A stretch of DNA of 64,000 bases from NCBI RefSeq assembly GCF_016903815.1, contig NZ_CP069973.1. The stretch is one strand, 5' to 3'. The DNA comes from Escherichia coli. Lineage in GTDB: Bacteria > Pseudomonadota > Gammaproteobacteria > Enterobacterales > Enterobacteriaceae. The position numbers and the translations under genes are program-made. The notes below the pieces were generated by a model. The model was given only the letters and a program-made list of their open reading frames with translations, did not search any database and was not told where the DNA came from. Positions 1 through 64,000 of the stretch are shown here, piece by piece. How positions within the stretch are numbered: the first letter of the stretch is position 1; the number at the start of each line of letters is the position of its first letter.

Positions 1-444
1 AAAAACGTCGAAGTTCTGGATTCTGGCGCGCGCGGCTCCACTAACACTTTTGTCGAGCGCGGAATTGGCGATGTACTGATTGCCTGGGAAAACGAAGCTC
101 TGCTGGCAGCGAATGAGCTGGGGAAAGATAAATTCGAAATCGTTACGCCGAGTGAGTCTATCCTCGCAGAGCCAACCGTGTCGGTGGTCGATAAAGTGGT
201 CGAGAAAAAAGGCACCAAAGAGGTGGCGGAAGCCTACCTGAAATATCTCTACTCGCCAGAAGGTCAGGAAATTGCCGCGAAAAACTACTACCGTCCGCGC
301 GATGCTGAGGTGGCGAAAAAGTACGAAAATGCGTTTCCAAAGCTGAAGTTATTCACCATTGATGAAGAGTTCGGCGGCTGGACGAAAGCGCAAAAAGAGC
401 ATTTTGCTAACGGCGGTACGTTCGATCAGATCAGCAAACGCTGA
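1..444 (+). CDS. sbp: sulfate-binding periplasmic protein, C-terminal part (5' end lies outside the window)
   Basis: Frame is open from nt 1 to the stop at 442-444; the C-terminal translation (...[86 protein letters not shown]) is recognised as the Sbp C-terminus; sits upstream of cdh-tpiA as in E. coli. Confidence 0.85.
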
Positions 445-550
445 TTTCCCCAGGATAATTATCAAACCCGGTGGTTTCTCGCGACCGGGTTTTTTATTTG
501 TCACGATTTTGCGTTACCCTTGCATCTCTTTGAGGTACAGGGAAAAAAAG

Positions 551-1306
551 ATGAAAAAAGCGGGTCTTCTTTTTTTGGTGATGATAGTTATCGCCGTTGT
601 GGCTGCCGGTATTGGTTACTGGAAATTAACCGGTGAAGAGTCGGATACACTACGTAAGATTGTCCTTGAGGAATGTTTGCCCAATCAACAGCAAAATCAA
701 AATCCTTCGCCATGTGCGGAAGTCAAACCCAATGCCGGATACGTGGTTTTAAAAGATCTTAATGGCCCACTGCAATATCTGTTGATGCCAACGTATCGTA
801 TTAACGGCACGGAAAGTCCTTTGTTGACCGATCCTTCAACGCCGAACTTCTTTTGGTTGGCCTGGCAGGCGCGTGATTTTATGAGCAAAAAATACGGCCA
901 GCCGGTTCCCGATCGCGCGGTTTCTTTGGCGATCAACTCTCGCACCGGGCGTACGCAAAACCATTTTAATATTCATATCTCTTGTATTCGTCCTGATGTG
1001 CGCGAACAGCTGGATAACAATCTGGCTAACATCAGCAGCCGCTGGTTGCCACTGCCAGGTGGTTTGCGTGGGCATGAGTACCTGGCGCGTCGGGTAACGG
1101 AAAGCGAACTGGTACAACGCAGCCCATTTATGATGCTTGCAGAGGAAGTGCCTGAGGCGCGGGAACATATGGGAAGCTACGGGCTGGCGATGGTGCGGCA
1201 GAGTGATAATTCGTTTGTTTTGCTGGCGACACAACGAAATCTACTGACGCTGAACCGTGCTTCAGCCGAGGAAATCCAGGATCATCAGTGTGAGATTTTG
1301 CGTTAA
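551..1306 (+). CDS. cdh: CDP-diacylglycerol pyrophosphatase
   Basis: 251-aa product starting [20 protein letters not shown] (N-terminal membrane anchor) inside the longer listed ORF 359..1306; length and sequence match E. coli Cdh. Confidence 0.9.
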
Positions 1307-1328
1307 GGCGAGGAGTTAAGGAAAGTAA

Positions 1329-1351
1329 GTGCCGGATATGAAATCCGGCAC
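1329..1351. terminator. stem-loop between convergent cdh and tpiA (putative bidirectional terminator)
   Basis: Inverted repeat gtgccggat-atgaa-atccggcac between the two stop codons; no clear U-tract, so weak. Confidence 0.35.
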
Positions 1352-1360
1352 CTGTCAGAC

Positions 1361-2128
1361 TTAAGCCTGTTTAGCCGCTTCTGCAGCTTTAACGATCACT
1401 GCGAAAGCGTCAGCTTTCAGAGAAGCACCGCCAACCAGCGCGCCGTCGATGTCTGGCTGAGCAAACAGTTCTGCAGCGTTAGACGCGTTTACAGAGCCGC
1501 CGTACTGGATGATCACTTGTTCAGCGATGTTAGCGTCAACTTTAGCGATGTGGTCACGGATGAATTTGTGAACAGCCTGTGCCTGCGCCGGAGTTGCAGA
1601 TTTGCCAGTACCGATTGCCCATACTGGTTCGTAAGCGATTACCGCACCTTCGAATGCTGCAGCACCCTGAGTTTTCAGTACCGCGTCGATCTGACGTGCA
1701 CAAACTTCTTCAGTTTTGCCCGCTTCGTTTTCAGCTTCGGTTTCACCGATGCACAGAACCGGAGTCAGACCCTGCTCTTTCAGCACCGCGAATTTTTTCG
1801 CGATCAGTTCGTCAGACTCTTTGTGGTAAGTACGACGTTCAGAGTGGCCGATGATGATGTACTGTGCGCCGATGTCTTTCAGCATAGCAGCAGAGGTTTC
1901 ACCGGTGAATGCGCCGGACAGGTTCAGGTCCACGTTTTGCGCACCCAGCATGATGTGGCTGCCTTCAGCTTCACGCTTCGCCATATCGATGTACATTTCC
2001 GGTGGTGCGATTGCAACCGCACAGCCAGCAACACCTGCCAGCTCTTTACGCAGGTTAGAAACCAGCTCGTGAACCATGTGGCGGCTGCCGTTCAGTTTCC
2101 AGTTACCCATCACTAAAGGATGTCGCAT
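1361..2128 (-). CDS. tpiA: triosephosphate isomerase
   Basis: 255-aa [17 protein letters not shown]...; recognised as E. coli TpiA, full length. Confidence 0.97.
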
Positions 2129-2235
2129 TTTAATTCTCCACGCTTATAAGCGAATAAAGGAAGATGGCCGCCCCGCAGGGCAGCAGGTCTGTGAAACAGT
2201 ATAGAGATTCATCGGCACAAAGGCTTTGCTTTTTG

Positions 2236-2835
2236 TCATTTATTCAAACCTTCAAGCGATTCAGATAGCGCCAGCTTAATCGGTTCAACAGCGAAGGTCA
2301 GCCCCTTTTCGCCGTTGTCCGCGACAACATAACGCAGTGCACCTTCTGTCTCGGTGTAATAACGTTTGTTTTTCCCCGCCGTTAGTAGCGACTGCAGTTT
2401 TTTCTGGCTTTGTGTTTTGGTCATTAATGGGGTGAGTGTGCGGATCACCGCTGCCATGTATTCCTGAGCTTTCGCTTTCGCGGCTTTTTGCTCTGGCCCC
2501 TGGATGGGTAGCCAGGTCATTTGAATGCTTTTGATTTTTAAGGTACCGCGCTCCAGCGCTGTAGAAGCATACAAGTTCTCATTAATTTTACTGGCAGCAC
2601 GAGTGAGATTGGCTTTGTCGGGACTGCTGTCGATGGCACGAAATTCGTTCAGTGGCAGGCTGGGATTCTGGCTGTTAAAGTCTTCTCTAAACTGGCTGAT
2701 GGAGAGATCGAAAGTAGGGGCTCCAGCCAGCAGATAAGGCGCGGTCGTTGCCGTATCTGGTGTTTGTGCATGCGCCGTTGTTGTAACGGTTAATGCAGAA
2801 CATAAGAGAAAAAACAGCGTACACCCTGGCTTCAT
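2236..2835 (-). CDS. yiiQ: uncharacterised secreted protein YiiQ (DUF1454 family)
   Basis: 199-aa ORF with N-terminal signal-peptide-like segment (MKPGCTLFFLLCSALTVTTTAHAQ); position between tpiA and yiiR as in E. coli. Confidence 0.85.
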   Translation of the reverse strand: MKPGCTLFFLLCSALTVTTTAHAQTPDTATTAPYLLAGAPTFDLSISQFREDFNSQNPSLPLNEFRAIDSSPDKANLTRAASKINENLYASTALERGTLKIKSIQMTWLPIQGPEQKAAKAKAQEYMAAVIRTLTPLMTKTQSQKKLQSLLTAGKNKRYYTETEGALRYVVADNGEKGLTFAVEPIKLALSESLEGLNK

Positions 2836-2935
2836 TGACAGTACCTTTTGTTATGACTGGCTCCGATTAAAACGATATCTGTCGCCCTTGTCAAAAGGGT
2901 AGAATCCTGGAAAAGACAACCATCAAGGAACTTAC

Positions 2936-3376
2936 ATGACCATACAGCAATGGTTATTCTCATTTAAAGGGCGTATTGGACGCCGTGATTTCTGGATTTG
3001 GATAGGCCTGTGGTTCGCAGGCATGCTGGTGCTTTTCTCACTGGCGGGTAAAAATTTACTCGATATTCAGACTGCGGCGTTTTGCCTTGTGTGCTTGCTC
3101 TGGCCAACAGCGGCAGTAACCGTTAAGCGCTTGCATGATCGCGGGCGTTCCGGCGCATGGGCATTTCTGATGATTGTGGCGTGGATGCTGCTGGCGGGTA
3201 ACTGGGCGATTTTACCGGGTGTCTGGCAATGGGCGGTGGGGCGTTTTGTCCCGACGTTGATTCTGGTGATGATGCTTATCGATCTTGGTGCGTTTGTTGG
3301 CACACAAGGCGAAAATAAATATGGTAAAGATACCGAGGATGTGAAGTATAAAGCCGACAATAAATCAAGTAATTAA
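2936..3376 (+). CDS. yiiR: inner-membrane protein YiiR (DUF805 family)
   Basis: 146-aa ORF with several hydrophobic segments; matches E. coli YiiR in length and context. Confidence 0.85.
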   Translation: MTIQQWLFSFKGRIGRRDFWIWIGLWFAGMLVLFSLAGKNLLDIQTAAFCLVCLLWPTAAVTVKRLHDRGRSGAWAFLMIVAWMLLAGNWAILPGVWQWAVGRFVPTLILVMMLIDLGAFVGTQGENKYGKDTEDVKYKADNKSSN

Positions 3377-3587
3377 CCTTTAATATATCTCTTACTGCTA
3401 TTTTTTTCCGGGATTGTTATTTCCACGATGCAAATGACAATACCCGGAAAATCCTTCTGAACTCTTCACCTTAAGCAATATCAAAAAAAATGGTAATCCA
3501 TAAGATCATTACTTGTTTGTTCTTCCCTTAACGGCGCATTATTCTTAAGTCGTAATCGACAGAGAGGCGAATATACAGAGGTGCCCT

Positions 3588-3887
3588 ATGAAAGATGTCG
3601 TAGATAAATGCAGTACTAAAGGATGTGCGATTGATATCGGTACGGTGATTGATAACGACAACTGTACCAGTAAGTTTTCGCGCTTTTTTGCCACCCGCGA
3701 AGAAGCAGAGTCCTTTATGACCAAACTGAAAGAGCTTGCCGCCGCTGCATCCTCTGCAGATGAAGGGGCCAGCGTGGCCTATAAGATTAAGGATCTGGAG
3801 GGGCAAGTTGAGCTTGATGCGGCCTTCACCTTCTCATGCCAGGCCGAGATGATTATTTTTGAGTTATCACTGCGTTCGTTAGCTTGA
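3588..3887 (+). CDS. yiiS: uncharacterised protein YiiS (UPF0381)
   Basis: 99-aa ORF immediately upstream of uspD; matches E. coli YiiS. Confidence 0.8.
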
Positions 3888-3913
3888 TGGAGTTGCTTTA
3901 GAAGGAGTTAAAC

Positions 3914-4342
3914 ATGGCTTATAAACACATTGGCGTGGCAATTTCCGGGAATGAAGAAGATGCCTTACTGGTGAATAAAGCCCTGGAGCTCGCCAGACAT
4001 AATGACGCTCACCTGACGTTAATTCATATTGATGATGGCTTAAGCGAGTTGTATCCGGGTATCTACTTCCCTGCAACAGAAGATATTCTTCAATTGTTGA
4101 AGAATAAGTCGGATAACAAGCTGTATAAACTGACGAAAAATATTCAATGGCCGAAGACAAAACTGCGTATTGAACGCGGAGAAATGCCGGAAACACTGCT
4201 GGAAATTATGCAAAAAGAGCAGTGCGACCTCCTTGTCTGTGGTCATCACCACTCATTTATCAACCGTTTGATGCCGGCATATCGCGGGATGATCAATAAG
4301 TTGAGTGCGGATTTGCTCATCGTGCCGTTTATCGATAAGTAA
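3914..4342 (+). CDS. uspD: universal stress protein D
   Basis: 142-aa [19 protein letters not shown]...; recognised as UspD. Confidence 0.9.
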
Positions 4343-4346
4343 CCGC

Positions 4347-5093
4347 TTACCAGTAATGCTCCGCTGTCATATGGCCCGGTCGGCGACGTAAATGTTTCGT
4401 CATCTGCCGGGTCTCTTTCAGCAACTGTTGCGTATCGCGCACCATCTGTGGATTGCCGCACAGCATCACATGGCTGGTTTCTTTATTCATCGGCAGGCCA
4501 ACCGCGCTTTCCAGTTCACCACTTTCAATTAACGCTGGTATCCGTCCGGTGAGCGACCCCGCTGCCGTTTCCCGACTGACCACCGTCTGAATGCGCAGTT
4601 TGCCTTCGTAGCGTTTTTCCAGTTCTTGCATCAGTGGCAAATAGCTTAAGTCGGCGGCATAACGTGCGGCGTGAACCAGGACCAGATTTTTGAAGCGATC
4701 TAAATCTTTGCCCAGTTGCAGAATCGATAAATAAGGGCCAATCGCTGTACCGGTTGCCAGCATCCATAGCGTTTCGCAATCTGGTACTTCATCCAGAACA
4801 AAGAAGCCAGCTGCTTCGCTAACCACCTGCACTTCATCGCCTGGTTTCAGTGCCGCCAATCGTGGGCTTAATTTGCCATCGGGGACGGTGACCAGGTAAA
4901 ACTCCAGATCGGGATTATCGGGCGAGTTAACATAGGAGTAGGCGCGCTGGACGCGTTCACCGTCGATTTCAAGGCCAAGCTTGGTAAATTGCCCGGCGGT
5001 AAACGGAAGCACGGGGGCGTGAACGGTGAGACTAAACAGGGCGTCGGTCCAGTTCTGCACTTTAGTGACTTTGCCTGTTACCCAATCAGCCAT
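4347..5093 (-). CDS. fpr: ferredoxin/flavodoxin-NADP+ reductase
   Basis: 248-aa ORF MADWVTGKVTKVQNWTDALFSLTVHAP...; recognised as Fpr. Confidence 0.93.
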   Translation of the reverse strand: MADWVTGKVTKVQNWTDALFSLTVHAPVLPFTAGQFTKLGLEIDGERVQRAYSYVNSPDNPDLEFYLVTVPDGKLSPRLAALKPGDEVQVVSEAAGFFVLDEVPDCETLWMLATGTAIGPYLSILQLGKDLDRFKNLVLVHAARYAADLSYLPLMQELEKRYEGKLRIQTVVSRETAAGSLTGRIPALIESGELESAVGLPMNKETSHVMLCGNPQMVRDTQQLLKETRQMTKHLRRRPGHMTAEHYW

Positions 5094-5140
5094 GTTTTTC
5101 TCCTGTTTTGATTGACTTGCCTTATCTTCGTTCTCCGAAC

Positions 5141-5167
5141 AAAAAAATTCCAGTCCCGAAGGACTGG
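5141..5167 (-). terminator. rho-independent terminator downstream of glpX
   Basis: Hairpin ccagtcc-cgaa-ggactgg with an A-run on the plus strand (U-run on the minus-strand transcript) just downstream of the glpX stop. Confidence 0.6.
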
Positions 5168-5189
5168 AAGGCTCAATCGATCAAATCAC

Positions 5190-6200
5190 TCAGAGAATGT
5201 GCACCTGCATTTCCGGGTCTTTGCGATCCAGATAGTGGATGGACTGAATGCGGCGAATAGTGCGTGACTTGCCGCGGATCAGCAGCGTTTCGGTAGTCGC
5301 GATATTGCCTTTGCGGCTAATGCCTTCCAGCAGATCGCCTTTGGTAATACCGGTGGCAGAGAAGATGACGTTATCGCTGCGCGCCATATCGCCCAGACGC
5401 AATACTTTACCGGCTTCGATGCCCATCGCTTTGCAGCGTGCCAGCTCCTGCTCGCCAATGCGACGATTCTCTTCGTTGTCGCCTTTGACGTCATGACGCG
5501 CCAGCAGACGACCGTTCATGTCACCATCTAATGCGCGGATCACCGCCGCAGAAACCACGCCTTCCGGCGCGCCACCAATACCGTACAGCACGTCAACTTC
5601 GCTGTCTGGCATACAGGTGAGAATTGAGGCCGCAACGTCGCCATCCGGAATAGCAAATACGCGTACGCCGAGTTGCTGCATTTCAGCGATAACGGCATCG
5701 TGGCGTGGTTTAGCCAGAATCGTTACCGTCAGTTCGCTCAACGGTTTGCCGAGCGCCGCCGCTACATTGCGCAGGTTATCCGCCAGCGGCAGGTTCAGAT
5801 CAATGGTGCCTTTGGCTCCCGGTCCGACGATCAGCTTCTCCATATACATATCTGGCGCGTTGAGGAAACAGCCTTTATCGCCTACTGCCAGCACCGCCAG
5901 CGCGTTAGCCTGGCCCATCGCCGTCATGCGCGTGCCTTCAATCGGATCAACAGCAATATCTACCGCGTCGCCGCGACCAGTACCGACTTTTTCACCAATG
6001 TAGAGCATCGGTGCTTCGTCGATTTCACCTTCACCAATAACGATGGTGCCGTCAATGTTGACCTGGTTGAGCATAATACGCATGGCGTTTACCGCTGCGC
6101 CGTCCGCGGTGTTTTTATCGCCGCGTCCTAACCATTTGTAGCCAGCCAGCGCCGCAGATTCGGTGACGCGGGAAAATTCGATGGCAAGTTCTCGTCTCAT
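5190..6200 (-). CDS. glpX: fructose-1,6-bisphosphatase class II
   Basis: 336-aa product starting MRRELAIEFSRVTESAALAGYKWLGRGDKN inside the longer listed ORF 5190..6311; matches E. coli GlpX. Confidence 0.93.
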   Translation of the reverse strand: MRRELAIEFSRVTESAALAGYKWLGRGDKNTADGAAVNAMRIMLNQVNIDGTIVIGEGEIDEAPMLYIGEKVGTGRGDAVDIAVDPIEGTRMTAMGQANALAVLAVGDKGCFLNAPDMYMEKLIVGPGAKGTIDLNLPLADNLRNVAAALGKPLSELTVTILAKPRHDAVIAEMQQLGVRVFAIPDGDVAASILTCMPDSEVDVLYGIGGAPEGVVSAAVIRALDGDMNGRLLARHDVKGDNEENRRIGEQELARCKAMGIEAGKVLRLGDMARSDNVIFSATGITKGDLLEGISRKGNIATTETLLIRGKSRTIRRIQSIHYLDRKDPEMQVHIL

Positions 6201-6295
6201 AGCAAACTCTAAGCAGTAAGGAATGGCGCGAAGTGTAGCACAGGGGAAGGGCGGGATTATTGATGTGTGCGGGGTTGCCCCCGCACGATTCAGGA

Positions 6296-6330
6296 CTACC
6301 GGATGCGGCATAAACGCTTCATCCGGTATT
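6296..6330. repeat. REP-like palindromic element in the glpK-glpX intergenic region
   Basis: ccggatgcggcataaacgcttcatccgg resembles the enterobacterial REP consensus; a GC-rich hairpin (gtgcgggg-ttgc-ccccgcac) lies at 6267-6286. Confidence 0.5.
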
Positions 6331-6334
6331 TACA

Positions 6335-8711
<2,377 letters not shown>

Positions 8712-9087
8712 AATCGGATCCTGAAGAGTTAATGTTTGTTGTATGCGTGAAAGTCACGGACCTCCACGATGCTTGTAGGCATGCTGTAAACTTATCGTTA
8801 ACGAGCAAAAACGAGAAATATCGAACTTAAAATGTGTGTGCTTCGTCATAAAATGAGCGTTATCGCGCCATTTATTCCATCTGATTGTACATGATGCATG
8901 TTTGTTAGATCATTCGCGCAACAAATTTATTAACATTTTCGATTGATGTGGATTATGTCACCAGGAGAAGGATGAAAAGTGTGGCAAACCGTAATCTGCA
9001 AGGCGTGCCGCTGGACAGCGATGGCGCGGCTTCATACAATCGGAGCTAACTAAAGTGCGCTCGTATTTATTAAGGCGTCACCGGTAA

Positions 9088-9381
<294 letters not shown>

Positions 9382-9435
9382 TTACGCTTCATCTTCCGCG
9401 TAATTTCTTTACTGTGTAGGCCAACAGGTAACGCA

Positions 9436-9464
9436 GAAAAAAGGCACCTTGCGGTGCCTTTTCT
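9436..9464. terminator. bidirectional rho-independent terminator between zapB and rraA
   Basis: Hairpin aggcacc-ttgc-ggtgcct flanked by an A-run upstream and a T-run downstream. Confidence 0.7.
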
Positions 9465-9465
9465 A

Positions 9466-9951
9466 TCATTCAATATCCAACGGATCTTCAGAAAGAATAA
9501 TCCCGGTATTGTCGGCATAAAGATGGTCGCCGGAGAAGAAGGTGACACCGCCAAAATTGACGCGGACATCGCTTTCGCCAATGCCTTCGCCAGCAGCACC
9601 AACCGGAATTGCCGCCATCGCCTGGATGCCGATATCCAACTCTTCCAGGTCATCTACCTGACGCACCGCGCCGTAAATGACCAGACCTTCCCATTCATTT
9701 TGTACTGCCAGACGCGCCAGTTCAGCATCGACCAGTGCGCGACGAACAGAACCACCGCCATCGACGACCAGAACACGACCACGGCCATTCTGTTCGAGCA
9801 GATCGTACAGCAACCCGTTGTCCTCGAAACATTTTACCGTGATTATTTGTCCGCCAAACGACGCCCGTCCGCCAAAGTTGGAGAACAGCGGTTCCACGAC
9901 GTTAACATCTTCTTGATAGATGTCACAAAGCTCGGAAGTATCGTATTTCAT
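9466..9951 (-). CDS. rraA: ribonuclease E inhibitor RraA
   Basis: 161-aa [31 protein letters not shown]...; recognised as RraA (formerly MenG). Confidence 0.93.
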
Positions 9952-10043
9952 AGGCTTAACATTCAGTTGCTGCGAGAATTTTCAGTATATCGCGCTATGT
10001 AGGCTGTTGGCAAAATCATCAATTGTTAATTGATATTTGTCAG

Positions 10044-10970
10044 TTATGCTGCCCACTGGCTTAGGAATATCCCTAAAACAAACAGCAGGTTAGTCAGTAA
10101 CGCTCCCTTGACAGTGCGTTCCAGCATCGGTCGCATCGCCACCGGGTCCATTTCCCGCATCACATAACGGGCTTGCTTCACCAGTAATGGCGCCGCCAGC
10201 AGGAACAGCCAGCCCCACAGGCTATGCAGCGAAAAGAGATTAAACAGCGCCAGGCACACCAGAGAGCCCATCAGCAGGCAGGCATGATAACGACGCGCGT
10301 TCACTTCACCTAAGCGCACCACCAGCGTGTTTTTGCCATTTTCGCGGTCGCTATTGATATCACGCAGGTTATTAATGTTCAGTACTGCCGTTGCCAGCAG
10401 GCCGCATGCGGTCGCTGGAAGGATCAGCGCCGGAATCAATGTATGAGCCTGTAAATACCAGCTGCCCATGACGCTCAACCAGCCAAAGAAAACCAGTACG
10501 GAAATATCACCCAGACCGATATAACCATAAGGACGATTGCCCACGGTGTAGGTGATAGCGGCAATGATCGACAACCCGCCAAGAATCAGGAAGCCGACAA
10601 AATCGGCCAGCGTATGGCACGCCACTGCAACCAGTGCCAGCCCGGAGAGACAGATGAGCACGACGGTAATAATGAGCGCCCGTTTCATCTCTTGCTGGGT
10701 AATGACCCCTTTTTGCATGCCGCGTAGCGGTCCGATACGGTCAGGTTTATCGCTGCCTTTTACCGCATCGCCGTAATCATTGGCGAGGTTAGAAAGGATC
10801 TGTAATAGCCCGGCGGTAATCAGTGCCAGCAGGGCGACCAGCGGATCGAAGTGACCTTGCCACCATGCCAGCGCCGTCCCGACGATAATTGCAGCAAAGG
10901 CGAGGGGGAGGGTTTTAGGTCGTAAACTTTCCAGCCACGCCTGAGTTCGGCTAATTTGTTGTTCAGTCAT
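10044..10970 (-). CDS. menA: 1,4-dihydroxy-2-naphthoate octaprenyltransferase
   Basis: 308-aa product starting MTEQQISRTQAWLESLRPKTLPLAF inside the listed ORF 10044..10982; polytopic membrane protein matching MenA. Confidence 0.92.
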   Translation of the reverse strand: MTEQQISRTQAWLESLRPKTLPLAFAAIIVGTALAWWQGHFDPLVALLALITAGLLQILSNLANDYGDAVKGSDKPDRIGPLRGMQKGVITQQEMKRALIITVVLICLSGLALVAVACHTLADFVGFLILGGLSIIAAITYTVGNRPYGYIGLGDISVLVFFGWLSVMGSWYLQAHTLIPALILPATACGLLATAVLNINNLRDINSDRENGKNTLVVRLGEVNARRYHACLLMGSLVCLALFNLFSLHSLWGWLFLLAAPLLVKQARYVMREMDPVAMRPMLERTVKGALLTNLLFVLGIFLSQWAA

Positions 10971-10980
10971 AATACGCGCC

Positions 10981-11005
10981 AATAAAAATGGGGCCTTTCA
11001 GCCCC
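10981..11005 (-). terminator. rho-independent terminator downstream of hslVU
   Basis: Hairpin ggggc-ctttca-gcccc followed on the minus strand by a U-run (plus-strand aataaaaat). Confidence 0.6.
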
Positions 11006-11036
11006 ATCAAACAATGATGAAAATGATTGAACGCGA

Positions 11037-12368
11037 TTATAGGATAAAACGGCTCAGATCTTCATCTGCCACCAACGCATCCAGATGTTTGCTCACATAA
11101 TCTGCGTCAATAGTGATGGTTTGACCGCTTAAATCGCTGGCGTCGTAGGAAATCTCTTCCATTAAACGCTCCAGAACGGTATGTAAACGACGAGCACCGA
11201 TGTTTTCGGTAGATTCGTTCACCTGCCATGCCGCTTCCGCGATGCGCTTAATACCGGAGTCGGTAAACTCGATATTTACGCCTTCAGTCGCCATCAGTGC
11301 TTTGTACTGCACGGTAATAGAGGCATTCGGCTCGGTCAGAATACGTTCGAAGTCGCTGGTGGTCAGTGCCTGCAGCTCAACGCGGATTGGCAGACGACCT
11401 TGCAGTTCCGGGATCAGGTCAGACGGTTTCGCAATCTGGAACGCGCCAGAAGCGATAAACAGAATGTGGTCAGTTTTGACCATCCCGTGTTTGGTGGAAA
11501 CGGTGCAACCTTCTACCAGCGGCAGCAGGTCACGCTGAACACCTTCACGAGAAACATCCGGACCGGAAGACTCGCCGCGCTTACAGATTTTGTCGATTTC
11601 GTCGATAAACACGATCCCGTGCTGCTCAACAGCGTCGATAGCGTCTTGCTTCAGCTCTTCCGGATTCACCAGTTTCGCCGCTTCTTCTTCAATCAGCAGC
11701 TTCATGGCGTCTTTGATTTTCAGCTTACGTGCTTTTTGCTTCTGGCCGCCCAGGTTCTGGAACATGGACTGCAGCTGGCTGGTCATCTCTTCCATTCCCG
11801 GAGGAGCCATAATTTCAACGCCCATCGGTGCTGCGGCAAGATCGATCTCGATTTCTTTGTCATCAAGCTGGCCTTCACGCAGTTTCTTGCGGAATGCCTG
11901 ACGAGCAGCGGACGGTTCCTGCTGCTGTTCGGTCTGTCCCCAGTTGTTTTTAGCAGGTGGGATCAGCACGTCGAGAATACGTTCTTCTGCCAGTTCTTCA
12001 GCGCGATAACGGTTTTTCTCGATAGCCTGGACGCGTACCATTTTCACGGCGGCATCGGTCAGATCGCGAATAATAGAATCCACTTCCTTACCGACATAGC
12101 CCACTTCGGTGAATTTGGTCGCTTCAACTTTGATGAACGGCGCATTCGCCAGCTTAGCCAGACGACGGGCGATTTCAGTTTTACCGACACCGGTCGGGCC
12201 GATCATCAGGATATTTTTCGGGGTCACTTCATGGCGCAGCTCTTCGTTGAGCTGCATGCGACGCCAGCGGTTACGCAGAGCAATCGCCACAGAACGCTTG
12301 GCGTTGTCCTGGCCGATGATGTGCTTATCCAGTTCGCTGACGATTTCGCGTGGGGTCATTTCAGACAT
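11037..12368 (-). CDS. hslU: ATP-dependent protease ATPase subunit HslU
   Basis: 443-aa ORF with Walker A ([15 protein letters not shown]); recognised as HslU. Confidence 0.97.
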
Positions 12369-12377
12369 GGGAGATCC

Positions 12378-12908
12378 TTACGCTTTGTAGCTTAATTCTT
12401 CGATGGTGTGGAAATGGTTGGTATAGATGCAAATGTCGCCTGCAATATCCAACGCCTTTTCAGCAATTTCACGGGCGCTAAGTTCAGTGTTTTCTAACAG
12501 CGCGCGCGCCGCAGCCTGGGCGTAAGGGCCGCCGGAGCCGATAGCAATAAGATCGTTTTCTGGCTGCACCACGTCACCGTTACCGGTGATGATAAGCGAT
12601 GCAGTTTCATCCGCGACTGCCAGCAGTGCTTCAAGTTTGCGCAGCATGCGATCGGTACGCCAGTCTTTCGCCAGCTCAACGGCGGCTTTGACCAGATGGC
12701 CCTGATGCATTTCCAGTTTACGTTCAAACAGTTCGAACAGCGTAAAAGCATCCGCAGTACCGCCCGCAAAGCCCGCGATGACTTTGTCGTTGTACAGACG
12801 GCGGACCTTTTTCACGTTGCCTTTCATTACGGTATTGCCCAACGTGGCCTGACCATCACCAGCGATGACCACATGGCCGTTACGGCGTACGCTTACTATA
12901 GTTGTCAC
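12378..12908 (-). CDS. hslV: ATP-dependent protease peptidase subunit HslV
   Basis: 176-aa [34 protein letters not shown]...; recognised as HslV, 9 bp upstream of hslU. Confidence 0.97.
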
Positions 12909-13000
12909 GAGCTGACCCCTTGGTTACGAATACAGAGTACAAACCCCGTACAAAAGTACGGGGCATAATGCAATTATAGATGGGGGGGATTTTGAGGGTT

Positions 13001-13960
13001 TCAACCCCCGGCGGCGAGCCGAATGCAGTTTGTATGACCCGCCATCTTCAAGCGATTGAGGGTGCTGTCTGCGTTCTCTTTGCCTTTCACCGGGCCAATG
13101 ACCACACGATTCCAGCCATTGTTGGTGGTGATTTTCGAGTCAAAGCCTTCGAACGCCAGCTGAGCACGTACCGTCTCTGCCTGTTCCGCGCCTCTGAACG
13201 AACCGCACTGCACCATCCAGCGGCGTTCGTCTTTTTTCTCCGCCGTCGGTTTTGGCGCGTCAGCGGCACGAGCAACTGGCGCAGCTTGCTGCGGCTTCGA
13301 CTGCGCAGTCGTGTGTGCAGGAGTTTGCAGCAGATCCTGGTACGGCTGCTGAGTAGAAGCCGGTTTAGACTGGCGCGGTTGCGCCTGTACCGGTGCGGCT
13401 TGCGACGTACGCGTCTGCTGCTGCCAGCTTTGTTCAGTCGTACGCGACTGCTGAGCCAGGCGTTGCTGCTCCGCTAATTGCTGCGCCTGACGCTGGCGCT
13501 GTAGCGTTTGCTGACGCTGTTCCGGCGTCTGCTCATTCCACGGAACTTCAACCAGCTGCGTTGGCTGCTGGCGCATATCAGCCTGCATTTGCTCAAGGAG
13601 CTGGCGTTGCTCTGGTGTTAGTTGCTCCGGCGTTTTCACTTCACCACCGGCAGAAGGTTCTGTAGGCGCACGCACACCTGGCTGGCGACTTTCCAGCTCT
13701 TTAATGTAGCGCCAGCGTTCTTCTGGTTTTGGTGGTAGTCCGTTTCCGGTCACTTTCTGGCTTTGCAGCGTCTCGGACTCTTCTTTCTTGTGATGCGTAA
13801 TGAAGTACAGACCACCGATAAAGGTCACAAGAACGGCGGCAGCAATAGCGACCATAGCGGGAGAAACCGCAGGCAGATTTCGTTGCTTTTTCCGTGAGGT
13901 GCTCTTTTTTCGCCGCGAAGGTGCCGGTTGGCTGCGGCGTACATAATCTCGTTGTGCCAC
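13001..13960 (-). CDS. ftsN: cell division protein FtsN
   Basis: 319-aa ORF with N-terminal membrane anchor, Gln/Pro-rich linker and C-terminal SPOR-like region; recognised as FtsN. Confidence 0.93.
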   Translation of the reverse strand: MAQRDYVRRSQPAPSRRKKSTSRKKQRNLPAVSPAMVAIAAAVLVTFIGGLYFITHHKKEESETLQSQKVTGNGLPPKPEERWRYIKELESRQPGVRAPTEPSAGGEVKTPEQLTPEQRQLLEQMQADMRQQPTQLVEVPWNEQTPEQRQQTLQRQRQAQQLAEQQRLAQQSRTTEQSWQQQTRTSQAAPVQAQPRQSKPASTQQPYQDLLQTPAHTTAQSKPQQAAPVARAADAPKPTAEKKDERRWMVQCGSFRGAEQAETVRAQLAFEGFDSKITTNNGWNRVVIGPVKGKENADSTLNRLKMAGHTNCIRLAAGG

Positions 13961-14051
13961 TATCGTTTCGCTGTATTTATTCGTTCGTCAGCCCGCCATG
14001 TTACTTAAGCGGCGGGCCTTTGACCAGTCACGGCAGTCTTAAAGGTTTACT

Positions 14052-25448: not shown

Positions 25449-26609
25449 ATGACGCGTAAACAGGCCACCATCGCAGTGCGTAGCGGGTTAAATGACGACG
25501 AACAGTATGGTTGCGTTGTCCCACCGATCCATCTTTCCAGCACCTATAACTTTACCGGATTTAATGAACCGCGCGCGCATGATTACTCGCGTCGTGGCAA
25601 CCCAACGCGCGATGTGGTTCAGCGTGCGCTGGCAGAACTGGAAGGCGGTGCCGGTGCCGTACTTACTAATACCGGCATGTCCGCGATTCACCTGGTAACG
25701 ACCGTCTTTTTGAAACCGGGCGATCTGCTGGTTGCGCCGCACGACTGCTATGGCGGCAGCTATCGCCTGTTCGACAGCCTGGCTAAACGTGGTTGCTATC
25801 GCGTGTTGTTTGTTGATCAAGGCGATGAACAGGCATTACGGGCAGCGCTGGCAGAAAAACCCAAACTGGTACTGGTAGAAAGCCCAAGTAATCCATTGTT
25901 ACGCGTCGTGGATATTGCGAAAATCTGCCATCTGGCAAGGGAAGTCGGGGCGGTGAGCGTGGTGGATAACACCTTCTTAAGCCCGGCATTACAAAATCCG
26001 CTGGCATTAGGTGCCGATCTGGTGTTGCATTCATGTACGAAATATCTGAACGGTCACTCAGACGTGGTGGCCGGCGTGGTGATTGCTAAAGACCCGGACG
26101 TTGTCACTGAACTTGCCTGGTGGGCAAACAATATTGGCGTGACGGGCGGCGCGTTTGACAGCTATCTGCTGCTACGCGGGTTGCGAACACTGGTGCCGCG
26201 TATGGAGCTGGCGCAGCGCAACGCGCAGGCGATTGTGAAATATCTGCAAACCCAGCCGTTGGTGAAAAAACTGTATCACCCGTCGCTGCCAGAAAATCAG
26301 GGGCATGAAATTGCCGCGCGCCAGCAAAAAGGCTTTGGCGCAATGTTGAGTTTTGAACTGGATGGCGATGAGCAGACGCTGCGTCGTTTCCTGGGCGGGC
26401 TGTCGTTGTTTACGCTGGCGGAATCATTAGGGGGAGTGGAAAGTTTAATCTCTCACGCCGCAACCATGACACATGCAGGCATGGCACCAGAAGCGCGTGC
26501 TGCCGCCGGGATCTCCGAGACGCTGCTGCGTATCTCCACCGGTATTGAAGATGGCGAAGATTTAATTGCTGACCTGGAAAATGGCTTCCGGGCTGCAAAC
26601 AAGGGGTAA
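25449..26609 (+). CDS. metB: cystathionine gamma-synthase
   Basis: 386-aa product starting MTRKQATIAVRSGLNDDEQYGCVVPPIHLSSTYNF inside the listed ORF 25272..26609; recognised as MetB. Confidence 0.96.
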   Translation: MTRKQATIAVRSGLNDDEQYGCVVPPIHLSSTYNFTGFNEPRAHDYSRRGNPTRDVVQRALAELEGGAGAVLTNTGMSAIHLVTTVFLKPGDLLVAPHDCYGGSYRLFDSLAKRGCYRVLFVDQGDEQALRAALAEKPKLVLVESPSNPLLRVVDIAKICHLAREVGAVSVVDNTFLSPALQNPLALGADLVLHSCTKYLNGHSDVVAGVVIAKDPDVVTELAWWANNIGVTGGAFDSYLLLRGLRTLVPRMELAQRNAQAIVKYLQTQPLVKKLYHPSLPENQGHEIAARQQKGFGAMLSFELDGDEQTLRRFLGGLSLFTLAESLGGVESLISHAATMTHAGMAPEARAAAGISETLLRISTGIEDGEDLIADLENGFRAANKG

Positions 26610-26611
26610 AA

Positions 26612-29044
26612 ATGAGTGTGATTGCGCAGGCAGGGGCGAAAGGTCGTCAACTGCATAAATTTGGTGGCAGTAGTCTGGCTGATGTGAAGTGTTATTTGCG
26701 TGTCGCGGGCATTATGGCGGAGTACTCTCAGCCTGACGATATGATGGTGGTTTCCGCCGCCGGTAGCACCACTAACCAGTTGATTAACTGGTTGAAACTA
26801 AGTCAGACCGATCGTCTCTCTGCGCATCAGGTTCAACAAACGCTGCGTCGCTATCAGTGCGATCTGATTAGCGGCCTGCTACCCGCCGAAGAAGCCGATA
26901 GCCTCATTAGTGCCTTTATCAGCGATCTTGAGCGCCTGGCGGCGCTGCTCGACAGCGGTATTAACGACGCGGTGTATGCGGAAGTGGTGGGCCACGGCGA
27001 AGTGTGGTCGGCGCGCCTGATGTCTGCGGTACTTAATCAACAAGGGCTGCCAGCGGCCTGGCTTGATGCTCGCGAGTTTTTACGCGCTGAACGCGCTGCG
27101 CAACCGCAGGTTGATGAAGGGCTTTCTTACCCGTTGCTGCAACAGCTACTGGTACAACATCCAGGCAAACGTCTGGTGGTGACCGGGTTTATCAGCCGTA
27201 ACAACGCCGGTGAAACGGTGCTGCTGGGGCGTAACGGTTCCGACTATTCCGCGACACAAATCGGTGCGCTGGCGGGAGTTTCCCGCGTAACCATCTGGAG
27301 CGACGTCGCCGGGGTATACAGCGCCGACCCGCGTAAAGTGAAAGATGCCTGCCTGCTGCCGTTGCTGCGTCTGGATGAGGCCAGCGAACTGGCGCGTCTG
27401 GCGGCTCCCGTTCTTCACGCCCGTACTTTACAGCCAGTTTCTGGCAGCGAAATCGACCTGCAACTGCGCTGTAGCTACACGCCGGATCAAGGTTCCACGC
27501 GCATTGAACGCGTGCTGGCCTCCGGTACTGGTGCGCGTATTGTCACCAGCCATGATGATGTCTGCTTGATTGAGTTTCAGGTGCCCGCCAGCCAGGATTT
27601 CAAACTGGCGCATAAAGAGATCGACCAGATCCTGAAACGTGCTCAGGTGCGCCCACTGGCGGTTGGCGTGCATAACGATCGCCAGTTGCTGCAATTTTGC
27701 TACACCTCAGAAGTGGCCGACAGTGCGCTGAAAATCCTCGACGAAGAGGGATTACCTGGCGAACTGCGCCTGCGTCAGGGGCTGGCGCTGGTGGCGATGG
27801 TTGGGGCGGGTGTCACCCGTAACCCGCTGCATTGCCACCGCTTCTGGCAGCAACTGAAAGGCCAGCCGGTCGAATTTACCTGGCAGTCCGATGACGGCAT
27901 CAGCCTGGTGGCAGTACTGCGCACCGGACCAACCGAAAGCCTGATTCAGGGGCTGCATCAGTCCGTCTTCCGCGCAGAAAAACGCATCGGCCTGGTATTG
28001 TTCGGCAAGGGCAATATCGGTTCCCGCTGGCTGGAACTGTTCGCCCGTGAGCAGAGCACGCTTTCGGCGCGTACCGGCTTTGAATTTGTGCTGGCAGGCG
28101 TGGTGGACAGCCGCCGCAGCCTGTTGAGCTATGACGGGCTGGACGCCAGCCGCGCGTTAGCCTTCTTCAACGATGAAGCGGTCGAGCAGGATGAAGAGTC
28201 GCTGTTCCTGTGGATGCGCGCCCATCCGTATGATGATTTAGTGGTGTTGGACGTTACCGCCAGCCAGCAGCTTGCTGATCAGTATCTCGATTTTGCCAGC
28301 CACGGTTTCCACGTCATCAGCGCCAACAAACTGGCGGGAGCGAGCGACAGCAATAAATATCGCCAGATCCACGACGCCTTCGAAAAAACCGGGCGTCACT
28401 GGCTGTACAACGCCACCGTCGGTGCGGGCTTGCCGATCAACCATACCGTGCGCGATCTGATCGACAGCGGCGATACTATTTTGTCGATCAGTGGGATCTT
28501 CTCCGGCACGCTCTCCTGGCTGTTCCTGCAATTCGACGGTAGCGTGCCGTTTACCGAGCTGGTGGATCAGGCGTGGCAGCAGGGCTTAACCGAGCCTGAT
28601 CCGCGTGATGACCTTTCCGGCAAAGACGTGATGCGCAAGCTGGTGATTCTGGCGCGTGAAGCGGGTTACGACATCGAACCAGATCAGGTGCGCGTGGAAT
28701 CGCTGGTGCCTGCCCATTGCGAAGGCGGTAGCATCGACCATTTCTTTGAAAACGGCGATGAACTTAACGAGCAGATGGTGCAACGACTGGAAGCGGCCCG
28801 CGAAATGGGGCTGGTGCTGCGCTATGTGGCGCGTTTCGATGCCAATGGCAAAGCGCGTGTGGGCGTGGAAGCGGTGCGTGAAGACCATCCGCTGGCATCA
28901 CTGCTGCCGTGCGATAACGTCTTTGCCATCGAAAGCCGCTGGTATCGCGATAACCCTCTGGTGATCCGTGGGCCTGGCGCGGGGCGCGACGTCACCGCAG
29001 GGGCGATTCAGTCGGATATTAACCGCCTGGCGCAGTTGTTGTAA
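26612..29044 (+). CDS. metL: bifunctional aspartokinase II / homoserine dehydrogenase II
   Basis: 810-aa ORF starting 2 nt after the metB stop; recognised as MetL. Confidence 0.96.
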   Translation: MSVIAQAGAKGRQLHKFGGSSLADVKCYLRVAGIMAEYSQPDDMMVVSAAGSTTNQLINWLKLSQTDRLSAHQVQQTLRRYQCDLISGLLPAEEADSLISAFISDLERLAALLDSGINDAVYAEVVGHGEVWSARLMSAVLNQQGLPAAWLDAREFLRAERAAQPQVDEGLSYPLLQQLLVQHPGKRLVVTGFISRNNAGETVLLGRNGSDYSATQIGALAGVSRVTIWSDVAGVYSADPRKVKDACLLPLLRLDEASELARLAAPVLHARTLQPVSGSEIDLQLRCSYTPDQGSTRIERVLASGTGARIVTSHDDVCLIEFQVPASQDFKLAHKEIDQILKRAQVRPLAVGVHNDRQLLQFCYTSEVADSALKILDEEGLPGELRLRQGLALVAMVGAGVTRNPLHCHRFWQQLKGQPVEFTWQSDDGISLVAVLRTGPTESLIQGLHQSVFRAEKRIGLVLFGKGNIGSRWLELFAREQSTLSARTGFEFVLAGVVDSRRSLLSYDGLDASRALAFFNDEAVEQDEESLFLWMRAHPYDDLVVLDVTASQQLADQYLDFASHGFHVISANKLAGASDSNKYRQIHDAFEKTGRHWLYNATVGAGLPINHTVRDLIDSGDTILSISGIFSGTLSWLFLQFDGSVPFTELVDQAWQQGLTEPDPRDDLSGKDVMRKLVILAREAGYDIEPDQVRVESLVPAHCEGGSIDHFFENGDELNEQMVQRLEAAREMGLVLRYVARFDANGKARVGVEAVREDHPLASLLPCDNVFAIESRWYRDNPLVIRGPGAGRDVTAGAIQSDINRLAQLL

Positions 29045-30138
29045 TCCTGAGCCAGAGAAAGCAGTATTTGCGTAACGCGCCCTGCGGAAAGCGGGGCGCT
29101 GTGAGTAAATACTGCTTGTTTATGTAGCCAGTCGATAAAATGTCTGCTGGTTGCTAAAGAGAGCATTTCTGCTTTGCTGTTATTTCCGCCCGTTAATGCA
29201 CATACCATTTTACGATTTTTGCCCTGAACCCAGAGTTGCCACTGATTTTTCCACCAGCCGTGATAAGTTGTTCCCTGAAAACGCCAGGGCATATTATCGG
29301 TATCGTCAGCTATTTCCTCTTCAATAAACCAAATCTCACCTTGCTGTTGGCGAAACAGATCAGCCCATGCCGTAATAATGGCACCTCTTAAAAAACACTC
29401 GTGTGAAATTACATGTGTTTTTACTGTAGGGAATAAAATATTCAGTACTCTGAAATGCCCGTGTGCAGTGATAACCGGACGCAGAATAACACCTTTAGCA
29501 TTGCGTTTGAGCGCTGCGCTGCCATATTGAATCTCATCAAACTGACTGCGGCGTAGAAATTGTGCTTCGCGCATATCAACGCGTTGTACAATATTACTCT
29601 CGTGTAACTCTGGTTCTGCATTCCCTCTGTATCGATAATGCAGACTTTCTCCAGCCTGATGCTGCGTGTAATTAGTAGAAAGATGAAGAATATTACCGCG
29701 AAGAGCATCAAAACTGATTAAAACATACAGTTTCTGCCCGCCGCTGGCTCCCTGAAATGGCACCAGAAGAGCAACCGTTTCGATTATTTCAGGAGGCGTT
29801 ATTTCTTTCTGATATTGTTTAGGTGTCCAGACTTTTTTGCAGTTACGACATTGAATGCGTTGCGACCCCTGTGGATTGTGGCCATAACAAATCGTCTTTG
29901 TGCCATAACATACCGGGCAGAAATGACCTTTCTCAGTTGCAAAAGTAGATAAGTGAACTGACAACCAGTCACGAAATTGCTGTTCGTCAAACAACGGCGG
30001 GTAACTTCCACATGCCCGACAGTGCAGTGCCGGATAACCCAGTCGATAGTCTGGCCAGCTGTAATCTGTCGATGTTGGTTGCCCTAAATTACGACAACCA
30101 AACGACTTGCAGGCATTAATCGTAAACAGAGTCGACAT
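29008..30138 (-). CDS. hypothetical protein with Cys-rich (putative zinc-ribbon) N-terminal region; not present at this locus in K-12 as I recall
   Basis: 376-aa ORF. N-terminal 110 aa contain four Cys pairs (C-x4-C, HC-x2-C, C-x2-C, C-x2-C). No family recognised. Region is more AT-rich than the flanking genes. The 3' end overlaps the metL 3' end by 37 nt. Confidence 0.55.
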   Translation of the reverse strand: MSTLFTINACKSFGCRNLGQPTSTDYSWPDYRLGYPALHCRACGSYPPLFDEQQFRDWLSVHLSTFATEKGHFCPVCYGTKTICYGHNPQGSQRIQCRNCKKVWTPKQYQKEITPPEIIETVALLVPFQGASGGQKLYVLISFDALRGNILHLSTNYTQHQAGESLHYRYRGNAEPELHESNIVQRVDMREAQFLRRSQFDEIQYGSAALKRNAKGVILRPVITAHGHFRVLNILFPTVKTHVISHECFLRGAIITAWADLFRQQQGEIWFIEEEIADDTDNMPWRFQGTTYHGWWKNQWQLWVQGKNRKMVCALTGGNNSKAEMLSLATSRHFIDWLHKQAVFTHSAPLSAGRVTQILLSLAQDYNNCARRLISD

Positions 30139-30270
30139 ATATCACCAACGATTTCACAAGGTCGTTGATTTTGTCCGGCAACTATCCCCTGCGGATGTGA
30201 TTACTCTCACATAAATAACTCTTTCAGAACGTAATGTAGCAATCCTTTAAATCACTGAAAGGGACTATTT

Positions 30271-31824
30271 ATGAAAATTAAAATACTTGCTGCGGGTATC
30301 GCATTAACATTGCCGTTCTGGGCTTGCGCCAAAGATGTCACCATCATTTATACCAACGACCTCCATGCGCATGTCGAGCCTTATAAAGTGCCGTGGATCG
30401 CTGATGGTAAACGGGATATTGGCGGCTGGGCAAATATCACTACGCTGGTTAAGCAAGAAAAAGCAAAAAATAAAGCGACATGGTTTTTTGATGCGGGTGA
30501 TTATTTTACCGGGCCATATATCAGCAGCCTGACCAAAGGTAAGGCTATTATCGATATTATGAATACTATGCCGTTTGATGCCGTCACGATAGGCAACCAT
30601 GAATTTGACCACGGCTGGGACAACACATTATTACAGTTGAGTCAGGCAAAATTCCCTATTGTGCAGGGCAATGTTTTTTATCAGAACAGCAGTAAATCAT
30701 TCTGGGATAAGCCATATACCATCATCGAAAAAGACGGTGTGAAAATAGGCGTTATAGGTTTGCACGGTGTATTTGCCTTTAATGACACGGTATCTGCGGC
30801 AACGCGAGTGGGGATTGAAGCGCGTGATGAAATTAAATGGCTACAACGTTATATCGATGAACTTAAAGGCAAGGTTGATTTGACCGTCGCCCTGATCCAT
30901 GAAGGTGTTCCGGCCCGCCAGTCCAGTATGGGAGGCACAGATGTGCGTCGCGCGCTGGATAAAGATATTCAGACGGCAAGTCAGGTGAAAGGGCTGGATA
31001 TTTTGATCACCGGACATGCGCATGTGGGTACGCCGGAACCGATTAAAGTCGGCAATACGCTCATCCTCTCCACTGACAGCGGCGGGATTGATGTGGGCAA
31101 ACTGGTTCTCGACTACAAAGAGAAGCCGCATGATTTTACGGTGAAAAACTTCGAGCTTAAAACCATTTACGCCGACGAGTGGAAGCCCGATCCGCAAACA
31201 AAACAGGTGATCGACGGCTGGAATAAAAAGCTTGATGAAGTGGTGCAACAAACGGTCGCGAAATCGCCGGTTGAATTAAAACGTGCCTATGGTGAATCGG
31301 CTTCCCTCGGGAACCTGGCGGCTGATGCTTTACTGGTAGCGGCGGGTAAAAACACCCAATTGGCGTTAACCAACTCTGGCGGCATTCGCAATGAGATCCC
31401 CGCAGGGGCGATTACGATGGGCGGCGTCATCAGTACCTTCCCGTTTCCCAACGAACTGGTGACGATGGATCTCACGGGTAAACAATTACGCAGTTTGATG
31501 GAACACGGCGCAAGTTTAAGTAATGGCGTTTTACAGGTATCGAAAGGCCTGGAAATGAAGTACGACAGCAGTAAGCCGGTTGGTCAGCGGGTAATCACGC
31601 TGACTCTGAATGGCAAACCGATTGAAGATGCGACGATTTACCACATTGCTACTCAGAGTTTCCTTGCTGATGGTGGAGATGGTTTTACCGCCTTTACCGA
31701 AGGGAAAGCGCGTAACACAACGGGCGGTTATTACGTTTATCACGCCGTGGTTGATTACTTCAAAGCGGGTAACACCATCACGGATGAACAGATCAACGGT
31801 ATGCGCGTGAAAGATATCAAGTAA
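30271..31824 (+). CDS. secreted 5'-nucleotidase / UDP-sugar hydrolase family metallophosphoesterase (UshA-like)
   Basis: 517-aa ORF with N-terminal signal peptide ([20 protein letters not shown]). Calcineurin-like phosphoesterase motifs ([27 protein letters not shown]) and C-terminal 5'-nucleotidase-type motifs ([19 protein letters not shown]). Divergent from the 376-aa ORF. Confidence 0.8.
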
Positions 31825-32132
31825 AAGTACGTATTGAGTTGATTCATCTGTTTGTTACCAGTTGATTTTGCAGATCCAGTATTCGGCCTACGCGAGGGCG
31901 CAGGCCGAATCAGATGCCTTAGCATCACCATCCGGTGGCAGGACGTTGTTTTTCGAATAAGCCCAGGTGTCGCTGTGTTGTCAGAATATCAGTCAAAACG
32001 TGCGAGGTGGATTGCGCTATAGAGAAATCTTTTATCGCCTCTAATTAAGATGAGTTTTTTTCAACTTCCCTGATTTTTCCTCACCATCATTGGTCATTTT
32101 TCGGTTGACGCCCTTTAGCTTTTCCTTCATCT

Positions 32133-32172
32133 TTACATCTGGACGTCTAAACGGATAGATGTGCACAACACA
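32133..32172. promoter_or_regulatory. met boxes (MetJ operator) upstream of metF
   Basis: Tandem 8-bp units ttacatct / ggacgtct / aaacggat / agatgtgc matching the AGACGTCT consensus, 35-70 bp upstream of the metF ATG. Confidence 0.65.
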
Positions 32173-32202
32173 ACATATAACTACAAGCGATTGATGAGGT
32201 AA

Positions 32203-33096
<894 letters not shown>

Positions 33097-33370
33097 ATAG
33101 TGTGGCTTTTGTGAAAATCACACAGTGATCACAAATTTTAAACAGAGCACAAAATGCTGCCTCGAAATGAGGGCGGGAAAATAAGGGTGTCAGCCTTGTT
33201 TTCTCCCTCATTACTTGAAGGATATAAAGCTAAAACCCTTTTTTATAAAGCATTTGTCCGAATTCGGACATAATCAAAAAAGCTTAATTACGATCAATTT
33301 GATCTACATCTCTTTAACCAACAATATGTAAGATCTCAACTATCGCATCCGTGGATTAATTCAATTATAA

Positions 33371-35605
<2,235 letters not shown>

Positions 35606-35698
35606 TCTGACCTTCTTCAGCGACTGTCTTTCAGGCAGTCGCTGAAGTTTCTTTACCGGCGTATAGTGTCCACAGGAAAACTACACACTGGATCTCTC

Positions 35699-36604
35699 AT
35701 GTCTGCCGCAGGAAAGAGCAACCCACTGGCAATCAGTGGCCTGGTTGTGCTCACACTTATCTGGAGTTATAGCTGGATTTTCATGAAGCAAGTCACCAGC
35801 TACATCGGTGCCTTCGACTTCACCGCCTTACGCTGCATTTTCGGCGCTCTCGTTTTATTCATCGTCCTTTTATTACGTGGTCGCGGAATGCGCCCGACGC
35901 CGTTTAAATACACCTTAGCCATTGCCCTGTTACAAACCTGCGGGATGGTTGGCCTGGCGCAGTGGGCGCTGGTCAGTGGAGGAGCGGGGAAGGTGGCGAT
36001 CCTGAGCTATACCATGCCGTTCTGGGTGGTGATTTTCGCCGCGTTGTTTCTCGGTGAACGCCTGCGACGTGGGCAATATTTCGCGATACTGATTGCCGCT
36101 TTCGGCTTATTTTTGGTGTTGCAGCCGTGGCAACTCGATTTCTCTTCGATGAAAAGTGCCCTGCTGGCAATCCTCTCCGGTGTTAGTTGGGGGGCGAGCG
36201 CGATTGTCGCGAAACGCCTATACGCCCGCCATCCACGCGTGGATTTATTGTCGTTAACATCCTGGCAGATGCTTTATGCGGCGCTGGTGATGAGTGCGGT
36301 CGCTTTACTGGTGCCACAACGTGAAATTGACTGGCAGCCCACCGTGTTCTGGGCTCTGGCCTACAGTGCGATTCTGGCGACGGCGCTGGCGTGGAGCTTA
36401 TGGTTGTTTGTATTGAAAAACTTGCCTGCCAGTATTGCCAGCTTAAGCACACTGGCCGTTCCCGTTTGCGGCGTACTCTTTTCCTGGTGGCTGCTCGGTG
36501 AGAATCCGGGGGCCGTTGAAGGTAGCGGTATTGTGCTGATTGTGCTGGCACTGGCGCTGGTGAGCCGTAAGAAAAAAGAAGCTGTCAGTGTAAAAAACAT
36601 CTGA
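35699..36604 (+). CDS. yijE: EamA/DMT-family inner-membrane transporter YijE
   Basis: 301-aa product starting [26 protein letters not shown] inside the listed ORF 35666..36604; polytopic membrane protein. Confidence 0.9.
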
Positions 36605-36630
36605 ATTTTTTCTTCATGTGGGGCGATCGC

Positions 36631-37248
36631 TTATTTAACAAAATACCGATAGTGCCCCACCATCCGCCAGCTAAACAGCACGTCTTCTTCCTGCGCGCCT
36701 GCGCCAATGTTATGTATCACCAGCGGCGTACCGTCGCGGGCAAAGCCATGTGACACCACCCCAATATGCGCCAGCCCGTTATCCAGTCGCCAGGAGACAA
36801 TATCGCCCGCTTGATAGTCACTGGGGTTCTTGCTGGTGGGGCGTGTTTTATCATGGCGGCTAAACCAGGTTTCCAGATTAGGCACCCGACGGTGATCGAT
36901 GTTGCTGTCCGGGCGCTTTAACTGCCATTTTTGCGGGTACTCAGCAAAATTCTTCGCCATATCTTCGTGAACCAGTTTCTGCAAATCGACCTTCTGGCTG
37001 CGCAAGGCGCGGATCACCACATCGGAACATACGCCGCGTTCTTGCGGGACATCACCGCCAGGATAGGTAAGCTGCACATACGCCGGATCGTAAAATAGCG
37101 TGCTGCCGATTTGCTGTCTGGCACCGTCTGCGATGGCAAGGTTGGTGTTGGCCTGGATTTGTACCACGGTTGGTGGAACGGCCGGAGATTTTAAGGAGTT
37201 GCTGGTAAACGCCGTTAGCAGGCTGACCAGCGCCAGTGAAGCTTTCAT
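36631..37248 (-). CDS. yijF: uncharacterised secreted protein YijF (DUF1287)
   Basis: 205-aa ORF with signal peptide MKASLALVSLLTAFTSNSLKSPA; matches YijF by length and context. Confidence 0.88.
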   Translation of the reverse strand: MKASLALVSLLTAFTSNSLKSPAVPPTVVQIQANTNLAIADGARQQIGSTLFYDPAYVQLTYPGGDVPQERGVCSDVVIRALRSQKVDLQKLVHEDMAKNFAEYPQKWQLKRPDSNIDHRRVPNLETWFSRHDKTRPTSKNPSDYQAGDIVSWRLDNGLAHIGVVSHGFARDGTPLVIHNIGAGAQEEDVLFSWRMVGHYRYFVK

Positions 37249-37395
37249 CTGGTTCGTCCGTGAAAATAAGAGTCACAGATTCGACCTTCCGGGCTAACGA
37301 TTGTTCTGTAGAGAAAATGTCCAGAAGCGGATAAAAAATTCCTGAACAACGTGGGAGTTTCAGACGGGTGATAACGTATAAAAAGTGCTCGAACA

Positions 37396-37500
37396 GTCCC
37401 CTCTCCCCTTTGGGGAGAGGGTTAGGGTGAGGGGAACAGGCCAGCTCCGGGGCGAATATTTACCCTCACTCCGACCCTCTCCCTGAAAGGGCGAGGGGGA
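37396..37500. repeat. cluster of GC-rich palindromic units in the yijF-gldA intergenic region
   Basis: Hairpin cctctcccc-ttt-ggggagagg (37399-37419), paired gtgaggg ... ccctcac about 30 nt apart, and ccctctccc ... gggcgaggggg; a separate perfect hairpin caaactcccgg-acaag-ccgggagtttg lies at 37544-37570 just downstream of the gldA stop. Confidence 0.5.
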
Positions 37501-37578
37501 AAAACATGCCCGCAGTGACGAGTGAGCCACTTTGCCTGCACTCTCAAACTCCCGGACAAGCCGGGAGTTTGGAGTAGG

Positions 37579-38682
37579 TTATTCCCACTCTTGCAGGAAA
37601 CGCTGACCGTACTGGTCGGCTACCAGCAGTGCAGCGTAAACCTGATCTGGCGTCGCGCCGCCAGGCATGTTGTGGATGGTTTCACCTTCTGCACATGCCG
37701 CTTCTGCCACAATTCGCATTTTCGCCGGGACATCTTCTTTAATATCCAGTTGAGCGAGAGTTATTGGCAAACCTACCGCATGGCTAAGTGCAGCTACGGT
37801 TTCGATTTCCTCCACCGGCGCATTTTCCAGAACCAGCTGCGTCAGCGTACCAAATGCCACTTTTTCACCGTGATAATAGTGATGTGCATCTGGAATAGCG
37901 GTCAGGCCGTTATGCACTGCGTGCGCCGCAGCCAGACCACCACTTTCAAAGCCTACACCGCTTAAATAGGTGTTCGCTTCAATCACGCGTTCCAGCGCAG
38001 GGGTTACTACATGCTGTTCGGCGGCAAGCATCGCTTTTTCGCCTTCTTCCAGCAGGGTGTTGTAGCACAGTTCAGCCAGTGCCAGCGCCGCCTGGGTGCA
38101 CTTGCCGCCCGCCATGGTGGTCGCGCCGCTACGAGAGCAGGCACGCGCTTCAAACCAGGTTGCCAGCGCATCGCCGATACCCGCCGCTAACAGACGCGCA
38201 GGTGCGCCAGCGACGATTTTGGTGTCGACAATGACCATATTCGGGTTATTTGGCAACATCAGATAGCGGTCAAATTCACCATCATCGGTGTAGATAACAG
38301 ACAATGCGCTGCACGGTGCGTCGGTAGAGGCGATAGTCGGTGCGATCGCTACCGGAACACCCATGAAATGTGCCAGTGCTTTGGCAGTATCGAGAGTTTT
38401 TCCGCCACCGATACCGAGAATTGCGCCACACTGCGCAGTCTCCGAGATGCCACGCAGACGGTCGATCTCATTTTGCGAACATTCACCGCCAAACGGCGCA
38501 ATTTCTACTACCAGTCCAGCATCTTTAAAGCTTTTCTCGACAGTGGATTGAGCAAAACCTAAAACAAATTTGTCACCCACCACTAACCAGCGTTCTGCCA
38601 GCGGCTTCAGGTATTCGCCCAGACGATTAATCACATCAGCGCCCTGGATGTATTTACCCGGTGATTGAATAATGCGGTCCAT
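37579..38682 (-). CDS. gldA: glycerol dehydrogenase
   Basis: 367-aa product starting [28 protein letters not shown] inside the listed ORF 37579..38721; recognised as GldA. Confidence 0.96.
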
Positions 38683-38692
38683 AATTGCTCCT

Positions 38693-39355
38693 TTAGAGAT
38701 GAGTAGTGCCAAATGCGGCATTCCAGTCGTGTTCGAACTTCTCTATAGCTGACTCTACCGCAGGGGTGTTGAGCATTTGTTGCGCTACATCTAAGGGCAG
38801 GGTGATGGATTCACATCCTGCCAGTAAACAGTCCAGCGCCTGACGCGGCGTTTTAAAGCTGGCCGCCAGCACCATGCTTTCTGGTGCGTGCATTTCTAAC
38901 AGTGCTTGCAGCTCCTGAACCGTACGAATGCCGTCTCCGCCCTGGGCATCTACGCGGTTAACATACGGAGCAACGTATTTTGCCCCTGCCAGTGCGGCTA
39001 ATAACCCTTGTGCGGCGCTATATACAGCGGTGCCAAGTGTAGTAATACCCTCTTTTTTCAGTATTTTAATTGCTGCCAGACCTTCGGAAGTCACCGGGAT
39101 TTTCACCACAATACCCGGAATGGCGTCGCGCAGGCGCTTCGCTTCTTCCACCATCCCCTGCGCGTCGCGGCTCATGGTCTGAGCAAACAGAATGCCCTCA
39201 TCACCAATCGCTTTTTGCAGACGCGGCAGCACTTCCCATATGGACTCCTTGCTGGCAGCGATAATGCTCGGGTTAGTTGTCACCCCGGCAATCGGGAATA
39301 TGCGTGCCAGACGTTCGACTTCTGCGACGTTAGCGGTGTCCAGATACAGTTCCAT
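38693..39355 (-). CDS. fsaB: fructose-6-phosphate aldolase 2
   Basis: 220-aa [40 protein letters not shown]...; recognised as FsaB (TalC). Confidence 0.95.
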
Positions 39356-39366
39356 GATGTTTCCTT

Positions 39367-41868
39367 TTACAGTTCCAGTTCATGTTGCAGCAGGCTGGCG
39401 ATAGCGTCGGCAGAGGCGGCGTTAACCAGCGCGTTACGGAATTCTTCGTGCATGATGCGGCGAGCGAGGCGCGAGAAAATGCGCATGTGCTGATCGCCCG
39501 CAGCGTGTTTGTTCAGCGTTAACATAATGATGAATTGCGCTTCATCATCGCCCCAGCGCACCGGCGCTTGCAGACGCGCTACGCTGATGGTGGATTGCTC
39601 AATATGTTCCGATTTGCTGTGGGGAATGGCAAAACTAAAGCCCAGACCGGTAGAGAAAACGGCCTCGCGCGCCCACAAGTCGGCTTCCAGTTTACGCGGA
39701 TAGCGGCAGCGGCCCGCCAGCAGCAGGTTATCGGTCATGCCTTTGAGCACTTCTTCTTTGCTGCGCCAGTCGCTTTCCAGTGTGATGCACTCGGCGGTGA
39801 CCAGCGGTGCGTCTTGTTGGGTCATGCGGAATTGCGCCAGCAGATGTTCCACTTCCAGCGAAGTACGGCAGGCCATTGCCTGGTTGAGCAACTTGCGGCA
39901 CTCACGGCTATCAAGTTGCGCCATTCGCGCTTTCGCCGCCGGAATTGACGGTGCGCTCATGCTCAGCTCATCCAGCCCTAAACCGACCAGCAATGGCAGC
40001 ACGGAACCTTTCGCTCCCAGTTCACCGCACAGACCAATCCATTTGCCCTGGCGATGCACCGCCTGCACGGCGTAATCGAGCGCCCGCAAGAATGCTGGAT
40101 TCAGGCTGTTATAGTGACGAGTAACCTTAGCGTTATCGCGATCCACTGCCAGCAGATATTGCGTCAGGTCATTACTACCGATACTAAAGAAATCAATCTC
40201 TTCGCAGCATTGATCGATGATGAACATCACCGACGGCACTTCCAGCATAATGCCGAGCTGGATCTTCTCATCAAACGGAATGTGTTCGTTACGCAGTTGC
40301 TGTTTGGCTTCCGCCAGTTTTTCTTTCACCCATAAGATCTCTTCCATTGAAGAGATCATCGGGATCATGATTTTCAGGCTGCCGTGAGCGGAGGCACGGA
40401 GAATCGACCGTAGTTGTGTGGTAAATAACGACGCGTACTCTTCATAAATACGCACGGCGCGATAACCGAGGAACGGGTTTGCCTCTGCGGGAATGTTCAG
40501 ATAATCAACGGGTTTGTCACCGCCAATATCCATAGTGCGCACAATAATGCTGCGTCCGTTGGCGGACTCCAGCGCCTGACAAAAAATGTTGTACAGCTCG
40601 CTTTCGCCCGGTGCACTGGTGCGATCCATATAGAGCATTTCAGTGCGGAATAAACCAACGCCTTCCGCACCATTGCCGAATGCGGCCTGCGCTTCCACGG
40701 AGTGAGCGATGTTAGCGGCAATTTCAATGCGGATACCGTCAGCGGTACGGGCTTGTTGGGTCAGCCAGACACGCTGTTGCTCACGCAGGGCGTCCTGTAC
40801 GCGGGCTTCCTGCTGATAATAACGAGCTACGGCTTCCCCTGGCTCAACCACAATCGCCCCAGCGTTGCCGTCGATATAAATCGTTTGATGCTGCCACGGA
40901 GTGAGGGCATCAATATCCACACCAACCAGCGTCGGAATGTTGAACGAACGGGCAAGGATCACCGTATGTGAGGTGGTGCCGCCGCTTTTGAGCAACAATC
41001 CTTTGAGGTGATTTTTATCCAGTTCGAGGAACTGGCTGGGGGTCAGTTCATCAGCCATACAAATGGCGGGCTGCGTCAGTTTGCCCGGTGCCGGGAAGCG
41101 TTGCTCACCGTAGATTTGCTGGAGTAACTGGAAGCAGACGTCGCGTACGTCCAGGGCACGTTCTTGCAGGTAGCTGCTGCTGGAACGAGCGAACTCTTCG
41201 CAGAAGTGGTGTGCACTGGCGACAATCGCTTCGGCACAGCTTAATCCCTCGCTGACGCCTGCCAGTAAGTGCTGACGTAAAGAAGTATCGCCAGCCAGGG
41301 ATCGGTGAGCTTCCAGTATCGCGCTGGTAGCACCGTCGCTATCCAGCAGACGAAATTCAATGTTTTTCATCACCAGTGTCAGGCCGTTTTCCAGCGCGGA
41401 TTGCTCGGCGTCAACGCCTTTGGCAGCAGGAAGATTACCCAGCGCATTGAGATCTAAAGAAGAGATCGGCGTCAGAATGCCGCCTGCGCTACCGCTGCAC
41501 ACGGTGCGGGCGCGGATAATTTGCGGATTCAGATTGGTCAGTGAAACCGGCAGGGGTTCCAGTTCGTCAGATTTAACTTCCACCAGCGGCGCATCGCAGT
41601 GGGGGAATTCATCGCGCAGCCATTGGCTTAAACGCTGGTACGCTTCCTGTTCGTCGGCCCCGGAAATCAGTAACTGGCAGTTATCGCCCACCAGCGTATC
41701 GGTGCCAATCAGCGCAAGAGCGCTTTTGGCGTTGCCCTTACGGTCAGTGCGCAGGTTATGCCACTCAATTTGTGATGAAAAAGTATTACACAGCGTTTCA
41801 ACGTGGCTTGCCGGACGCGCATGTACGCCGTTAGGTAGCTCACAAATAAATTCCACAATCAGGGCCAT
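39367..41868 (-). CDS. ptsA: multiphosphoryl transfer protein PtsA (fused EI / HPr / EIIA-like PTS protein)
   Basis: 833-aa ORF with HPr-like N-terminus, enzyme I-like core and EIIA-like C-terminus; recognised as PtsA (FrwA). Confidence 0.93.
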
Positions 41869-42176
41869 TGCCTCTCTCCCGGTACGGTTTTCTGTTTACA
41901 GGATAAGAGCGCACGGCAACGGCCTGCCATGTGACAAATCTGCCAAAAGCTGGACAAATGTAATGTAACCGTCAATTTGCGACGCGTCTCACAAGACGCC
42001 GTTTTGCGGCATGCTCCCGGATTATCGCAAGTTATGAGGCGGATCGCATTTTTGTACTGATATTACAAAAGTCCAGTAAATGGCCTTTTTATCCACTGTT
42101 TGCTCCGCCTGCGATTGCCTATTGTTTCCTCCATCAAAAATATGGACATGGGCTTTTGCAAGCCCGGGAGCAGCTT

Positions 42177-43256
42177 ATGAATGAGTTGGTGCAGATCCTG
42201 AAAAATACCCGTCAGCATTTAATGACGGGCGTTTCACACATGATTCCCTTCGTGGTATCGGGCGGTATTTTGCTGGCGGTTTCCGTCATGTTGTATGGCA
42301 AAGGTGCAGTGCCGGATGCCGTCGCCGATCCGAATCTGAAAAAACTGTTTGATATCGGCGTTGCAGGTTTGACGCTGATGGTGCCTTTCCTCGCCGCTTA
42401 CATCGGTTACTCCATTGCAGAACGTTCTGCGCTGGCTCCATGCGCTATCGGTGCCTGGGTTGGTAACAGCTTTGGTGCGGGCTTCTTTGGTGCACTGATC
42501 GCCGGGATTATCGGCGGCATCGTGGTGCATTACCTGAAGAAAATTCCGGTGCATAAAGTTCTGCGTTCGGTGATGCCAATCTTCATCATTCCGATCGTCG
42601 GCACACTGATTACCGCAGGCATCATGATGTGGGGGCTGGGCGAGCCTGTGGGGGCATTGACCAACAGCCTGACTCAGTGGCTTCAGGGGATGCAGCAGGG
42701 CAGCATTGTTATGCTGGCGGTGATCATGGGCCTGATGCTGGCGTTCGATATGGGCGGTCCGGTTAACAAAGTGGCCTATGCCTTCATGCTGATTTGCGTT
42801 GCTCAGGGTGTTTATACCGTGGTGGCCATTGCTGCCGTGGGTATTTGTATTCCGCCGCTGGGGATGGGGCTGGCGACGCTGATTGGTCGTAAAAATTTCT
42901 CCGCAGAAGAGCGCGAAACCGGTAAAGCGGCGCTGGTGATGGGGTGCGTTGGGGTTACTGAAGGGGCGATTCCTTTCGCCGCTGCCGATCCGCTGCGTGT
43001 TATTCCTTCCATCATGGTCGGTTCAGTTTGTGGTGCGGTAACTGCGGCACTGGTCGGTGCACAGTGCTATGCAGGTTGGGGTGGTCTGATTGTGCTGCCG
43101 GTGGTTGAAGGCAAGCTGGGTTATATCGCAGCAGTGGCTGTCGGAGCAGTGGTGACGGCAGTCTGCGTGAACGTGCTGAAAAGTCTGGCGCGTAAAAATG
43201 GGTCTTCGACTGATGAAAAAGAAGACGACCTGGATTTGGATTTTGAAATTAATTAA
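42177..43256 (+). CDS. frwC: fructose-like PTS permease EIIC component
   Basis: 359-aa product starting MNELVQILKNTRQHLMTGVSHMIPFVVSGG inside the listed ORF 42156..43256. Confidence 0.93.
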   Translation: MNELVQILKNTRQHLMTGVSHMIPFVVSGGILLAVSVMLYGKGAVPDAVADPNLKKLFDIGVAGLTLMVPFLAAYIGYSIAERSALAPCAIGAWVGNSFGAGFFGALIAGIIGGIVVHYLKKIPVHKVLRSVMPIFIIPIVGTLITAGIMMWGLGEPVGALTNSLTQWLQGMQQGSIVMLAVIMGLMLAFDMGGPVNKVAYAFMLICVAQGVYTVVAIAAVGICIPPLGMGLATLIGRKNFSAEERETGKAALVMGCVGVTEGAIPFAAADPLRVIPSIMVGSVCGAVTAALVGAQCYAGWGGLIVLPVVEGKLGYIAAVAVGAVVTAVCVNVLKSLARKNGSSTDEKEDDLDLDFEIN

Positions 43257-43270
43257 TTGAGGAACGAGCC

Positions 43271-43591
43271 ATGACGAAAATTATTGCAGTAACCGCGTGT
43301 CCATCTGGTGTTGCCCATACCTATATGGCGGCAGAGGCGCTGGAAAGTGCCGCGAAAGCGAAAGGCTGGGAAGTGAAAGTAGAAACCCAGGGGTCAATTG
43401 GTCTGGAAAATGAACTGACAGCGGAAGACGTGGCGAGCGCCGATATGGTGATTCTGACCAAAGATATCGGCATCAAGTTTGAAGAGCGTTTTGCTGGCAA
43501 GACCATCGTGCGCGTCAACATCAGCGACGCGGTAAAACGCGCTGATGCCATTATGAGCAAAATTGAAGCTCACCTGGCACAAACCGTTTAA
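43271..43591 (+). CDS. frwB: fructose-like PTS EIIB component
   Basis: 106-aa ORF MTKIIAVTACPSGVAHTYMAAEALESAAKAKGWEVKVETQGS...; recognised as FrwB. Confidence 0.93.
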   Translation: MTKIIAVTACPSGVAHTYMAAEALESAAKAKGWEVKVETQGSIGLENELTAEDVASADMVILTKDIGIKFEERFAGKTIVRVNISDAVKRADAIMSKIEAHLAQTV

Positions 43592-43641
43592 GTTCTTATC
43601 CCGCCCGTAAGGGCGGGTTCGCTTTCCCACAGGAGTTCCTC

Positions 43642-45939
43642 ATGACGAATCGTATCTCTCGCCTCAAAACTGCACTGTTTGCCAATACCCGTGAAATCTC
43701 GCTGGAGCGTGCGCTGCTTTATACCGCCAGCCATCGGCAAACCGAAGGCGAACCGGTGATATTGCGCCGGGCGAAAGCAACAGCGTATATCCTTGAACAT
43801 GTTGAAATTTCGATTCGTGATGAAGAACTGATTGCCGGTAACCGCACCGTAAAACCGCGCGCCGGGATTATGTCGCCGGAAATGGACCCTTACTGGCTGC
43901 TGAAAGAGTTGGATCAATTCCCGACGCGTCCGCAGGACCGCTTTGCTATCAGCGAAGAAGATAAACGTATCTACCGCGAAGAGTTGTTCCCGTACTGGGA
44001 AAAACGTTCGATGAAAGATTTCATCAACGGGCAGATGACGGATGAAGTAAAAGCCGCGACCAGCACGCAGATTTTCAGCATCAACCAGACGGATAAAGGC
44101 CAGGGGCACATTATTATTGATTACCCGCGCCTGCTGAATCACGGGCTGGGGGAGCTGGTGGCACAGATGCAGCAACATTGTCAGCAACAGCCGGAGAATC
44201 ACTTTTATCAGGCAGCGCTGTTACTGCTGGAAGCCTCGCGGAAACACATTCTGCGTTACGCTGAACTGGCGGAAACGATGGCGGCAAACTGCACAGATGC
44301 CCAGCGTCGCGAAGAACTGCTGACTATTGCGGAGATCTCCCGCCATAACGCCGAACATAAGCCGCAGACGTTCTGGCAGGCGTGCCAGTTATTCTGGTAC
44401 ATGAACATCATTCTGCAATACGAATCCAACGCCAGTTCTCTGTCTTTAGGGCGCTTCGACCAGTATATGTTGCCGTTCTATCAGGCATCATTAACCCAGT
44501 GCGAAGATCCGGCGTTCCTGAAAGAACTGCTCGAATCTTTATGGGTGAAATGCAACGATATCGTGCTGTTGCGCTCCACCAGTAGCGCGCGTTATTTCGC
44601 CGGTTTCCCGACCGGCTATACCGCACTGCTCGGCGGGTTAACCGAGAACGGACGTAGCGCGGTGAACGTACTTTCGTTCCTCTGTCTCGACGCCTATCAA
44701 AGTGTGCAATTACCGCAACCGAACCTGGGGGTGCGCACTAACGCCTTGATCGACACGCCGTTCCTGATGAAAACCGCAGAAACTATTCGCCTCGGTACCG
44801 GTATTCCGCAAATCTTTAACGATGAAGTGGTGGTGCCAGCGTTCCTCAACCGTGGCGTTTCGCTGGAAGATGCGCGCGACTATTCCGTAGTGGGCTGCGT
44901 GGAATTATCTATTCCCGGCAGAACCTACGGCTTGCATGACATCGCGATGTTTAACCTGCTGAAAGTGATGGAAATCTGCCTGCATGAAAATGAAGGTAAC
45001 GCTGCGCTGACTTATGAAGGTTTACTGGAACAGATCCGCGCCAAGATCAGCCACTACATCACCCTGATGGTAGAGGGCAGCAATATTTGTGATATCGGCC
45101 ATCGCGACTGGGCACCTGTACCGCTGCTCTCGTCTTTTATCAGCGATTGTCTGGAAAAAGGTCGCGATATTACCGATGGCGGCGCGCGTTATAACTTCTC
45201 CGGCGTACAGGGGATCGGTATCGCCAACCTGAGCGATTCTCTCCATGCGTTGAAAGGGATGATTTTTGATCAACAGCGTTTAAGTTTTGACGAATTGCTG
45301 TCGGTATTAAAAGCCAACTTCGCAACGCCAGAAGGCGAAAAAGTCCGTGCTCGCTTAATTAACCGCTTCGAGAAATACGGTAACGATATCGACGAGGTGG
45401 ATAACATCAGCGCCGAACTGTTACGCCACTACTGCAAAGAAGTGGAAAAATACCAGAACCCGCGCGGCGGCTACTTCACGCCGGGATCGTATACCGTTTC
45501 TGCTCACGTCCCGTTGGGATCGGTGGTTGGCGCGACGCCAGACGGTCGTTTTGCCGGTGAACAACTGGCAGACGGCGGCTTGTCACCCATGCTGGGCCAG
45601 GACGCACAAGGGCCAACGGCGGTACTGAAGTCAGTCAGTAAGCTCGATAATACGCTGCTGTCTAACGGTACGTTGCTGAACGTGAAATTCACTCCGGCGA
45701 CCCTGGAAGGTGAAGCGGGATTACGCAAACTGGCCGACTTCTTACGGGCATTTACCCAGCTTAAGTTACAACACATTCAGTTTAACGTGGTGAACGCCGA
45801 CACGTTGCGGGAAGCGCAACAGCGCCCACAAGATTATGCCGGGCTGGTGGTGCGCGTTGCCGGATACAGCGCCTTCTTTGTCGAATTGTCGAAGGAGATC
45901 CAGGATGACATCATCCGCCGGACAGCGCATCAGCTGTAA
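43642..45939 (+). CDS. pflD: glycyl-radical enzyme (pyruvate formate-lyase homologue) PflD
   Basis: 765-aa ORF with C-terminal glycyl-radical motif (VRVAGYSAFF); recognised as PflD. Confidence 0.95.
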   Translation: MTNRISRLKTALFANTREISLERALLYTASHRQTEGEPVILRRAKATAYILEHVEISIRDEELIAGNRTVKPRAGIMSPEMDPYWLLKELDQFPTRPQDRFAISEEDKRIYREELFPYWEKRSMKDFINGQMTDEVKAATSTQIFSINQTDKGQGHIIIDYPRLLNHGLGELVAQMQQHCQQQPENHFYQAALLLLEASRKHILRYAELAETMAANCTDAQRREELLTIAEISRHNAEHKPQTFWQACQLFWYMNIILQYESNASSLSLGRFDQYMLPFYQASLTQCEDPAFLKELLESLWVKCNDIVLLRSTSSARYFAGFPTGYTALLGGLTENGRSAVNVLSFLCLDAYQSVQLPQPNLGVRTNALIDTPFLMKTAETIRLGTGIPQIFNDEVVVPAFLNRGVSLEDARDYSVVGCVELSIPGRTYGLHDIAMFNLLKVMEICLHENEGNAALTYEGLLEQIRAKISHYITLMVEGSNICDIGHRDWAPVPLLSSFISDCLEKGRDITDGGARYNFSGVQGIGIANLSDSLHALKGMIFDQQRLSFDELLSVLKANFATPEGEKVRARLINRFEKYGNDIDEVDNISAELLRHYCKEVEKYQNPRGGYFTPGSYTVSAHVPLGSVVGATPDGRFAGEQLADGGLSPMLGQDAQGPTAVLKSVSKLDNTLLSNGTLLNVKFTPATLEGEAGLRKLADFLRAFTQLKLQHIQFNVVNADTLREAQQRPQDYAGLVVRVAGYSAFFVELSKEIQDDIIRRTAHQL

Positions 45940-46783
45940 CGTTGTGGAAACGCGCCGCAATGATGTGGCGCGCATTTTCAACATTCAGCGTTATTCACTG
46001 AATGACGGCGAGGGCATTCGTACGGTGGTCTTTTTTAAAGGCTGTCCGCATCTTTGCCCATGGTGTGCTAATCCGGAGTCGATCTCCGGCAAAATCCAGA
46101 CGGTACGCAGAGAGGCGAAATGTCTGCACTGTGCGAAATGTTTGCGTGATGCGGATGAATGCCCCTCCGGGGCGTTTGAACGGATTGGCCGCGATATCAG
46201 CCTTGACGCGCTGGAACGGGAAGTGATGAAAGATGACATTTTCTTTCGCACGTCCGGCGGCGGCGTCACGCTTTCTGGCGGCGAAGTGTTAATGCAGGCG
46301 GAGTTTGCTACCCGTTTTTTACAGCGGCTGCGGTTGTGGGGCGTGTCATGCGCCATTGAAACTGCCGGAGACGCGCCAGCCAGCAAGCTGTTACCGCTGG
46401 CGAAATTGTGCGATGAAGTGTTGTTCGATTTAAAAATTATGGACGCGACTCAGGCGCGGGATGTGGTGAAGATGAACCTGCCACGCGTGCTGGAGAATCT
46501 GCGTTTGCTGGTGAGTGAGGGCGTCAACGTGATCCCGCGTTTACCGCTGATCCCTGGTTTCACGCTCAGCCGGGAGAATATGCAGCAGGCGCTGGACGTG
46601 CTGATCCCGCTGAATATCAGGCAGATCCATCTGTTACCGTTTCATCAGTACGGCGAACCGAAATACCGCCTGCTGGGGAAAACATGGTCGATGAAAGAGG
46701 TGCCTGCGCCGTCGTCAGTCGATGTGGCAACGATGCGTGAAATGGCAGAGCGGGCCGGATTTCAGGTTACCGTGGGAGGTTAA
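45905..46783 (+). CDS. pflC: glycyl-radical enzyme activase (radical SAM) PflC
   Basis: 292-aa product starting MTSSAGQRISCNVVETRRNDVARIFNIQRYSLNDGEGIRTVVFFKGCPHLCPWCANPE (CxxxCxxC cluster) inside the listed ORF 45836..46783; overlaps the pflD 3' end by 35 nt. Confidence 0.93.
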   Translation: MTSSAGQRISCNVVETRRNDVARIFNIQRYSLNDGEGIRTVVFFKGCPHLCPWCANPESISGKIQTVRREAKCLHCAKCLRDADECPSGAFERIGRDISLDALEREVMKDDIFFRTSGGGVTLSGGEVLMQAEFATRFLQRLRLWGVSCAIETAGDAPASKLLPLAKLCDEVLFDLKIMDATQARDVVKMNLPRVLENLRLLVSEGVNVIPRLPLIPGFTLSRENMQQALDVLIPLNIRQIHLLPFHQYGEPKYRLLGKTWSMKEVPAPSSVDVATMREMAERAGFQVTVGG

Positions 46784-46784
46784 A

Positions 46785-47126
46785 ATGGCATACCTGGTGG
46801 CAGTAACCGCCTGCGTAAGCGGCGTGGCGCATACTTATATGGCGGCGGAACGGCTGGAAAAGTTGTGCCTGTTAGAGAAGTGGGGCGTCAGCATTGAAAC
46901 TCAGGGCGCGCTGGGAACGGAGAATCGTTTAGCGGACGAGGATATCCGTCGGGCGGATGTTGCTCTGTTAATTACGGATATCGAGCTTGCCGGTGCTGAG
47001 CGATTTGACCATTGCCGCTATGTGCAATGCAGCATCTACGCATTCCTGCGTGAGCCGCAGCGGGTGATGAGCGCGGTGCGCAAAGTGCTTTCTGCGCCGC
47101 AGCAAACCCATCTCATTCTGGAGTAG
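46785..47126 (+). CDS. frwD: fructose-like PTS EIIB component 2
   Basis: 113-aa product starting MAYLVAVTACVSGVAHTYMAAERLEKL inside the listed ORF 46722..47126. Confidence 0.92.
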   Translation: MAYLVAVTACVSGVAHTYMAAERLEKLCLLEKWGVSIETQGALGTENRLADEDIRRADVALLITDIELAGAERFDHCRYVQCSIYAFLREPQRVMSAVRKVLSAPQQTHLILE

Positions 47127-47964
47127 TCGGTTTTTCTGTCAGTTGGCTGTGGTACTGCCGACGATATTCCGACGGTGAGCGTTCGGTATTTTTACGAAAC
47201 AGACGGCAGAAGTAGTTGCTGTCGACAAAGCCGCAGGCGTGCGCCACTTCTTTTACCTTCAGGTCATAGCCTTTCAATAACGTCTTAGCGTGCTCCAGTC
47301 GCGTGTGATTCAGGTATTCGTTAAAACCAATGGCCCCCGTTTTTTGAAACAGGTGCGAGAGGTAATTTGGTGAAATATAAAACGCCTGTGCAACAGATTC
47401 GCGGGTAAGCGCGGAGGCATAGCGTTCGTCGATATAATCGCGAATAGCTTCAAATAGTGCCTGGCTGCGTGAGGCGGTCTGGATTTGGCTGCCGAGCAAA
47501 TCGCGGCAGTGGCTAAGCAGGCTGGCGACGATAAGCCTTGCCGTTTGCTGCTCCTGCGGCTGCATTTGCATTTCATTGAGCGTTTGTAGCAGAAAAGAAC
47601 CTATGCGTGGGCCGCGCCGGGCGACGTGTTGCTTCGCCAGATTTTGATATTGTTTGCCATCCCATTGCACGACGCTGAAGCCGAGTTGCTGTTTGCCAAA
47701 CAGCACGCTAAAGGTAGTGGCGGGGGCTTGCCATTGTGGAAAATTCCAGCCACCAGCAGGAACGTACAACACATCGCCGGGAACTAACGTTGCTCCAGCA
47801 CCGGTATCAACAAACTCACCTTCCAGCACAATTTCCAGCCGTGGAAAATCGACCTGATACGCAAGATCGGGCACCGGGCCGTTACTGCTGGCAAAGTAAA
47901 TCTGGCGCAGGGACAGCGGGCCGTTGATCAGGCGGGAGAGCAGATAGCTGACGTCGTGATACAT
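47113..47964 (-). CDS. yijO: AraC-family transcriptional regulator YijO
   Basis: 283-aa ORF with C-terminal AraC-type HTH region; convergent with frwD and overlapping it by 14 nt. Confidence 0.9.
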   Translation of the reverse strand: MYHDVSYLLSRLINGPLSLRQIYFASSNGPVPDLAYQVDFPRLEIVLEGEFVDTGAGATLVPGDVLYVPAGGWNFPQWQAPATTFSVLFGKQQLGFSVVQWDGKQYQNLAKQHVARRGPRIGSFLLQTLNEMQMQPQEQQTARLIVASLLSHCRDLLGSQIQTASRSQALFEAIRDYIDERYASALTRESVAQAFYISPNYLSHLFQKTGAIGFNEYLNHTRLEHAKTLLKGYDLKVKEVAHACGFVDSNYFCRLFRKNTERSPSEYRRQYHSQLTEKPTTPE

Positions 47965-48112
47965 GTTATTCCCTTAGGTATGTAGACGGGAAAACAGTAA
48001 CTGGCATTATTAAAAAAGGCCACCTGAAAAGTGTGGCCTGAGGGGAGTTCGATGTAAACATTGCGGCAGTATCGCATCCGGCAAATAGCGCCAGACGCGA
48101 TACAAAGGTCAT

Positions 48113-49846
48113 TTACTGATTACCTACCTGGTCGCCATATGGCAGCGTGTCGTAATCGATCAGCGCGTTTTTCTTGTACGGGTTACCAATCCAGCGGGTA
48201 GTTTCTTTGAACTGCGGATTCACCACTGAACGGGTTGGATCGTAACCGTCGTAAGATAAGCCCGCCAAATCTGACCAGGTGTGGATCAGTTCCGCAAGGC
48301 TGTATTTACGATCAACATCCTGTGAGAAATCACGCGGATGAGCCGCTTGCCATTTTTCCGACGTCCACAGCAGGAACGGAATGGTGTACATATGACGCGT
48401 CGGGTTGTCTTCGTTACGCCCCTGAGTTTTGTGCGGCGGCGTGTCGTAAACCTCTTCACCGTGGTCAGAGAAGTAAACCAGGAAACCGTTCGGGTCTGCT
48501 GCTTTAAAGTCTTTAATCAGGCTGGCAACCACATGATCGTTATACAGGTTAGCGTTGTCATAATCGTTATATGACTCCAGCTCTTCCGCGTTTAATCCCG
48601 GCGGAACATGATCGGTATTGCCATCAAACTTGCCCTGATTTTCCGGGTAGCGGTATTTGTATTTGATATGCGTACCCAGCAGATGAACGATGATCAGTTT
48701 CTTCGGCGCAGGGTCATTCAGCACTTCCTGGAACGGCTTCAGCACGTTGGTGTCGTATTCACGCGCACTCTGCGTACGTTGCTGGTTCATGTAGTACTGC
48801 TTGTCGGTCTGGCGCGAAAATACCGTCAGCATGGTATTGCGGGCGGTCATCGTCTGCTGGTTGGTGATCCAGAAGGTTTTATAACCCGCCTGTTTCATCA
48901 TGTTCATCAGCGACGGCTGTGTCAGGTACAGGTCCGGGTTCTTTTCATTGGCAAAGGTCAGCGCCTGTTGCAGGATTTCAATGGTGTACGGACGAGACGT
49001 CACCACGTTATTAAACACGGTCAGATTCGGATCGGTTTTATGCAGTGCATCCAGCTCCGGCGTGGTTTCACGCGGATAACCGTACAGACTCATGCGTCCA
49101 CGCTGGGTCGATTCGCCAATTACCAGCACTAAGGTGCGCGGTTCGTTACCCGATTCATCTTTGAAATTAGCCAGCGGCGGCAAGGCATTATTTTCATTCA
49201 GTAGCTTTGTTAGCGAGTTTAGTTGCTGACGATACTGATAATAGCCGGTCAGGAATTGCCACGGTGCGGCAGGCTCCATACGCGATGCCAGGTTATCCAA
49301 CGTTTTCTCAAATGGCTTGTTTTTGATAAACGTATTCATGGCGATCGGATGCAGAATCAAGCCATAAAGTAGGGCAAAAGAGACAACATAACGCCACGGC
49401 TTTGGAATATAGACCGGGCGCAGGCGTGTCCACAGCAGAACTGCCACTGCCGTATAGGCCAGCGCGATAAGCACAATTTTCAGGCTGAAATACTGGCTTA
49501 AATACTCGCTGGCTTCGTTGGTGTTGGTTTCGAACATCACAAACAGAACGCTCTGCGAGAACTCCTGACCGTAGATGACGTAGTAGCACAGCGCCGCCAG
49601 AGAGGCCGCCCATAGCACCACGCCGATTACTGCGGCAATAATTTTAATCCGCTTCGGAAAGAGGAATACCGGGATCAACCACAGCGAACTGAATAACAGC
49701 GAGTCGCGAATGCCATTAGTGCCACTATAACCACTGATGTAAATAATGGCCTGTAGCAGAGTAGAGAAAAACCAAAAGTAGAGCAGTGCCCAACCCAGGG
49801 CTTTCCAGCTAAAAAGGGGTTTAGCCTGGACTTCTGTGGAATGCAT
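48113..49846 (-). CDS. eptC: phosphoethanolamine transferase EptC
   Basis: 577-aa product starting MHSTEVQAKPLFSWKALGWALLYFWFFSTLLQ inside the listed ORF 48113..49891; N-terminal membrane domain plus sulfatase-like domain. Confidence 0.93.
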   Translation of the reverse strand: MHSTEVQAKPLFSWKALGWALLYFWFFSTLLQAIIYISGYSGTNGIRDSLLFSSLWLIPVFLFPKRIKIIAAVIGVVLWAASLAALCYYVIYGQEFSQSVLFVMFETNTNEASEYLSQYFSLKIVLIALAYTAVAVLLWTRLRPVYIPKPWRYVVSFALLYGLILHPIAMNTFIKNKPFEKTLDNLASRMEPAAPWQFLTGYYQYRQQLNSLTKLLNENNALPPLANFKDESGNEPRTLVLVIGESTQRGRMSLYGYPRETTPELDALHKTDPNLTVFNNVVTSRPYTIEILQQALTFANEKNPDLYLTQPSLMNMMKQAGYKTFWITNQQTMTARNTMLTVFSRQTDKQYYMNQQRTQSAREYDTNVLKPFQEVLNDPAPKKLIIVHLLGTHIKYKYRYPENQGKFDGNTDHVPPGLNAEELESYNDYDNANLYNDHVVASLIKDFKAADPNGFLVYFSDHGEEVYDTPPHKTQGRNEDNPTRHMYTIPFLLWTSEKWQAAHPRDFSQDVDRKYSLAELIHTWSDLAGLSYDGYDPTRSVVNPQFKETTRWIGNPYKKNALIDYDTLPYGDQVGNQ

Positions 49847-50028
49847 AGTAAGAACCTGTCTTGAAAAAAATATCGCCGAATGTAACGACAATTCCTTAAG
49901 GATATCTGAAGGGATATCCAGAATTTGAATAAAATGCAGACAGAAATATATTGAAAACGAGGGTGTTAGAACAGAAGTATTTCAGAAAACCCTCGCGCAA
50001 AAGCACGAGGGTTTGCAGGAGGGGAAGA

Positions 50029-52680
50029 TTAGCCGGTATTACGCATGCCTGCCGCAATCCCGGCAATAGTGACCATTAACGCCTGCTCGACGCGAGGATC
50101 CGGCTCATGGCCTTCTTTTTCTGCCTGGCGGGAGCGGTGCAGCAACTCGGCCTGCAATACGTTCAGCGGGTCGGTGTAAATATTCCGTAGCTGAATAGAC
50201 TCTGCAATCCACGGCAGATCGGCCATCAGATGGGAATCGTTGGCAATCGCCAGCACCACTTTGATGTCTTCTTCTTGCAGGTTGCGTAACTCTTTACCTA
50301 ACGGCCACAGTGCTTTGTCTACCAGGCGTTGGTCATAGTATTCCGCCAGCCACAGGTCTGCTTTGGCGAAGACCATCTCCAGCATGCCGAGACGCGTCGA
50401 GAAGAATGGCCAATCGCGGCACATGGCTTCCAGCTCGCTCTGTTTGCCGTCTTCGACCACTTTTTGCAGCGCCGTACCTGCACCCAGCCAGGCGGGGAGC
50501 ATCAGGCGGTTTTGTGTCCAGGCAAAAATCCACGGAATAGCGCGCAGTGACTCAACGCCACCGGTCGGGCGACGTTTGGCCGGACGTGAACCCAGCGGCA
50601 GTTTGCCCAGTTCTTGTTCCGGCGTAGCGGAGCGGAAGTAAGGCACAAAATCTTTGTTTTCACGTACGTAGCCACGGTAGAGATCGCAGGAGATGACTGA
50701 CAGTTCATCCATAATGCGACGCCAGCTCTCTTTCGGCTCAGGTGGTGGCAGCAGGTTGGCTTCCAAAATCGCCCCGGTGTACAGCGACAGGCTGCTGACG
50801 GTGATTTCTGGCAGACCATATTTAAAGCGGATCATCTCGCCCTGTTCAGTCACGCGCAGGCCGCCTTTCAGGCTTCCTGGCGGTTGTGACAGCAGCGCCG
50901 CATGAGCAGGTGCGCCGCCGCGACCAATGGAACCGCCGCGACCGTGGAACAACGTCAGTTCAATACCCGCTTTTTCGCAGGTTTTGATTAATGCATCCTG
51001 TGCCTGATATTGCGCCCAGGAAGCCGCCATCACGCCCGCATCTTTTGCTGAGTCGGAATAGCCAATCATCACCATCTGTTTGCCCTGAATCAGGCCGCGA
51101 TACCAGTCGATATTCAGCAACTGGGTCATGACATCGTTGGCGTTGTTCAGGTCATCGAGGGTTTCAAACAGCGGAGCAACCGGCATTGCAAACCCGATAC
51201 CCGCTTCTTTCAGCAGCAGGTGGACAGCCAGCACGTCGGACGGCGTTTTCGCCATCGAGATCACGTAGGCGGCAATGGAGCCTTGCGGCGCTTCGGCAAT
51301 CACCTGGCAGGTATCGAGCACTTCGCGCGTTTCGGCGCTTGGTTGCCAGTTGCGCGGCAGAAGCGGACGTTTGGAGTTCAGTTCGCGGATCAGGAACGCC
51401 TGTTTGTCGGCCTCTGACCAGCTTTCGTAGTCGCCGATACCGAGGTAGCGGGTCAGCTCGCCCAGCGCTTCGGTATGGCGGGTGCTCTCCTGACGGATAT
51501 CAATACGGACCAGCGGTACGCCGAAACATTTCACGCGGCGCAGGGTGTCGAGCAGATCGCCGTTGGCGATAATACCCATGCCACACGCCTGAAGTGACTG
51601 GTAGCAAGCGTAGAGCGGTTCCCAAAGTTCTTCGTTTTGTGTCAGCAGGCCTTCTGGTTTTGGCAGTTCTTCGCCTTTCAGGCGCGCTTCCAGCCATGCC
51701 TGTGTCGCCATCAGGCGAGAACGCAGGTTTTTCATCAGATAGCGATACGGTTCTGCGGCACCTTCTTCGCCAACCAGCGCCAGCAGTTCAGGGGTCGCTT
51801 CAACCATCGACAGTTCAGAAACCAGCACCTGAATATCTTTCAGGAACAGATCGGTGGCTTTCCAGCGACTGAGCAGCAGGACGTGGCGGGTGATATCGGC
51901 AGTGACGTTCGGGTTGCCGTCGCGGTCACCGCCCATCCACGAGGTAAAACGGACCGGAACAAATTCGACGGGCAGTTTGTAGCCGAGATTCTCTTCCAGT
52001 TGTTCGTTCAGTTCGCGCAGGTAATTCGGTACGCCTTGCCACAGGCTGTTTTCTACTACGGCAAAGCCCCATTTGGCTTCATCTACCGGGCTTGGACGCA
52101 GTTTACGGATTTCATCGGTATGCCATGACTGGGCGATCAACTGGCGCAGGCGGCGCATCAGCTGGTTGTGTTCGTAGTCGGCGATATCTTTGTTATCGAG
52201 CTGTTTTAAACAGGCGTTCACTTCCACCATTTTGTGGATCAGTGTACGACGGGTAATTTCGGTTGGGTGAGCCGTGAGGACCAGTTCCAGCGACAGCGAT
52301 TCCACTGCTTTTTTGATGGTGTCTTCGCTCAGTTCCGGCTGGTTTTTCAGTTTACGCAGGGTGCGGGCGATCACTTCCGGGTTGCTGGCAGCTTCGCCTT
52401 TCGGCGAAATGCTGTGGTATTGCTCGGCGGTGTTGGCCAGGTTCAGGAATTGACTAAACGCACGCGCAACGGGCAGCAGCTCGTCGTTCGACAAATTTTG
52501 TAAGGTGGTGAGCAACTCCTGGCGGTTAGCATCATTGCCAGCGCGTGAAGATTTCGACAACTTACGGATAGTTTCTACGCGTTCAAGAATGTGTTCTCCT
52601 AACGCATCCTTGATGGTTTCTCCCAGCACTTTGCCGAGCATACTGACATTACTACGCAATGCGGAATATTGTTCGTTCAT
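50029..52680 (-). CDS. ppc: phosphoenolpyruvate carboxylase
   Basis: 883-aa [38 protein letters not shown]...; recognised as Ppc. Confidence 0.97.
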
Positions 52681-52981
52681 ATTACCCCAGACACCCCATC
52701 TTATCGTTTGATAGCCCTGTATCCTTCACGTCGCATTGGCGCGAATATGCTCGGGCTTTGCTTTTCGTCGTCTTTTATAAAGCCACGTAAAAGCGGTGAC
52801 GTCAAATGCTGCGAAATCGCTTCAGCAAACGAATAAATAGCAGGAATTTACGTCATTAAATTCACGACGCTTTAAATAAGTGTAACTTATGGGAATGTTA
52901 AAAAATCGCCTCGAGTAACACCAAAGGTGTAGGTCGGATAAGATGCGTAAGCATCGCATCCGACATTGTTTGGCCTACGTT

Positions 52982-54133
52982 TTAATGCCAGCAAAAATGG
53001 TGAATCACCTGGGTGATCAGTTCGCGGGTGGGCTTGATAAACCTCGTCTCCAGATATTCATCAGGCTGATGAGCCTGATTAATTGAGCCAGGCCCCAGAA
53101 CCAGCGTCGGGCATAACGTTTGAATAAACGGCGCTTCGGTACAGTAATTCACCACTTCGGTCTTTGCTCCGAGCAATTTCTCAACCACTTCAACCAGTTG
53201 ATGATTCGGTGGGCATTCATAGCCAGGGATCGGCGGATGCAGCTCGTCGACCGTCAGACGACCCGGCCAGCGTTCGCTCACTGGAGCCAATGCATCGTTG
53301 AGCAAACCATTAAGTTCATTGAGTGTCATGCCTGGCAGCGGACGAATATCCATATGCAACTCACAGCAAGCGCAAATACGGTTAGAAGCGTCGCCACCGT
53401 GGATATGCCCGAGGTTGAGCGTAGGGTATGGCACGGTAAACGCTTCGTAGTGATAACGTTCTTTCAGGTTATCGCGCAATTGCAAAATATGCCCGATGGC
53501 GTCGTGCATTAGTTCGATAGCGTTAACTCCGCGAGCTGGATCGCTGGAGTGGCCCGACTGGCCCTGAATACGGATGGCGTTAGAGATATGACCTTTATGT
53601 GCGCGTACCGGTTGTAGTGACGTCGGTTCGCCAATGATGGCGCAATCCGGGCGCAGGGCGGTAGTTTCGGCAAAATAACGCGCTCCGGCCATACTGGTTT
53701 CTTCATCGGCAGTCGCCAGAATGTAGAGCGGTTTTTTCAGTTTCGTGACGTCGACTTCGCGTAGCGCATCAAGGATAAACGCAAAAAAGCCTTTCATGTC
53801 GGCGGTGCCTAAGCCGTAAAGCTTGCCGTCATGCTCCGTCAGTGTAAACGGATCGCGCGTCCAGCGTCCGTCATCAAATGGCACCGTATCGGTATGCCCC
53901 GCCAGCAACAAACCGCCAGCCCCCTGTCCGGTACTTGCCAGCATATTAAATTTGTTGCGAGTTCCTGGCACAGGCTGCACTTCCACATTGAAGCCTAAAT
54001 CTTTAAACCAGTCCGCCAGCAGAGTGATTAAATCTGCATTGCTTTGATCGAGTGCCTCTTCCGTGGCGCTTATTGAAGGTGTGGCAATCAGAGCACGGTA
54101 AATCTCGATAAATGGCGGTAATTTGTTTTTCAT
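52982..54133 (-). CDS. argE: acetylornithine deacetylase
   Basis: 383-aa product starting [31 protein letters not shown] inside the listed ORF 52982..54172. Confidence 0.95.
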
Positions 54134-54155
54134 TGTTGACACACCTCTGGTCATG

Positions 54156-54198
54156 ATAGTATCAATATTCATGCAGTATTTATGAATAAAAATACACT
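54156..54198. promoter_or_regulatory. ARG boxes (ArgR operator) in the argE / argCBH divergent control region
   Basis: Two adjacent AT-rich palindromic units (tatcaatattcatgca and tatttatgaataaaaataca) resembling the TnTGAATwwwwATTCAnw ARG-box consensus. Confidence 0.65.
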
Positions 54199-54286
54199 AA
54201 CGTTGAGCGTAATAAAACCCACCAGCCGTAAGGTGAATGTTTTACGTTTAACCTGGCAACCAGACATAAGAAGGTGAATAGCCCCG

Positions 54287-55291
54287 ATGTTGAATACGCT
54301 GATTGTGGGTGCCAGCGGCTACGCTGGCGCAGAGCTAGTGACCTATGTAAATCGCCATCCGCATATGAACATAACCGCTTTGACTGTTTCAGCGCAAAGC
54401 AATGATGCGGGAAAGTTAATCTCCGATTTGCATCCGCAGCTAAAAGGCATCGTTGATCTGCCGTTGCAGCCGATGTCGGATATCAGCGAGTTTAGCCCAG
54501 GGGTGGACGTGGTGTTTCTCGCCACCGCCCATGAAGTTAGCCACGATTTAGCGCCGCAATTTCTTGAAGCCGGCTGCGTGGTGTTCGACCTTTCCGGCGC
54601 GTTTCGTGTTAACGACGCCACCTTCTATGAAAAATATTACGGCTTTACCCATCAGTATCCGGAACTGCTGGAACAGGCAGCCTACGGTCTGGCGGAGTGG
54701 TGCGGTAATAAATTAAAAGAAGCGAACTTGATTGCCGTGCCAGGCTGTTATCCGACGGCGGCACAGCTGGCGCTGAAACCGTTGATTGATGCCGATCTTC
54801 TTGACCTCAATCAGTGGCCGGTAATCAACGCCACCAGCGGCGTGAGCGGTGCAGGACGTAAGGCAGCGATTTCAAATAGTTTTTGTGAAGTGAGCCTGCA
54901 ACCGTATGGCGTCTTTACTCATCGCCATCAACCAGAGATCGCCACACACCTCGGTGCTGACGTTATCTTCACCCCGCATCTGGGCAATTTCCCGCGCGGC
55001 ATTCTCGAAACCATTACCTGCCGCCTGAAATCGGGTGTGACCCAGGCGCAAGTCGCGCAAGCGTTACAGCAGGCGTATGCCCATAAACCGCTGGTGCGGC
55101 TGTATGACAAAGGCGTTCCGGCGCTGAAAAATGTCGTTGGGCTGCCATTTTGCGATATCGGGTTTGCCGTTCAGGGCGAGCATTTGATCATTGTGGCGAC
55201 CGAAGACAACTTACTGAAAGGCGCGGCGGCACAAGCGGTACAGTGCGCCAATATTCGTTTCGGCTATGCGGAAACGCAGTCTCTTATTTAA
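54287..55291 (+). CDS. argC: N-acetyl-gamma-glutamyl-phosphate reductase
   Basis: 334-aa [46 protein letters not shown]...; recognised as ArgC. Confidence 0.96.
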
Positions 55292-55298
55292 GGGTGCA

Positions 55299-56075
55299 AT
55301 GATGAATCCATTAATTATCAAACTGGGCGGCGTACTGCTGGATAGTGAAGAGGCGCTGGAACGTCTGTTTAGCGCACTGGTGAATTATCGTGAGTCACAT
55401 CAGCGTCCGCTGGTGATTGTGCACGGCGGCGGTTGCGTGGTGGATGAGCTGATGAAAGGGCTGAATCTGCCGGTGAAAAAGAAAAACGGCCTGCGGGTGA
55501 CGCCTGCTGATCAGATTGACATTATCACCGGAGCACTGGCGGGAACGGCAAATAAAACCCTGCTGGCATGGGCGAAGAAACATCAGATTGCGGCCGTAGG
55601 TTTGTTTCTCGGTGACGGCGACAGCGTCAAAGTGACCCAGCTTGATGAAGAGTTAGGCCATGTTGGACTGGCGCAGCCAGGTTCGCCTAAGCTTATCAAC
55701 ACCTTGCTGGAGAACGGTTATCTGCCGGTGGTCAGCTCCATTGGCGTAACAGACGAAGGGCAACTGATGAACGTCAATGCCGATCAGGCGGCAACGGCGC
55801 TGGCGGCAACGCTGGGCGCGGATCTGATTTTGCTCTCCGACGTCAGCGGCATTCTCGACGGCAAAGGGCAACGTATTGCCGAAATGACCGCCGCGAAAGC
55901 AGAACAACTGATTGAGCAGGGCATTATTACTGACGGCATGATAGTGAAAGTGAACGCGGCGCTGGATGCTGCGCGCACGCTGGGCCGCCCGGTGGATATC
56001 GCCTCCTGGCGTCATGCGGAACAGCTTCCGGCACTGTTTAACGGTATGCCGATGGGTACGCGGATTTTAGCTTAA
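55299..56075 (+). CDS. argB: acetylglutamate kinase
   Basis: 258-aa product starting [34 protein letters not shown] inside the listed ORF 55266..56075. Confidence 0.95.
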
Positions 56076-56135
56076 GTTTTGTTAGCCGGAGGCGCAGCTT
56101 TCCGGCATTAAATTTCAAAATAAGGAAACAGAGTT

Positions 56136-57509
56136 ATGGCACTTTGGGGCGGGCGTTTTACCCAGGCAGCAGATCAACGGTTCAAACAATTCAACGACTC
56201 ACTGCGTTTTGATTACCGTCTGGCGGAGCAGGATATTGTTGGCTCTGTGGCCTGGTCCAAAGCCCTGGTAACGGTCGGTGTGCTGACCGCAGAAGAGCAG
56301 GCGCAACTGGAAGAGGCGCTGAACGTGCTGCTGGAAGATGTTCGCGCCAGGCCACAACAAATCCTTGAAAGCGACGCCGAAGATATCCATAGCTGGGTGG
56401 AAGGCAAACTGATCGACAAAGTGGGTCAGTTAGGCAAAAAACTGCACACCGGGCGTAGCCGTAATGACCAGGTCGCGACTGACCTGAAACTGTGGTGCAA
56501 AGATACCGTTAGCGAGTTGCTGACGGCTAACCGCCAACTGCAATCGGCGCTGGTGGAAACCGCGCAGAACAATCAGGACGCGGTAATGCCAGGTTACACT
56601 CACCTGCAACGCGCCCAGCCGGTGACGTTCGCGCACTGGTGCCTGGCCTATGTTGAGATGCTGGCGCGTGATGAAAGCCGCTTGCAGGATGCGCTTAAGC
56701 GTCTGGATGTTAGTCCGTTAGGCTGTGGCGCACTGGCGGGAACGGCCTATGAAATCGACCGTGAACAGTTAGCAGGCTGGCTGGGATTTGCCTCAGCGAC
56801 CCGTAACAGTCTGGACAGCGTTTCTGACCGTGATCATGTGCTGGAACTGCTTTCTGCTGCCGCTATCGGCATGGTGCATCTGTCGCGTTTTGCTGAAGAT
56901 CTGATTTTCTTTAACACCGGCGAAGCGGGATTTGTGGAGCTTTCTGACCGCGTGACTTCAGGTTCATCATTAATGCCGCAGAAGAAAAACCCGGATGCGC
57001 TGGAGCTGATTCGCGGTAAATGCGGTCGTGTGCAGGGCGCGTTAACCGGCATGATGATGACGCTGAAAGGTTTGCCGCTGGCTTACAACAAAGATATGCA
57101 GGAAGACAAAGAAGGTCTGTTCGACGCGCTCGATACCTGGCTGGACTGCCTGCATATGGCGGCGCTGGTGCTGGACGGCATTCAGGTGAAACGTCCGCGT
57201 TGCCAGGAAGCGGCTCAGCAGGGTTACGCCAACGCCACTGAACTGGCGGATTACCTGGTGGCGAAAGGCGTACCGTTCCGCGAGGCGCACCATATTGTTG
57301 GTGAAGCGGTGGTGGAAGCCATTCGTCAGGGCAAACCGCTGGAAGAACTACCGCTCAGTGAGTTGCAGAAATTCAGTCAGGTGATTGGCGAAGATGTCTA
57401 TCCGATTCTGTCGCTACAATCGTGCCTCGACAAGCGTGCGGCAAAAGGCGGCGTCTCACCGCAGCAGGTGGCGCAGGCGATTGCTTTTGCGCAGGCTCGG
57501 TTGGGGTAA
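56136..57509 (+). CDS. argH: argininosuccinate lyase
   Basis: 457-aa [40 protein letters not shown]...; recognised as ArgH. Confidence 0.97.
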
Positions 57510-57532
57510 GAACATTTATATGTACAAATTTG

Positions 57533-57558
57533 AGCCTGGCTTATCGCCGGGCTTTTTT
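57533..57558 (+). terminator. rho-independent terminator of argCBH
   Basis: Hairpin agcctggc-ttatc-gccgggct followed by TTTTTT. Confidence 0.7.
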
Positions 57559-57563
57559 ATGGC

Positions 57564-57680
57564 AAAAAAAAGCGGATCCTGGAGATCCGCAAAAGTTCAC
57601 GTTGGCTTTAGTTATTCGAGTTGAGAAACTCTCGAAACGGGCAGTGACTTCAAGGGTTAAAAGAGGTGCCGCTCCGTTTC
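57564..57680 (-). ncRNA. oxyS: OxyS small regulatory RNA
   Basis: Minus-strand sequence GAAACGGAGCGGCACCUCUUUUAACCCUUGAAGUCACUGCCCGUUUCGAGAGUUUCUCAACUCGAAUAACUAAAGCCAACGUGAACUUUUGCGGAUCUCCAGGAUCCGCUUUUUUUU recognised as OxyS, including its terminator hairpin and U-tail; divergent from oxyR. Ends approximate to a few nt. Confidence 0.9.
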
Positions 57681-57775
57681 TGTGAGCAATTATCAGTCAG
57701 AATGCTTGATAGGGATAATCGTTCATTGCTATTCTACCTATCGCCATGAACTATCGTGGCGATGGAGGATGGATA

Positions 57776-58693
57776 ATGAATATTCGTGATCTTGAGTACC
57801 TGGTGGCATTGGCTGAACACCGCCATTTTCGGCGTGCGGCAGATTCCTGCCACGTTAGCCAGCCGACGCTTAGCGGGCAAATTCGTAAGCTGGAAGATGA
57901 GCTGGGCGTGATGTTGCTGGAGCGGACCAGCCGTAAAGTATTGTTCACCCAGGCGGGAATGCTGCTGGTGGATCAGGCGCGTACCGTGCTGCGTGAGGTG
58001 AAAGTCCTTAAAGAGATGGCAAGCCAGCAGGGTGAGACGATGTCCGGACCGCTGCATATTGGTTTGATTCCCACGGTTGGACCGTACCTGCTACCGCATA
58101 TTATCCCGATGCTGCACCAGACCTTTCCAAAGCTGGAAATGTATCTGCATGAAGCACAGACCCACCAGTTACTGGCGCAACTGGACAGTGGCAAACTTGA
58201 CTGCGTGATCCTCGCGCTGGTGAAAGAGAGCGAAGCATTCATTGAAGTGCCATTGTTTGATGAACCAATGCTGCTGGCTATCTATGAAGATCACCCGTGG
58301 GCGAACCGCGAATGCGTACCGATGGCCGATCTGGCAGGGGAAAAACTGCTGATGCTGGAAGACGGTCACTGTTTGCGCGATCAGGCAATGGGTTTCTGTT
58401 TTGAAGCCGGGGCGGATGAAGATACACACTTCCGCGCGACCAGCCTGGAAACTCTGCGCAACATGGTGGCGGCAGGTAGCGGGATCACTTTACTGCCTGC
58501 ACTGGCTGTGCCGCCGGAGCGCAAACGCGATGGGGTTGTTTATCTGCCGTGCATTAAGCCGGAACCACGCCGCACTATTGGGCTGGTTTATCGTCCTGGC
58601 TCACCGCTGCGCAGCCGCTATGAGCAGCTGGCAGAGGCCATCCGCGCAAGAATGGATGGCCATTTCGATAAAGTGTTAAAAAAGGCGGTTTAA
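57776..58693 (+). CDS. oxyR: LysR-family hydrogen peroxide-responsive regulator OxyR
   Basis: 305-aa product starting [40 protein letters not shown] inside the listed ORF 57746..58693. Confidence 0.96.
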
Positions 58694-60076
58694 ACCGTTT
58701 AACGCAGCTACCCGATAGGCTTCCGCCATCGTCGGGTAGTTAAAGGTGGTGTTGACGAAGTACTCAATAGTGTTGCCGCCACCTTTCTGTTCCATAATCG
58801 CCTGACCGATATGAATAATTTCGGCAGCGCGCTCACCAAAGCAGTGAATACCCAGAATCTCTTTCGTTTCCCGATGGAACAAAATTTTCAGCGTGCCCAC
58901 GTTCATGCCGACGATTTGTGCGCGTGCCAGATGTTTGAACTGGGCGCGGCCCACTTCATATGGCACTTTCATCGCGGTCAGCTGCTGTTCGGTTTTGCCC
59001 ACAGAGCTGATTTCCGGGATGGTGTAAATGCCGGTAGGGATATCTTCAATCAGATGTGCGGTGGCTTCACCTTTCACCAGCGCCTGCGCGGCAATGCGCC
59101 CCTGGTCATAGGCTGCCGACGCCAGACTCGGATAACCAATCACGTCGCCCACCGCGTAAACGTGCGGCTGCGCGGTCTGATACATGCTGTTGACCTTCAG
59201 CTGTCCACGACTGTCAGTTTCCAACCCAATGTTCTGTAACGCCAGCGAATCGGTATTACCCGTGCGACCGTTGGCATAGAGCAGACAGTCAGCTTTCAGT
59301 TTTTTGCCCGACTTCAGATGCATGATCACACCGTCGTCACAGCCTTCGATCTTCTCGTACTCTTCGTTGTGACGAATCACTACGCCACTGTTCCAGAAGT
59401 GATAGGAGAGAGAATCTGACATCTCTTGATCGAGAAATGCCAGCAGGCGATCGCGGGTGTTGATCAGATCCACTTTTACATCCATACCGCGGAAGATCGA
59501 CGCATATTCACAGCCGATCACTCCAGCACCATAGATAAGTACATGGCGCGGTTCGTGGTGCATGCTAAGAATTGAGTCGCTGTCGTAAATGCGTGGATGG
59601 GTGAAATCAACATCTGTTGGATGATATGGACGAGAGCCGCAGGCAATAACAAATTTTTCAGCGGTTAGTGTTTCGACGCTGCCGTCCGGGCAATCCAGCG
59701 CCAGCGTATGCTCGTCAACAAAGCGAGCGTTTCCCTGCAATATTTCACAGTGATTACGTTCGTAAAATCCCTGACGCATGCGCGTTTGTTGATTAATCAC
59801 GTTATCGGCATGGTTAAGGATATCGGCAAAAGAAGAGCGGAGCAGTCGCGAATGGTCGCTGTATAGTGGGTTTTGATTAAATTCTATAATGCGGCTGACG
59901 GCGTGACGGAGAGCTTTCGACGGGATGGTACCCCAGTGGGTGCAACCGCCGCCAACATTTTGATAACGCTCGATAACTGCGACGCGCGCACCTTGCTTAA
60001 CCAGGCCCATTGCAGCGCCTTCGCCGCCGGGGCCGGAACCTATTACTATGGCATCGTAATCGTAGGAATGTGGCAT
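58676..60076 (-). CDS. sthA: soluble pyridine nucleotide transhydrogenase
   Basis: 466-aa [41 protein letters not shown]...; recognised as SthA (UdhA); convergent with oxyR with an 18-nt overlap. Confidence 0.96.
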
Positions 60077-60410
60077 GGTAGGGCTTACCTGTTCTTATAC
60101 ATAAAAGCAACAGAATGGTAACATTTTATCGCGGGTAAGCCAATTGATCCCCGTCATTTATCTGGCTATATCGTGAGCGGCCTTTGCTTTGTCTGTTTCT
60201 TACTTTTGACCTGAACGTTTTATTGGATTTTTATCGACGATACTCTCCGTTTAAGCGGCAGGTTTCCGTTGTACGTAAAAGAACCGGCCAAAGAATTGCA
60301 GTAAATATGTTTTATTGCGTTACCGTTCATTCACAACACTGGAGCAATCCAGTATGTTCATTCTCTGGTATAGTGCCAGCAGTACTTTTGGCAAGGATTC
60401 AGACATCGTG

Positions 60411-61058
60411 ATGGGCGTAAGAGCGCAACAAAAAGAAAAAACCCGCCGTTCGCTGGTGGAAGCCGCATTTAGCCAATTAAGTGCTGAACGCAGCTTCGCC
60501 AGCCTGAGTTTGCGTGAAGTGGCGCGTGAAGCGGGCATTGCTCCCACCTCTTTTTATCGGCATTTCCGCGACGTAGACGAACTGGGTCTGACCATGGTTG
60601 ATGAGAGCGGTTTAATGCTACGCCAACTCATGCGCCAGGCGCGTCAGCGTATCGCCAAAGGCGGGAGTGTGATCCGTACCTCGGTCTCCACATTTATGGA
60701 GTTCATCGGTAATAATCCTAACGCCTTCCGGTTATTATTGCGGGAACGCTCCGGCACCTCCGCTGCGTTTCGTGCCGCCGTTGCGCGTGAAATTCAGCAC
60801 TTCATTGCGGAACTTGCGGACTATCTGGAACTCGAAAACCATATGCCGCGTGCGTTTACTGAAGCGCAAGCCGAAGCCATGGTGACGATTGTCTTCAGTG
60901 CGGGGGCCGAGGCGTTGGACGTCGGCGTCGAACAACGTCGGCAATTAGAAGAGCGACTGGTACTGCAACTGCGAATGATTTCGAAAGGGGCTTATTACTG
61001 GTATCGCCGTGAACAAGAGAAAACCGCAATTATTCCGGGAAATGTGAAGGACGAGTAA
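60411..61058 (+). CDS. fabR: TetR-family fatty-acid biosynthesis repressor FabR
   Basis: Product starting [52 protein letters not shown] (215 aa) inside the listed ORF 60315..61058; an alternative in-frame ATG at 60354 would give 234 aa. Confidence 0.9.
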
Positions 61059-61417
61059 TGAAACAAGCAAATCAAGATAGAGGTACGCTGCTGCTGGCGC
61101 TGGTGGCTGGCTTATCGATTAATGGTACTTTCGCAGCGCTGTTTAGCTCCATTGTGCCATTTTCTGTATTCCCGATTATTTCCCTGGTGCTGACGGTTTA
61201 TTGCCTGCATCAACGTTATCTTAATCGCACCATGCCGGTAGGCTTGCCGGGTCTGGCTGCTGCCTGTTTTATTCTCGGCGTACTGCTGTACAGCACGGTA
61301 GTTCGTGCGGAGTATCCGGATATCGGCTCTAACTTCTTCCCGGCAGTACTCTCCGTCATTATGGTGTTCTGGATTGGCGCGAAGATGCGTAACCGTAAGC
61401 AGGAAGTTGCTGAGTAA
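61058..61417 (+). CDS. yijD: inner-membrane protein YijD (DUF1422)
   Basis: 119-aa ORF with hydrophobic segments; start codon shares one base with the fabR stop. Confidence 0.88.
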
Positions 61418-61456
61418 TCGGAATCATGCCGGATGCTGATGCATCCGGCATGGGTT

Positions 61457-62557
61457 TTACTTCGCGGTCAGTAATACGCCGCACTCCATATGGTGCGTGT
61501 AGGGGAACTGATCAAACAGAGCCAGACGTTCAACCTTGTGCGTCTGGCTTAATGTTTCCAGATTCTTGCATAACGTTTCCGGATTGCAGGAGATATACAG
61601 AATACGTGGATACGCCTGCACCATTTTCTCGGTTTCACCGTCCAGACCGCTGCGTGGTGGGTCGACAAAAATGGTTTCGCACTGATAACTCTTTAAATCG
61701 ATCCCTTGCAGGCGGTTAAACTCGCGTACGCCATTCATCGCCTGAGTAAATTCTTCTGCCGCCATACGAATAATTTGTACGTTATCAATATGGTTAGCGG
61801 CAATGTTGTATTGCGCGGCAGCGACCGACGGCTTAGCGATTTCGGTGGCTAATACCCGATCAAAATTGCGCGCCAGTGCTAATGAAAAGTTACCGTTGCC
61901 GCAGTACAGCTCCAGTAAATCGCCTTTTGAGCCTTTGGTTACGTCCAGCGCCCATTCCAGCATCTGAATATTCATCGCCGCGTTCGGCTGGGTAAAGCTG
62001 TTTTCTACCTGACGGTAGATCATCTCTTTCCCTGCGACCGGCAGACGTTCATCGATGTAATCTTGATCCAGCTCGATTTTGGTTTTCGTTGCCCGACCAA
62101 TCAGATGCACATTCAGATTCTGCGCTCGCAGTGCATCGCGCAGGGCTTCCGCTTCCTGACGCCACTCATCATCCAGCTTCTTATGGTACAGCAGGGAAAC
62201 CACCGCCTGATTACTCAGCGTGGTGAGGTAATCAATCTGGAACAACTTGTGGCGCAGAACGGGATTATTACGCACACCCGCAATCATCGCCGTCATCAAC
62301 TGGTTGATAAGTTCACTGGCGGCGGGGAAGCTATCCACGCGGATGCGGCTTTTGGTTTGTTGATCGAAAATGATGTGATACAGGTCATCGCCATCGTGCC
62401 AGATGCGGAACTCCGCACGCATCCGGTAATGACTGACCGGCGAGCGAAACACTTCCGGAACCAGGTCAGAAAACGGTGCCATCATACTTTGCAAACGTAC
62501 CACTTTTTCGGCTAACTGCGCTTCATACTGTTCTGTTGGAAGGTGTTCGGGGGTCAT
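61457..62557 (-). CDS. trmA: tRNA (uracil54-C5)-methyltransferase
   Basis: 366-aa [35 protein letters not shown]...; recognised as TrmA. Confidence 0.96.
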
Positions 62558-62685
62558 GATGTATCCTGAAAAATTAAAGTACGCGGCGATTGTAGGGATT
62601 GCTCATCAGATGTCCAGATCTTGATGTATTCCTATTTGTGAGCTACGTCTGGACAGTAACTTGTTACAACCTGTAGCATCCACTC

Positions 62686-62925
62686 GCCGGTCCTGTGAGT
62701 TAATAGGGAATCCAGTGCAAATCTGGAGCTGACGCGCAGCGGTAAGGAAAGGTGCGATGATTGCGTTATGCGGACACTGCCATCCGGTGGGAAGTCATCA
62801 TCTCTTAGTATCTTAGATACCCCTCCAAGCCCGAAGACCTGCCGGCTAACGTCGCATCTGGTTCTCATCATCGCGTAATATTGATGAAACCTGCGGCATC
62901 CTTCTTCTATTGTGGATGCTTTACA
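62686..62925 (+). promoter_or_regulatory. cobalamin (adenosylcobalamin) riboswitch in the btuB 5' leader
   Basis: Leader sequence gccggtcctgtgagttaatagggaatccagtgcaaatctggagctgacgcgcagcggtaaggaaaggtgcgatgattgcgttatgcggacactgccatccggtgggaagtcatcatctc... recognised as the btuB B12 riboswitch; lies directly upstream of the btuB ATG; 5' boundary approximate. Confidence 0.85.
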
Positions 62926-64000
62926 ATGATTAAAAAAGCTTCGCTGCTGACGGCGTTTTCCGTCACAGCCTTTTCCGCTTGGGCACAGGATACCAGCCCG
63001 GATACTCTCGTTGTTACTGCTAACCGTTTTGAACAGCCGCGCAGCACTGTGCTTGCACCAACCACCGTTGTGACGCGTCAGGATATTGACCGCTGGCAGT
63101 CGACCTCAGTCAATGATGTTCTGCGCCGTCTTCCGGGTGTCGATATCACCCAAAACGGCGGTTCAGGTCAGCTCTCATCTATTTTTATTCGCGGTACAAA
63201 TGCCAGTCATGTGCTGGTGTTAATTGATGGCGTCCGCCTGAATCTGGCGGGAGTGAGTGGTTCTGCCGACCTTAGCCAGTTCCCTATTGCGCTTGTCCAG
63301 CGTATTGAATATATCCGTGGACCGCGCTCCGCTGTTTATGGTTCCGATGCAATAGGCGGGGTGGTGAATATCATCACGACGCGCGATGAACCCGGAACGG
63401 AAATTTCAGCAGGGTGGGGAAGCAATAGTTATCAGAACTATGATGTCTCCACGCAGCAACAACTGGGGGATAAGACACGGGTAACGCTGTTGGGCGATTA
63501 TGCCCATACTCATGGTTATGATGTTGTTGCCTATGGGAATACCGGAACGCAAGCGCAGACAGATAACGATGGTTTTTTAAGTAAAACGCTTTATGGCGCG
63601 CTGGAGCATAACTTTACTGATGCCTGGAGCGGCTTTGTGCGCGGCTATGGCTATGATAACCGTACCAATTATGACGCGTATTTTTCTCCCGGCTCACCGT
63701 TGCTCGATACCCGTAAACTCTATAGCCAAAGTTGGGACGCCGGGCTGCGCTATAACGGTGAACTGATTAAATCACAACTCATTACCAGCTATAGCCATAG
63801 CAAAGATTACAACTACGATCCCCATTATGGCCGTTATGATTCGTCCGCGACGCTGGATGAGATGAAGCAGTACACCGTCCAGTGGGCAAATAACGTTACC
63901 GTTGGCCACGGTAATATTGGTGCGGGCGTTGACTGGCAGAAGCAGAGCACGGCACCGGGCACAGCTTATGTTAAGGATGGATATGATCAACGTAATACCG
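62926..64000 (+). CDS. btuB: TonB-dependent vitamin B12 outer-membrane transporter BtuB, N-terminal part (3' end lies outside the window)
   Basis: Frame is open from ATG 62926 to the window end; translation [79 protein letters not shown]... matches BtuB (signal peptide, TonB box DTLVVTA). Confidence 0.93.

Follow-up and report, generated by a model that had tools for sequence, protein, structure and literature searches.

A 376-residue zinc-ribbon protein with a transposase-like fold in Escherichia coli: a candidate domesticated IS1-type descendant linked to nucleotide scavenging

The 376-aa protein encoded in a variable island of Escherichia coli can be read, with an even chance of being right, as derived from an IS1-type transposase that lost its mobility, became domesticated and would now regulate scavenging genes. 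It offers a clean bacterial candidate for transposase domestication, combining a confident structure, a clear IS1 ancestry, the loss of both catalysis and mobility, purifying selection and a fixed partner gene, and is at the same time a candidate controller of an accessory nucleotidase/Tsx scavenging island. To our knowledge, domestication of DDE transposases is common in eukaryotes and very rare in bacteria; one publication presents TnpA-REP as the first domesticated transposase of a prokaryote (PMC8266576). A full-text search of the literature found no paper on the protein family considered here, the sole relevant paper found covering the nucleotidase and Tsx genes of the island with no mention of the open reading frame (ORF).

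The gene, its partner and its distribution

The features under consideration are located in Table 1, with positions counted along the window, i.e., the whole 64-kb stretch of DNA analysed. The final 37 nt of the ORF overlap the 3' end of the convergent metL, and the island, named GR31 in ExPEC strains (PMC12928451), cleanly takes the place of spacer DNA found between metL and metF in K-12. In a survey of enterobacterial loci using the enterobacterial subset of the family alignment as query, the divergent pairing with the same periplasmic 5'-nucleotidase was found at all 37 loci with upstream DNA, in more than ten genera, and was kept at metL-metF loci as well as elsewhere. The nucleotidase gene nonetheless survives at two loci where the 376-aa gene is truncated (L044 and L047), and the partnership is thus not obligatory.

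Table 1. Location of the ORF, its partner gene and the features discussed in the text.
Feature	Position	Strand	Remarks
Complete 376-aa ORF with stop codon	29008..30138	minus	RefSeq hypothetical protein WP_001521840.1; dN/dS 0.10-0.17 vs orthologues
Zinc ribbon 1, residues 8-43 (N8-x-C10-K11...C15...C40-x2-C43)	30010..30117	minus	Family-specific; conservation and AF2 hairpin
Zinc ribbon 2, residues 74-107 (C74-x2-C77...C97-x2-C100)	29818..29919	minus	Homologous to the N-terminal zinc ribbon of IS1 InsA
RNase H-like domain of DDE-transposase/integrase topology, residues 116-376	29011..29793	minus	Without catalytic Asp residues
Divergent control region, 132 bp	30139..30270		Between the ORF and the 5'-nucleotidase gene; invariant blocks in 25 enterobacterial loci (alignment)
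Inverted repeat CAACGA-N10-TCGTTG	30146..30167		Invariant 11-mer AAATCGTTGGT directly upstream of the ORF start codon
Perfect CRP-consensus core TGTGA-N6-TCACA	30196..30211		Centre ~66-68 bp from both start codons
Block TTACGTTCTGAAAG, nearly invariant	30221..30234	minus	-10-like TAATGT ~41 bp from the CRP centre
Periplasmic UshA/YfkN-like metallophosphatase/5'-nucleotidase (partner), 517 aa	30271..31824	plus	N-terminal signal-peptide-like sequence
Island, 3.0 kb	29046..32055		In place of ~198 bp of the K-12 metL-metF spacer

The gene is present in 1744 of the 5426 complete E. coli genomes (about a third), ExPEC strains included, as one copy per genome in nearly all carriers and two at most. 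It occurs also in Klebsiella, Citrobacter, Enterobacter, Salmonella and vibrios, the family as a whole ranging from the Enterobacteriaceae to the Vibrionaceae and Agarivorans. The median dN/dS of 0.15 over 147 pairs indicates purifying selection, and 32 of the 33 orthologues tested have an undisrupted frame; the gene evolves about three times faster than its nucleotidase neighbour. In most comparisons between genera the synonymous sites of the two genes flanking the control region are near or at saturation (dS above 1), yet the control region keeps its invariant blocks in the 25 loci. The first-pass annotation had described an intact gene paired with a divergently transcribed secreted nucleotidase, which the ORF itself, the selection on it and the 37-locus pairing all confirm; a degraded pseudogene in related strains, named there as grounds for refutation, is at odds with the intact frame of the orthologues and the purifying selection.

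Zinc ribbons, fold and relationship to IS1

The cysteines of the protein are C10, C15, C40, C43, C74, C77, C97 and C100, together with the non-conserved C84. The four Cys pairs noted in the first-pass annotation do exist and are conserved, with two of them misnumbered by one, i.e., H40-C41-x2-C44 is H39-C40-x2-C43 and C96-x2-C99 is C97-x2-C100. Far beyond chance, seven of the eight pair cysteines are kept in 48-52 of the 52 family members and C74 in 41, all eight zinc ligands being invariant within the enterobacterial clade, and the N-terminal ribbons constitute the most conserved part of the protein (37/107 residues invariant vs 58/269 elsewhere). In the AF2 model, which is confident, each Cys quartet is placed around a beta-hairpin (strands 26-30/37-40 and 82-87/93-97, respectively), which matches the expectation for two zinc ribbons. 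Both Cys conservation and hairpins thus support the two modules originally proposed, the second one being of the InsA type of IS1, and the accompanying remark that zinc-ribbon N-termini occur in some transposases was well aimed, as the remainder of the protein has a DDE-transposase fold.

That the protein belongs to no recognisable family holds under curated thresholds only. With the single protein as query, Pfam returned nothing significant and NCBIfam a sub-threshold match to ribbon 2 (NF050000, 21.3 bits against a cut-off of 28), the IS1 transposase model NF033558 gave 20.8 bits against a cut-off of 100 (16-38 bits on nine of ten long-form relatives, with no match to the tenth), PHROGs matched the zinc ribbon only, and weakly, and phmmer of PDB sequences yielded nothing useful. 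C2H2 zinc-finger arrays from a PDB profile search were judged artefacts of Cys periodicity, not homology. Profile and fold comparisons, on the contrary, do recognise the protein. Pfam PF03811 matches 9 of the 52 relatives at E<=1e-3, and hhalign of the family against IS1 InsAB' gives a probability of 96.6% with an E of 5e-10. This alignment is confined to the InsA part, and InsB of IS1 taken by itself gave no hhalign signal with the family; for the catalytic domain, IS1 ancestry is therefore argued from fold similarity and from linkage to an InsA-like N-terminus.

The C-terminal part, earlier described as devoid of recognisable relationship, likewise shows the DDE-transposase fold by profile and fold comparison. 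Conserved residues of this RNase H-like domain are T121, N156, Y168, R197, P221, H228, H246, E247, R251, W295, W296, W300 and N367, the most conserved of which cluster at the former active site, E247 being the sole universally acidic column of the 52-member family alignment. The fold is present and the DDE triad is absent. At the expected Asp positions, placed from secondary-structure topology and not from residue-level superposition, T121 is Thr or Ser in 49/52 members and P221 is Pro in 50/52; in the model, both catalytic Asp thus appear replaced, by a conserved Thr at beta1 and a Pro at the end of beta4. The Trp richness claimed earlier is modest (11 Trp in the protein, 2.9%), but three of these residues are conserved (W295 in 46/52, W296 and W300 each in 51/52 members). 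Similarity to the transposase of ISCth4 (IS256/Mutator) and to retroviral integrase cores is at superfamily level only, with 7-14% identity, and the 376-aa protein differs from them in lacking the DDE triad and in its DNA-binding domains.

Compared with IS1 itself, the family keeps the InsA-type zinc ribbon (hhalign, and PF03811 in relatives) but the 376-aa protein departs from InsAB'/InsA by an extra N-terminal zinc ribbon and a long helix, and by a larger C-terminal domain with a four-stranded insertion and extra helices. It also lacks terminal inverted repeats, a helix-turn-helix (HTH) and the two catalytic Asp, and its gene occurs as a single copy next to an unchanging chromosomal partner; instead of insA and insB joined by a programmed -1 frameshift, it is encoded by a single uninterrupted ORF. 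Where InsA has an HTH after the zinc ribbon, the 376-aa protein shows a gap, beta1 at residue 118 of the AF2 model directly following ribbon 2, and the long-form relative P0149 has three helices at this place; the enterobacterial clade has lost the InsA HTH retained by its longer relatives. As IS1 membership fails on several of these defining features, no confident family membership can be assigned, and no confident match to a well-characterised family, which the first-pass annotation had named as a possible refutation, was found for the 376-aa protein. Around the gene, the gene pair or the island, no terminal inverted or direct repeats were present, and a transposon hypothesis was rejected on the lack of such repeats flanking the gene or the gene pair. 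Ancestry, loss of mobility, orthologous position and purifying selection are together those of a domesticated (exapted) transposase. A genuine IS1 lies in the same window, with perfect inverted repeats at 22705-22727 and 23450-23472.

The divergent control region and gene neighbourhoods

The CRP core of the control region is its sole match in the window, where 0.07 would be expected, and it is kept in the 25 aligned loci as well as in the more distant L049-L051 and L013. Judging from its position, the block TTACGTTCTGAAAG would form the core of the promoter that drives the nucleotidase gene; CTTTCAG/CTGAAAG arms lie around 30221-30260. The CAACGA-N10-TCGTTG repeat, for its part, is a candidate operator or ribosome-binding region; reading it as an RNA element was rejected, with no Rfam match and a hairpin no stabler than shuffled sequences (z -0.62). 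In larger islands, the further nucleotidase genes and tsx lack this repeat in their upstream DNA, extra AATCGTTGG matches fall in coding sequence, and no motif common to the control region and the other promoters was found.

Among sampled distant relatives of the nucleoside clade (Vibrio, Photobacterium, Agarivorans and others), seven of eight adjoin genes for a 5'-nucleotidase, Deo proteins, a purine nucleoside phosphorylase (PNP) or a nucleoside transporter, namely nupC-deoCABD, a 5'-nucleotidase at several loci, PNP, or deoB-deoD-nupG. The three sampled members of a separate clade adjoin sulfatase and anSME genes, with Tsx in one locus. Dedicated regulators typically show such a link between clade and type of operon. 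CytR and DeoR, the classical regulators of nucleoside scavenging in enterobacteria, share with the family an association with tsx, deo, nupC/nupG and nucleotidase genes and with CRP-dependent promoters; unlike them, the 376-aa protein has no LacI-type or DeoR-type domain (Pfam, NCBIfam) and its fold is unrelated, i.e., transposase-like. The cytR gene is located elsewhere within the window, at 14052-15077.

Proposed function and alternatives

With a pI of 8.5-9.5 and a net-positive N-terminus, the protein would be a zinc-dependent, basic nucleic-acid-binding protein regulating the adjacent scavenging gene or genes. It may do so by acting on the conserved CRP-dependent divergent control region, much like the InsA of IS1, which binds to the ends of IS1 and so keeps its own promoter repressed. 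In that case the conserved pocket left where the active site was (T121, H228, H246, E247, R251, N156 and N367) would serve oligomerisation or contact with an effector or nucleic acid, not DNA cleavage. Circumstantial evidence, namely the basic zinc-ribbon N-terminus, the divergent or co-operonic placement and the conserved non-coding blocks, suggests a sequence-specific transcriptional regulator. Against regulation speak the non-obligatory partnership, the failure to find a motif common to the control region and other large-island promoters, and the lost HTH: InsA needs its HTH to bind DNA, and in the E. coli clade any binding would have to come from the zinc ribbons together with the RNase H-like domain. 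More tentatively, and at somewhat less than even chances, the protein and its relatives would make up a family of transcription factors, new to gamma-proteobacteria and derived from a DDE transposase of IS1-like kind. Having lost catalysis and mobility, this transposase would have diversified into regulators that each serve the periplasmic scavenging operons of their clade (5'-nucleotidase/Tsx, deo/nup or sulfatase/anSME); in E. coli and its clade, the target would be recognised without the ancestral HTH, via two zinc ribbons and a dead catalytic domain.

Nuclease-dead regulators derived from transposons include the TnpB-derived TldR repressors of bacteria and the Mutator-derived FHY3/FAR1 transcription factors of plants. 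The 376-aa protein fits the same concept, whereby catalysis and mobility are lost, nucleic-acid recognition is kept and the gene becomes fixed next to host genes or in control of them. It differs from these regulators in fold and ancestry, TnpB being a RuvC-fold, RNA-guided protein; in addition, no guide RNA was found at the 376-aa gene (no Rfam match), and regulation is here a role that we infer.

The gathering of the most conserved residues where catalysis once took place would equally suit a role in catalysis or ligand binding. The RNase H-like domain may now serve as a catalytic module or one that binds small molecules, e.g., with a His/Glu site working on nucleotides, nucleosides or fragments of nucleic acid, and take a direct part in scavenging metabolism and not in regulation; such a role is unlikely in our judgement, with in its favour both the polar and invariant or near-invariant H228, H246, E247, R251, N156, Y168, R197 and N367 borne on DDE active-site elements and the tight genomic link to nucleoside and nucleotide enzymes. 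A non-canonical recombinase, moving or rearranging a two-gene module made of itself and the nucleotidase gene between chromosomal sites, is improbable. At least three unrelated chromosomal settings do harbour the pair, some genomes have two copies of it (L017 and L024; L034 and L045), the acidic E247 is universally kept, and within E. coli a sharp recombination breakpoint separates the two genes (dS 1.16 vs 0.145). However, the lack of a DDE triad, terminal inverted repeats and target duplications, the clean boundaries with the K-12 spacer, the single copy in nearly all genomes and a synteny stable over saturated synonymous divergence all argue against it, and the patchy distribution calls for no more than horizontal transfer and ordinary homologous recombination.

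A decaying transposase remnant devoid of host function and merely carried along with the nucleotidase gene is highly improbable. Truncated copies (L044, L046, L047 and L053), several shorter variants in protein databases, the threefold faster evolution relative to the neighbour and the loss of the HTH in the clade would suit such decay, but hardly a dN/dS of 0.10-0.17 wherever dS is estimable, a frame disrupted in a single orthologue, the invariant zinc ligands, the confident AF2 model and the conservation of the family from the Enterobacteriaceae to the Vibrionaceae and Agarivorans. The first-pass annotation had further hinted at an anti-phage or stress-sensing system not yet described, in which the protein would be sensor or effector. 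This reading finds no support here and is highly improbable: zinc-ribbon and nuclease-fold architectures do occur in defence proteins, and the variable island that carries the gene is lower in G+C (45% vs 52-58% in the flanking genes), whereas PADLOC returned no match (0 families at E<=1), PHROGs gave just the weak zinc-ribbon hit, the nuclease catalytic residues are absent and, in all loci examined, the neighbours are metabolic, i.e., catabolic or transport genes, and never defence genes. As for the relatives in databases, their labels range from "IS1 family transposase" and "cytoplasmic protein" to even "lactate dehydrogenase," an inconsistency which flags an annotation problem.

Family, fold and IS1-type ancestry

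The window is chromosomal E. coli DNA. The 3' end of the ORF overlaps that of metL by 37 nt in convergent orientation, while its other side faces a divergent gene encoding a 517-aa metallophosphatase/5'-nucleotidase with a signal-peptide-like N-terminus, followed by metF and katG. The G+C content of the ORF is 45% vs 52-58% in the flanking core genes, and the region 28900-30300 is 100% identical to E. coli strain 7/2. Within the 3' coding portion of the ORF, 15 nt past the stop codon of metL on the opposite strand, is a long imperfect inverted repeat (29059-29117; two 27-nt arms with 78% complementarity around a 5-nt loop), which could be a metL terminator embedded in the convergent ORF.

Features of the ORF and its control region (window positions) and neighbours of its relatives
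Feature	Position	Strand	Description
ORF	29008-30138	-	376 aa; RefSeq hypothetical protein WP_001521840.1
Control region	30139-30270		132-bp spacer between ORF and nucleotidase gene; invariant blocks in 25 loci
CRP core TGTGA-N6-TCACA (TGTGATTACTCTCACA)	30196-30211		Perfect consensus, midway between the divergent start codons
Conserved block TTACGTTCTGAAAG	30221-30234		
Inverted repeat CAACGA-N10-TCGTTG with invariant AAATCGTTGGT			Immediately upstream of the ORF start
P0149, Agarivorans			Divergent from nupC-deoCABD, next to TatD and a Bmp/ABC nucleoside transporter
P0172, Photobacterium			3' of (downstream) 5'-nucleotidase
P0163, Vibrio			3' of (downstream) 5'-nucleotidase
P0141, Vibrio			5'-nucleotidase, divergent
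P0132, Photobacterium			5'-nucleotidase, divergent
P0213, Thaumasiovibrio			Downstream of PNP/UDP phosphorylase
P0143			deoB-deoD-nupG, divergent
Sulfatase-clade loci	L054 4519-9263; L010 3807-7792; L056		

The four Cys pairs described in the first-pass annotation are confirmed by the sequence and by their conservation in a 52-member family alignment extending down to ~20% identity, where seven of the eight ribbon Cys are kept in 48-52 members and C74 in 41/52. The Cys residues are found at positions 10, 15, 40, 43, 74, 77, 97 and 100, plus 84; the original numbering stands for pairs 1 and 3 and was one residue out for the second and fourth. Their reading as two zinc ribbons was right, given the conserved Cys and the beta-hairpins of the AlphaFold2 model. 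Computed with the family alignment, this model has very high confidence and forms a single body (pLDDT 94.2, pTM 0.93), where the two beta-hairpin ribbons are bridged by a long helix and precede a domain of beta-beta-beta-alpha-beta-alpha-beta-alpha order that also has terminal helices and an insertion of four strands.

With the window protein alone, Pfam gave no significant match, NCBIfam gave a sub-threshold match to the IS1/IS1595 zinc-binding domain (residues 74-105, 21.3 bits vs a cut-off of 28) and PHROGs matched the ribbon and nothing else. The family is small: when 1.84 billion cluster representatives were searched exhaustively with HMMER, 118 related clusters emerged in all. It ranges over Enterobacteriaceae, Vibrionaceae and Agarivorans, with Serratia, Proteus, Enterovibrio and others added by fold search. 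Three comparisons show the IS1-type ancestry of the window protein, namely (i) the Pfam InsA zinc ribbon, matching 9/52 relatives at E<=1e-3, (ii) the NCBIfam IS1 model, matched by long-form relatives (those retaining an InsA-type helix-turn-helix, HTH) over profile positions 1-130/140 of 199 with 29-38 bits, well short of the cut-off of 100, and (iii) hhalign, which aligned the zinc ribbon and HTH of the family profile with an InsAB' sequence derived from the IS1 of the window (probability 96.6%, E 5e-10). The transposase link mentioned at the outset is borne out by this similarity to the InsA zinc ribbon, and the view that the protein had no recognisable family is superseded by these family-level matches to IS1 InsA. 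In the hhalign alignment to InsAB', the window protein is gapped across the HTH columns, and in its AlphaFold2 model ribbon 2 runs directly into the strand that opens the catalytic fold; in the model of the long-form relative P0149 (pLDDT 92.3), three helices lead from ribbon 2 to this strand.

A full-text literature search found no paper on the protein family. Relatives bear inconsistent database names, i.e., "IS1 family transposase," "InsA N-terminal domain-containing protein," "cytoplasmic protein," "Transposase and inactivated derivatives," and "Lactate dehydrogenase," and the transposase label likely misleads IS-counting pipelines. For P0132 of Photobacterium (380 aa), the public gene call misses part of the N-terminus; the conserved zinc ribbon 1 (…CKN.SCKNLG…LGYKALHCRHCDSYPPLF…) is encoded upstream of the called start, at L014 ~7850-8000.

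Loss of catalytic and mobility features, and purifying selection

Residues were assigned to DDE positions from topology, not superposition. Among the 52 sequences, a single column is acidic throughout, that of E247 (47 with E, 5 with D), just past beta5, where the E of the triad is expected. No conserved Asp occurs across these sequences on beta1, which carries T121 (T/S in 49/52), or at the end of beta4, which carries P221 (50/52). Neither inverted nor direct repeats were found around the ORF or the gene pair, which lies on a 3.0-kb island (29046-32055) substituting for ~198 bp of the K-12 metL-metF spacer; the ORF is present in 1744/5426 complete E. coli genomes, in one copy and at most two. 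The loss of catalytic and mobility features is thereby shown, and the window protein is not a working transposase. Although related to IS1 transposases, it is not a member: of the six defining IS1 features tested, the zinc ribbon alone is common to both, whereas the curated score, the HTH, the DDE triad, the ends (perfect terminal repeats in the genuine IS1 of the window) together with the copy number, and the two-ORF layout with its frameshift are all lacking.

Purifying selection on the ORF is shown by a dN/dS of 0.10-0.17 wherever dS is estimable (median 0.15 over 147 informative pairs, Nei-Gojobori; 32 orthologue pairs from genome representatives); the value for the neighbouring nucleotidase gene is 0.04. 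The reading frame is intact in 32/33 cases, and the ORF is a functional gene. In the enterobacterial clade, conservation is highest in the N-terminal ribbons, with 37/107 residues invariant vs 58/269 elsewhere in the protein. Truncated copies occur in some lineages (L044, L046, L047, L053), and loss is therefore tolerated. Operationally, the window protein qualifies as a domesticated transposase, a transposase-derived host protein, which is a known kind.

Linkage to scavenging genes, control region and candidate roles

With reference proteins mapped to 39 enterobacterial loci, the divergent pair of ORF and 5'-nucleotidase is present in all 37 that have upstream DNA. It occupies the metL-metF site in Escherichia, Pseudocitrobacter, Citrobacter, Klebsiella, Kosakonia, Phytobacter, Superficieibacter, Kluyvera, and Salmonella arizonae, and other sites, often with additional nucleotidase paralogues and a Tsx-like channel, in Pluralibacter, Silvania, Enterobacter, Rahnella, and Atlantibacter. 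Distant relatives (21-35% identity) also adjoin nucleotide and nucleoside genes (see table), and three sampled members of a distinct, paralogous clade in the tree adjoin an anaerobic sulfatase-maturating radical-SAM/SPASM enzyme (anSME), with a sulfatase in 2/3 loci (L054, L010) and a Tsx-like channel in 1/3 (L054). The linkage of the family to scavenging genes is thus shown, and such clade-specific attachment to differing scavenging operons, divergent or operon-end, is the pattern expected of dedicated regulators.

The bigger E. coli island form (Tsx and three nucleotidases) corresponds to "GR31" of ExPEC strains, for which the nucleotidases and Tsx, but not the ORF, were discussed (PMC12928451). 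Larger islands (L002 1431-5578; L022, L024, L044, L045) hold 1-4 more 5'-nucleotidase paralogues (52-69% identity) and a Tsx-like channel, and some genomes, e.g., E. coli SCPM-O-B-8794 (L017, L024), carry two module copies at different sites. The four genes of L054 (anSME, sulfatase, Tsx-like channel and family gene) form an apparent operon, with just 12 bp separating the anSME gene from the family gene.

In most cross-genus comparisons, synonymous sites of the flanking genes are near or at saturation (dS >1), yet blocks of the spacer are invariant. The perfect CRP core, occurring once in the 64-kb window for 0.07 expected, is kept across genera, with CRP-like sites in more distant loci too, which suggests catabolite control of the accessory 5'-nucleotidase gene; the position of the conserved block at 30221-30234 would fit a class II CRP promoter of this gene. 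The inverted repeat preceding the ORF is a candidate operator or ribosome-binding region. As RNA its stability is not unusual, Rfam gave nothing, and it was not found at other promoters of the larger islands. Conserved 7-bp arms (CTTTCAG/CTGAAAG, 27 bp apart, 30221-30260) flank the nucleotidase gene's presumed -10 region and start site; they could be another operator or, in the 5' UTR, a hairpin overlapping the ribosome-binding site. The classical regulator of nucleoside-scavenging genes, cytR, lies ~14 kb upstream of the island (14052-15077, minus strand), the usual place of this gene on the chromosome, and its proximity is probably coincidental; no CytR-like operator was found by eye in the control region.

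The window protein may regulate the adjacent scavenging genes by binding nucleic acid in a zinc-dependent manner. In favour of this are its descent from the InsA/InsAB' DNA-binding module, its basic character (pI 8.5-9.5), its divergent or co-operonic placement, and the association of each clade with particular operons. The main difficulty is that the HTH was lost in its clade and purifying selection was nonetheless maintained, so that either recognition would proceed via both ribbons together with the dead catalytic domain, or the protein would act through another partner. The chief rival, where the old active site is reused as a ligand-binding or catalytic pocket (H228, H246, E247, R251, N156, N367), is weakened because the sulfatase-linked clade conserves these residues as well. 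The results on DDE columns, flanking repeats, copy number, dN/dS, and PADLOC speak against residual recombinase activity, a decaying remnant and a role in defence; PADLOC returned nothing with the window protein, leaving the early hint at defence unsupported.

Allelic variation and the IS1 copy in the window

Within E. coli, the ORF has two allele classes, one with >=95% identity (1167 genomes) and one with 80-90% (569 genomes). Comparison of window 29008-31824 with L002 5811-8621 reveals a sharp recombination breakpoint: relative to strain C25, dS is 1.16 for the ORF and 0.145 for the adjacent nucleotidase gene.

The complete IS1 of the window (22705-23472; perfect IRL 22705-22727 and IRR 23450-23472) sits within a frameshifted IS1H element (22573-24042) beside an Rhs element, with an apparent 9-bp duplication. 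Strain 7/2, otherwise 99.9-100% identical to the window, is without this IS1, and window coordinates upstream of 22705 are consequently 777 lower than in that strain.

Follow-up and report, generated by a model that had tools for sequence, protein, structure and literature searches.

How a gene ends becomes a difficult question when its last codons are also those of its neighbor, read from the other strand, and when a long inverted repeat lies near the point where the two coding sequences meet. Such an arrangement is found downstream of metL in a 64,000-nucleotide stretch of the Escherichia coli contig NZ_CP069973.1 (assembly GCF_016903815.1; hereafter the window), where an open reading frame of 376 codons runs convergently into metL. 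An earlier note on this DNA had read the arrangement as the edge of an inserted island: the native C-terminus of the 376-aa protein would have been replaced, over its last ~36-45 codons, by read-through into backbone sequence carrying the transcription terminator of metL. Here, we asked which part of the reading frame is native, where the junction lies and which of the two genes the stem-loop is likely to serve. The features concerned are collected in Table 1.

Table 1. Features of the metL 3′ junction and its surroundings, in window coordinates
Feature	Position	Strand	Description and source
metL	26612..29044	+	Bifunctional aspartate kinase / homoserine dehydrogenase II, 810 aa; stop TAA 29042-29044 (ORF list; RefSeq annotation of an identical genome)
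376-aa ORF	29008..30138	-	Enterobacterial family; stop 29008-29010 (ORF list, RefSeq, homolog alignment, profile searches)
Convergent overlap of both coding sequences	29008..29044	.	37 nt (ORFs and RefSeq)
Lineage-specific tail, codons 368-376 (NCARRLISD) and TGA stop	29008..29037	-	Wholly antisense of metL codons 800-809
Codons Y366-N367 (TACAAC)	29038..29043	-	Last conserved family residues; antisense of metL L810 and part of the stop
Composite stem-loop	29057..29119	+	Pairs symmetric about 29088; opposite strand corresponds to codons ~340-360 of the 376-aa ORF
Outer/middle helix	29057-29072 with 29104-29119	+	
Inner helix	29077-29085 with 29091-29099	+	Loop GGAAA, 29086-29090
U-rich stretch TGTTTATGT	29117..29125	+	T at 6 of 9 positions; adjoins the outer stem on its 3′ side, metL-sense
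Segment absent from K-12-type E. coli	29045..32050	.	Replaced in K-12 by ~0.2 kb of unrelated, REP-containing sequence
5′-nucleotidase gene	30271..31824	+	UshA-like periplasmic metallophosphatase; divergent from the 376-aa gene

The end of the frame and its extent within metL, as first reported, were correct in every coordinate on re-check. The RefSeq annotation of an identical genome contains both coding sequences with the same overlap, which is common to Pseudocitrobacter, E. whittamii and the other loci of the same junction type (class A, defined below). The 376-aa gene is always accompanied by the 5′-nucleotidase gene, which is divergent from it, with 132 nt (30139-30270) between the two. 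The 376-aa protein belongs to a family named “cytoplasmic protein” by the sources and has a Cys-rich N-terminus. No Pfam family scored above threshold, and searches of Pfam, NCBIfam and PDB sequences returned only sub-threshold Zn-ribbon matches, among them a match of residues 74-105 to the IS1/IS1595 Zn-binding domain. An identity as an IS1/IS1595-type transposase was rejected, because the curated cut-offs of both the Zn-binding domain and the transposase model were missed (NF050000, 21.3 bits for a cut-off of 28; NF033558, 20.8 for a cut-off of 100) and the match was confined to residues 74-122. An AlphaFold2 model computed from a 22-sequence alignment was unusable (mean pLDDT of 40.4).

The long inverted repeat around an inner hairpin proved to be real and far beyond chance. 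Its 10-bp arms agcagtattt (29060-29069) and aaatactgct (29107-29116) are perfect complements, and a repeat search returned a single pair of 27-nt arms (29059-29085 and 29091-29117) with 78% complementarity. The 61-nt segment 29058-29118 folds on the + strand at -40.1 kcal/mol (z = -8.4), a value equaled by 0 of 200 dinucleotide shuffles, and represents the most stable of 31,970 folds of this length computed along both strands of the 64 kb, the runner-up reaching -34.7. Over the 86-nt stretch 29045-29130, the fold energy is -41.1 on the + strand and -31.6 kcal/mol (z -3.8) on the - strand. The structure spans nucleotides 13 to 75 past the metL stop and lies 50-110 nt before that of the 376-aa gene. 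A consensus terminator scan of the window did not flag the site, since a composite stem and an interrupted U-tract fall outside the scan pattern; the equivalent site in K. pneumoniae, with TTTTT in place of TGTTTATGT, was flagged.

The 376-aa gene is intact, and the junction contributes only its last nine residues. In the homolog alignment, the family is conserved through ...SLAQDYN367 and the tails beyond are variable; the BLASTP alignment with the B2-type E. coli homolog likewise ends at N367. Residues 331-367 are conserved across the Enterobacteriaceae and include all the codons lying over the hairpin, with Q341, S351, A352, L362 and Y366 invariant and F344, S347, V355, Q357 and N367 nearly so. 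The ~27 codons across the hairpin are therefore native. The same C-terminal residues, up to 367, occur in E. albertii, Enterobacter, Pluralibacter and others at loci away from metL, which is the observation that the earlier note had named as fatal to its own proposal. Replacement of the C-terminus thus holds for residues 368-376, which are metL antisense, but not for residues 331-367. The tail varies only through changes that are synonymous in metL, such as R371S, which results from third-position changes at metL R805 (29026). As in other convergent 3′ overlaps and overprinted C-terminal extensions, the tail is read from the antisense of the neighbor's last codons and passively follows its synonymous changes; in contrast to these, two antisense frames are used here in different lineages, and relocated copies retain the metL-derived tail as a fossil.

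The 35 loci compared fall into four junction classes according to the geometry of the gene and metL. In class A (7 loci, gap -7), which includes the window, TACAAC is directly followed by AACTGC, while in class B (6 loci, gap +7) TA[TC]AA[CT] is followed by 7 nt and then by TTACA[AG]CA[AG]C...; REP elements separate the gene from metL in class C (10 loci), and the gene is located away from metL in class D (12 loci). The older geometry consists of the YN codons, 7 nt and the metL stop, with a tail in another antisense frame than that of the window. The window type is exactly 14 nt shorter, as predicted if a deletion had taken place between two copies of TACAAC, and we infer such an event between direct repeats, with 29038..29043 as its site. 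In the ancestor, the conserved codons would have been followed by the 7-nt spacer and then by the 3′ end of metL read in antisense, so that the tail was ...LTAxAPGG and the overlap 26 nt. Slippage between the YN-codon TACAAC and the copy antisense to metL's TTGTTGTAA, with loss of 14 nt, would then have brought the metL stop inside codons 365/366, shifted the tail into the frame that encodes NCARRLISD and extended the overlap to 37 nt.

Traces of the older geometry persist where the gene is no longer next to metL. In a fixed-offset test, loci of class D proved to retain a fossil metL 3′ end, placed precisely at the offset of +7. Identities were 36/54 and 37/54 for the kdsA-locus copies of Escherichia, 30/54 for Pluralibacter and 27/54 for Silvania, the control offsets having a mean of ~14.5, a standard deviation of ~3 and maxima of 21-26. 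Local Smith-Waterman alignment, less sensitive than the fixed-offset test, was significant in the two Escherichia kdsA-locus copies only; no metL fossil was detectable in Enterobacter, Rahnella, Kluyvera or B2 E. coli. From these fossils it is evident that the nucleotidase/Tsx clusters present as paralogs elsewhere in Escherichia and its relatives derive from the metL-adjacent locus.

The same classes were used to compare the stem-loop across loci, based on the homologous 120 nt of each locus on the metL-sense strand. The mean minimum free energies and z-scores were -46.4/-4.1 in class A, -45.6/-2.6 in class B, -34.2/-1.0 in class C and -30.7/+0.25 in class D, and structure was associated with metL adjacency at p ~4e-6 (Mann-Whitney, not phylogenetically corrected). 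The hairpin is confined to loci where the 376-aa gene directly abuts metL. With a pairing model built from a class A sequence, which favors that model in the counts, 80.5% of the pair cells are paired in classes A and B (89.6% in the inner helix), compared with 33-54% in slid controls and 48.7%, i.e. background, in classes C and D. The pairing register is the same in class A and Klebsiella, and both partners have changed at pairs 31-85, 50-66, 53-63 and 29-87 among classes A and B. The structure is weak in the region in two of the three Kosakonia/Phytobacter class B loci (z -0.6 and -1.5), and the Kosakonia hairpin is shifted nearer to the metL stop. In every other arrangement, a separate stem-loop follows closely on the metL stop. 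In B2 E. coli this is a perfect 13-bp terminator; Citrobacter has REPs there, and K-12 a small hairpin together with a REP. Class A amounts to approximately one clade and Klebsiella to another, so that the link between structure and adjacency rests on few independent events.

These comparisons bear directly on the reading in which a foreign island sits at metL, with a boundary at ~29120-29150 and with the last ~36-45 native codons exchanged for backbone that already contained the metL terminator. The segment is indeed absent from K-12-type strains, its G+C content drops at 29045 from ~0.60 in metL to ~0.45, and its presence/absence polymorphism together with this atypical composition is what is expected of an inserted-island junction; of 5426 complete E. 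coli genomes, 1837 carry its two genes at ≥80% query coverage, and 1182 the junction with the hairpin at ≥95% identity. The very last nine codons are, moreover, truly backbone. However, the divergence from K-12 begins right behind the metL TAA, at 29044/29045, which displaces the proposed boundary. The ORF does cross the stem-loop, but what it crosses there is not backbone shared with K-12, which lacks the hairpin and has unrelated sequence at the equivalent place; the stem-loop, plausibly a 3′ structure of the metL transcript, is hence not the K-12 metL terminator. The window also aligns with its homologs without any indel across the hairpin, and the conservation of residues 331-367, extending to copies away from metL, refutes the claim for the ~36-45 codons. 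Inspection of the ORFs across the 25-34 kb region revealed neither an integrase nor a tRNA nor direct repeats. Klebsiella, Kosakonia, Phytobacter, Citrobacter, Superficieibacter, Pseudocitrobacter and several Escherichia species have both genes between metL and metF, and the 376-aa gene is convergently adjacent to metL in at least six genera, the older tail being metL antisense as well, in the other frame. We thus rejected the segment as a non-ancestral insertion into a contiguous backbone, and consider the island reading barely credible; the 376-aa gene and its divergent 5′-nucleotidase are instead old enterobacterial neighbors of metL and not a recent insertion. The only literature that we found on the locus is the description, in ExPEC comparative genomics, of GR31, a genomic region of ExPEC/APEC strains extending from metL to metF (PMC12928451). 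GR31 is this same variable locus and shares its family of UshA-like nucleotidase genes, but the window has a short two-gene form abutting metL. The passages retrieved from that description list Tsx and three nucleotidase ORFs; neither the overlap nor the hairpin is mentioned in them, nor is the 374/376-aa gene. We observed the B2-type arrangement of the locus in strain MS20677.

A different objection accepts the native codons and questions the tie to metL: the hairpin could serve the 376-aa gene itself, via mRNA stability, translation pausing or termination, or serve nothing, as a neutral by-product of peptide or ancestry whose association with metL is a phylogenetic coincidence. The gene-sense fold is present in the window (the - strand value given above) and in Klebsiella, Pluralibacter retains 8/9 inner pairs away from metL, and the independent lineages are few. 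Nevertheless, the peptide does not dictate the structure, as 0/1000 synonymous recodings of the same window peptide reach the observed energy. The hairpin forms on both strands in the window, clearly more strongly in the metL sense, and at the other class A loci the gene-sense fold is ordinary (217-468/1000 recodings reach the observed energy) whereas the metL-sense fold is significant (8-20/1000); the corresponding values were 0-22/1000 in Klebsiella and 86-832/1000 in classes C and D. The wobble pairs of the window hairpin (3/3) are G.U on the + strand, and the common E. coli variant C29097T retains a G.U pair on that strand only. The structure has been lost in 22/22 loci without direct metL contact, and a terminator located 50-80 nt ahead of the gene's own stop would yield a non-stop mRNA. 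We regard this explanation as unlikely. Far less likely still is an element acting at the DNA level, whether as a palindrome bound by a protein, as a cruciform or site of recombination, or as the remnant of a REP-like mobile palindrome. A long imperfect palindrome does lie here beside a structurally variable junction, and REP elements fill the equivalent intergenic space in Citrobacter; however, each of the 1182 genomes carrying the junction has the stem-loop at a single place (median and maximum, 1), the element is an in-frame part of conserved coding sequence into which nothing has been inserted by comparison with homologs, and its substitutions keep G.U pairs of RNA type on one strand, a pattern that would be meaningless for a DNA palindrome. 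An Rfam scan of 28800-30400 (E ≤ 1) found nothing at the hairpin and one chance-level match elsewhere.

In the reading that we favor, the stem-loop belongs to the metL transcript, and we find it somewhat probable that it is a terminator or a 3′-end stabilizer of metBL embedded in the convergent gene. As no intergenic DNA is left between the two genes, any 3′ stem-loop of metB-metL must lie within the coding sequence of the neighbor. The stem-loop would thus constitute the 3′ structure of the metB-metL transcript, built through codon choice and variable residues in codons ~340-360. Its most likely role would be to terminate or pause RNA polymerase coming from metL, to protect the 3′ end of the metBL mRNA, or both; it would also keep antisense transcription of the 376-aa gene in check. 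Its action may extend to transcription arriving from either side, as with the hairpins of the bidirectional terminators found where two genes converge. A hairpin within the 376-aa coding region would also have a cost, in hindering the transcription and translation of that gene.

Known systems share some of these traits. REP/BIME palindromes serve as 3′-end stabilizers of mRNA in E. coli, and the stem-loop resembles them as a stable palindrome of extragenic type just past the last gene of an operon, Citrobacter having REP-like hairpins between metL and the 376-aa gene. An assignment as a REP/BIME element or remnant was rejected, the stem-loop being single-copy, in frame within a coding sequence, collinear with its homologs and devoid of the REP consensus. 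Rho-independent terminators likewise combine a G+C-rich stem-loop soon past the stop codon with a U-rich stretch, but here internal loops break up the composite stem, the U-tract is not continuous (UGUUUAUGU), the scan raised no flag and the element lies within antisense coding sequence. A further parallel is with the bidirectional terminators known from E. coli where genes converge (Ju et al. 2019; account in bioRxiv 10.1101/2022.10.23.513370), for which that account gives a convergent pair, an RNA hairpin where the transcription units meet, foldability on both strands and no textbook intrinsic terminator; unlike in that account, the coding sequences overlap here, and the hairpin lies wholly inside one of them and is stronger in the metL sense.

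Taken as a whole, the reading has about an even chance of being right: a stem-loop that terminates or stabilizes the 3′ end of metBL, antisense to the coding sequence of a neighbor, would be kept by selection on codons and variable residues, persisting with compensatory changes in Escherichia/Pseudocitrobacter and in Klebsiella and decaying once the gene is copied away, with a tail overprinted in two frames and fossils that mark the origin of the paralogs. For annotation, the outcome is a correction: an intact 376-aa gene, nine junction-derived residues and a K-12 breakpoint at the metL stop codon. No major view of the field is changed. As a case of a regulatory RNA structure inside the coding sequence of a neighbor, the locus is open to testing, with natural controls in the same gene bearing a 7-nt spacer, separated by REPs or placed at other loci. 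It is useful for terminator prediction, as intergenic-only searches would miss such a stem-loop, and for the study of selection at synonymous sites. If true, it would provide a clean natural example of a triple constraint on one stretch of DNA, with a protein encoded on one strand and both an RNA structure and the end of a second protein on the other.

In the window, the gene order is metJ-metB-metL, the 376-aa ORF, an UshA-like 5'-nucleotidase gene and metF-katG. The coding sequences of metL and the convergent 376-aa ORF overlap by 37 nt, with no intergenic DNA between them; this overlap, pointed out in the earlier note, is identical in the RefSeq annotation. The 10-nt arms and inner hairpin described there were also recovered at the same positions by sequence inspection and a repeat search. 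The composite stem-loop begins 13 nt past the metL stop and is directly followed by UGUUUAUGU. For segment 29058-29118 the computed fold energy is -40.1 kcal/mol (z = -8.4; 0/200 shuffles equally good), and no other 61-nt fold is as stable in 31,970 windows covering both strands of the 64 kb, the runner-up reaching -34.7. The U-tract is imperfect, and a simple consensus terminator scan gives no call at the hairpin.

Features at the metL/376-aa gene junction and downstream of the nucleotidase gene
Feature	Position	Strand	Remarks
376-aa ORF	30138..29008	-	
metL stop	29042-29044	+	TAA
Outer 10-nt arms	29060-69 / 29107-16		
Inner hairpin	29077-85 / 29091-99		loop GGAAA
Inverted repeat	31881-31910		13-nt arms ATTCGGCCTACGC / GCGCAGGCCGAAT, 92% complementary; ~60 nt past nucleotidase stop; looks like a REP-type palindrome or nucleotidase gene terminator

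The earlier note proposed that the last ~36-45 residues of the protein had been replaced by read-through into backbone sequence at an insertion junction. A search of a clustered database returned 253 relatives at E ≤ 0.001; those with names are all enterobacterial and carry the source name 'cytoplasmic protein'. A 22-sequence alignment shows conservation through F344-T-H-S347-A-x-L-S351-A352-G-R-V355-T-Q357-I-L-L-S-L362-A-Q-D-Y366-N367, with Y366 invariant and N367 nearly so, after which the tails vary in sequence and length (3-35 residues). The BLASTP alignment with the homologue from B2-type E. coli (78% identity) likewise ends at N367. The hairpin, spanning codons ~340-360, therefore lies within native, conserved coding sequence. 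The read-through proposal holds for the last nine residues, 368-376 (NCARRLISD), the sole lineage-specific part and the exact antisense of metL codons 800-809. Tail variants R371S and R372L arise from metL-synonymous changes, and thus the tail is a passive by-product.

As for the insertion itself, collinearity between K-12-type E. coli (C600) and the window extends through the metL TAA; the two are unrelated from 29045 and similar again at ~32050, which places the breakpoint at 29044/29045, where G+C passes from ~0.60 to ~0.45, rather than at 29120-29150 as first suggested. The hairpin is therefore absent from K-12 and is not its metL terminator. To place this junction, we scanned one genome per species (37 loci) and sorted by junction 35 loci, comprising scan loci and others retrieved by protein identity, into classes A-D, class A being the window type. 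The gene is consequently a convergent metL neighbour in at least six genera, on which ground the history as an insertion junction was rejected; the K-12 state is most simply explained as a loss.

Junction classes, with mean fold of the homologous 120 nt (metL-sense strand)
Class	Loci	Junction	Members	Mean MFE (kcal/mol)	Mean z
A	7	N367 codon overlaps metL stop; 37-nt overlap; tail NCA[RS][RL]LISD	window, two Pseudocitrobacter species, E. whittamii, further Escherichia, one 'Citrobacter' MAG	-46.4	-4.1
B	6	YN + 7 nt + metL stop; 26-nt overlap; tail xxLTAxAPGG	three Klebsiella, Kosakonia, two Phytobacter	-45.6	-2.6
C	10	REP-type palindromes between gene and metL; gaps 46-112 nt	Citrobacter, Superficieibacter	-34.2	-1.0
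D	12	gene away from metL	E. albertii and some E. coli (kdsA locus), B2 E. coli, Enterobacter, Pluralibacter, Silvania, Rahnella, Kluyvera	-30.7	+0.25

The two-gene segment occurs in 1837 of 5426 complete E. coli genomes, and the window junction with its hairpin (≥95% identity) in 1182. The other ~655 have the B2/ExPEC form, metL-tsx-nucleotidase-nucleotidase-[374-aa gene]-nucleotidase-metF, described in published work as genomic region GR31 (PMC12928451). Two matching places sit on plasmid-typed records, which could be mis-assigned replicons or plasmid-captured chromosomal segments. In E. coli 2018-05-2CC (NZ_AP027877.1 4383600-4385500), a deletion took the 5' parts of both genes, including the shared promoter region; the 376-aa gene keeps only its final 201 nt, in which hairpin and metL overlap are intact, and malI replaces metF downstream. 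In the K-12-type spacer (L002, 784-918), RefSeq places a minus-strand hypothetical protein of 44 aa, which partly overlaps window-shared sequence just upstream of metF (window ~32050 onward).

Maintenance of the hairpin is confined to loci at which gene and metL abut. Across the 35 loci, folding is stronger in classes A+B than in C+D (Mann-Whitney p ~4e-6, ignoring kinship and with few independent lineages). A pairing model built from a class A sequence, all pairs symmetric about 29088, could be scored at all loci because the alignments are ungapped across the hairpin. Standard pairs fill 80.5% of pair cells in A+B (inner helix 89.6%), a share that falls to 33-54% once the 3' partners are offset by 1-3 columns; C+D, at 48.7% (inner helix 41.9%), are at background. 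Two-sided changes in A+B affect pairs 31-85 (GC/CG), 50-66 (CG/GC), 53-63 (UG/UA/AU) and 29-87 (AU/GC). Klebsiella shares the pairing register with different sequences, K. pneumoniae adding a T5 run after the hairpin, where the consensus scan calls a terminator; Phytobacter has little structure in the homologous region. In all other arrangements, a stem-loop of their own immediately follows the metL stop: B2 strains have a perfect 13-bp stem and U-run, Citrobacter has REPs, C. braakii a hairpin with a U-rich run, and K-12 a small hairpin with a REP.

Codons 338-363 were synonymously recoded with the gene's own codon usage. For the window, recodings averaged -19.4 (minimum -36.6) versus -40.8 observed, a value reached by 0/1000. 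In other class A loci, 8-20/1000 reached the observed fold in metL-sense versus 217-468/1000 in gene-sense; the figures were 0-22/1000 for Klebsiella and 86-832/1000 for classes C and D. The structure is hence not a consequence of the peptide. A bias toward metL-sense is consistent across wobble pairs and E. coli variants: each of the three wobble pairs of the window hairpin is a G.U when read on the + strand, C29097T (A348T), a frequent variant, converts G-C to a + strand G.U, and all variants examined fold at ≤ -32.8 kcal/mol on the + strand versus only -22 to -29 on the - strand.

The difference between class A and class B junctions is exactly 14 nt, and the class B tail is metL antisense in a different frame. 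From this geometry, we infer that class A arose by a 14-nt deletion: an Escherichia-type ancestor would have read TACAAC-NNNNNNN-T-TACAAC-AACTGC, the second TACAAC being the antisense of metL's TTGTTGTAA, and loss of one repeat plus spacer would yield TACAAC-AACTGC. A relic of the metL 3' end survives downstream of class D genes, where identities to metL antisense, counted precisely at the +7 offset, are 36/54 (E. albertii), 37/54 (E. coli SCPM-O-B-8794, second copy), 30/54 (Pluralibacter), 27/54 (Silvania) and 24-26/54 (Citrobacter wls619, second copy); control offsets gave a mean of ~14.5 (sd ~3, maximum 21-26). Copies elsewhere therefore descend from a metL-adjacent ancestor with a 7-nt spacer, whose older tail was already antisense metL.

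Two paralogous copies coexist in E. coli SCPM-O-B-8794 (L012/L019), Escherichia sp. MOD1-EC7003 (L013/L038) and Citrobacter sp. wls619 (L029/L039), one beside metL and the other at a different locus, on the kdsA side in Escherichia, together with additional nucleotidases and Tsx; in MOD1-EC7003 the second of these is apparently disrupted, since its tblastn match is split. Salmonella enterica subsp. arizonae matches only residues 126-368, ~570 nt from metL, probably what is left of a truncated gene copy at this same locus.

The gene is invariably divergent from a secreted UshA-like nucleotidase, which lies 131-144 nt upstream in nearly every enterobacterial locus, and some genomes add further nucleotidases and Tsx. 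Between genera, amino-acid identity to the window is 87-99% for the nucleotidase versus 58-94% for its divergent partner. Pfam and PDB searches with the 376-aa protein gave nothing above threshold, the AlphaFold2 model was unusable (pLDDT 40), and the sole family signal was a sub-threshold IS1/IS1595-type zinc-binding domain (residues 74-105). Its gene pairing invites the speculation that it regulates a nucleotide-scavenging module. The only non-enterobacterial relatives found, in Motilimonas spp. (27% identity over residues 6-300), have no detected nucleotidase beside them.

The metL-sense bias and metL adjacency make the hairpin plausibly metL's 3' structure, as the earlier note had supposed. 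Judging from sequence, it would be a putative element that terminates or pauses metBL transcription or protects the 3' end of the operon's mRNA; antisense transcripts running into the 376-aa gene would be curbed as well. It may act in both directions, as do the hairpins of bidirectional terminators at convergent pairs that bioRxiv 10.1101/2022.10.23.513370 describes from Ju et al. 2019. This case adds a new example, with a neat evolutionary record, to an already known phenomenon, terminator-type hairpins where two convergent genes overlap.

Follow-up and report, generated by a model that had tools for sequence, protein, structure and literature searches.

A polymorphic, predicted periplasmic 5'-nucleotidase-family enzyme of Escherichia coli and its divergently encoded, transposase-derived partner, a putative regulator of nucleotide scavenging

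The 517-aa protein encoded at 30271..31824 (plus strand, ATG start) of the window, i.e. the whole 64-kb stretch of Escherichia coli DNA that was analysed, is a real additional enzyme of the well-understood 5'-nucleotidase family, an extra paralogue predicted to be periplasmic; it is encoded next to, and divergently from, a Cys-rich partner protein that is derived from a transposase. The explanation regarded here as reasonably probable is that of a CRP-controlled, nucleotide-scavenging enzyme with the partner as its dedicated regulator. It draws directly on the reading frame, its domains and residues, the identity with a solved structure, the distribution, synteny and pairing of the genes, conserved DNA blocks and purifying selection; we infer the substrate range, the control by CRP and the regulator role. 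Taken alone, the nucleotidase adds little as an uncharacterised member of its family. The new part is the partner: a transposase derivative that is conserved, is under selection and in nearly all cases accompanies genes for nucleotide scavenging. It is also a concrete, testable candidate for the domestication of a transposase into a bacterial regulator.

Export, domain architecture and known structure of the nucleotidase

The first 20 residues (30271..30330, plus strand) read as a signal peptide in which a basic n-region and a hydrophobic core precede an A-x-A cleavage motif; SPase I is predicted to cut between A-C-A and K-D. Because the position of Cys19 is occupied by Ser in the Enterobacter orthologue, the site was assigned to SPase I and not to a lipobox, and the A-x-A-type site is retained among the aligned orthologues. 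A lipoprotein was rejected on these two grounds (non-conserved Cys19, A-x-A site); by the signal-peptide criterion the nucleotidase would be a periplasmic protein exported via Sec and SPase I. The first residue of the crystallised PDB construct is residue 20.

The remainder of the protein has the domain order of the superfamily: An N-terminal, calcineurin-like dimetal phosphoesterase domain (aa 24-252, 30340..31026, plus strand; Pfam PF00149, Metallophos, E 4e-12) is followed by the 5'-nucleotidase C-terminal, substrate-binding domain (aa 335-477, 31273..31701, plus strand; PF02872, 5_nucleotid_C, E 1e-38). The signal peptide, the two-domain layout and the five motifs that an earlier note had listed from the sequence were all recovered, the latter at residues 30-34 (DLHAH), 76-79 (GDYF), 108-113 (GNHEFD), 248-251 (GHAH) and 368-373 (NSGGIR). 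The gene is under purifying selection (dN/dS 0.04-0.06).

The nucleotidase is not new, since the PDB already contains its crystal structure: The chain of entries 3IVD/3IVE ('Nucleotidase') is identical to residues 20-517 of the CFT073 orthologue WP_000694070.1; the window protein deviates from this chain at nine of 498 aligned native residues (98% identity; V134I, D288N, P308Q, K331Q, V356A, D400E, I455V, T482I, I508L). The entries represent the same protein in a different allele, which CFT073 carries within a 5-gene form of the locus (see below). They appear to be structural-genomics entries for locus c4898 with uridine and cytidine bound, presumably deposited about 2009. Published biochemistry or genetics on this protein (c4898, 3IVD, 3IVE) was not found in the searchable literature; a survey of ushA-like genes used only canonical probes and did not single out the paralogue (PMC10454023).

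Active site and relationship to UshA, CpdB and NadN

Residue mapping onto UshA placed the metal ligands of the nucleotidase at D30, H32, D77, N109, H210, H249 and H251 (UshA: D41, H43, D84, N116, H217, H252 and Q254) and the catalytic dyad at H110/D113 (UshA: H117/D120); all of these residues are invariant in the eight aligned members of the subfamily. The nucleobase clamp F392/F464 corresponds to F429/F498 of UshA, with both Phe residues invariant in the subfamily alignment, and R373, N394 and D470, the equivalents of UshA R410, N431 and D504, are conserved. Metal ligands, His-Asp dyad, Phe-Phe clamp and the R410/N431/D504 set are thus common to both enzymes, as are the two-domain architecture and the periplasmic location that is predicted for the nucleotidase. 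In contrast, a histidine (His251) takes the place of UshA Gln254, and the phosphate-binding Arg375 and Arg379 of UshA are matched by a gap and a Tyr, an assignment that depends on the alignment. As these two arginines are without counterpart, the substrate preference of the nucleotidase may differ from that of UshA.

The nucleotidase had been described beforehand as distinct from, and shorter than, UshA, and indeed it is only 25% identical to the K-12 protein and 33 aa shorter (517 versus 550 aa). Its scores lie far below the cut-offs of the NCBIfam models for UshA (NF007109, 152 versus 600 bits), for CpdB (NF006938, 101.6 versus 486 bits; TIGR01390, 100.3 versus 883 bits; both matching by the N-terminal domain only) and for NadN (TIGR01530, 134 versus 436 bits). 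Whereas ushA is a core gene (5418 of 5426 E. coli genomes have it), the nucleotidase gene is accessory, with a promoter architecture and a partner gene of its own. The prediction of an additional paralogue was thereby upheld. That the protein might be the canonical ushA or cpdB orthologue, for which nothing more than the common superfamily domains can be cited, has practically no probability left: It is refuted by the low UshA identity and by the scores under both sets of cut-offs, and contradicted by the separate core ushA and by a location between metL and metF instead of the ushA or cpdB positions. The nucleotidase is a member of a separate paralogue subfamily that is neither UshA, CpdB nor NadN. 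After its own structure, the closest solved relatives by full-length alignment are the Thermus thermophilus 5'-nucleotidase (2Z1A, E 2.5e-46) and CD73 (E about 1e-32), the eukaryotic ecto-5'-nucleotidase, which is a GPI-anchored dimer; both differ from the nucleotidase in being distant in sequence and in having no genomic context in common with it.

The divergently encoded partner protein

The neighbouring gene (29008..30138, minus strand) codes for a Cys-rich protein of 376 aa and runs with its last 12 codons into the 3' end of metL. The protein starts with two Cys4 zinc ribbons (C10/C15/C40/C43 and C74/C77/C97/C100), one of them InsA-like, and ends with an RNase H-like domain of the transposase/integrase type. 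Single-sequence matches to the InsA-type zinc ribbon were weak; the family profile, when compared with the InsA zinc ribbon of the IS1 element in the window, gave a probability of 96.8% (E 3e-10, hhalign). Longer members of the partner family additionally contain an InsA-like HTH segment; the E. coli protein of 376 aa has lost it, a point that speaks against the proposed regulator role. The likeness to IS1 InsA/InsAB' consists in the zinc ribbon (plus the HTH of the longer members), and the likeness to DDE transposases in the RNase H-like fold only. No sequence similarity to IS1 InsB was found by hhalign (probability 0.2%), and the NCBIfam model transpos_IS1 (NF033558) scored 20.8 bits against a cut-off of 100. 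Further differences from IS1 are the extra N-terminal zinc ribbon, the lack of the HTH in the 376-aa form, the absence of inverted repeats, and the single-copy, syntenic and selected state of a gene (dN/dS 0.08-0.17) that is paired with a nucleotidase.

As judged from alignment columns and the order of secondary structures only, the catalytic triad appears altered: The acidic E247 is retained in 47/47 family members, the other two acidic columns are conserved to only 72% and 85%, and the first core strand is without an invariant Asp. Since E247 is kept throughout the family, the role of the partner may be catalytic rather than regulatory. Taken together, the partner is a transposase-derived protein, a domesticated relative of IS1-type transposases, and the labels found in databases for its family ('cytoplasmic protein' or 'IS1 family transposase') are both uninformative or wrong. 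The "unknown Cys-rich protein" of the earlier note proved to be real and is not an incidental neighbour: It is a conserved divergent partner.

Distribution and ancestry of the locus

A segment of about 3.0 kb (29045..32050) is present in the window but missing from K-12-type E. coli, in which about 200 bp of unrelated spacer take up the equivalent site (junction alignment with the K-12-like locus L002 and annotations of E. coli 7/2 and a K-12-like strain). Its left edge coincides exactly with the metL stop, and its right edge precedes the metF start by about 155 bp. Of 5426 complete E. coli genomes, 1837 (about 34%) contain at least 80% of this islet. About 12% of E. coli have a 5-gene form that adds a Tsx-like channel and two further nucleotidases, so that one and the same site may be empty or hold two or five genes. 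Carriers of the 5-gene form include CFT073 and the probiotic strain Nissle 1917; ATCC 25922-type strains likewise carry an expanded locus with a Tsx-like channel. Where the cluster is expanded in E. coli and E. albertii, this nucleoside channel is accompanied by two to three further nucleotidase paralogues; the identity between paralogues of the same cluster is only 50-68%.

Beyond these strains, at least nine genera have the pair in the metL-metF interval, with carriers in Citrobacter, Klebsiella, Kosakonia, Phytobacter, Kluyvera, Pseudocitrobacter and Superficieibacter as well as in Salmonella enterica subsp. arizonae and Escherichia whittamii; the genome census was built on a 13-sequence alignment. 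Because of this synteny, the simplest reading is that of an ancestral enterobacterial locus that was lost in K-12-type strains. Within Escherichia, the divergence of the islet tracks that of its flanks, and a recent foreign islet was rejected on both grounds. The designation "acquired islet" in the earlier note is accordingly misleading, and "strain-specific" is appropriate in the sense of a presence/absence polymorphism within E. coli and no further. A polymorphic locus of this kind may influence how well strains grow in the gut or urinary tract on extracellular nucleotides or on the products of DNA breakdown.

In total, the pair was found in at least three chromosomal contexts, i.e. between metL and metF, beside an arylsulfotransferase gene and near chaC, and mostly as a single copy per genome. 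The arylsulfotransferase neighbour recurs beside pair loci, an observation that was counted against the favoured explanation. Neither protein matched an anti-phage defence system in PADLOC, and a defence component was rejected for this reason; a phage origin was dismissed as well, the nucleotidase having only an unannotated PHROG and the partner only weak matches to transposase zinc ribbons.

Gene context and alternative explanations

Species-representative loci show the partner gene in divergent orientation next to a 5'-nucleotidase gene in 38 of 39 cases, and this pairing persists in the Vibrionaceae down to a partner identity of 25%. One distant relative of the partner is encoded divergently beside a NupC-type transporter and a nucleoside phosphorylase; another flanks a porin, a class-B acid phosphatase and a class-II cyclic-nucleotide phosphodiesterase. 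This context points to nucleotide scavenging. In the mechanism that we envisage, the nucleotidase would be exported by Sec, cut after Ala20 and work in the periplasm as a dimetal 5'-nucleotidase of the UshA/CD73 superfamily, with the two-metal site and the His110-Asp113 dyad in the N-terminal domain and the nucleobase held between Phe392 and Phe464 of the C-terminal domain. Catalysis would follow the domain-rotation mechanism of the family and yield nucleoside and phosphate; extracellular nucleotides would thus be scavenged and the nucleoside products subsequently imported.

The enzyme might instead be a specialised hydrolase and not a general 5'-nucleotidase, with the three to four paralogues of a cluster dividing the substrates among themselves; NAD/NMN (as in NadN), UDP-sugars, CDP-alcohols and linear or cyclic (di)nucleotides would be candidates. 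The non-conserved UshA Arg375/Arg379 and His251 at the position of Gln254 are in line with this proposal, the low mutual identity of same-cluster paralogues suggests specialisation, and there are a weak match to NadN_nucleosid_C (Pfam, E 0.14) and the cyclic-nucleotide phosphodiesterase next to a partner relative. However, the scores fall well short of the NadN and CpdB cut-offs (134 versus 436 and 102 versus 486), the nucleoside-clamping residues match those of 5'-nucleotidases, and among solved structures other than its own, those of the T. thermophilus enzyme and CD73 are nearest; specialisation of this kind is considered unlikely. A host-directed factor, which would produce adenosine from host ATP/AMP and thereby damp purinergic immune signalling, was deemed very improbable. 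Staphylococcus AdsA and streptococcal Nt5e are adenosine-making factors with this effect, and the nucleotidase belongs to the same superfamily (NCBIfam Nt5e_LPXTG, E 2e-44) and occurs in extraintestinal pathogenic strains such as CFT073. Against such a role, the protein is predicted to be periplasmic and has no surface anchor in its sequence, its gene context is one of nucleoside uptake and catabolism, and it is found in the probiotic Nissle 1917 and in the environmental or plant-associated genera Kosakonia, Phytobacter and Rahnella.

The patchy distribution could also be attributed to a mobile cassette in which the partner is a still active transposase or recombinase and the nucleotidase its cargo. 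While the transposase-type fold, the IS1 InsA-like zinc ribbon, the universal acidic position 247 and the multiple chromosomal contexts would fit a mobile cassette, the identical metL-metF position over at least nine genera, the mostly single-copy state and the divergence in step with the flanks would not. Moreover, neither terminal inverted repeats nor target-site duplications bracket the islet at its ends, the remaining acidic columns are only partly conserved and the first core strand has no invariant Asp, as described above, and InsB similarity is lacking, with the transpos_IS1 score (20.8) far under the cut-off of 100. An active IS or transposon was rejected on the lack of repeats, duplications and InsB similarity, and a mobile cassette appears highly improbable. 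The preferred reading remains that of a scavenging 5'-nucleotidase with a dedicated regulator.

Intergenic control region and proposed regulation

The two start codons are separated by a divergent control region of 132 bp (30139..30270), in which three blocks are conserved over about 12 genera (alignment A5). The region holds a perfect CRP-type box (TGTGATTACTCTCACA, 30196..30211), the single match to TGTGA-N6-TCACA in the 64-kb window compared with 0.07 expected; its half-sites are conserved in the 15 sequences of the same alignment. The invariant block CTTTCAGAACGTAA (30221..30237, plus strand) ends in a conserved -10-like TAAnnT hexamer (30232-30237), and the centre of the CRP box lies 28.5 bp upstream of this hexamer, a spacing that would fit the geometry of a class II CRP promoter for the nucleotidase gene. 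A generic promoter scan of the region returned no strong sigma-70 site, as would be expected of an activator-dependent promoter; the lack of a convincing promoter was nevertheless also weighed against the proposed CRP control. Given the apparent class II CRP-dependent promoter, expression of the nucleotidase would rise once preferred carbon sources are exhausted, a behaviour proposed in analogy to known nucleoside-catabolism genes. The nucleoside scavenging genes tsx, nupC, nupG, udp, deo and cdd of E. coli are controlled by CRP and CytR; the locus resembles them in its CRP-type box and in its neighbourhood links to Tsx-like channels and NupC-type transporters, but differs in that their repressor belongs to the LacI family, whereas a transposase-derived regulator is presumed for the nucleotidase.

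The control region further contains a palindrome (CAACGA-N10-TCGTTG, 30146..30167) with invariant arms and a variable spacer, a candidate operator that is situated 8 bp from the partner start codon and overlaps the SD-like GGTGA of the partner. Its RNA fold is not exceptional (z -0.94), for which reason a protein-binding site is favoured; the partner may bind it and so regulate both genes of the pair. In the promoters of Vibrionaceae pairs, a LacI-family palindrome at the corresponding position resembles a PurR box. More tentatively, and with somewhat more doubt than confidence, the partner might be the founder of an unrecognised family of bacterial transcription regulators that descends from an IS1-type transposase. 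In Enterobacterales and Vibrionales alike, this family would be dedicated to modules that scavenge nucleotides and nucleosides in the periplasm, with 5'-nucleotidases, NupC, acid phosphatase and cyclic-nucleotide phosphodiesterase as their components. Its members would combine zinc ribbons, with or without the HTH, with a catalytically altered RNase H-like core that possibly senses a nucleoside or nucleotide. Such a family, if real, would be a rare and clear case of transposase-to-regulator domestication in bacteria.

Structured RNA was rejected for the non-coding parts, in which Rfam gave no match above noise and hairpin energies were unexceptional. Downstream of the nucleotidase stop, a hairpin with a 13-bp stem (31881..31910, plus strand) is followed by a short CCGGTGG hairpin and a T-run at about 31930-31957. 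These elements probably mark the 3' end of the transcript, an assignment of low confidence because the terminator scan does not list the hairpin.

Identity of the secreted 5'-nucleotidase

The open reading frame at window positions 30271..31824 (+) encodes 517 amino acids; Pfam assigned the two-domain layout claimed in the earlier note (Metallophos, aa 24-252; 5_nucleotid_C, aa 335-477), and the five motifs quoted there were all present (DLHAH, aa 30-34; GDYF, aa 76-79; GNHEFD, aa 108-113; GHAH, aa 248-251; NSGGIR, aa 368-373). The signal peptide noted at the same time is likewise predicted: a 20-residue N-terminus followed by KD, of typical Sec type with a putative A-x-A cleavage site. A lipobox at Cys19, which would make the protein a lipoprotein, was rejected: this residue is replaced by Ser in the Enterobacter orthologue (89% identical), and the signal peptides of the other paralogues finish with A-x-[AQ]↓[KQE]-[DE] in the alignment. 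For these two reasons the nucleotidase is read as an SPase I substrate, soluble and periplasmic; the mature protein contains no cysteine.

The proposal of an additional paralogue was borne out by the profile search and alignment that the earlier note had suggested, according to which the enzyme is an orthologue of neither UshA nor CpdB: its NCBIfam scores were far below the curated equivalog cut-offs (UshA 152 versus 600, CpdB 102 versus 486, NadN 134 versus 436, SoxB 153 versus 550), identity to K-12 UshA was 25%, and ushA is present separately (in 5418 of 5426 complete E. coli genomes). When the UshA residues were mapped via the alignment, every metal ligand position was kept, with His251 replacing UshA Gln254, and the His-Asp dyad, both base-stacking phenylalanines, R410, N431 and D504 were retained, but the phosphate-binding Arg375 and Arg379 were without aligned counterpart. 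From this pattern, the 5'-nucleotidase catalytic machinery and the nucleoside clamp are predicted to be intact, whereas phosphate-side recognition may differ from that of UshA.

The top PDB match was 3IVD/3IVE ('Nucleotidase'), with nine substitutions across an alignment of residues 19-517; residues 20-517 of the E. coli CFT073 orthologue are identical to the crystallised chain. Both entries presumably come from structural genomics (locus c4898) and have uridine and cytidine bound. The nearest solved relatives thereafter were the T. thermophilus 5'-nucleotidase (E 2.5e-46), CD73 (~1e-32), NadN (2e-29) and UshA (2e-23). Full-text literature searches found no publication on the nucleotidase, and a survey from 2023 (PMC10454023) looked for ushA-like genes with canonical probes only. 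The finding is real and was correctly classified, and the enzyme itself is ordinary: a further member of the 5'-nucleotidase family, already crystallised and biochemically uncharacterised, whose most plausible role is nucleotide scavenging in the periplasm under CRP control.

The divergent partner and its association with nucleotide scavenging

The description of the divergently transcribed 376-aa partner (29008..30138, minus strand) as an unknown Cys-rich neighbour held with respect to its cysteines and the lack of any Pfam domain, but not as a chance neighbour. In a distribution scan using the partner alignment as pattern and one genome per species (39 loci), a 5'-nucleotidase homologue lay directly upstream of and divergent from the partner in 38 of 39, the partner being at a contig edge in the remaining one. 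The pairing is close to obligatory and extends to Vibrionaceae, with no more than 25-28% partner identity, and to two metagenomic relatives (23-27% identity). Of two other distant relatives, one is divergent from a NupC-type nucleoside transporter and a PNP/UDP-family phosphorylase; the second, a 462-aa protein, is divergent from genes for a porin, class-B acid phosphatase and class-II 3',5'-cyclic-nucleotide phosphodiesterase (L013/L014 1023-6389). This group may be a periplasmic module of its own for scavenging cyclic nucleotides or nucleotides, with a partner of the same type. IS3-family transposase genes are located close to this module.

An exhaustive search retrieved 118 partner relatives among 1.84 billion cluster representatives, named, where at all, 'cytoplasmic protein' or 'IS1 family transposase'; matches of the partner to IS1/IS1595 zinc ribbons were weak. 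The alignment of 47 sequences revealed two Cys4 zinc ribbons (C10, C15, C40, C43 and C74, C77, C97, C100) and a near-invariant core (N156, Y168, R197, F200, Y205, P221, H228, H246, E247, W296, W300), and the AlphaFold2 model was confident (pLDDT 92.9, pTM 0.93). The family profile matched InsA of the IS1 copy in the same window (probability 96.8%, E 3e-10) over the zinc ribbon, and additionally over the HTH in family members of 420-480 aa; the 376-aa form in enterobacteria has lost this HTH segment. No similarity to IS1 InsB was found at sequence level. A canonical DDE triad is doubtful, judged from alignment columns and strand order rather than coordinate superposition, since E247 is the sole universal acidic column (at columns 144 and 201, 72% and 85% of members have an acidic residue) and no conserved Asp was seen on the first core strand in alignment and model. 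Both genes are under purifying selection (dN/dS 0.08-0.17 for the partner versus 0.04-0.06 for the nucleotidase). Given the divergent layout, the common theme of the associated genes and the DNA-binding ancestry, the most economical reading is that the partner acts as a dedicated regulator; this transposase-derived protein with its near-obligate tie to nucleotide-scavenging genes is the part worth following up.

The shared control region

The 132-bp intergenic region (30139..30270), aligned from ~12 genera, contains three conserved footprints: a perfect CRP-type box (TGTGATTACTCTCACA, 30196-30211), the invariant block A (CTTTCAGAACGTAA, 30221..30237), which ends in a conserved TAAnnT hexamer, and a palindrome, CAACGA-N10-TCGTTG, with invariant arms and variable spacer, 8 bp from the partner start codon. 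TGTGA-N6-TCACA has one match in the 64-kb window versus 0.07 expected, and the hexamer begins 28.5 bp from the CRP-box centre, a spacing that would fit a class II CRP-dependent nucleotidase promoter. The elements are taken to be candidate protein-binding sites, because their RNA folding was no better than in shuffled controls and the region had no Rfam match. Vibrionaceae-type loci carry ACGGAAACGTTTGCGT or TATACGGAAACGTTTGGCTATA at the block A position of the nucleotidase promoter region, a LacI-family palindrome very near the PurR-box consensus (L054 5906-5921; L056 ~5905-5925; L016 3338-3359). ACGGAAACGTTTGCGT agrees with this consensus at 15 of 16 positions; a PurR-like box, if true, would again link the nucleotidase gene to nucleotide economy.

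Locus states and history

Across the locus region the window is 100% identical to E. coli strain 7/2, with the order metB-metL-[376-aa gene, minus strand][517-aa gene, plus strand]-metF-katG. The ~3.0-kb islet with both genes (29045..32050) begins exactly at the metL stop and ends ~155 bp upstream of metF; K-12-type strains have ~200 bp of unrelated spacer in its place. Counted at >= 80% of its length, it occurs in 1837/5426 E. coli genomes (34%). A five-gene state (659/5426, 12%; CFT073, Nissle 1917 and Seattle 1946 included) reads metL-Tsx-like channel-539-aa nucleotidase-516-aa nucleotidase-374-aa partner-517-aa nucleotidase-metF (E. coli D8-type, L003 367-7557; Seattle 1946, L057; CFT073, L059 1-4246). 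Its extra nucleotidases are 68% (539 aa) and 57% (516 aa) identical to the window enzyme, and the 3' two-thirds of its partner allele show only 63-79% DNA identity to the window partner.

The earlier designation as an acquired islet does not fit these data. At least 24 of the 39 species loci have the pair between metL and metF, arranged as in the window; their hosts are Pseudocitrobacter, Escherichia whittamii and other Escherichia lineages, at least six Citrobacter species, Klebsiella pneumoniae, K. oxytoca, K. spallanzanii, Kosakonia, Phytobacter, Superficieibacter, Kluyvera and Salmonella enterica subsp. arizonae. Its divergence is near that of the flanks (90-95% identity versus 91-98% for metL/metF against a divergent Escherichia genome; both ~94-99% against another two-gene-form E. 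coli), and neither terminal inverted repeats nor target duplications were found around it. The low G+C content (44-52% versus 55-60% in metL) could stem from weak codon bias or from an acquisition further back in time, and does not indicate recent arrival. On the simplest account, the locus is old in enterobacteria and many E. coli lineages have lost it; it is better described as ancestral, with three presence/absence states within E. coli.

The pair is sited elsewhere in Enterobacter, Pluralibacter, Silvania, Rahnella and Cronobacter, where it adjoins an AssT-like arylsulfotransferase gene, in some cases with a Tsx-like gene and extra paralogues. For Enterobacter, Cronobacter, Pluralibacter and Silvania (L004 2043-3569; L007 6615-8141; L023-L025, L028, L044, L045, L047), the gene for this periplasmic enzyme can flank the pair left or right. 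E. albertii has four tandem 5'-nucleotidase paralogues and a Tsx-like channel near chaC (L005/L006 1-7352), in a cluster that also encodes a small radical-SAM protein; its partner homologue lies at the end of another contig (L026). The Salmonella version looks decayed. In S. enterica subsp. arizonae (L049) the partner match spans aa 126-368 only, and subsp. enterica serovars have nucleotidase fragments (49% coverage) and partner fragments of ~200-260 aa (P0088, P0100, AFDB matches).

The last 12 partner codons overlap metL. A 27-nt imperfect inverted repeat (29059-29117; 78% complementary, 5-nt loop) begins 15 bp past the metL stop, wholly inside the 3' part of the coding sequence of the convergent partner; it could be a metBL terminator that lies within coding DNA.

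Elsewhere in the window, an Rhs core protein of 1390 aa (18006-22178, plus strand; 62% G+C core, then 30% G+C tip) is followed by small ORFs downstream of the tip and an IS1 copy (~22700-23475; InsA 22760-23035, InsB 22954-23457), with the priA side and yiiX/metJ as the outer neighbours of both. This arrangement was present over >= 80% of its length in ~2020/5426 E. coli genomes.

Follow-up and report, generated by a model that had tools for sequence, protein, structure and literature searches.

What are the GC-rich palindromes that occupy the spacer between yijF and gldA in the Escherichia coli chromosome studied here, and do they serve the genes beside them? The question arose from a stretch of 64,000 nucleotides (64 kb), hereafter the window, in which a first-pass annotation made from the sequence alone had described a cluster of hairpin-forming units at 37396-37571. 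RefSeq annotates neither BoxC nor REP at the yijF-gldA spacer. The palindromes are an inverted pair of the described E. coli intergenic repeat known as BoxC, PIT or TMECO. The element is real but ordinary, in that the family has been described and the yijF-gldA copy itself catalogued. The whole explanation offered below combines this identity with a single replacement of a BIME and with the behaviour of a neutral or selfish structured repeat without dedicated function, and its probability is estimated at about 85%.

The yijF-gldA spacer and its hairpins

Gene calls were taken from the list of open reading frames and from the RefSeq annotation of E. coli strain 7/2, in which the spacer is identical, and of K-12. 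Both flanking genes lie on the minus strand: gldA, encoding glycerol dehydrogenase (37579-38682, 1104 nt), is the upstream gene and yijF, encoding a DUF1287 protein (36631-37248), its downstream neighbour. The spacer between them measures 330 bp (37249-37578), and the palindromic element is located within the 3′ untranslated region of gldA. Among 100,044 species genomes, no relatives of yijF were found from other Enterobacteriaceae; the nearest ones outside Escherichia belong to Acidobacteria, Chryseobacterium/Flavobacteria, Acinetobacter and Verrucomicrobia, with at most 60% identity, which suggests that the Escherichia lineage acquired yijF horizontally.

All four hairpins quoted in the first-pass annotation are present at the positions given there. 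The first (CCCTCTCCCC/GGGGAGAGGG, 37399-37408 and 37412-37421) has a perfect stem of 10 bp, while the palindrome GTGAGGG/CCCTCAC is a portion of a 39-nt inverted repeat (37398-37436 and 37460-37498) with 79% complementarity. The third (CCCTCTCCC/GGGCGAGGG, 37475-37483 and 37489-37497) forms 8 of 9 pairs, and the fourth, called H1 (CAAACTCCCGG/CCGGGAGTTTG, 37545-37555 and 37561-37571), is a perfect 11-bp stem located 7 nt past the gldA stop codon. Folding is far above that of shuffled sequence: the gldA-sense 3′ region reaches -110 kcal/mol as RNA, compared with -82 ± 5 in shuffles (z = -5.55), and the inverted pair folded as DNA gives a z-score of -4.84. The 22-mer core would be expected to occur by chance 0.01 times per 64-kb window.

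The reading of these units changes in two respects. The first three are not separate hairpins, as had been proposed, but two inverted BoxC/TMECO copies forming one long inverted repeat. The original limits did enclose the hairpins but missed the left ~34 nt of the element (37365-37397) as well as a further hairpin with its U-tract, called H2 (37331-37360). Scans for other kinds of feature in the spacer gave little. A search against Rfam at a permissive threshold returned nothing at the gathering score, the best match (28.5 bits versus 83) being to eukaryotic miRNA models, and these sub-threshold matches are chance hairpin matches. No promoter-like site was found in the spacer, and the terminator scan called one weak terminator-like site inside the repeat, not above the expectation from shuffles.

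An inverted pair of BoxC motifs

According to Holder et al. (2015, NAR 43:10126; PMC4666352), the sequence described in the 1990s as BoxC is the same as Hoyne and Maher’s ‘PIT element’ and as their own TMECO intrastrand triplex motif, and the family is covered by Bergler 1992, Bachellier 1999, Hoyne et al. 2000 and Holder et al. 2015 (PMC4666352). Table 1 of Holder et al. contains 23 K-12 copies, none of them within the yijF-gldA spacer, and five K-12 loci carry close inverted pairs, each made of a type A motif with a TTA second loop and a type B motif with a CCG or TCG second loop (PMC4666352).

In the window, the composite element, in which ~35-45 bp of sequence specific to the family flank the pair of motifs on either side, spans 179 bp (37365-37543), as delimited by alignment with the K-12 spacer, where a 123-bp BIME takes its place, and with the copy in the gcvP-ygfF spacer. 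Its left extension (GGTGATAACGTATAAAAAGTGCTCGAACAGTC; 37365-37397, plus strand) is, from the family alignments, a diverged form of TGATGACAAAGTC.AAAAA..GYGCWCGNNCRGTCC. It is followed by a perfect type A motif, CCCTCTCCCC-TTT-GGGGAGAGGG-TTA-GGGTGAGGGG (37399-37434, plus strand), with 10/10 Watson-Crick pairs, 10/10 purine-motif triplets and a T-T-A second loop, which is the type A pattern of Holder et al. Table 1. The motif is identical to no. 514 of their Supplementary Table S8, located at 4612757-4612792 in E. coli 042, a position that falls in the 330-bp yijF-gldA spacer of that strain. Both the family and the yijF-gldA copy are therefore already in the literature.

A central spacer (AACAGGCCAGCTCCGGGGCGAATATTTA; 37435-37462) separates this motif from its partner; ~27 nt of it are kept in the pairs at gcvP-ygfF, sstT-alx and fepB-entC. 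The partner is a decayed type-B-like motif on the minus strand (37463-37497), CCCTCGCCC-TTTCA-GGGAGAGGG-TCG-GAGTGAGGG, with 8/9 pairs and 8/9 triplets, and its nearest K-12 relative is TMECO no. 10 (CCCTCGCCCTTTCAGGGAGAGGGCCGGGGTGAGGGT). The right extension of the composite (37498-37543) aligns with the gcvP-ygfF copy only. The three-block design, with a pyrimidine block, a purine block and a second purine block, is present in both modules, and their arrangement as a close inverted pair of type A (+, 37399-37434) with type B-like (-, 37497-37463) follows the published rule for such pairs.

Within the type A motif, GGGGAGAGGGTTAGGGTGAGGGG (37412-37434) includes a TTAGGG unit and is the sole G4-type motif (four runs of at least three G, loops of 1-7 nt) found on the two strands of the 64-kb window. 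The REP consensus GCC(G/T)GATGCG(G/A)CG in inverted pairs has no match in the window spacer and is present in the K-12 allele, so that the earlier remark that the palindromes are not REP was correct. When the window was scanned for the left-end motif and for the REP consensus, only chance matches in coding sequence were obtained. A larger composite element containing BoxC was reportedly described by Bachellier et al. in 1999, and would fit the ~180-bp unit found at yijF-gldA.

Copies of the element in E. coli and beyond

The likeness to intergenic repeat families noticed in the first-pass annotation is borne out by a genome-wide search with blastn, in which relatives of the element were detected in 5424 of 5426 complete E. 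coli genomes, at a median of 16 places per genome (range 1-28). The nearest E. coli paralogue is the copy in the gcvP-ygfF spacer, which is 87.5% identical over 168 bp (37381-37548) and is too diverged to be a recent donor. Other copies lie in the spacers sstT-alx, fepB-entC, phnD-phnE, hrpB-mrcB, gntP-fimH, glnH-glnP, lptG-yjgR and zntA-tusA, and the position was intergenic in 21 of the 21 loci inspected. The 64-kb window contains no further copies.

A family alignment was made from 17 type A and 9 type B modules out of the 21 loci. The motif GYGCWCGNNCRGTCC precedes nearly all type A copies, and an additional left motif, TGATGACAAAGTC.AAAAA, is found in 9 of the 17. These extensions imply that the repeated unit is considerably longer than the 36-nt triplex motif.

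Outside the E. coli chromosome, the family is essentially absent from phages, with 3 partial matches in 50,697 records. Two K-12 BoxC copies (yagA-yagE and xynR-argF) lie inside the annotated cryptic prophage CP4-6. Many of the matches in E. coli ‘plasmid’ records are in megabase-sized records resembling chromosomes, and those in small plasmids comprise the ~50-nt core only. Plasmids or chromids of Klebsiella (110 records), Azospirillum (40 records, one replicon having as many as 21 places), Aeromonas, Enterobacter and Citrobacter also carry this core, so that the BoxC motif reaches well beyond Escherichia and outside the Enterobacteriaceae.

Replacement of a BIME by BoxC

The K-12 spacer is 274 bp long. 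It matches the window without a difference over the first 116 bp and the last 35 bp (37249-37364 and 37544-37578), and its middle is unrelated: a classic two-REP BIME of 123 bp stands where the window carries the 179 bp of 37365-37543. The comparison with K-12 that the first-pass annotation had called for thus places the palindromes in a segment of two alternative contents between identical flanks. A K-12-type BIME spacer (at least 80% covered) was found in 4592 of the 5426 complete E. coli genomes and the BoxC spacer (same coverage) in 630. With the right extension as query (37496-37548), one match per genome was obtained in 640 of the 5426 genomes and nowhere else in E. coli; 634 of these 640 carriers are at least 99% identical in it. 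The BoxC allele is accordingly carried by ~12% of complete E. coli genomes, and the segment is missing from 85%.

Between the same two hairpins, H1 and H2, a BIME is also found in E. albertii, E. whittamii, Escherichia sp. E1V33 and a divergent ‘E. coli’ lineage. The presence of the BIME in outgroup Escherichia indicates that it is the ancestral state and that the BoxC allele is derived; BoxC has replaced the BIME at the same junctions. The carriers compared (the window, strains 7/2, 042 and KOr021) are 0-4 nt apart across the 330-bp spacer. Their yijF haplotypes differ by at most 1 nt among them and by 18-19 nt from K-12, and the gldA side is more mixed. This pattern fits a single origin of the BoxC allele, probably followed by recombination on the gldA side. 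The strong conservation among carriers would also fit purifying selection, and recent common descent explains it equally well. The search with the right extension gave only the yijF-gldA locus, so that no donor copy was found in E. coli, and none of the 640 carrier genomes contains a near-identical second copy. The replacement may have come about by insertion, gene conversion or import.

Two of the genomes with neither allele were inspected. In strain 99_0849 (NZ_CP074766.1), the K-12-type spacer match ends at position 190, and an IS110-like IS621 transposase gene lies inside the second REP of the BIME (locus positions 990-1110 onward). REP sequences are a known preferred target of IS621, and this insertion would fit that preference. 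In strain 7_12_15B (NZ_CP074849.1), dppA follows yijF instead of gldA (locus positions 801-1100), and homology to the K-12 spacer stops inside the BIME and runs on into other REP sequences, which suggests that recombination between REP/BIME copies caused a large rearrangement. In another genome, Escherichia sp. MOD1-EC7003 (positions 1-402), the BIME upstream of yijF is present twice in tandem, with the same TTTATCATCATTCTCAGGC after each copy. Only one hairpin, a hybrid with an H1-type loop and an H2-type U-tract, precedes the yijF promoter region, and the contig stops within the repeat.

A duplicated gldA terminator around the insert

H1 (37545-37571, minus strand) is locus-specific and lies outside the repeat. 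It folds at -19.2 kcal/mol (z = -3.8) and is identical in K-12, Escherichia sp. E1V33 and E. albertii. Because it falls within the shared right flank, H1 is no part of the variable element, and its inclusion in the palindrome cluster does not hold: the hairpin is unchanged beside the K-12 BIME and in E. albertii. The first-pass annotation was right, on the other hand, that this last hairpin lacks a U-tract and is no terminator by itself, since it is followed by AGAGTGCAGG and was not called by the terminator scan.

The second hairpin, H2 (37331-37360, minus strand), consists of AAACTCCC-ACGTTGTTC-AGGAATTT followed by TTTTTTAT and lies 210 bp downstream of H1, of which it is a direct repeat (76% over 25 nt, 37336-37360). 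In the window and in K-12, two stem pairs are lost and the stem reaches -3.7 kcal/mol, with the U6 tract present. In O157-type strains, two compensating changes restore an 8-bp stem (-9.1 kcal/mol), and in outgroups H2 is a canonical intrinsic terminator, AAACTCCCGCGTTAGCGGGAGTTTTTTAT, with -18.9 kcal/mol in a divergent Escherichia lineage. These comparisons point to H2 as the ancestral intrinsic terminator of gldA, decayed in E. coli, and to H1 as a conserved duplicate of the terminator stem without its U-tract, which is the better description of the origin of H1. Along the gldA strand, the order is gldA stop codon, H1, BIME or BoxC pair, H2 with its U-tract, and yijF promoter region; the inserted repeat sits inside the duplicated terminator.

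Two outgroup lineages have an extra ~12 nt between H1 and the BIME (GACTGATGACAAG; GGGAGTTTGAGACTGATGACAAGCGC in gene orientation). This segment matches the left-end motif of BoxC, although neither lineage carries BoxC at the locus. It may be a remnant, or a motif common to both repeat families.

Proposed origin and competing explanations

In the explanation favoured here, a BoxC element of ~180 bp would have replaced the two-REP BIME once, within E. coli, entering a hairpin-rich spacer by recombination or insertion promoted by structure, and would then have been inherited together with one yijF haplotype. When single-stranded, its DNA could form a hairpin, a triplex or an extended stem of cruciform type, and structures of these kinds may promote the local rearrangements from which such alleles arise. 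Once co-transcribed at the end of the gldA mRNA, the element would form an imperfect stem-loop of ~100 nt, which may incidentally block 3′ exonucleases, as the displaced REPs would have done. Otherwise the element would have no dedicated cellular function and would behave as a structured repeat, neutral or selfish, that settles in intergenic DNA rich in hairpins. Published work on the family is in keeping with such behaviour: BoxC copies have no bias in orientation, in position or distance relative to genes, or in gene class, and TM loci vary far more from strain to strain than control loci do (PMC4666352).

The first alternative turns the incidental effect into the reason for the presence of the repeat. 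The BoxC pair, like the BIME, would have been kept for an RNA stem-loop that shields the ptsA-fsaB-gldA transcript from 3′-5′ exonucleases or insulates gldA from yijF, and would act like a REP stabiliser without being REP. REPs are established mRNA stabilisers, as Newbury and Higgins reportedly found. The element occupies the exact position of the BIME, and being placed between the gldA stop codon and the terminator copy with the U-tract, it should be transcribed; the resulting hairpin of ~100 nt would be very stable, to judge from the fold of the 3′ region, and conservation among carriers is high. However, PIT/BoxC repeats were found to have neither promoter nor terminator activity and no effect on RNA polymerase (Holder et al. 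citing Hoyne and Maher; PMC4666352), the family shows no preferred orientation or position relative to genes, and the type B half of the pair is decaying. This reading is possible but improbable. An mRNA-stabilising or protein-binding role of the last hairpin, as put forward in the first-pass annotation, is likewise possible; lying 7 nt past the stop codon, H1 would need to be melted by the terminating ribosome.

A second alternative treats the composite as a MITE-like non-autonomous unit that inserts beside stem-loops and is moved in trans by a hairpin-recognising enzyme, the yijF-gldA copy then being a true transposition into the gldA terminator region. It draws on the copy number, which varies between strains from 1 to 28 places, on the presence/absence polymorphism at yijF-gldA, and on the neighbours of the repeat. 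In 7-8 of 9 copies, a small hand-collected set with no formal background model and for that reason a lead rather than a result, a locus-specific hairpin (terminator or REP) ends 0-18 nt before the TGATGACAAAGT left end. Such hairpins include the terminators of gcvP, gntP, lptG and alx, a REP at pstB-pstA and, in the window, H2. This adjacency is seen with neighbouring genes transcribed in either direction, which suggests a preference for stem-loops at the DNA level. The absence of a near-identical second copy in any of the 640 carrier genomes nevertheless argues against this reading, as does the lack of an attributable target-site duplication, the 25-nt repeat shared by H1 and H2 being already present in the BIME allele and in the outgroups. 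Phages, moreover, are almost devoid of the family, and no transposase is associated with it (PMC4666352). Such a transposition is doubtful. More speculative still is the notion that the composite is an unrecognised non-autonomous mobile element which integrates beside stem-loops and could displace BIMEs, perhaps through an enzyme that recognises hairpins in single-stranded DNA. If that were true, BIME and BoxC alleles with identical junctions would constitute a natural before/after pair that defines the ends of the element and its target.

It is very unlikely that the repeat is a regulator acting through non-B DNA, with the type A motif adopting a triplex, H-DNA or G-quadruplex structure in the cell and thereby affecting how gldA and yijF are replicated or transcribed. 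Its complementarity for a purine-motif triplex is perfect and it contains the only G4-type motif of the window. As an isolated strand, the motif forms a stable triplex in vitro, with a Tm of 70-82 °C depending on motif type, but no triplex was detected by DMS footprinting in vivo (PMC4666352). In duplex DNA, the BoxC motif is B-form, without triplex, and NMR on an oligonucleotide revealed a triplex and excluded a G-quadruplex (PMC4666352). Purine-motif triplexes do not form in RNA, and the family has no link to gene function or gene distance (PMC4666352).

A hidden gene for a small RNA or a small protein is barely conceivable, for although the region is highly structured and minus-strand ORFs of 45-56 aa cross the element, these ORFs cross a repeat found in both orientations at many loci, the segment is missing from most E. 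coli genomes, Rfam returned only sub-threshold chance matches and no promoter-like site was found.

None of the four alternatives is strongly supported. What the locus adds to the literature is modest: the replacement of a BIME by BoxC at identical junctions, its frequency of ~12%, its polarity, the decayed type B partner and the context of a duplicated terminator. It is a tidy case of one intergenic repeat family replacing another, with a terminator stem duplicated around the insert. As the locus shows, a GC-rich palindrome left unannotated in an E. coli spacer may belong to BoxC and not to REP, which is of little import beyond annotation. The locus could also serve as a test case for the movement of BoxC and BIMEs and for their effect on the stability of the 3′ end of the upstream mRNA.

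Comparison with known repeats and terminators

The element resembles the BoxC/TMECO family in its type A motif, its type B partner, their inverted arrangement, its intergenic position and its multiple copies, and an exact copy is catalogued from E. coli 042. It differs in details. The type A copy of the window is perfect, without the usual T-to-G mismatch of the ‘A mm’ copies, whereas its type B partner carries an extra G-to-A change in the third block and is not among the copies that the 2015 catalogue counts. In K-12, the yijF-gldA locus is without BoxC.

The closest single parallel is the gcvP-ygfF pair of K-12 (TMECO no. 10 and 11), which has the same A-spacer-B architecture and the sole other example of the right extension of ~45 bp. 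The two are 12.5% different and lie in different genomic contexts, the gcvP-ygfF pair adjoining the gcvP terminator on its downstream side.

Compared with a Rho-independent terminator, H1 has the expected GC-rich stem of 11 bp and duplicates a terminator stem that is canonical in the outgroups, but it lacks the U-tract, which belongs to H2, whose stem has decayed in E. coli.

The comparison with REP/BIME is the one that the locus itself provides. The window allele has no REP consensus, and BoxC has no known association with RAYT, IHF or gyrase. The two nevertheless share the same slot between the hairpin close to the gldA stop codon and the terminator, and both are GC-rich palindromes that would be transcribed into the gldA 3′ untranslated region. 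A similar effect at the RNA level, as a barrier to exonucleases, is plausible for the element of the window.

Follow-up and report, generated by a model that had tools for sequence, protein, structure and literature searches.

What is a glycyl-radical enzyme doing in the middle of a sugar-transport operon? On the E. coli chromosome, at positions 39367-47126 of the window (the whole stretch of 64,000 nucleotides that was analysed), ptsA is divergent from frwC-frwB-pflD-pflC-frwD. This gene content had been described in the original prediction, and we confirm it here. The same prediction held that the substrate was unassigned and the function of the locus unresolved, a view that is out of date. 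The function of PflD was published in 2024, and the finding is therefore real and already explained. We consider it very probable that the locus encodes an anaerobic pathway for 1,5-anhydro-D-mannitol, or 'anhydroglycolysis'.

Of the 5426 complete E. coli genomes, 5425 carry the locus, so a chance arrangement need not be considered, and its gene order agrees with the RefSeq annotation of E. coli generally. In the lineage of this strain the DNA of the stretch is just 95-99% identical to that of most E. coli. The boundaries that had been drawn around the locus were too tight, as these left out fsaB, gldA and yijO (Table 1). On the ptsA side, fsaB begins 11 nucleotides after ptsA, and gldA, the last gene of the string, begins 10 nucleotides after fsaB; ptsA-fsaB-gldA has been reported as a single operon (PMC6643234). 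On the other side, yijO is convergent on frwD, with an overlap of 14 nucleotides. These three genes, two downstream of ptsA and one facing frwD, belong to the functional unit.

Table 1. Features of the ptsA-frw-pflDC locus and its flanking genes, in window coordinates.
Feature	Position	Strand	Description	Evidence
gldA	37579..38682	-	NAD-dependent glycerol / L-1,2-propanediol dehydrogenase	RefSeq annotation; NCBIfam NF047954 751 bits, cutoff 700
fsaB (talC)	38693..39355	-	fructose-6-phosphate aldolase	TIGR00875 353 bits, cutoff 246
ptsA	39367..41868	-	HPr-EI-EIIA (Fru-type) fusion, phosphoryl relay, 833 aa	Pfam domains; TIGR01417 480 bits, cutoff 342
divergent control region	41869..42176		308 bp, between ptsA and frwC	
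frwC	42177..43256	+	fructose-family PTS EIIC permease, 359 aa	NF007787 720 bits, cutoff 426; TIGR01427 300 bits, cutoff 158
frwB	43271..43591	+	PTS EIIB (Fru type)	PF02302 83 bits; TIGR00829 137.7 bits, cutoff 76.85
hairpin	43600..43617	+	in the frwB-pflD gap	
pflD	43642..45939	+	glycyl radical enzyme, eliminase class, 765 aa	PDB 8yjo match; TIGR01774
pflC	45905..46783	+	radical-SAM activase of PflD, 292 aa	TIGR02494 261 bits, cutoff 174
frwD	46785..47126	+	second EIIB (Fru type)	PF02302 55 bits; TIGR00829 85.4 bits, cutoff 76.85
yijO	47113..47964	-	AraC-family regulator	HTH_18 and HTH_AraC domains

What type of enzyme is PflD? RefSeq and NCBIfam (NF007437) still label it 'formate C-acetyltransferase', and name PflC a '[formate-C-acetyltransferase]-activating enzyme'. 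Taken at face value, these names describe a second pyruvate (or 2-ketoacid) formate-lyase with its activase, and Frw would be a spare fructose PTS; PtsA has also been cited within a putative PTS that would serve the anaerobic breakdown of fructose (PMC6643234). The model and structure matches argue against this reading. PflD fails the PFL equivalog TIGR01255 (118 bits, cutoff 994), yet it passes TIGR01774, the PFL2/glycerol-dehydratase model of the eliminase subfamily (1343 bits, cutoff 678). Among its structure matches PflB reaches only E = 3.6e-32, compared with the 8e-195 of glycerol dehydratase. A full-length match of 1722.8 bits is to PDB 8yjo, the PflD crystal structure itself (9 substitutions in 765 residues, about 99% identity), whose depositors name the protein a dehydratase ('Probable dehydratase PflD').

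The catalytic residues point the same way. The Cys loop of PflD, G418-C419-V420-E421, hosts a lone catalytic cysteine with a glutamate two residues on, and in the alignment the same four residues, GCVE, stand opposite it in glycerol dehydratase 1r8w, diol dehydratase 5i2a and 9rco. The loop segment matched no PFL structure at E <= 0.001. The active site of PflB is a vicinal Cys418-Cys419 pair (textbook residues), whereas the corresponding loop of PflD reads G-C and lacks a vicinal Cys-Cys. The glycyl-radical motif that had been spotted in PflD is RVAGY at residues 738-742, with G741 as the radical residue, and the Pfam Gly_radical domain (PF01228) is matched at 108 bits (cutoff 22.2). We give the formate-lyase reading next to no credence, and the public annotation of PflD as a formate C-acetyltransferase is a mislabel.

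The reaction of PflD has been described by Ma et al. (J Am Chem Soc 2024;146:26187, doi 10.1021/jacs.4c07718), which we cite as it is summarised in PMC12441222. According to this summary, PflD converts 1,5-anhydromannitol-6-phosphate (AM6P) to 1-deoxyfructose-6-phosphate, and the paralogue YbiW obtains the same product from 1,5-anhydroglucitol-6-phosphate (1,5-AG6P). The 6-phosphate substrates arise by PTS phosphorylation of the polyol, and the cleavage is strictly anaerobic. The literature check suggested earlier for the PflD substrate and the Frw specificity has consequently yielded an assignment for PflD. For Frw, the secondary sources consulted do not name this system, in preference to any other PTS, as the anhydromannitol carrier of E. 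coli. The earlier inference of anaerobic catabolism, with a PTS feeding a sugar phosphate to an oxygen-sensitive glycyl-radical step, was right.

The radical-SAM motif attributed to PflC is also in place. It reads C47-PHL-C51-PW-C54 (CxxxCxxC) and is invariant in six orthologues. The 35-nucleotide overlap between the start of pflC and the 3′ end of pflD is real, and gene calls for Salmonella, Citrobacter, Leclercia and Edwardsiella show an overlap of the same length. The annotated pflC ATG at 45905 follows an AAGGAG Shine–Dalgarno sequence with a spacing of 6 nucleotides. We kept this start because both the ATG and the AAGGAG are conserved in Edwardsiella, and rejected the sole in-frame alternatives that would avoid the overlap, GTG 45944 and GTG 45965, neither of which is conserved there. 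Translational coupling from pflD to pflC is plausible on the strength of this arrangement. The next gene, frwD, starts 1 nucleotide beyond the pflC stop.

The PTS components EIIC, EIIB and EIIA all pass Fru-family models. PtsA had been given the domain order EI/HPr/EIIA; the Pfam domains place HPr first (PTS-HPr, 7-84, 54 bits), followed by EI at 123-653 (PEP-utilisers_N 123-237, PEP-utilizers 266-337 and PEP-utilizers_C 363-653) and then EIIA_2 (PTS_EIIA_2, 690-829, 117 bits). The frwC reading frame in the program-made list opens at TTG 42156, and a conserved Shine–Dalgarno sequence, GGGAG, goes with the annotated start, ATG 42177. A Pfam scan of FrwC gave no match. We treat this blank as a filter miss, as the NCBIfam matches of FrwC and the precomputed PF02378 matches of its orthologues identify it as the EIIC. 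There are two EIIB proteins, with the active-site motifs VTACPSGVAHT in FrwB and VTACVSGVAHT in FrwD, versus a single IIB in the PflD clusters of Firmicutes. Context and literature point to anhydromannitol, not fructose, as the transport substrate, and Frw would then be the anhydromannitol transporter. The 50-nucleotide gap between frwB and pflD contains a perfect 7-bp G+C hairpin (-18.5 kcal/mol, z -2.0). Leclercia shares this hairpin; in Salmonella, Citrobacter and Edwardsiella its place is taken by a REP-like element.

We also compared gene clusters between genera. Genes for an activase and for a fructose-6-phosphate aldolase are linked to pflD in E. coli and also in Salmonella, Citrobacter, Leclercia, Edwardsiella, Streptococcus, Clostridium and Bacillus. 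In Streptococcus dysgalactiae the order is EIIA-IIB-EIIC-GRE-AE-FSA-FeADH on one strand, with the GldA-like FeADH after the aldolase; a Bacillus sp. has EIIC, EIIA, IIB, GRE, AE, FSA, HPr and EI; and a Clostridium sp. has GRE-AE-FSA adjoining a YbiW-type GRE. A fructose-type PTS accompanies two of these three clusters, and a GldA-like dehydrogenase accompanies one. Edwardsiella carries the entire fsa...yijO module at another chromosomal site, without an adjoining gldA, and its TAL_FSA gene flanks ptsA. In Lactiplantibacillus the set is down to the radical enzyme and its activase plus a DeoR regulator, with no aldolase linkage. The Lactiplantibacillus set and the lack of gldA in the Edwardsiella cluster speak against the pathway, and the Streptococcus, Bacillus, Clostridium and Edwardsiella clusters support it independently of the publication.

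Could ptsA-fsaB-gldA instead be a dihydroxyacetone/glycerol module, functionally separate from frwCB-pflDC-frwD and a mere neighbour of it? Overexpression of fsaB and gldA betters growth on dihydroxyacetone (PMC6643234), and PtsA is weakly similar to DhaM (89 bits). However, PtsA is not involved in the dihydroxyacetone effect and the genes are poorly expressed aerobically (PMC6643234). In the three Firmicute genera the aldolase gene comes directly after those for the radical enzyme and its activase, fsa and ptsA have relocated together with frw-pflDC in Edwardsiella, and the Fru-type EIIA of PtsA fits the EIIB and EIIC of Frw. We therefore regard two separate modules as very improbable, and treat the genes as parts of one anhydromannitol pathway.

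In this pathway, phosphate would pass from PEP to the EI domain of PtsA, then to its HPr and EIIA domains, and on to FrwB and/or FrwD. The sugar analogue would enter via FrwC and be released as a 6-phosphate. PflC, with S-adenosylmethionine and a [4Fe-4S] cluster, would place the radical on Gly741 of PflD. A thiyl radical on Cys419, aided by Glu421, may then abstract a hydrogen beside the ring oxygen linkage, and elimination of the C1-O5 bond would open the ring to give 1-deoxyfructose-6-phosphate; the detail of this radical mechanism is our inference. FsaB would cleave the product to hydroxyacetone and glyceraldehyde-3-phosphate, the latter entering glycolysis, and GldA would reduce hydroxyacetone with NADH to 1,2-propanediol. 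The FsaB and GldA steps are reportedly part of the pathway described in 2024, and the gene linkage seen here supports them.

Another possibility is that AM6P is cleaved in vitro and that the physiological substrate of Frw and PflD differs, e.g. a 1,5-anhydrofructose product or a related anhydro- or deoxy-hexitol. In humans, according to PMC12441222, 1,5-anhydromannitol is a 'non-physiological polyol', which leaves no obvious natural gut source for it; the same article has it formed from 1,5-anhydrofructose by a soil-bacterial reductase. Moreover, GFO/IDH/MocA oxidoreductase genes lie within or beside the clusters of Clostridium and Bacillus, and the Bacillus cluster also includes an SDR/epimerase gene; both observations hint at an upstream conversion. 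The E. coli cluster, though, has no gene for an extra conversion, and a substrate-bound crystal structure is said to be included in the 2024 work. PMC12441222 also reports that each of the two polyols has an anaerobic breakdown pathway and that PflD is specific for the mannitol epimer, and anaerobic growth on anhydromannitol is on record in the literature. A different physiological substrate is unlikely in our estimation, and anhydromannitol remains the favoured one.

How might the cluster be controlled? A motif scan of the 308-bp control region found a CRP-like site, TGCGA-N6-TCACA, at 41978-41993, and no consensus sigma-70 promoter, inverted repeat or FNR-like site with two or fewer mismatches. 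Matches to sigma-54 and Cra sites in the region were too weak for use. An alignment of five genera has conserved blocks at 41926-41936, 41950-41966, 42040-42052, 42060-42102 and 42113-42129, which, going by their conservation, are probably functional. The convergent 14-nucleotide frwD/yijO overlap is identical in five genera, including Edwardsiella with its relocated cluster, and YijO is 78-88% identical among genera. The frwD-yijO pair is listed as an excludon. In PMC9308461, YijO still figures as a transcription factor of unknown function. The N-terminal domain of YijO gave only a sub-threshold cupin-like match (JmjC_2, 16.9 bits, cutoff 22), which we do not rely on. Because yijO accompanies the cluster even at its different site in Edwardsiella, we predict that YijO is its regulator, and the cluster would be regulated by both YijO and CRP.

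With slightly more doubt than belief, we can elaborate further on this idea. YijO may be an anhydromannitol-responsive AraC-type activator of both divergent operons, acting via the conserved stretch of about 90 bp at 42040-42129 together with CRP at the site given above. The frwD overlap could then provide antisense (excludon) feedback between regulator and operon, and FrwB and FrwD might be non-redundant, e.g. with one serving transport and the other signalling.

The locus is already known, and nothing new is added here beyond the 2024 publication. That advance explains what PflD, PflC and the Frw PTS are for and what FsaB and GldA do physiologically, and closes a long-standing gap in the annotation of E. 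coli. The locus shows the fermentation by gut bacteria of anhydro-sugars derived from starch or glycogen.

The locus can be compared with several known systems. It is the same as that of PflD/PflC with PtsA-FrwCBD, FsaB and GldA in E. coli K-12 (PDB 8YJO), with no substantive difference. The system YbiW/YbiY (PDB 8YJN, 8ID7) has an eliminase-class fold, matches PflD with 480 bits and, according to PMC12441222, shares its reaction type and product while acting on the C2 epimer of its substrate. In Clostridium sp. cel8 the YbiW-type and PflD-type enzymes lie side by side with one shared aldolase gene, and the YbiW type in Clostridium is paired with a mannose-family, not a fructose-family, PTS. 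Outside the PflD family, the closest characterised enzyme is the B12-independent glycerol dehydratase DhaB1/DhaB2 of Clostridium butyricum (1R8W, the 8e-195 match above). Like PflD, DhaB1 has the identical GCVE loop and a dedicated radical-SAM activase; unlike PflD, it dehydrates a free triol and opens no cyclic ether of a sugar phosphate, nor is it linked to a PTS or aldolase.

Finally, the fructose PTS of E. coli, FruBKA, is of the same PTS family as Frw for EIIA, EIIB and EIIC. FruA has a IIB'-IIB arrangement, which the duplicated IIB of Frw recalls. In contrast to FruBKA, Frw brings an EI and HPr of its own, fused to EIIA, lacks a 1-phosphofructokinase gene and has an embedded radical enzyme. 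The product of the Frw route is reported, in PMC12441222, as a 6-phosphate, whereas fructose is converted to a 1-phosphate.

The stretch studied here is chromosomal E. coli DNA, and its 7.76-kb ptsA-frwD portion is 100% identical to that of E. coli strain 7/2 (NZ_CP023820). Of 5426 complete E. coli genomes, 5425 contain this portion, and coverage reaches 80% or more in 5393. The gene content and features originally predicted at 39367-47126 are confirmed, and the limits of this interval coincide exactly with the ends of ptsA and frwD. That said, the cluster boundary should be set wider, at 37579-47964.

Gene map of the cluster, supported by both ORF listing and RefSeq annotation
Feature	Position	Strand
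gldA	37579-38682	-
fsaB	38693-39355	-
ptsA	39367-41868	-
intergenic region, 308 bp	41869-42176	
frwC	42177-43256	+
frwB	43271-43591	+
pflD	43642-45939	+
pflC	45905-46783	+
frwD	46785-47126	+
yijO	47113-47964	-

PflD carries the predicted glycyl-radical motif (RVAGY, residues 738-742) in a protein with PFL-like and Gly_radical domains and a GCVE loop at 418-421. Although RefSeq and the NCBIfam model NF007437 (type 'equivalog') name it 'formate C-acetyltransferase', and PflC the activating enzyme, we reject pyruvate formate-lyase as its identity: with the PFL equivalog model (TIGR01255, cutoff 994) it reaches just 118 bits. Against the PFL2/glycerol-dehydratase subfamily (TIGR01774, cutoff 678) it scores 1343 bits. 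The best structure match is PDB 8yjo, 'Probable dehydratase PflD', at full length with 9 substitutions, while 8yjn and 8id7 are the E. coli paralogue YbiW. Outside its own family the closest solved structures are B12-independent glycerol dehydratase (8e-195) and diol dehydratase, with PflB structures reaching only 3.6e-32. When aligned, the Cys loop matches the GCVE of glycerol and diol dehydratases position by position. The naming of PflD and PflC is an annotation error that has spread to thousands of genomes.

The substrate of PflD had been regarded as unassigned. This claim no longer stands, since an assignment, 1,5-anhydromannitol-6-phosphate, was published in 2024, as cited in a 2025 review (PMC12441222). 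This review describes anaerobic pathways in gut bacteria for 1,5-anhydroglucitol and 1,5-anhydromannitol, both starting with PTS phosphorylation to the 6-phosphate. E. coli YbiW and PflD then cleave the respective 6-phosphates to 1-deoxyfructose-6-phosphate by a glycyl-radical reaction that is strictly oxygen-sensitive (PMC12441222). Two other papers cite the same 2024 work.

The domain scan shows that PtsA is a fusion of HPr, EI and EIIA (Fru type), in that order and not the predicted EI/HPr/EIIA. FrwC passes the fructose-family EIIC model and FrwB and FrwD the EIIB model, with the cysteine motif VTAC(P/V)SGVAHT retained in both EIIB proteins. In the mechanism we propose, a relay from PEP through PtsA (EI, HPr, EIIA) and FrwB/FrwD to FrwC would achieve uptake and 6-phosphorylation; we infer this role for Frw from its domains and from the review, which credits a PTS with the step (PMC12441222). 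PflC would install the radical on Gly741 of PflD, as adjacency and family membership suggest. PflD then opens the 1,5-anhydromannitol-6-phosphate ring, a published reaction (PMC12441222), and a PflD structure is deposited in the PDB. By analogy with diol dehydratases, in which the GCVE loop is also present, a thiyl radical may take hydrogen from C2, the C1-O5 bond may be eliminated with assistance from a Glu, and the hydrogen may be given back to C1. Such C2 abstraction would explain how two C2 epimers yield one product. Cleavage by FsaB and reduction by GldA would follow; these steps rest on gene linkage and on what the 2024 work reportedly found and, for GldA, also on its NCBIfam name ('bifunctional L-1,2-propanediol dehydrogenase/glycerol dehydrogenase'). 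In that work, FsaA or FsaB reportedly splits 1-deoxyfructose-6-phosphate into glyceraldehyde-3-phosphate and hydroxyacetone, GldA is reported to reduce hydroxyacetone to 1,2-propanediol, and E. coli reportedly grows anaerobically on both polyols via the pathway.

Alternatively, ptsA-fsaB-gldA might form a separate dihydroxyacetone module. However, the linkage of glycyl radical enzyme (GRE), activase and fructose-6-phosphate aldolase (FSA) recurs across genera, which argues against this. Salmonella, Citrobacter and Leclercia keep the full arrangement at the same katG...ppc site, and in Edwardsiella tarda the genes from fsa through the yijO homologue, without gldA, lie between uvrC/pgsA and the ato genes. 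Streptococcus dysgalactiae encodes EIIA_2, IIB, EIIC, GRE (PDB 8id0, which shares about 64% identity with PflD), activase, FSA and a GldA-like Fe-ADH on one strand. The order in Bacillus sp. HMF5848 is DeoR, EIIC, an SDR gene, EIIA_2, IIB, GRE, activase, FSA, HPr and EI; Lactiplantibacillus has DeoR, GRE and activase only. In Clostridium sp. cel8, GRE, activase, FSA and a GFO/IDH/MocA oxidoreductase are followed by a second activase, a YbiW-type GRE and a mannose-family PTS. A Fru-type PTS accompanies GRE-activase-FSA in two of three Firmicute clusters. The recurrent linkage is what the published pathway would lead us to expect.

The YbiW-type GRE of Clostridium sp. cel8 (metagenome contig L004, 15089-22298; 900 bits to PDB 8yjn) has its own activase, DeoR regulator and mannose-family PTS. 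It directly adjoins the GRE-activase-FSA genes of PflD type, so that the two anhydro-hexitol routes are grouped around one aldolase.

The CxxxCxxC motif predicted in PflC is found as C47xxxC51xxC54, unchanged in six orthologues. The predicted 35-nt overlap with pflD also holds, with the pflC ATG (45905) 6 nt past AAGGAG, and is likewise called in four further enteric genera. Edwardsiella keeps this ATG and Shine-Dalgarno, whereas in-frame GTG codons further downstream are not conserved. Firmicute orthologues have a gap of 12-21 nt between the two genes, and their activases lack an N-terminal extension of roughly 17 residues. The conserved start signals, the overlap across enterics and the gap in Firmicutes make translational coupling plausible in enterics.

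PflC also has a single ferredoxin-like Cys motif (CLHCAKCLRDADEC) at residues 73-86 (46121-46162), common to Edwardsiella and Bacillus activases. It is absent in Streptococcus and Lactiplantibacillus, and mostly so in Clostridium, where one Cys remains, so the auxiliary cluster seems dispensable in this activase family. Upstream, the 50-nt frwB-pflD gap hosts a perfect 7-bp G+C hairpin (CCCGCCC GTAA GGGCGGG, 43600-43617, plus strand; -18.5 kcal/mol in a 61-nt context). Leclercia has the identical hairpin; in Salmonella, Citrobacter and Edwardsiella a REP-like palindromic element takes its place. The hairpin may be a boundary for mRNA stability or partial termination between transporter and enzyme genes.

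In 2022, YijO was still listed among transcription factors of unknown function, and its N-terminal domain was described as unusually divergent (PMC9308461). It is 78-88% identical over five genera, and yijO is always convergent on frwD with a 14-nt overlap (47113-47126), an arrangement shared by Salmonella, Citrobacter, Leclercia and Edwardsiella. An RNA-seq-based list includes frwD-yijO as a convergent excludon (PMC12288877), yijO has relocated together with the cluster in Edwardsiella, and Firmicute clusters have DeoR-type regulators instead. On these grounds we predict that YijO regulates the cluster. A five-genus alignment of the divergent control region reveals conserved blocks at 41926-41936, 41950-41966, 42040-42052, 42060-42102 (the longest invariant one) and 42113-42129, and a CRP-like TGCGA-N6-TCACA (41978-41993) whose half-sites are conserved and whose spacer varies freely. 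Within these 308 bp we found no consensus sigma-70 promoter, no inverted repeat and, though the pathway is strictly anaerobic, no FNR-like box. These negative results are compatible with activator-dependent promoters but are no proof of them.

Elsewhere in the window, the annotated record of the identical strain 7/2 places a 4.2-kb RHS element core protein gene, a small RHS ORF downstream and an IS1H transposase with a frameshift at about 18783-24042, between rpmE and yiiX. Two additional genes lie between metL and metF (about 29008-31824): a minus-strand hypothetical protein gene whose 3′ end overlaps that of metL by 37 nt, and one for a bifunctional metallophosphatase/5′-nucleotidase.

In summary, the original prediction was right in spirit and has been overtaken by the 2024 assignment. 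What remains of value is the finding that public annotation is outdated, together with the YijO and Frw predictions; the cluster itself is an already known system.
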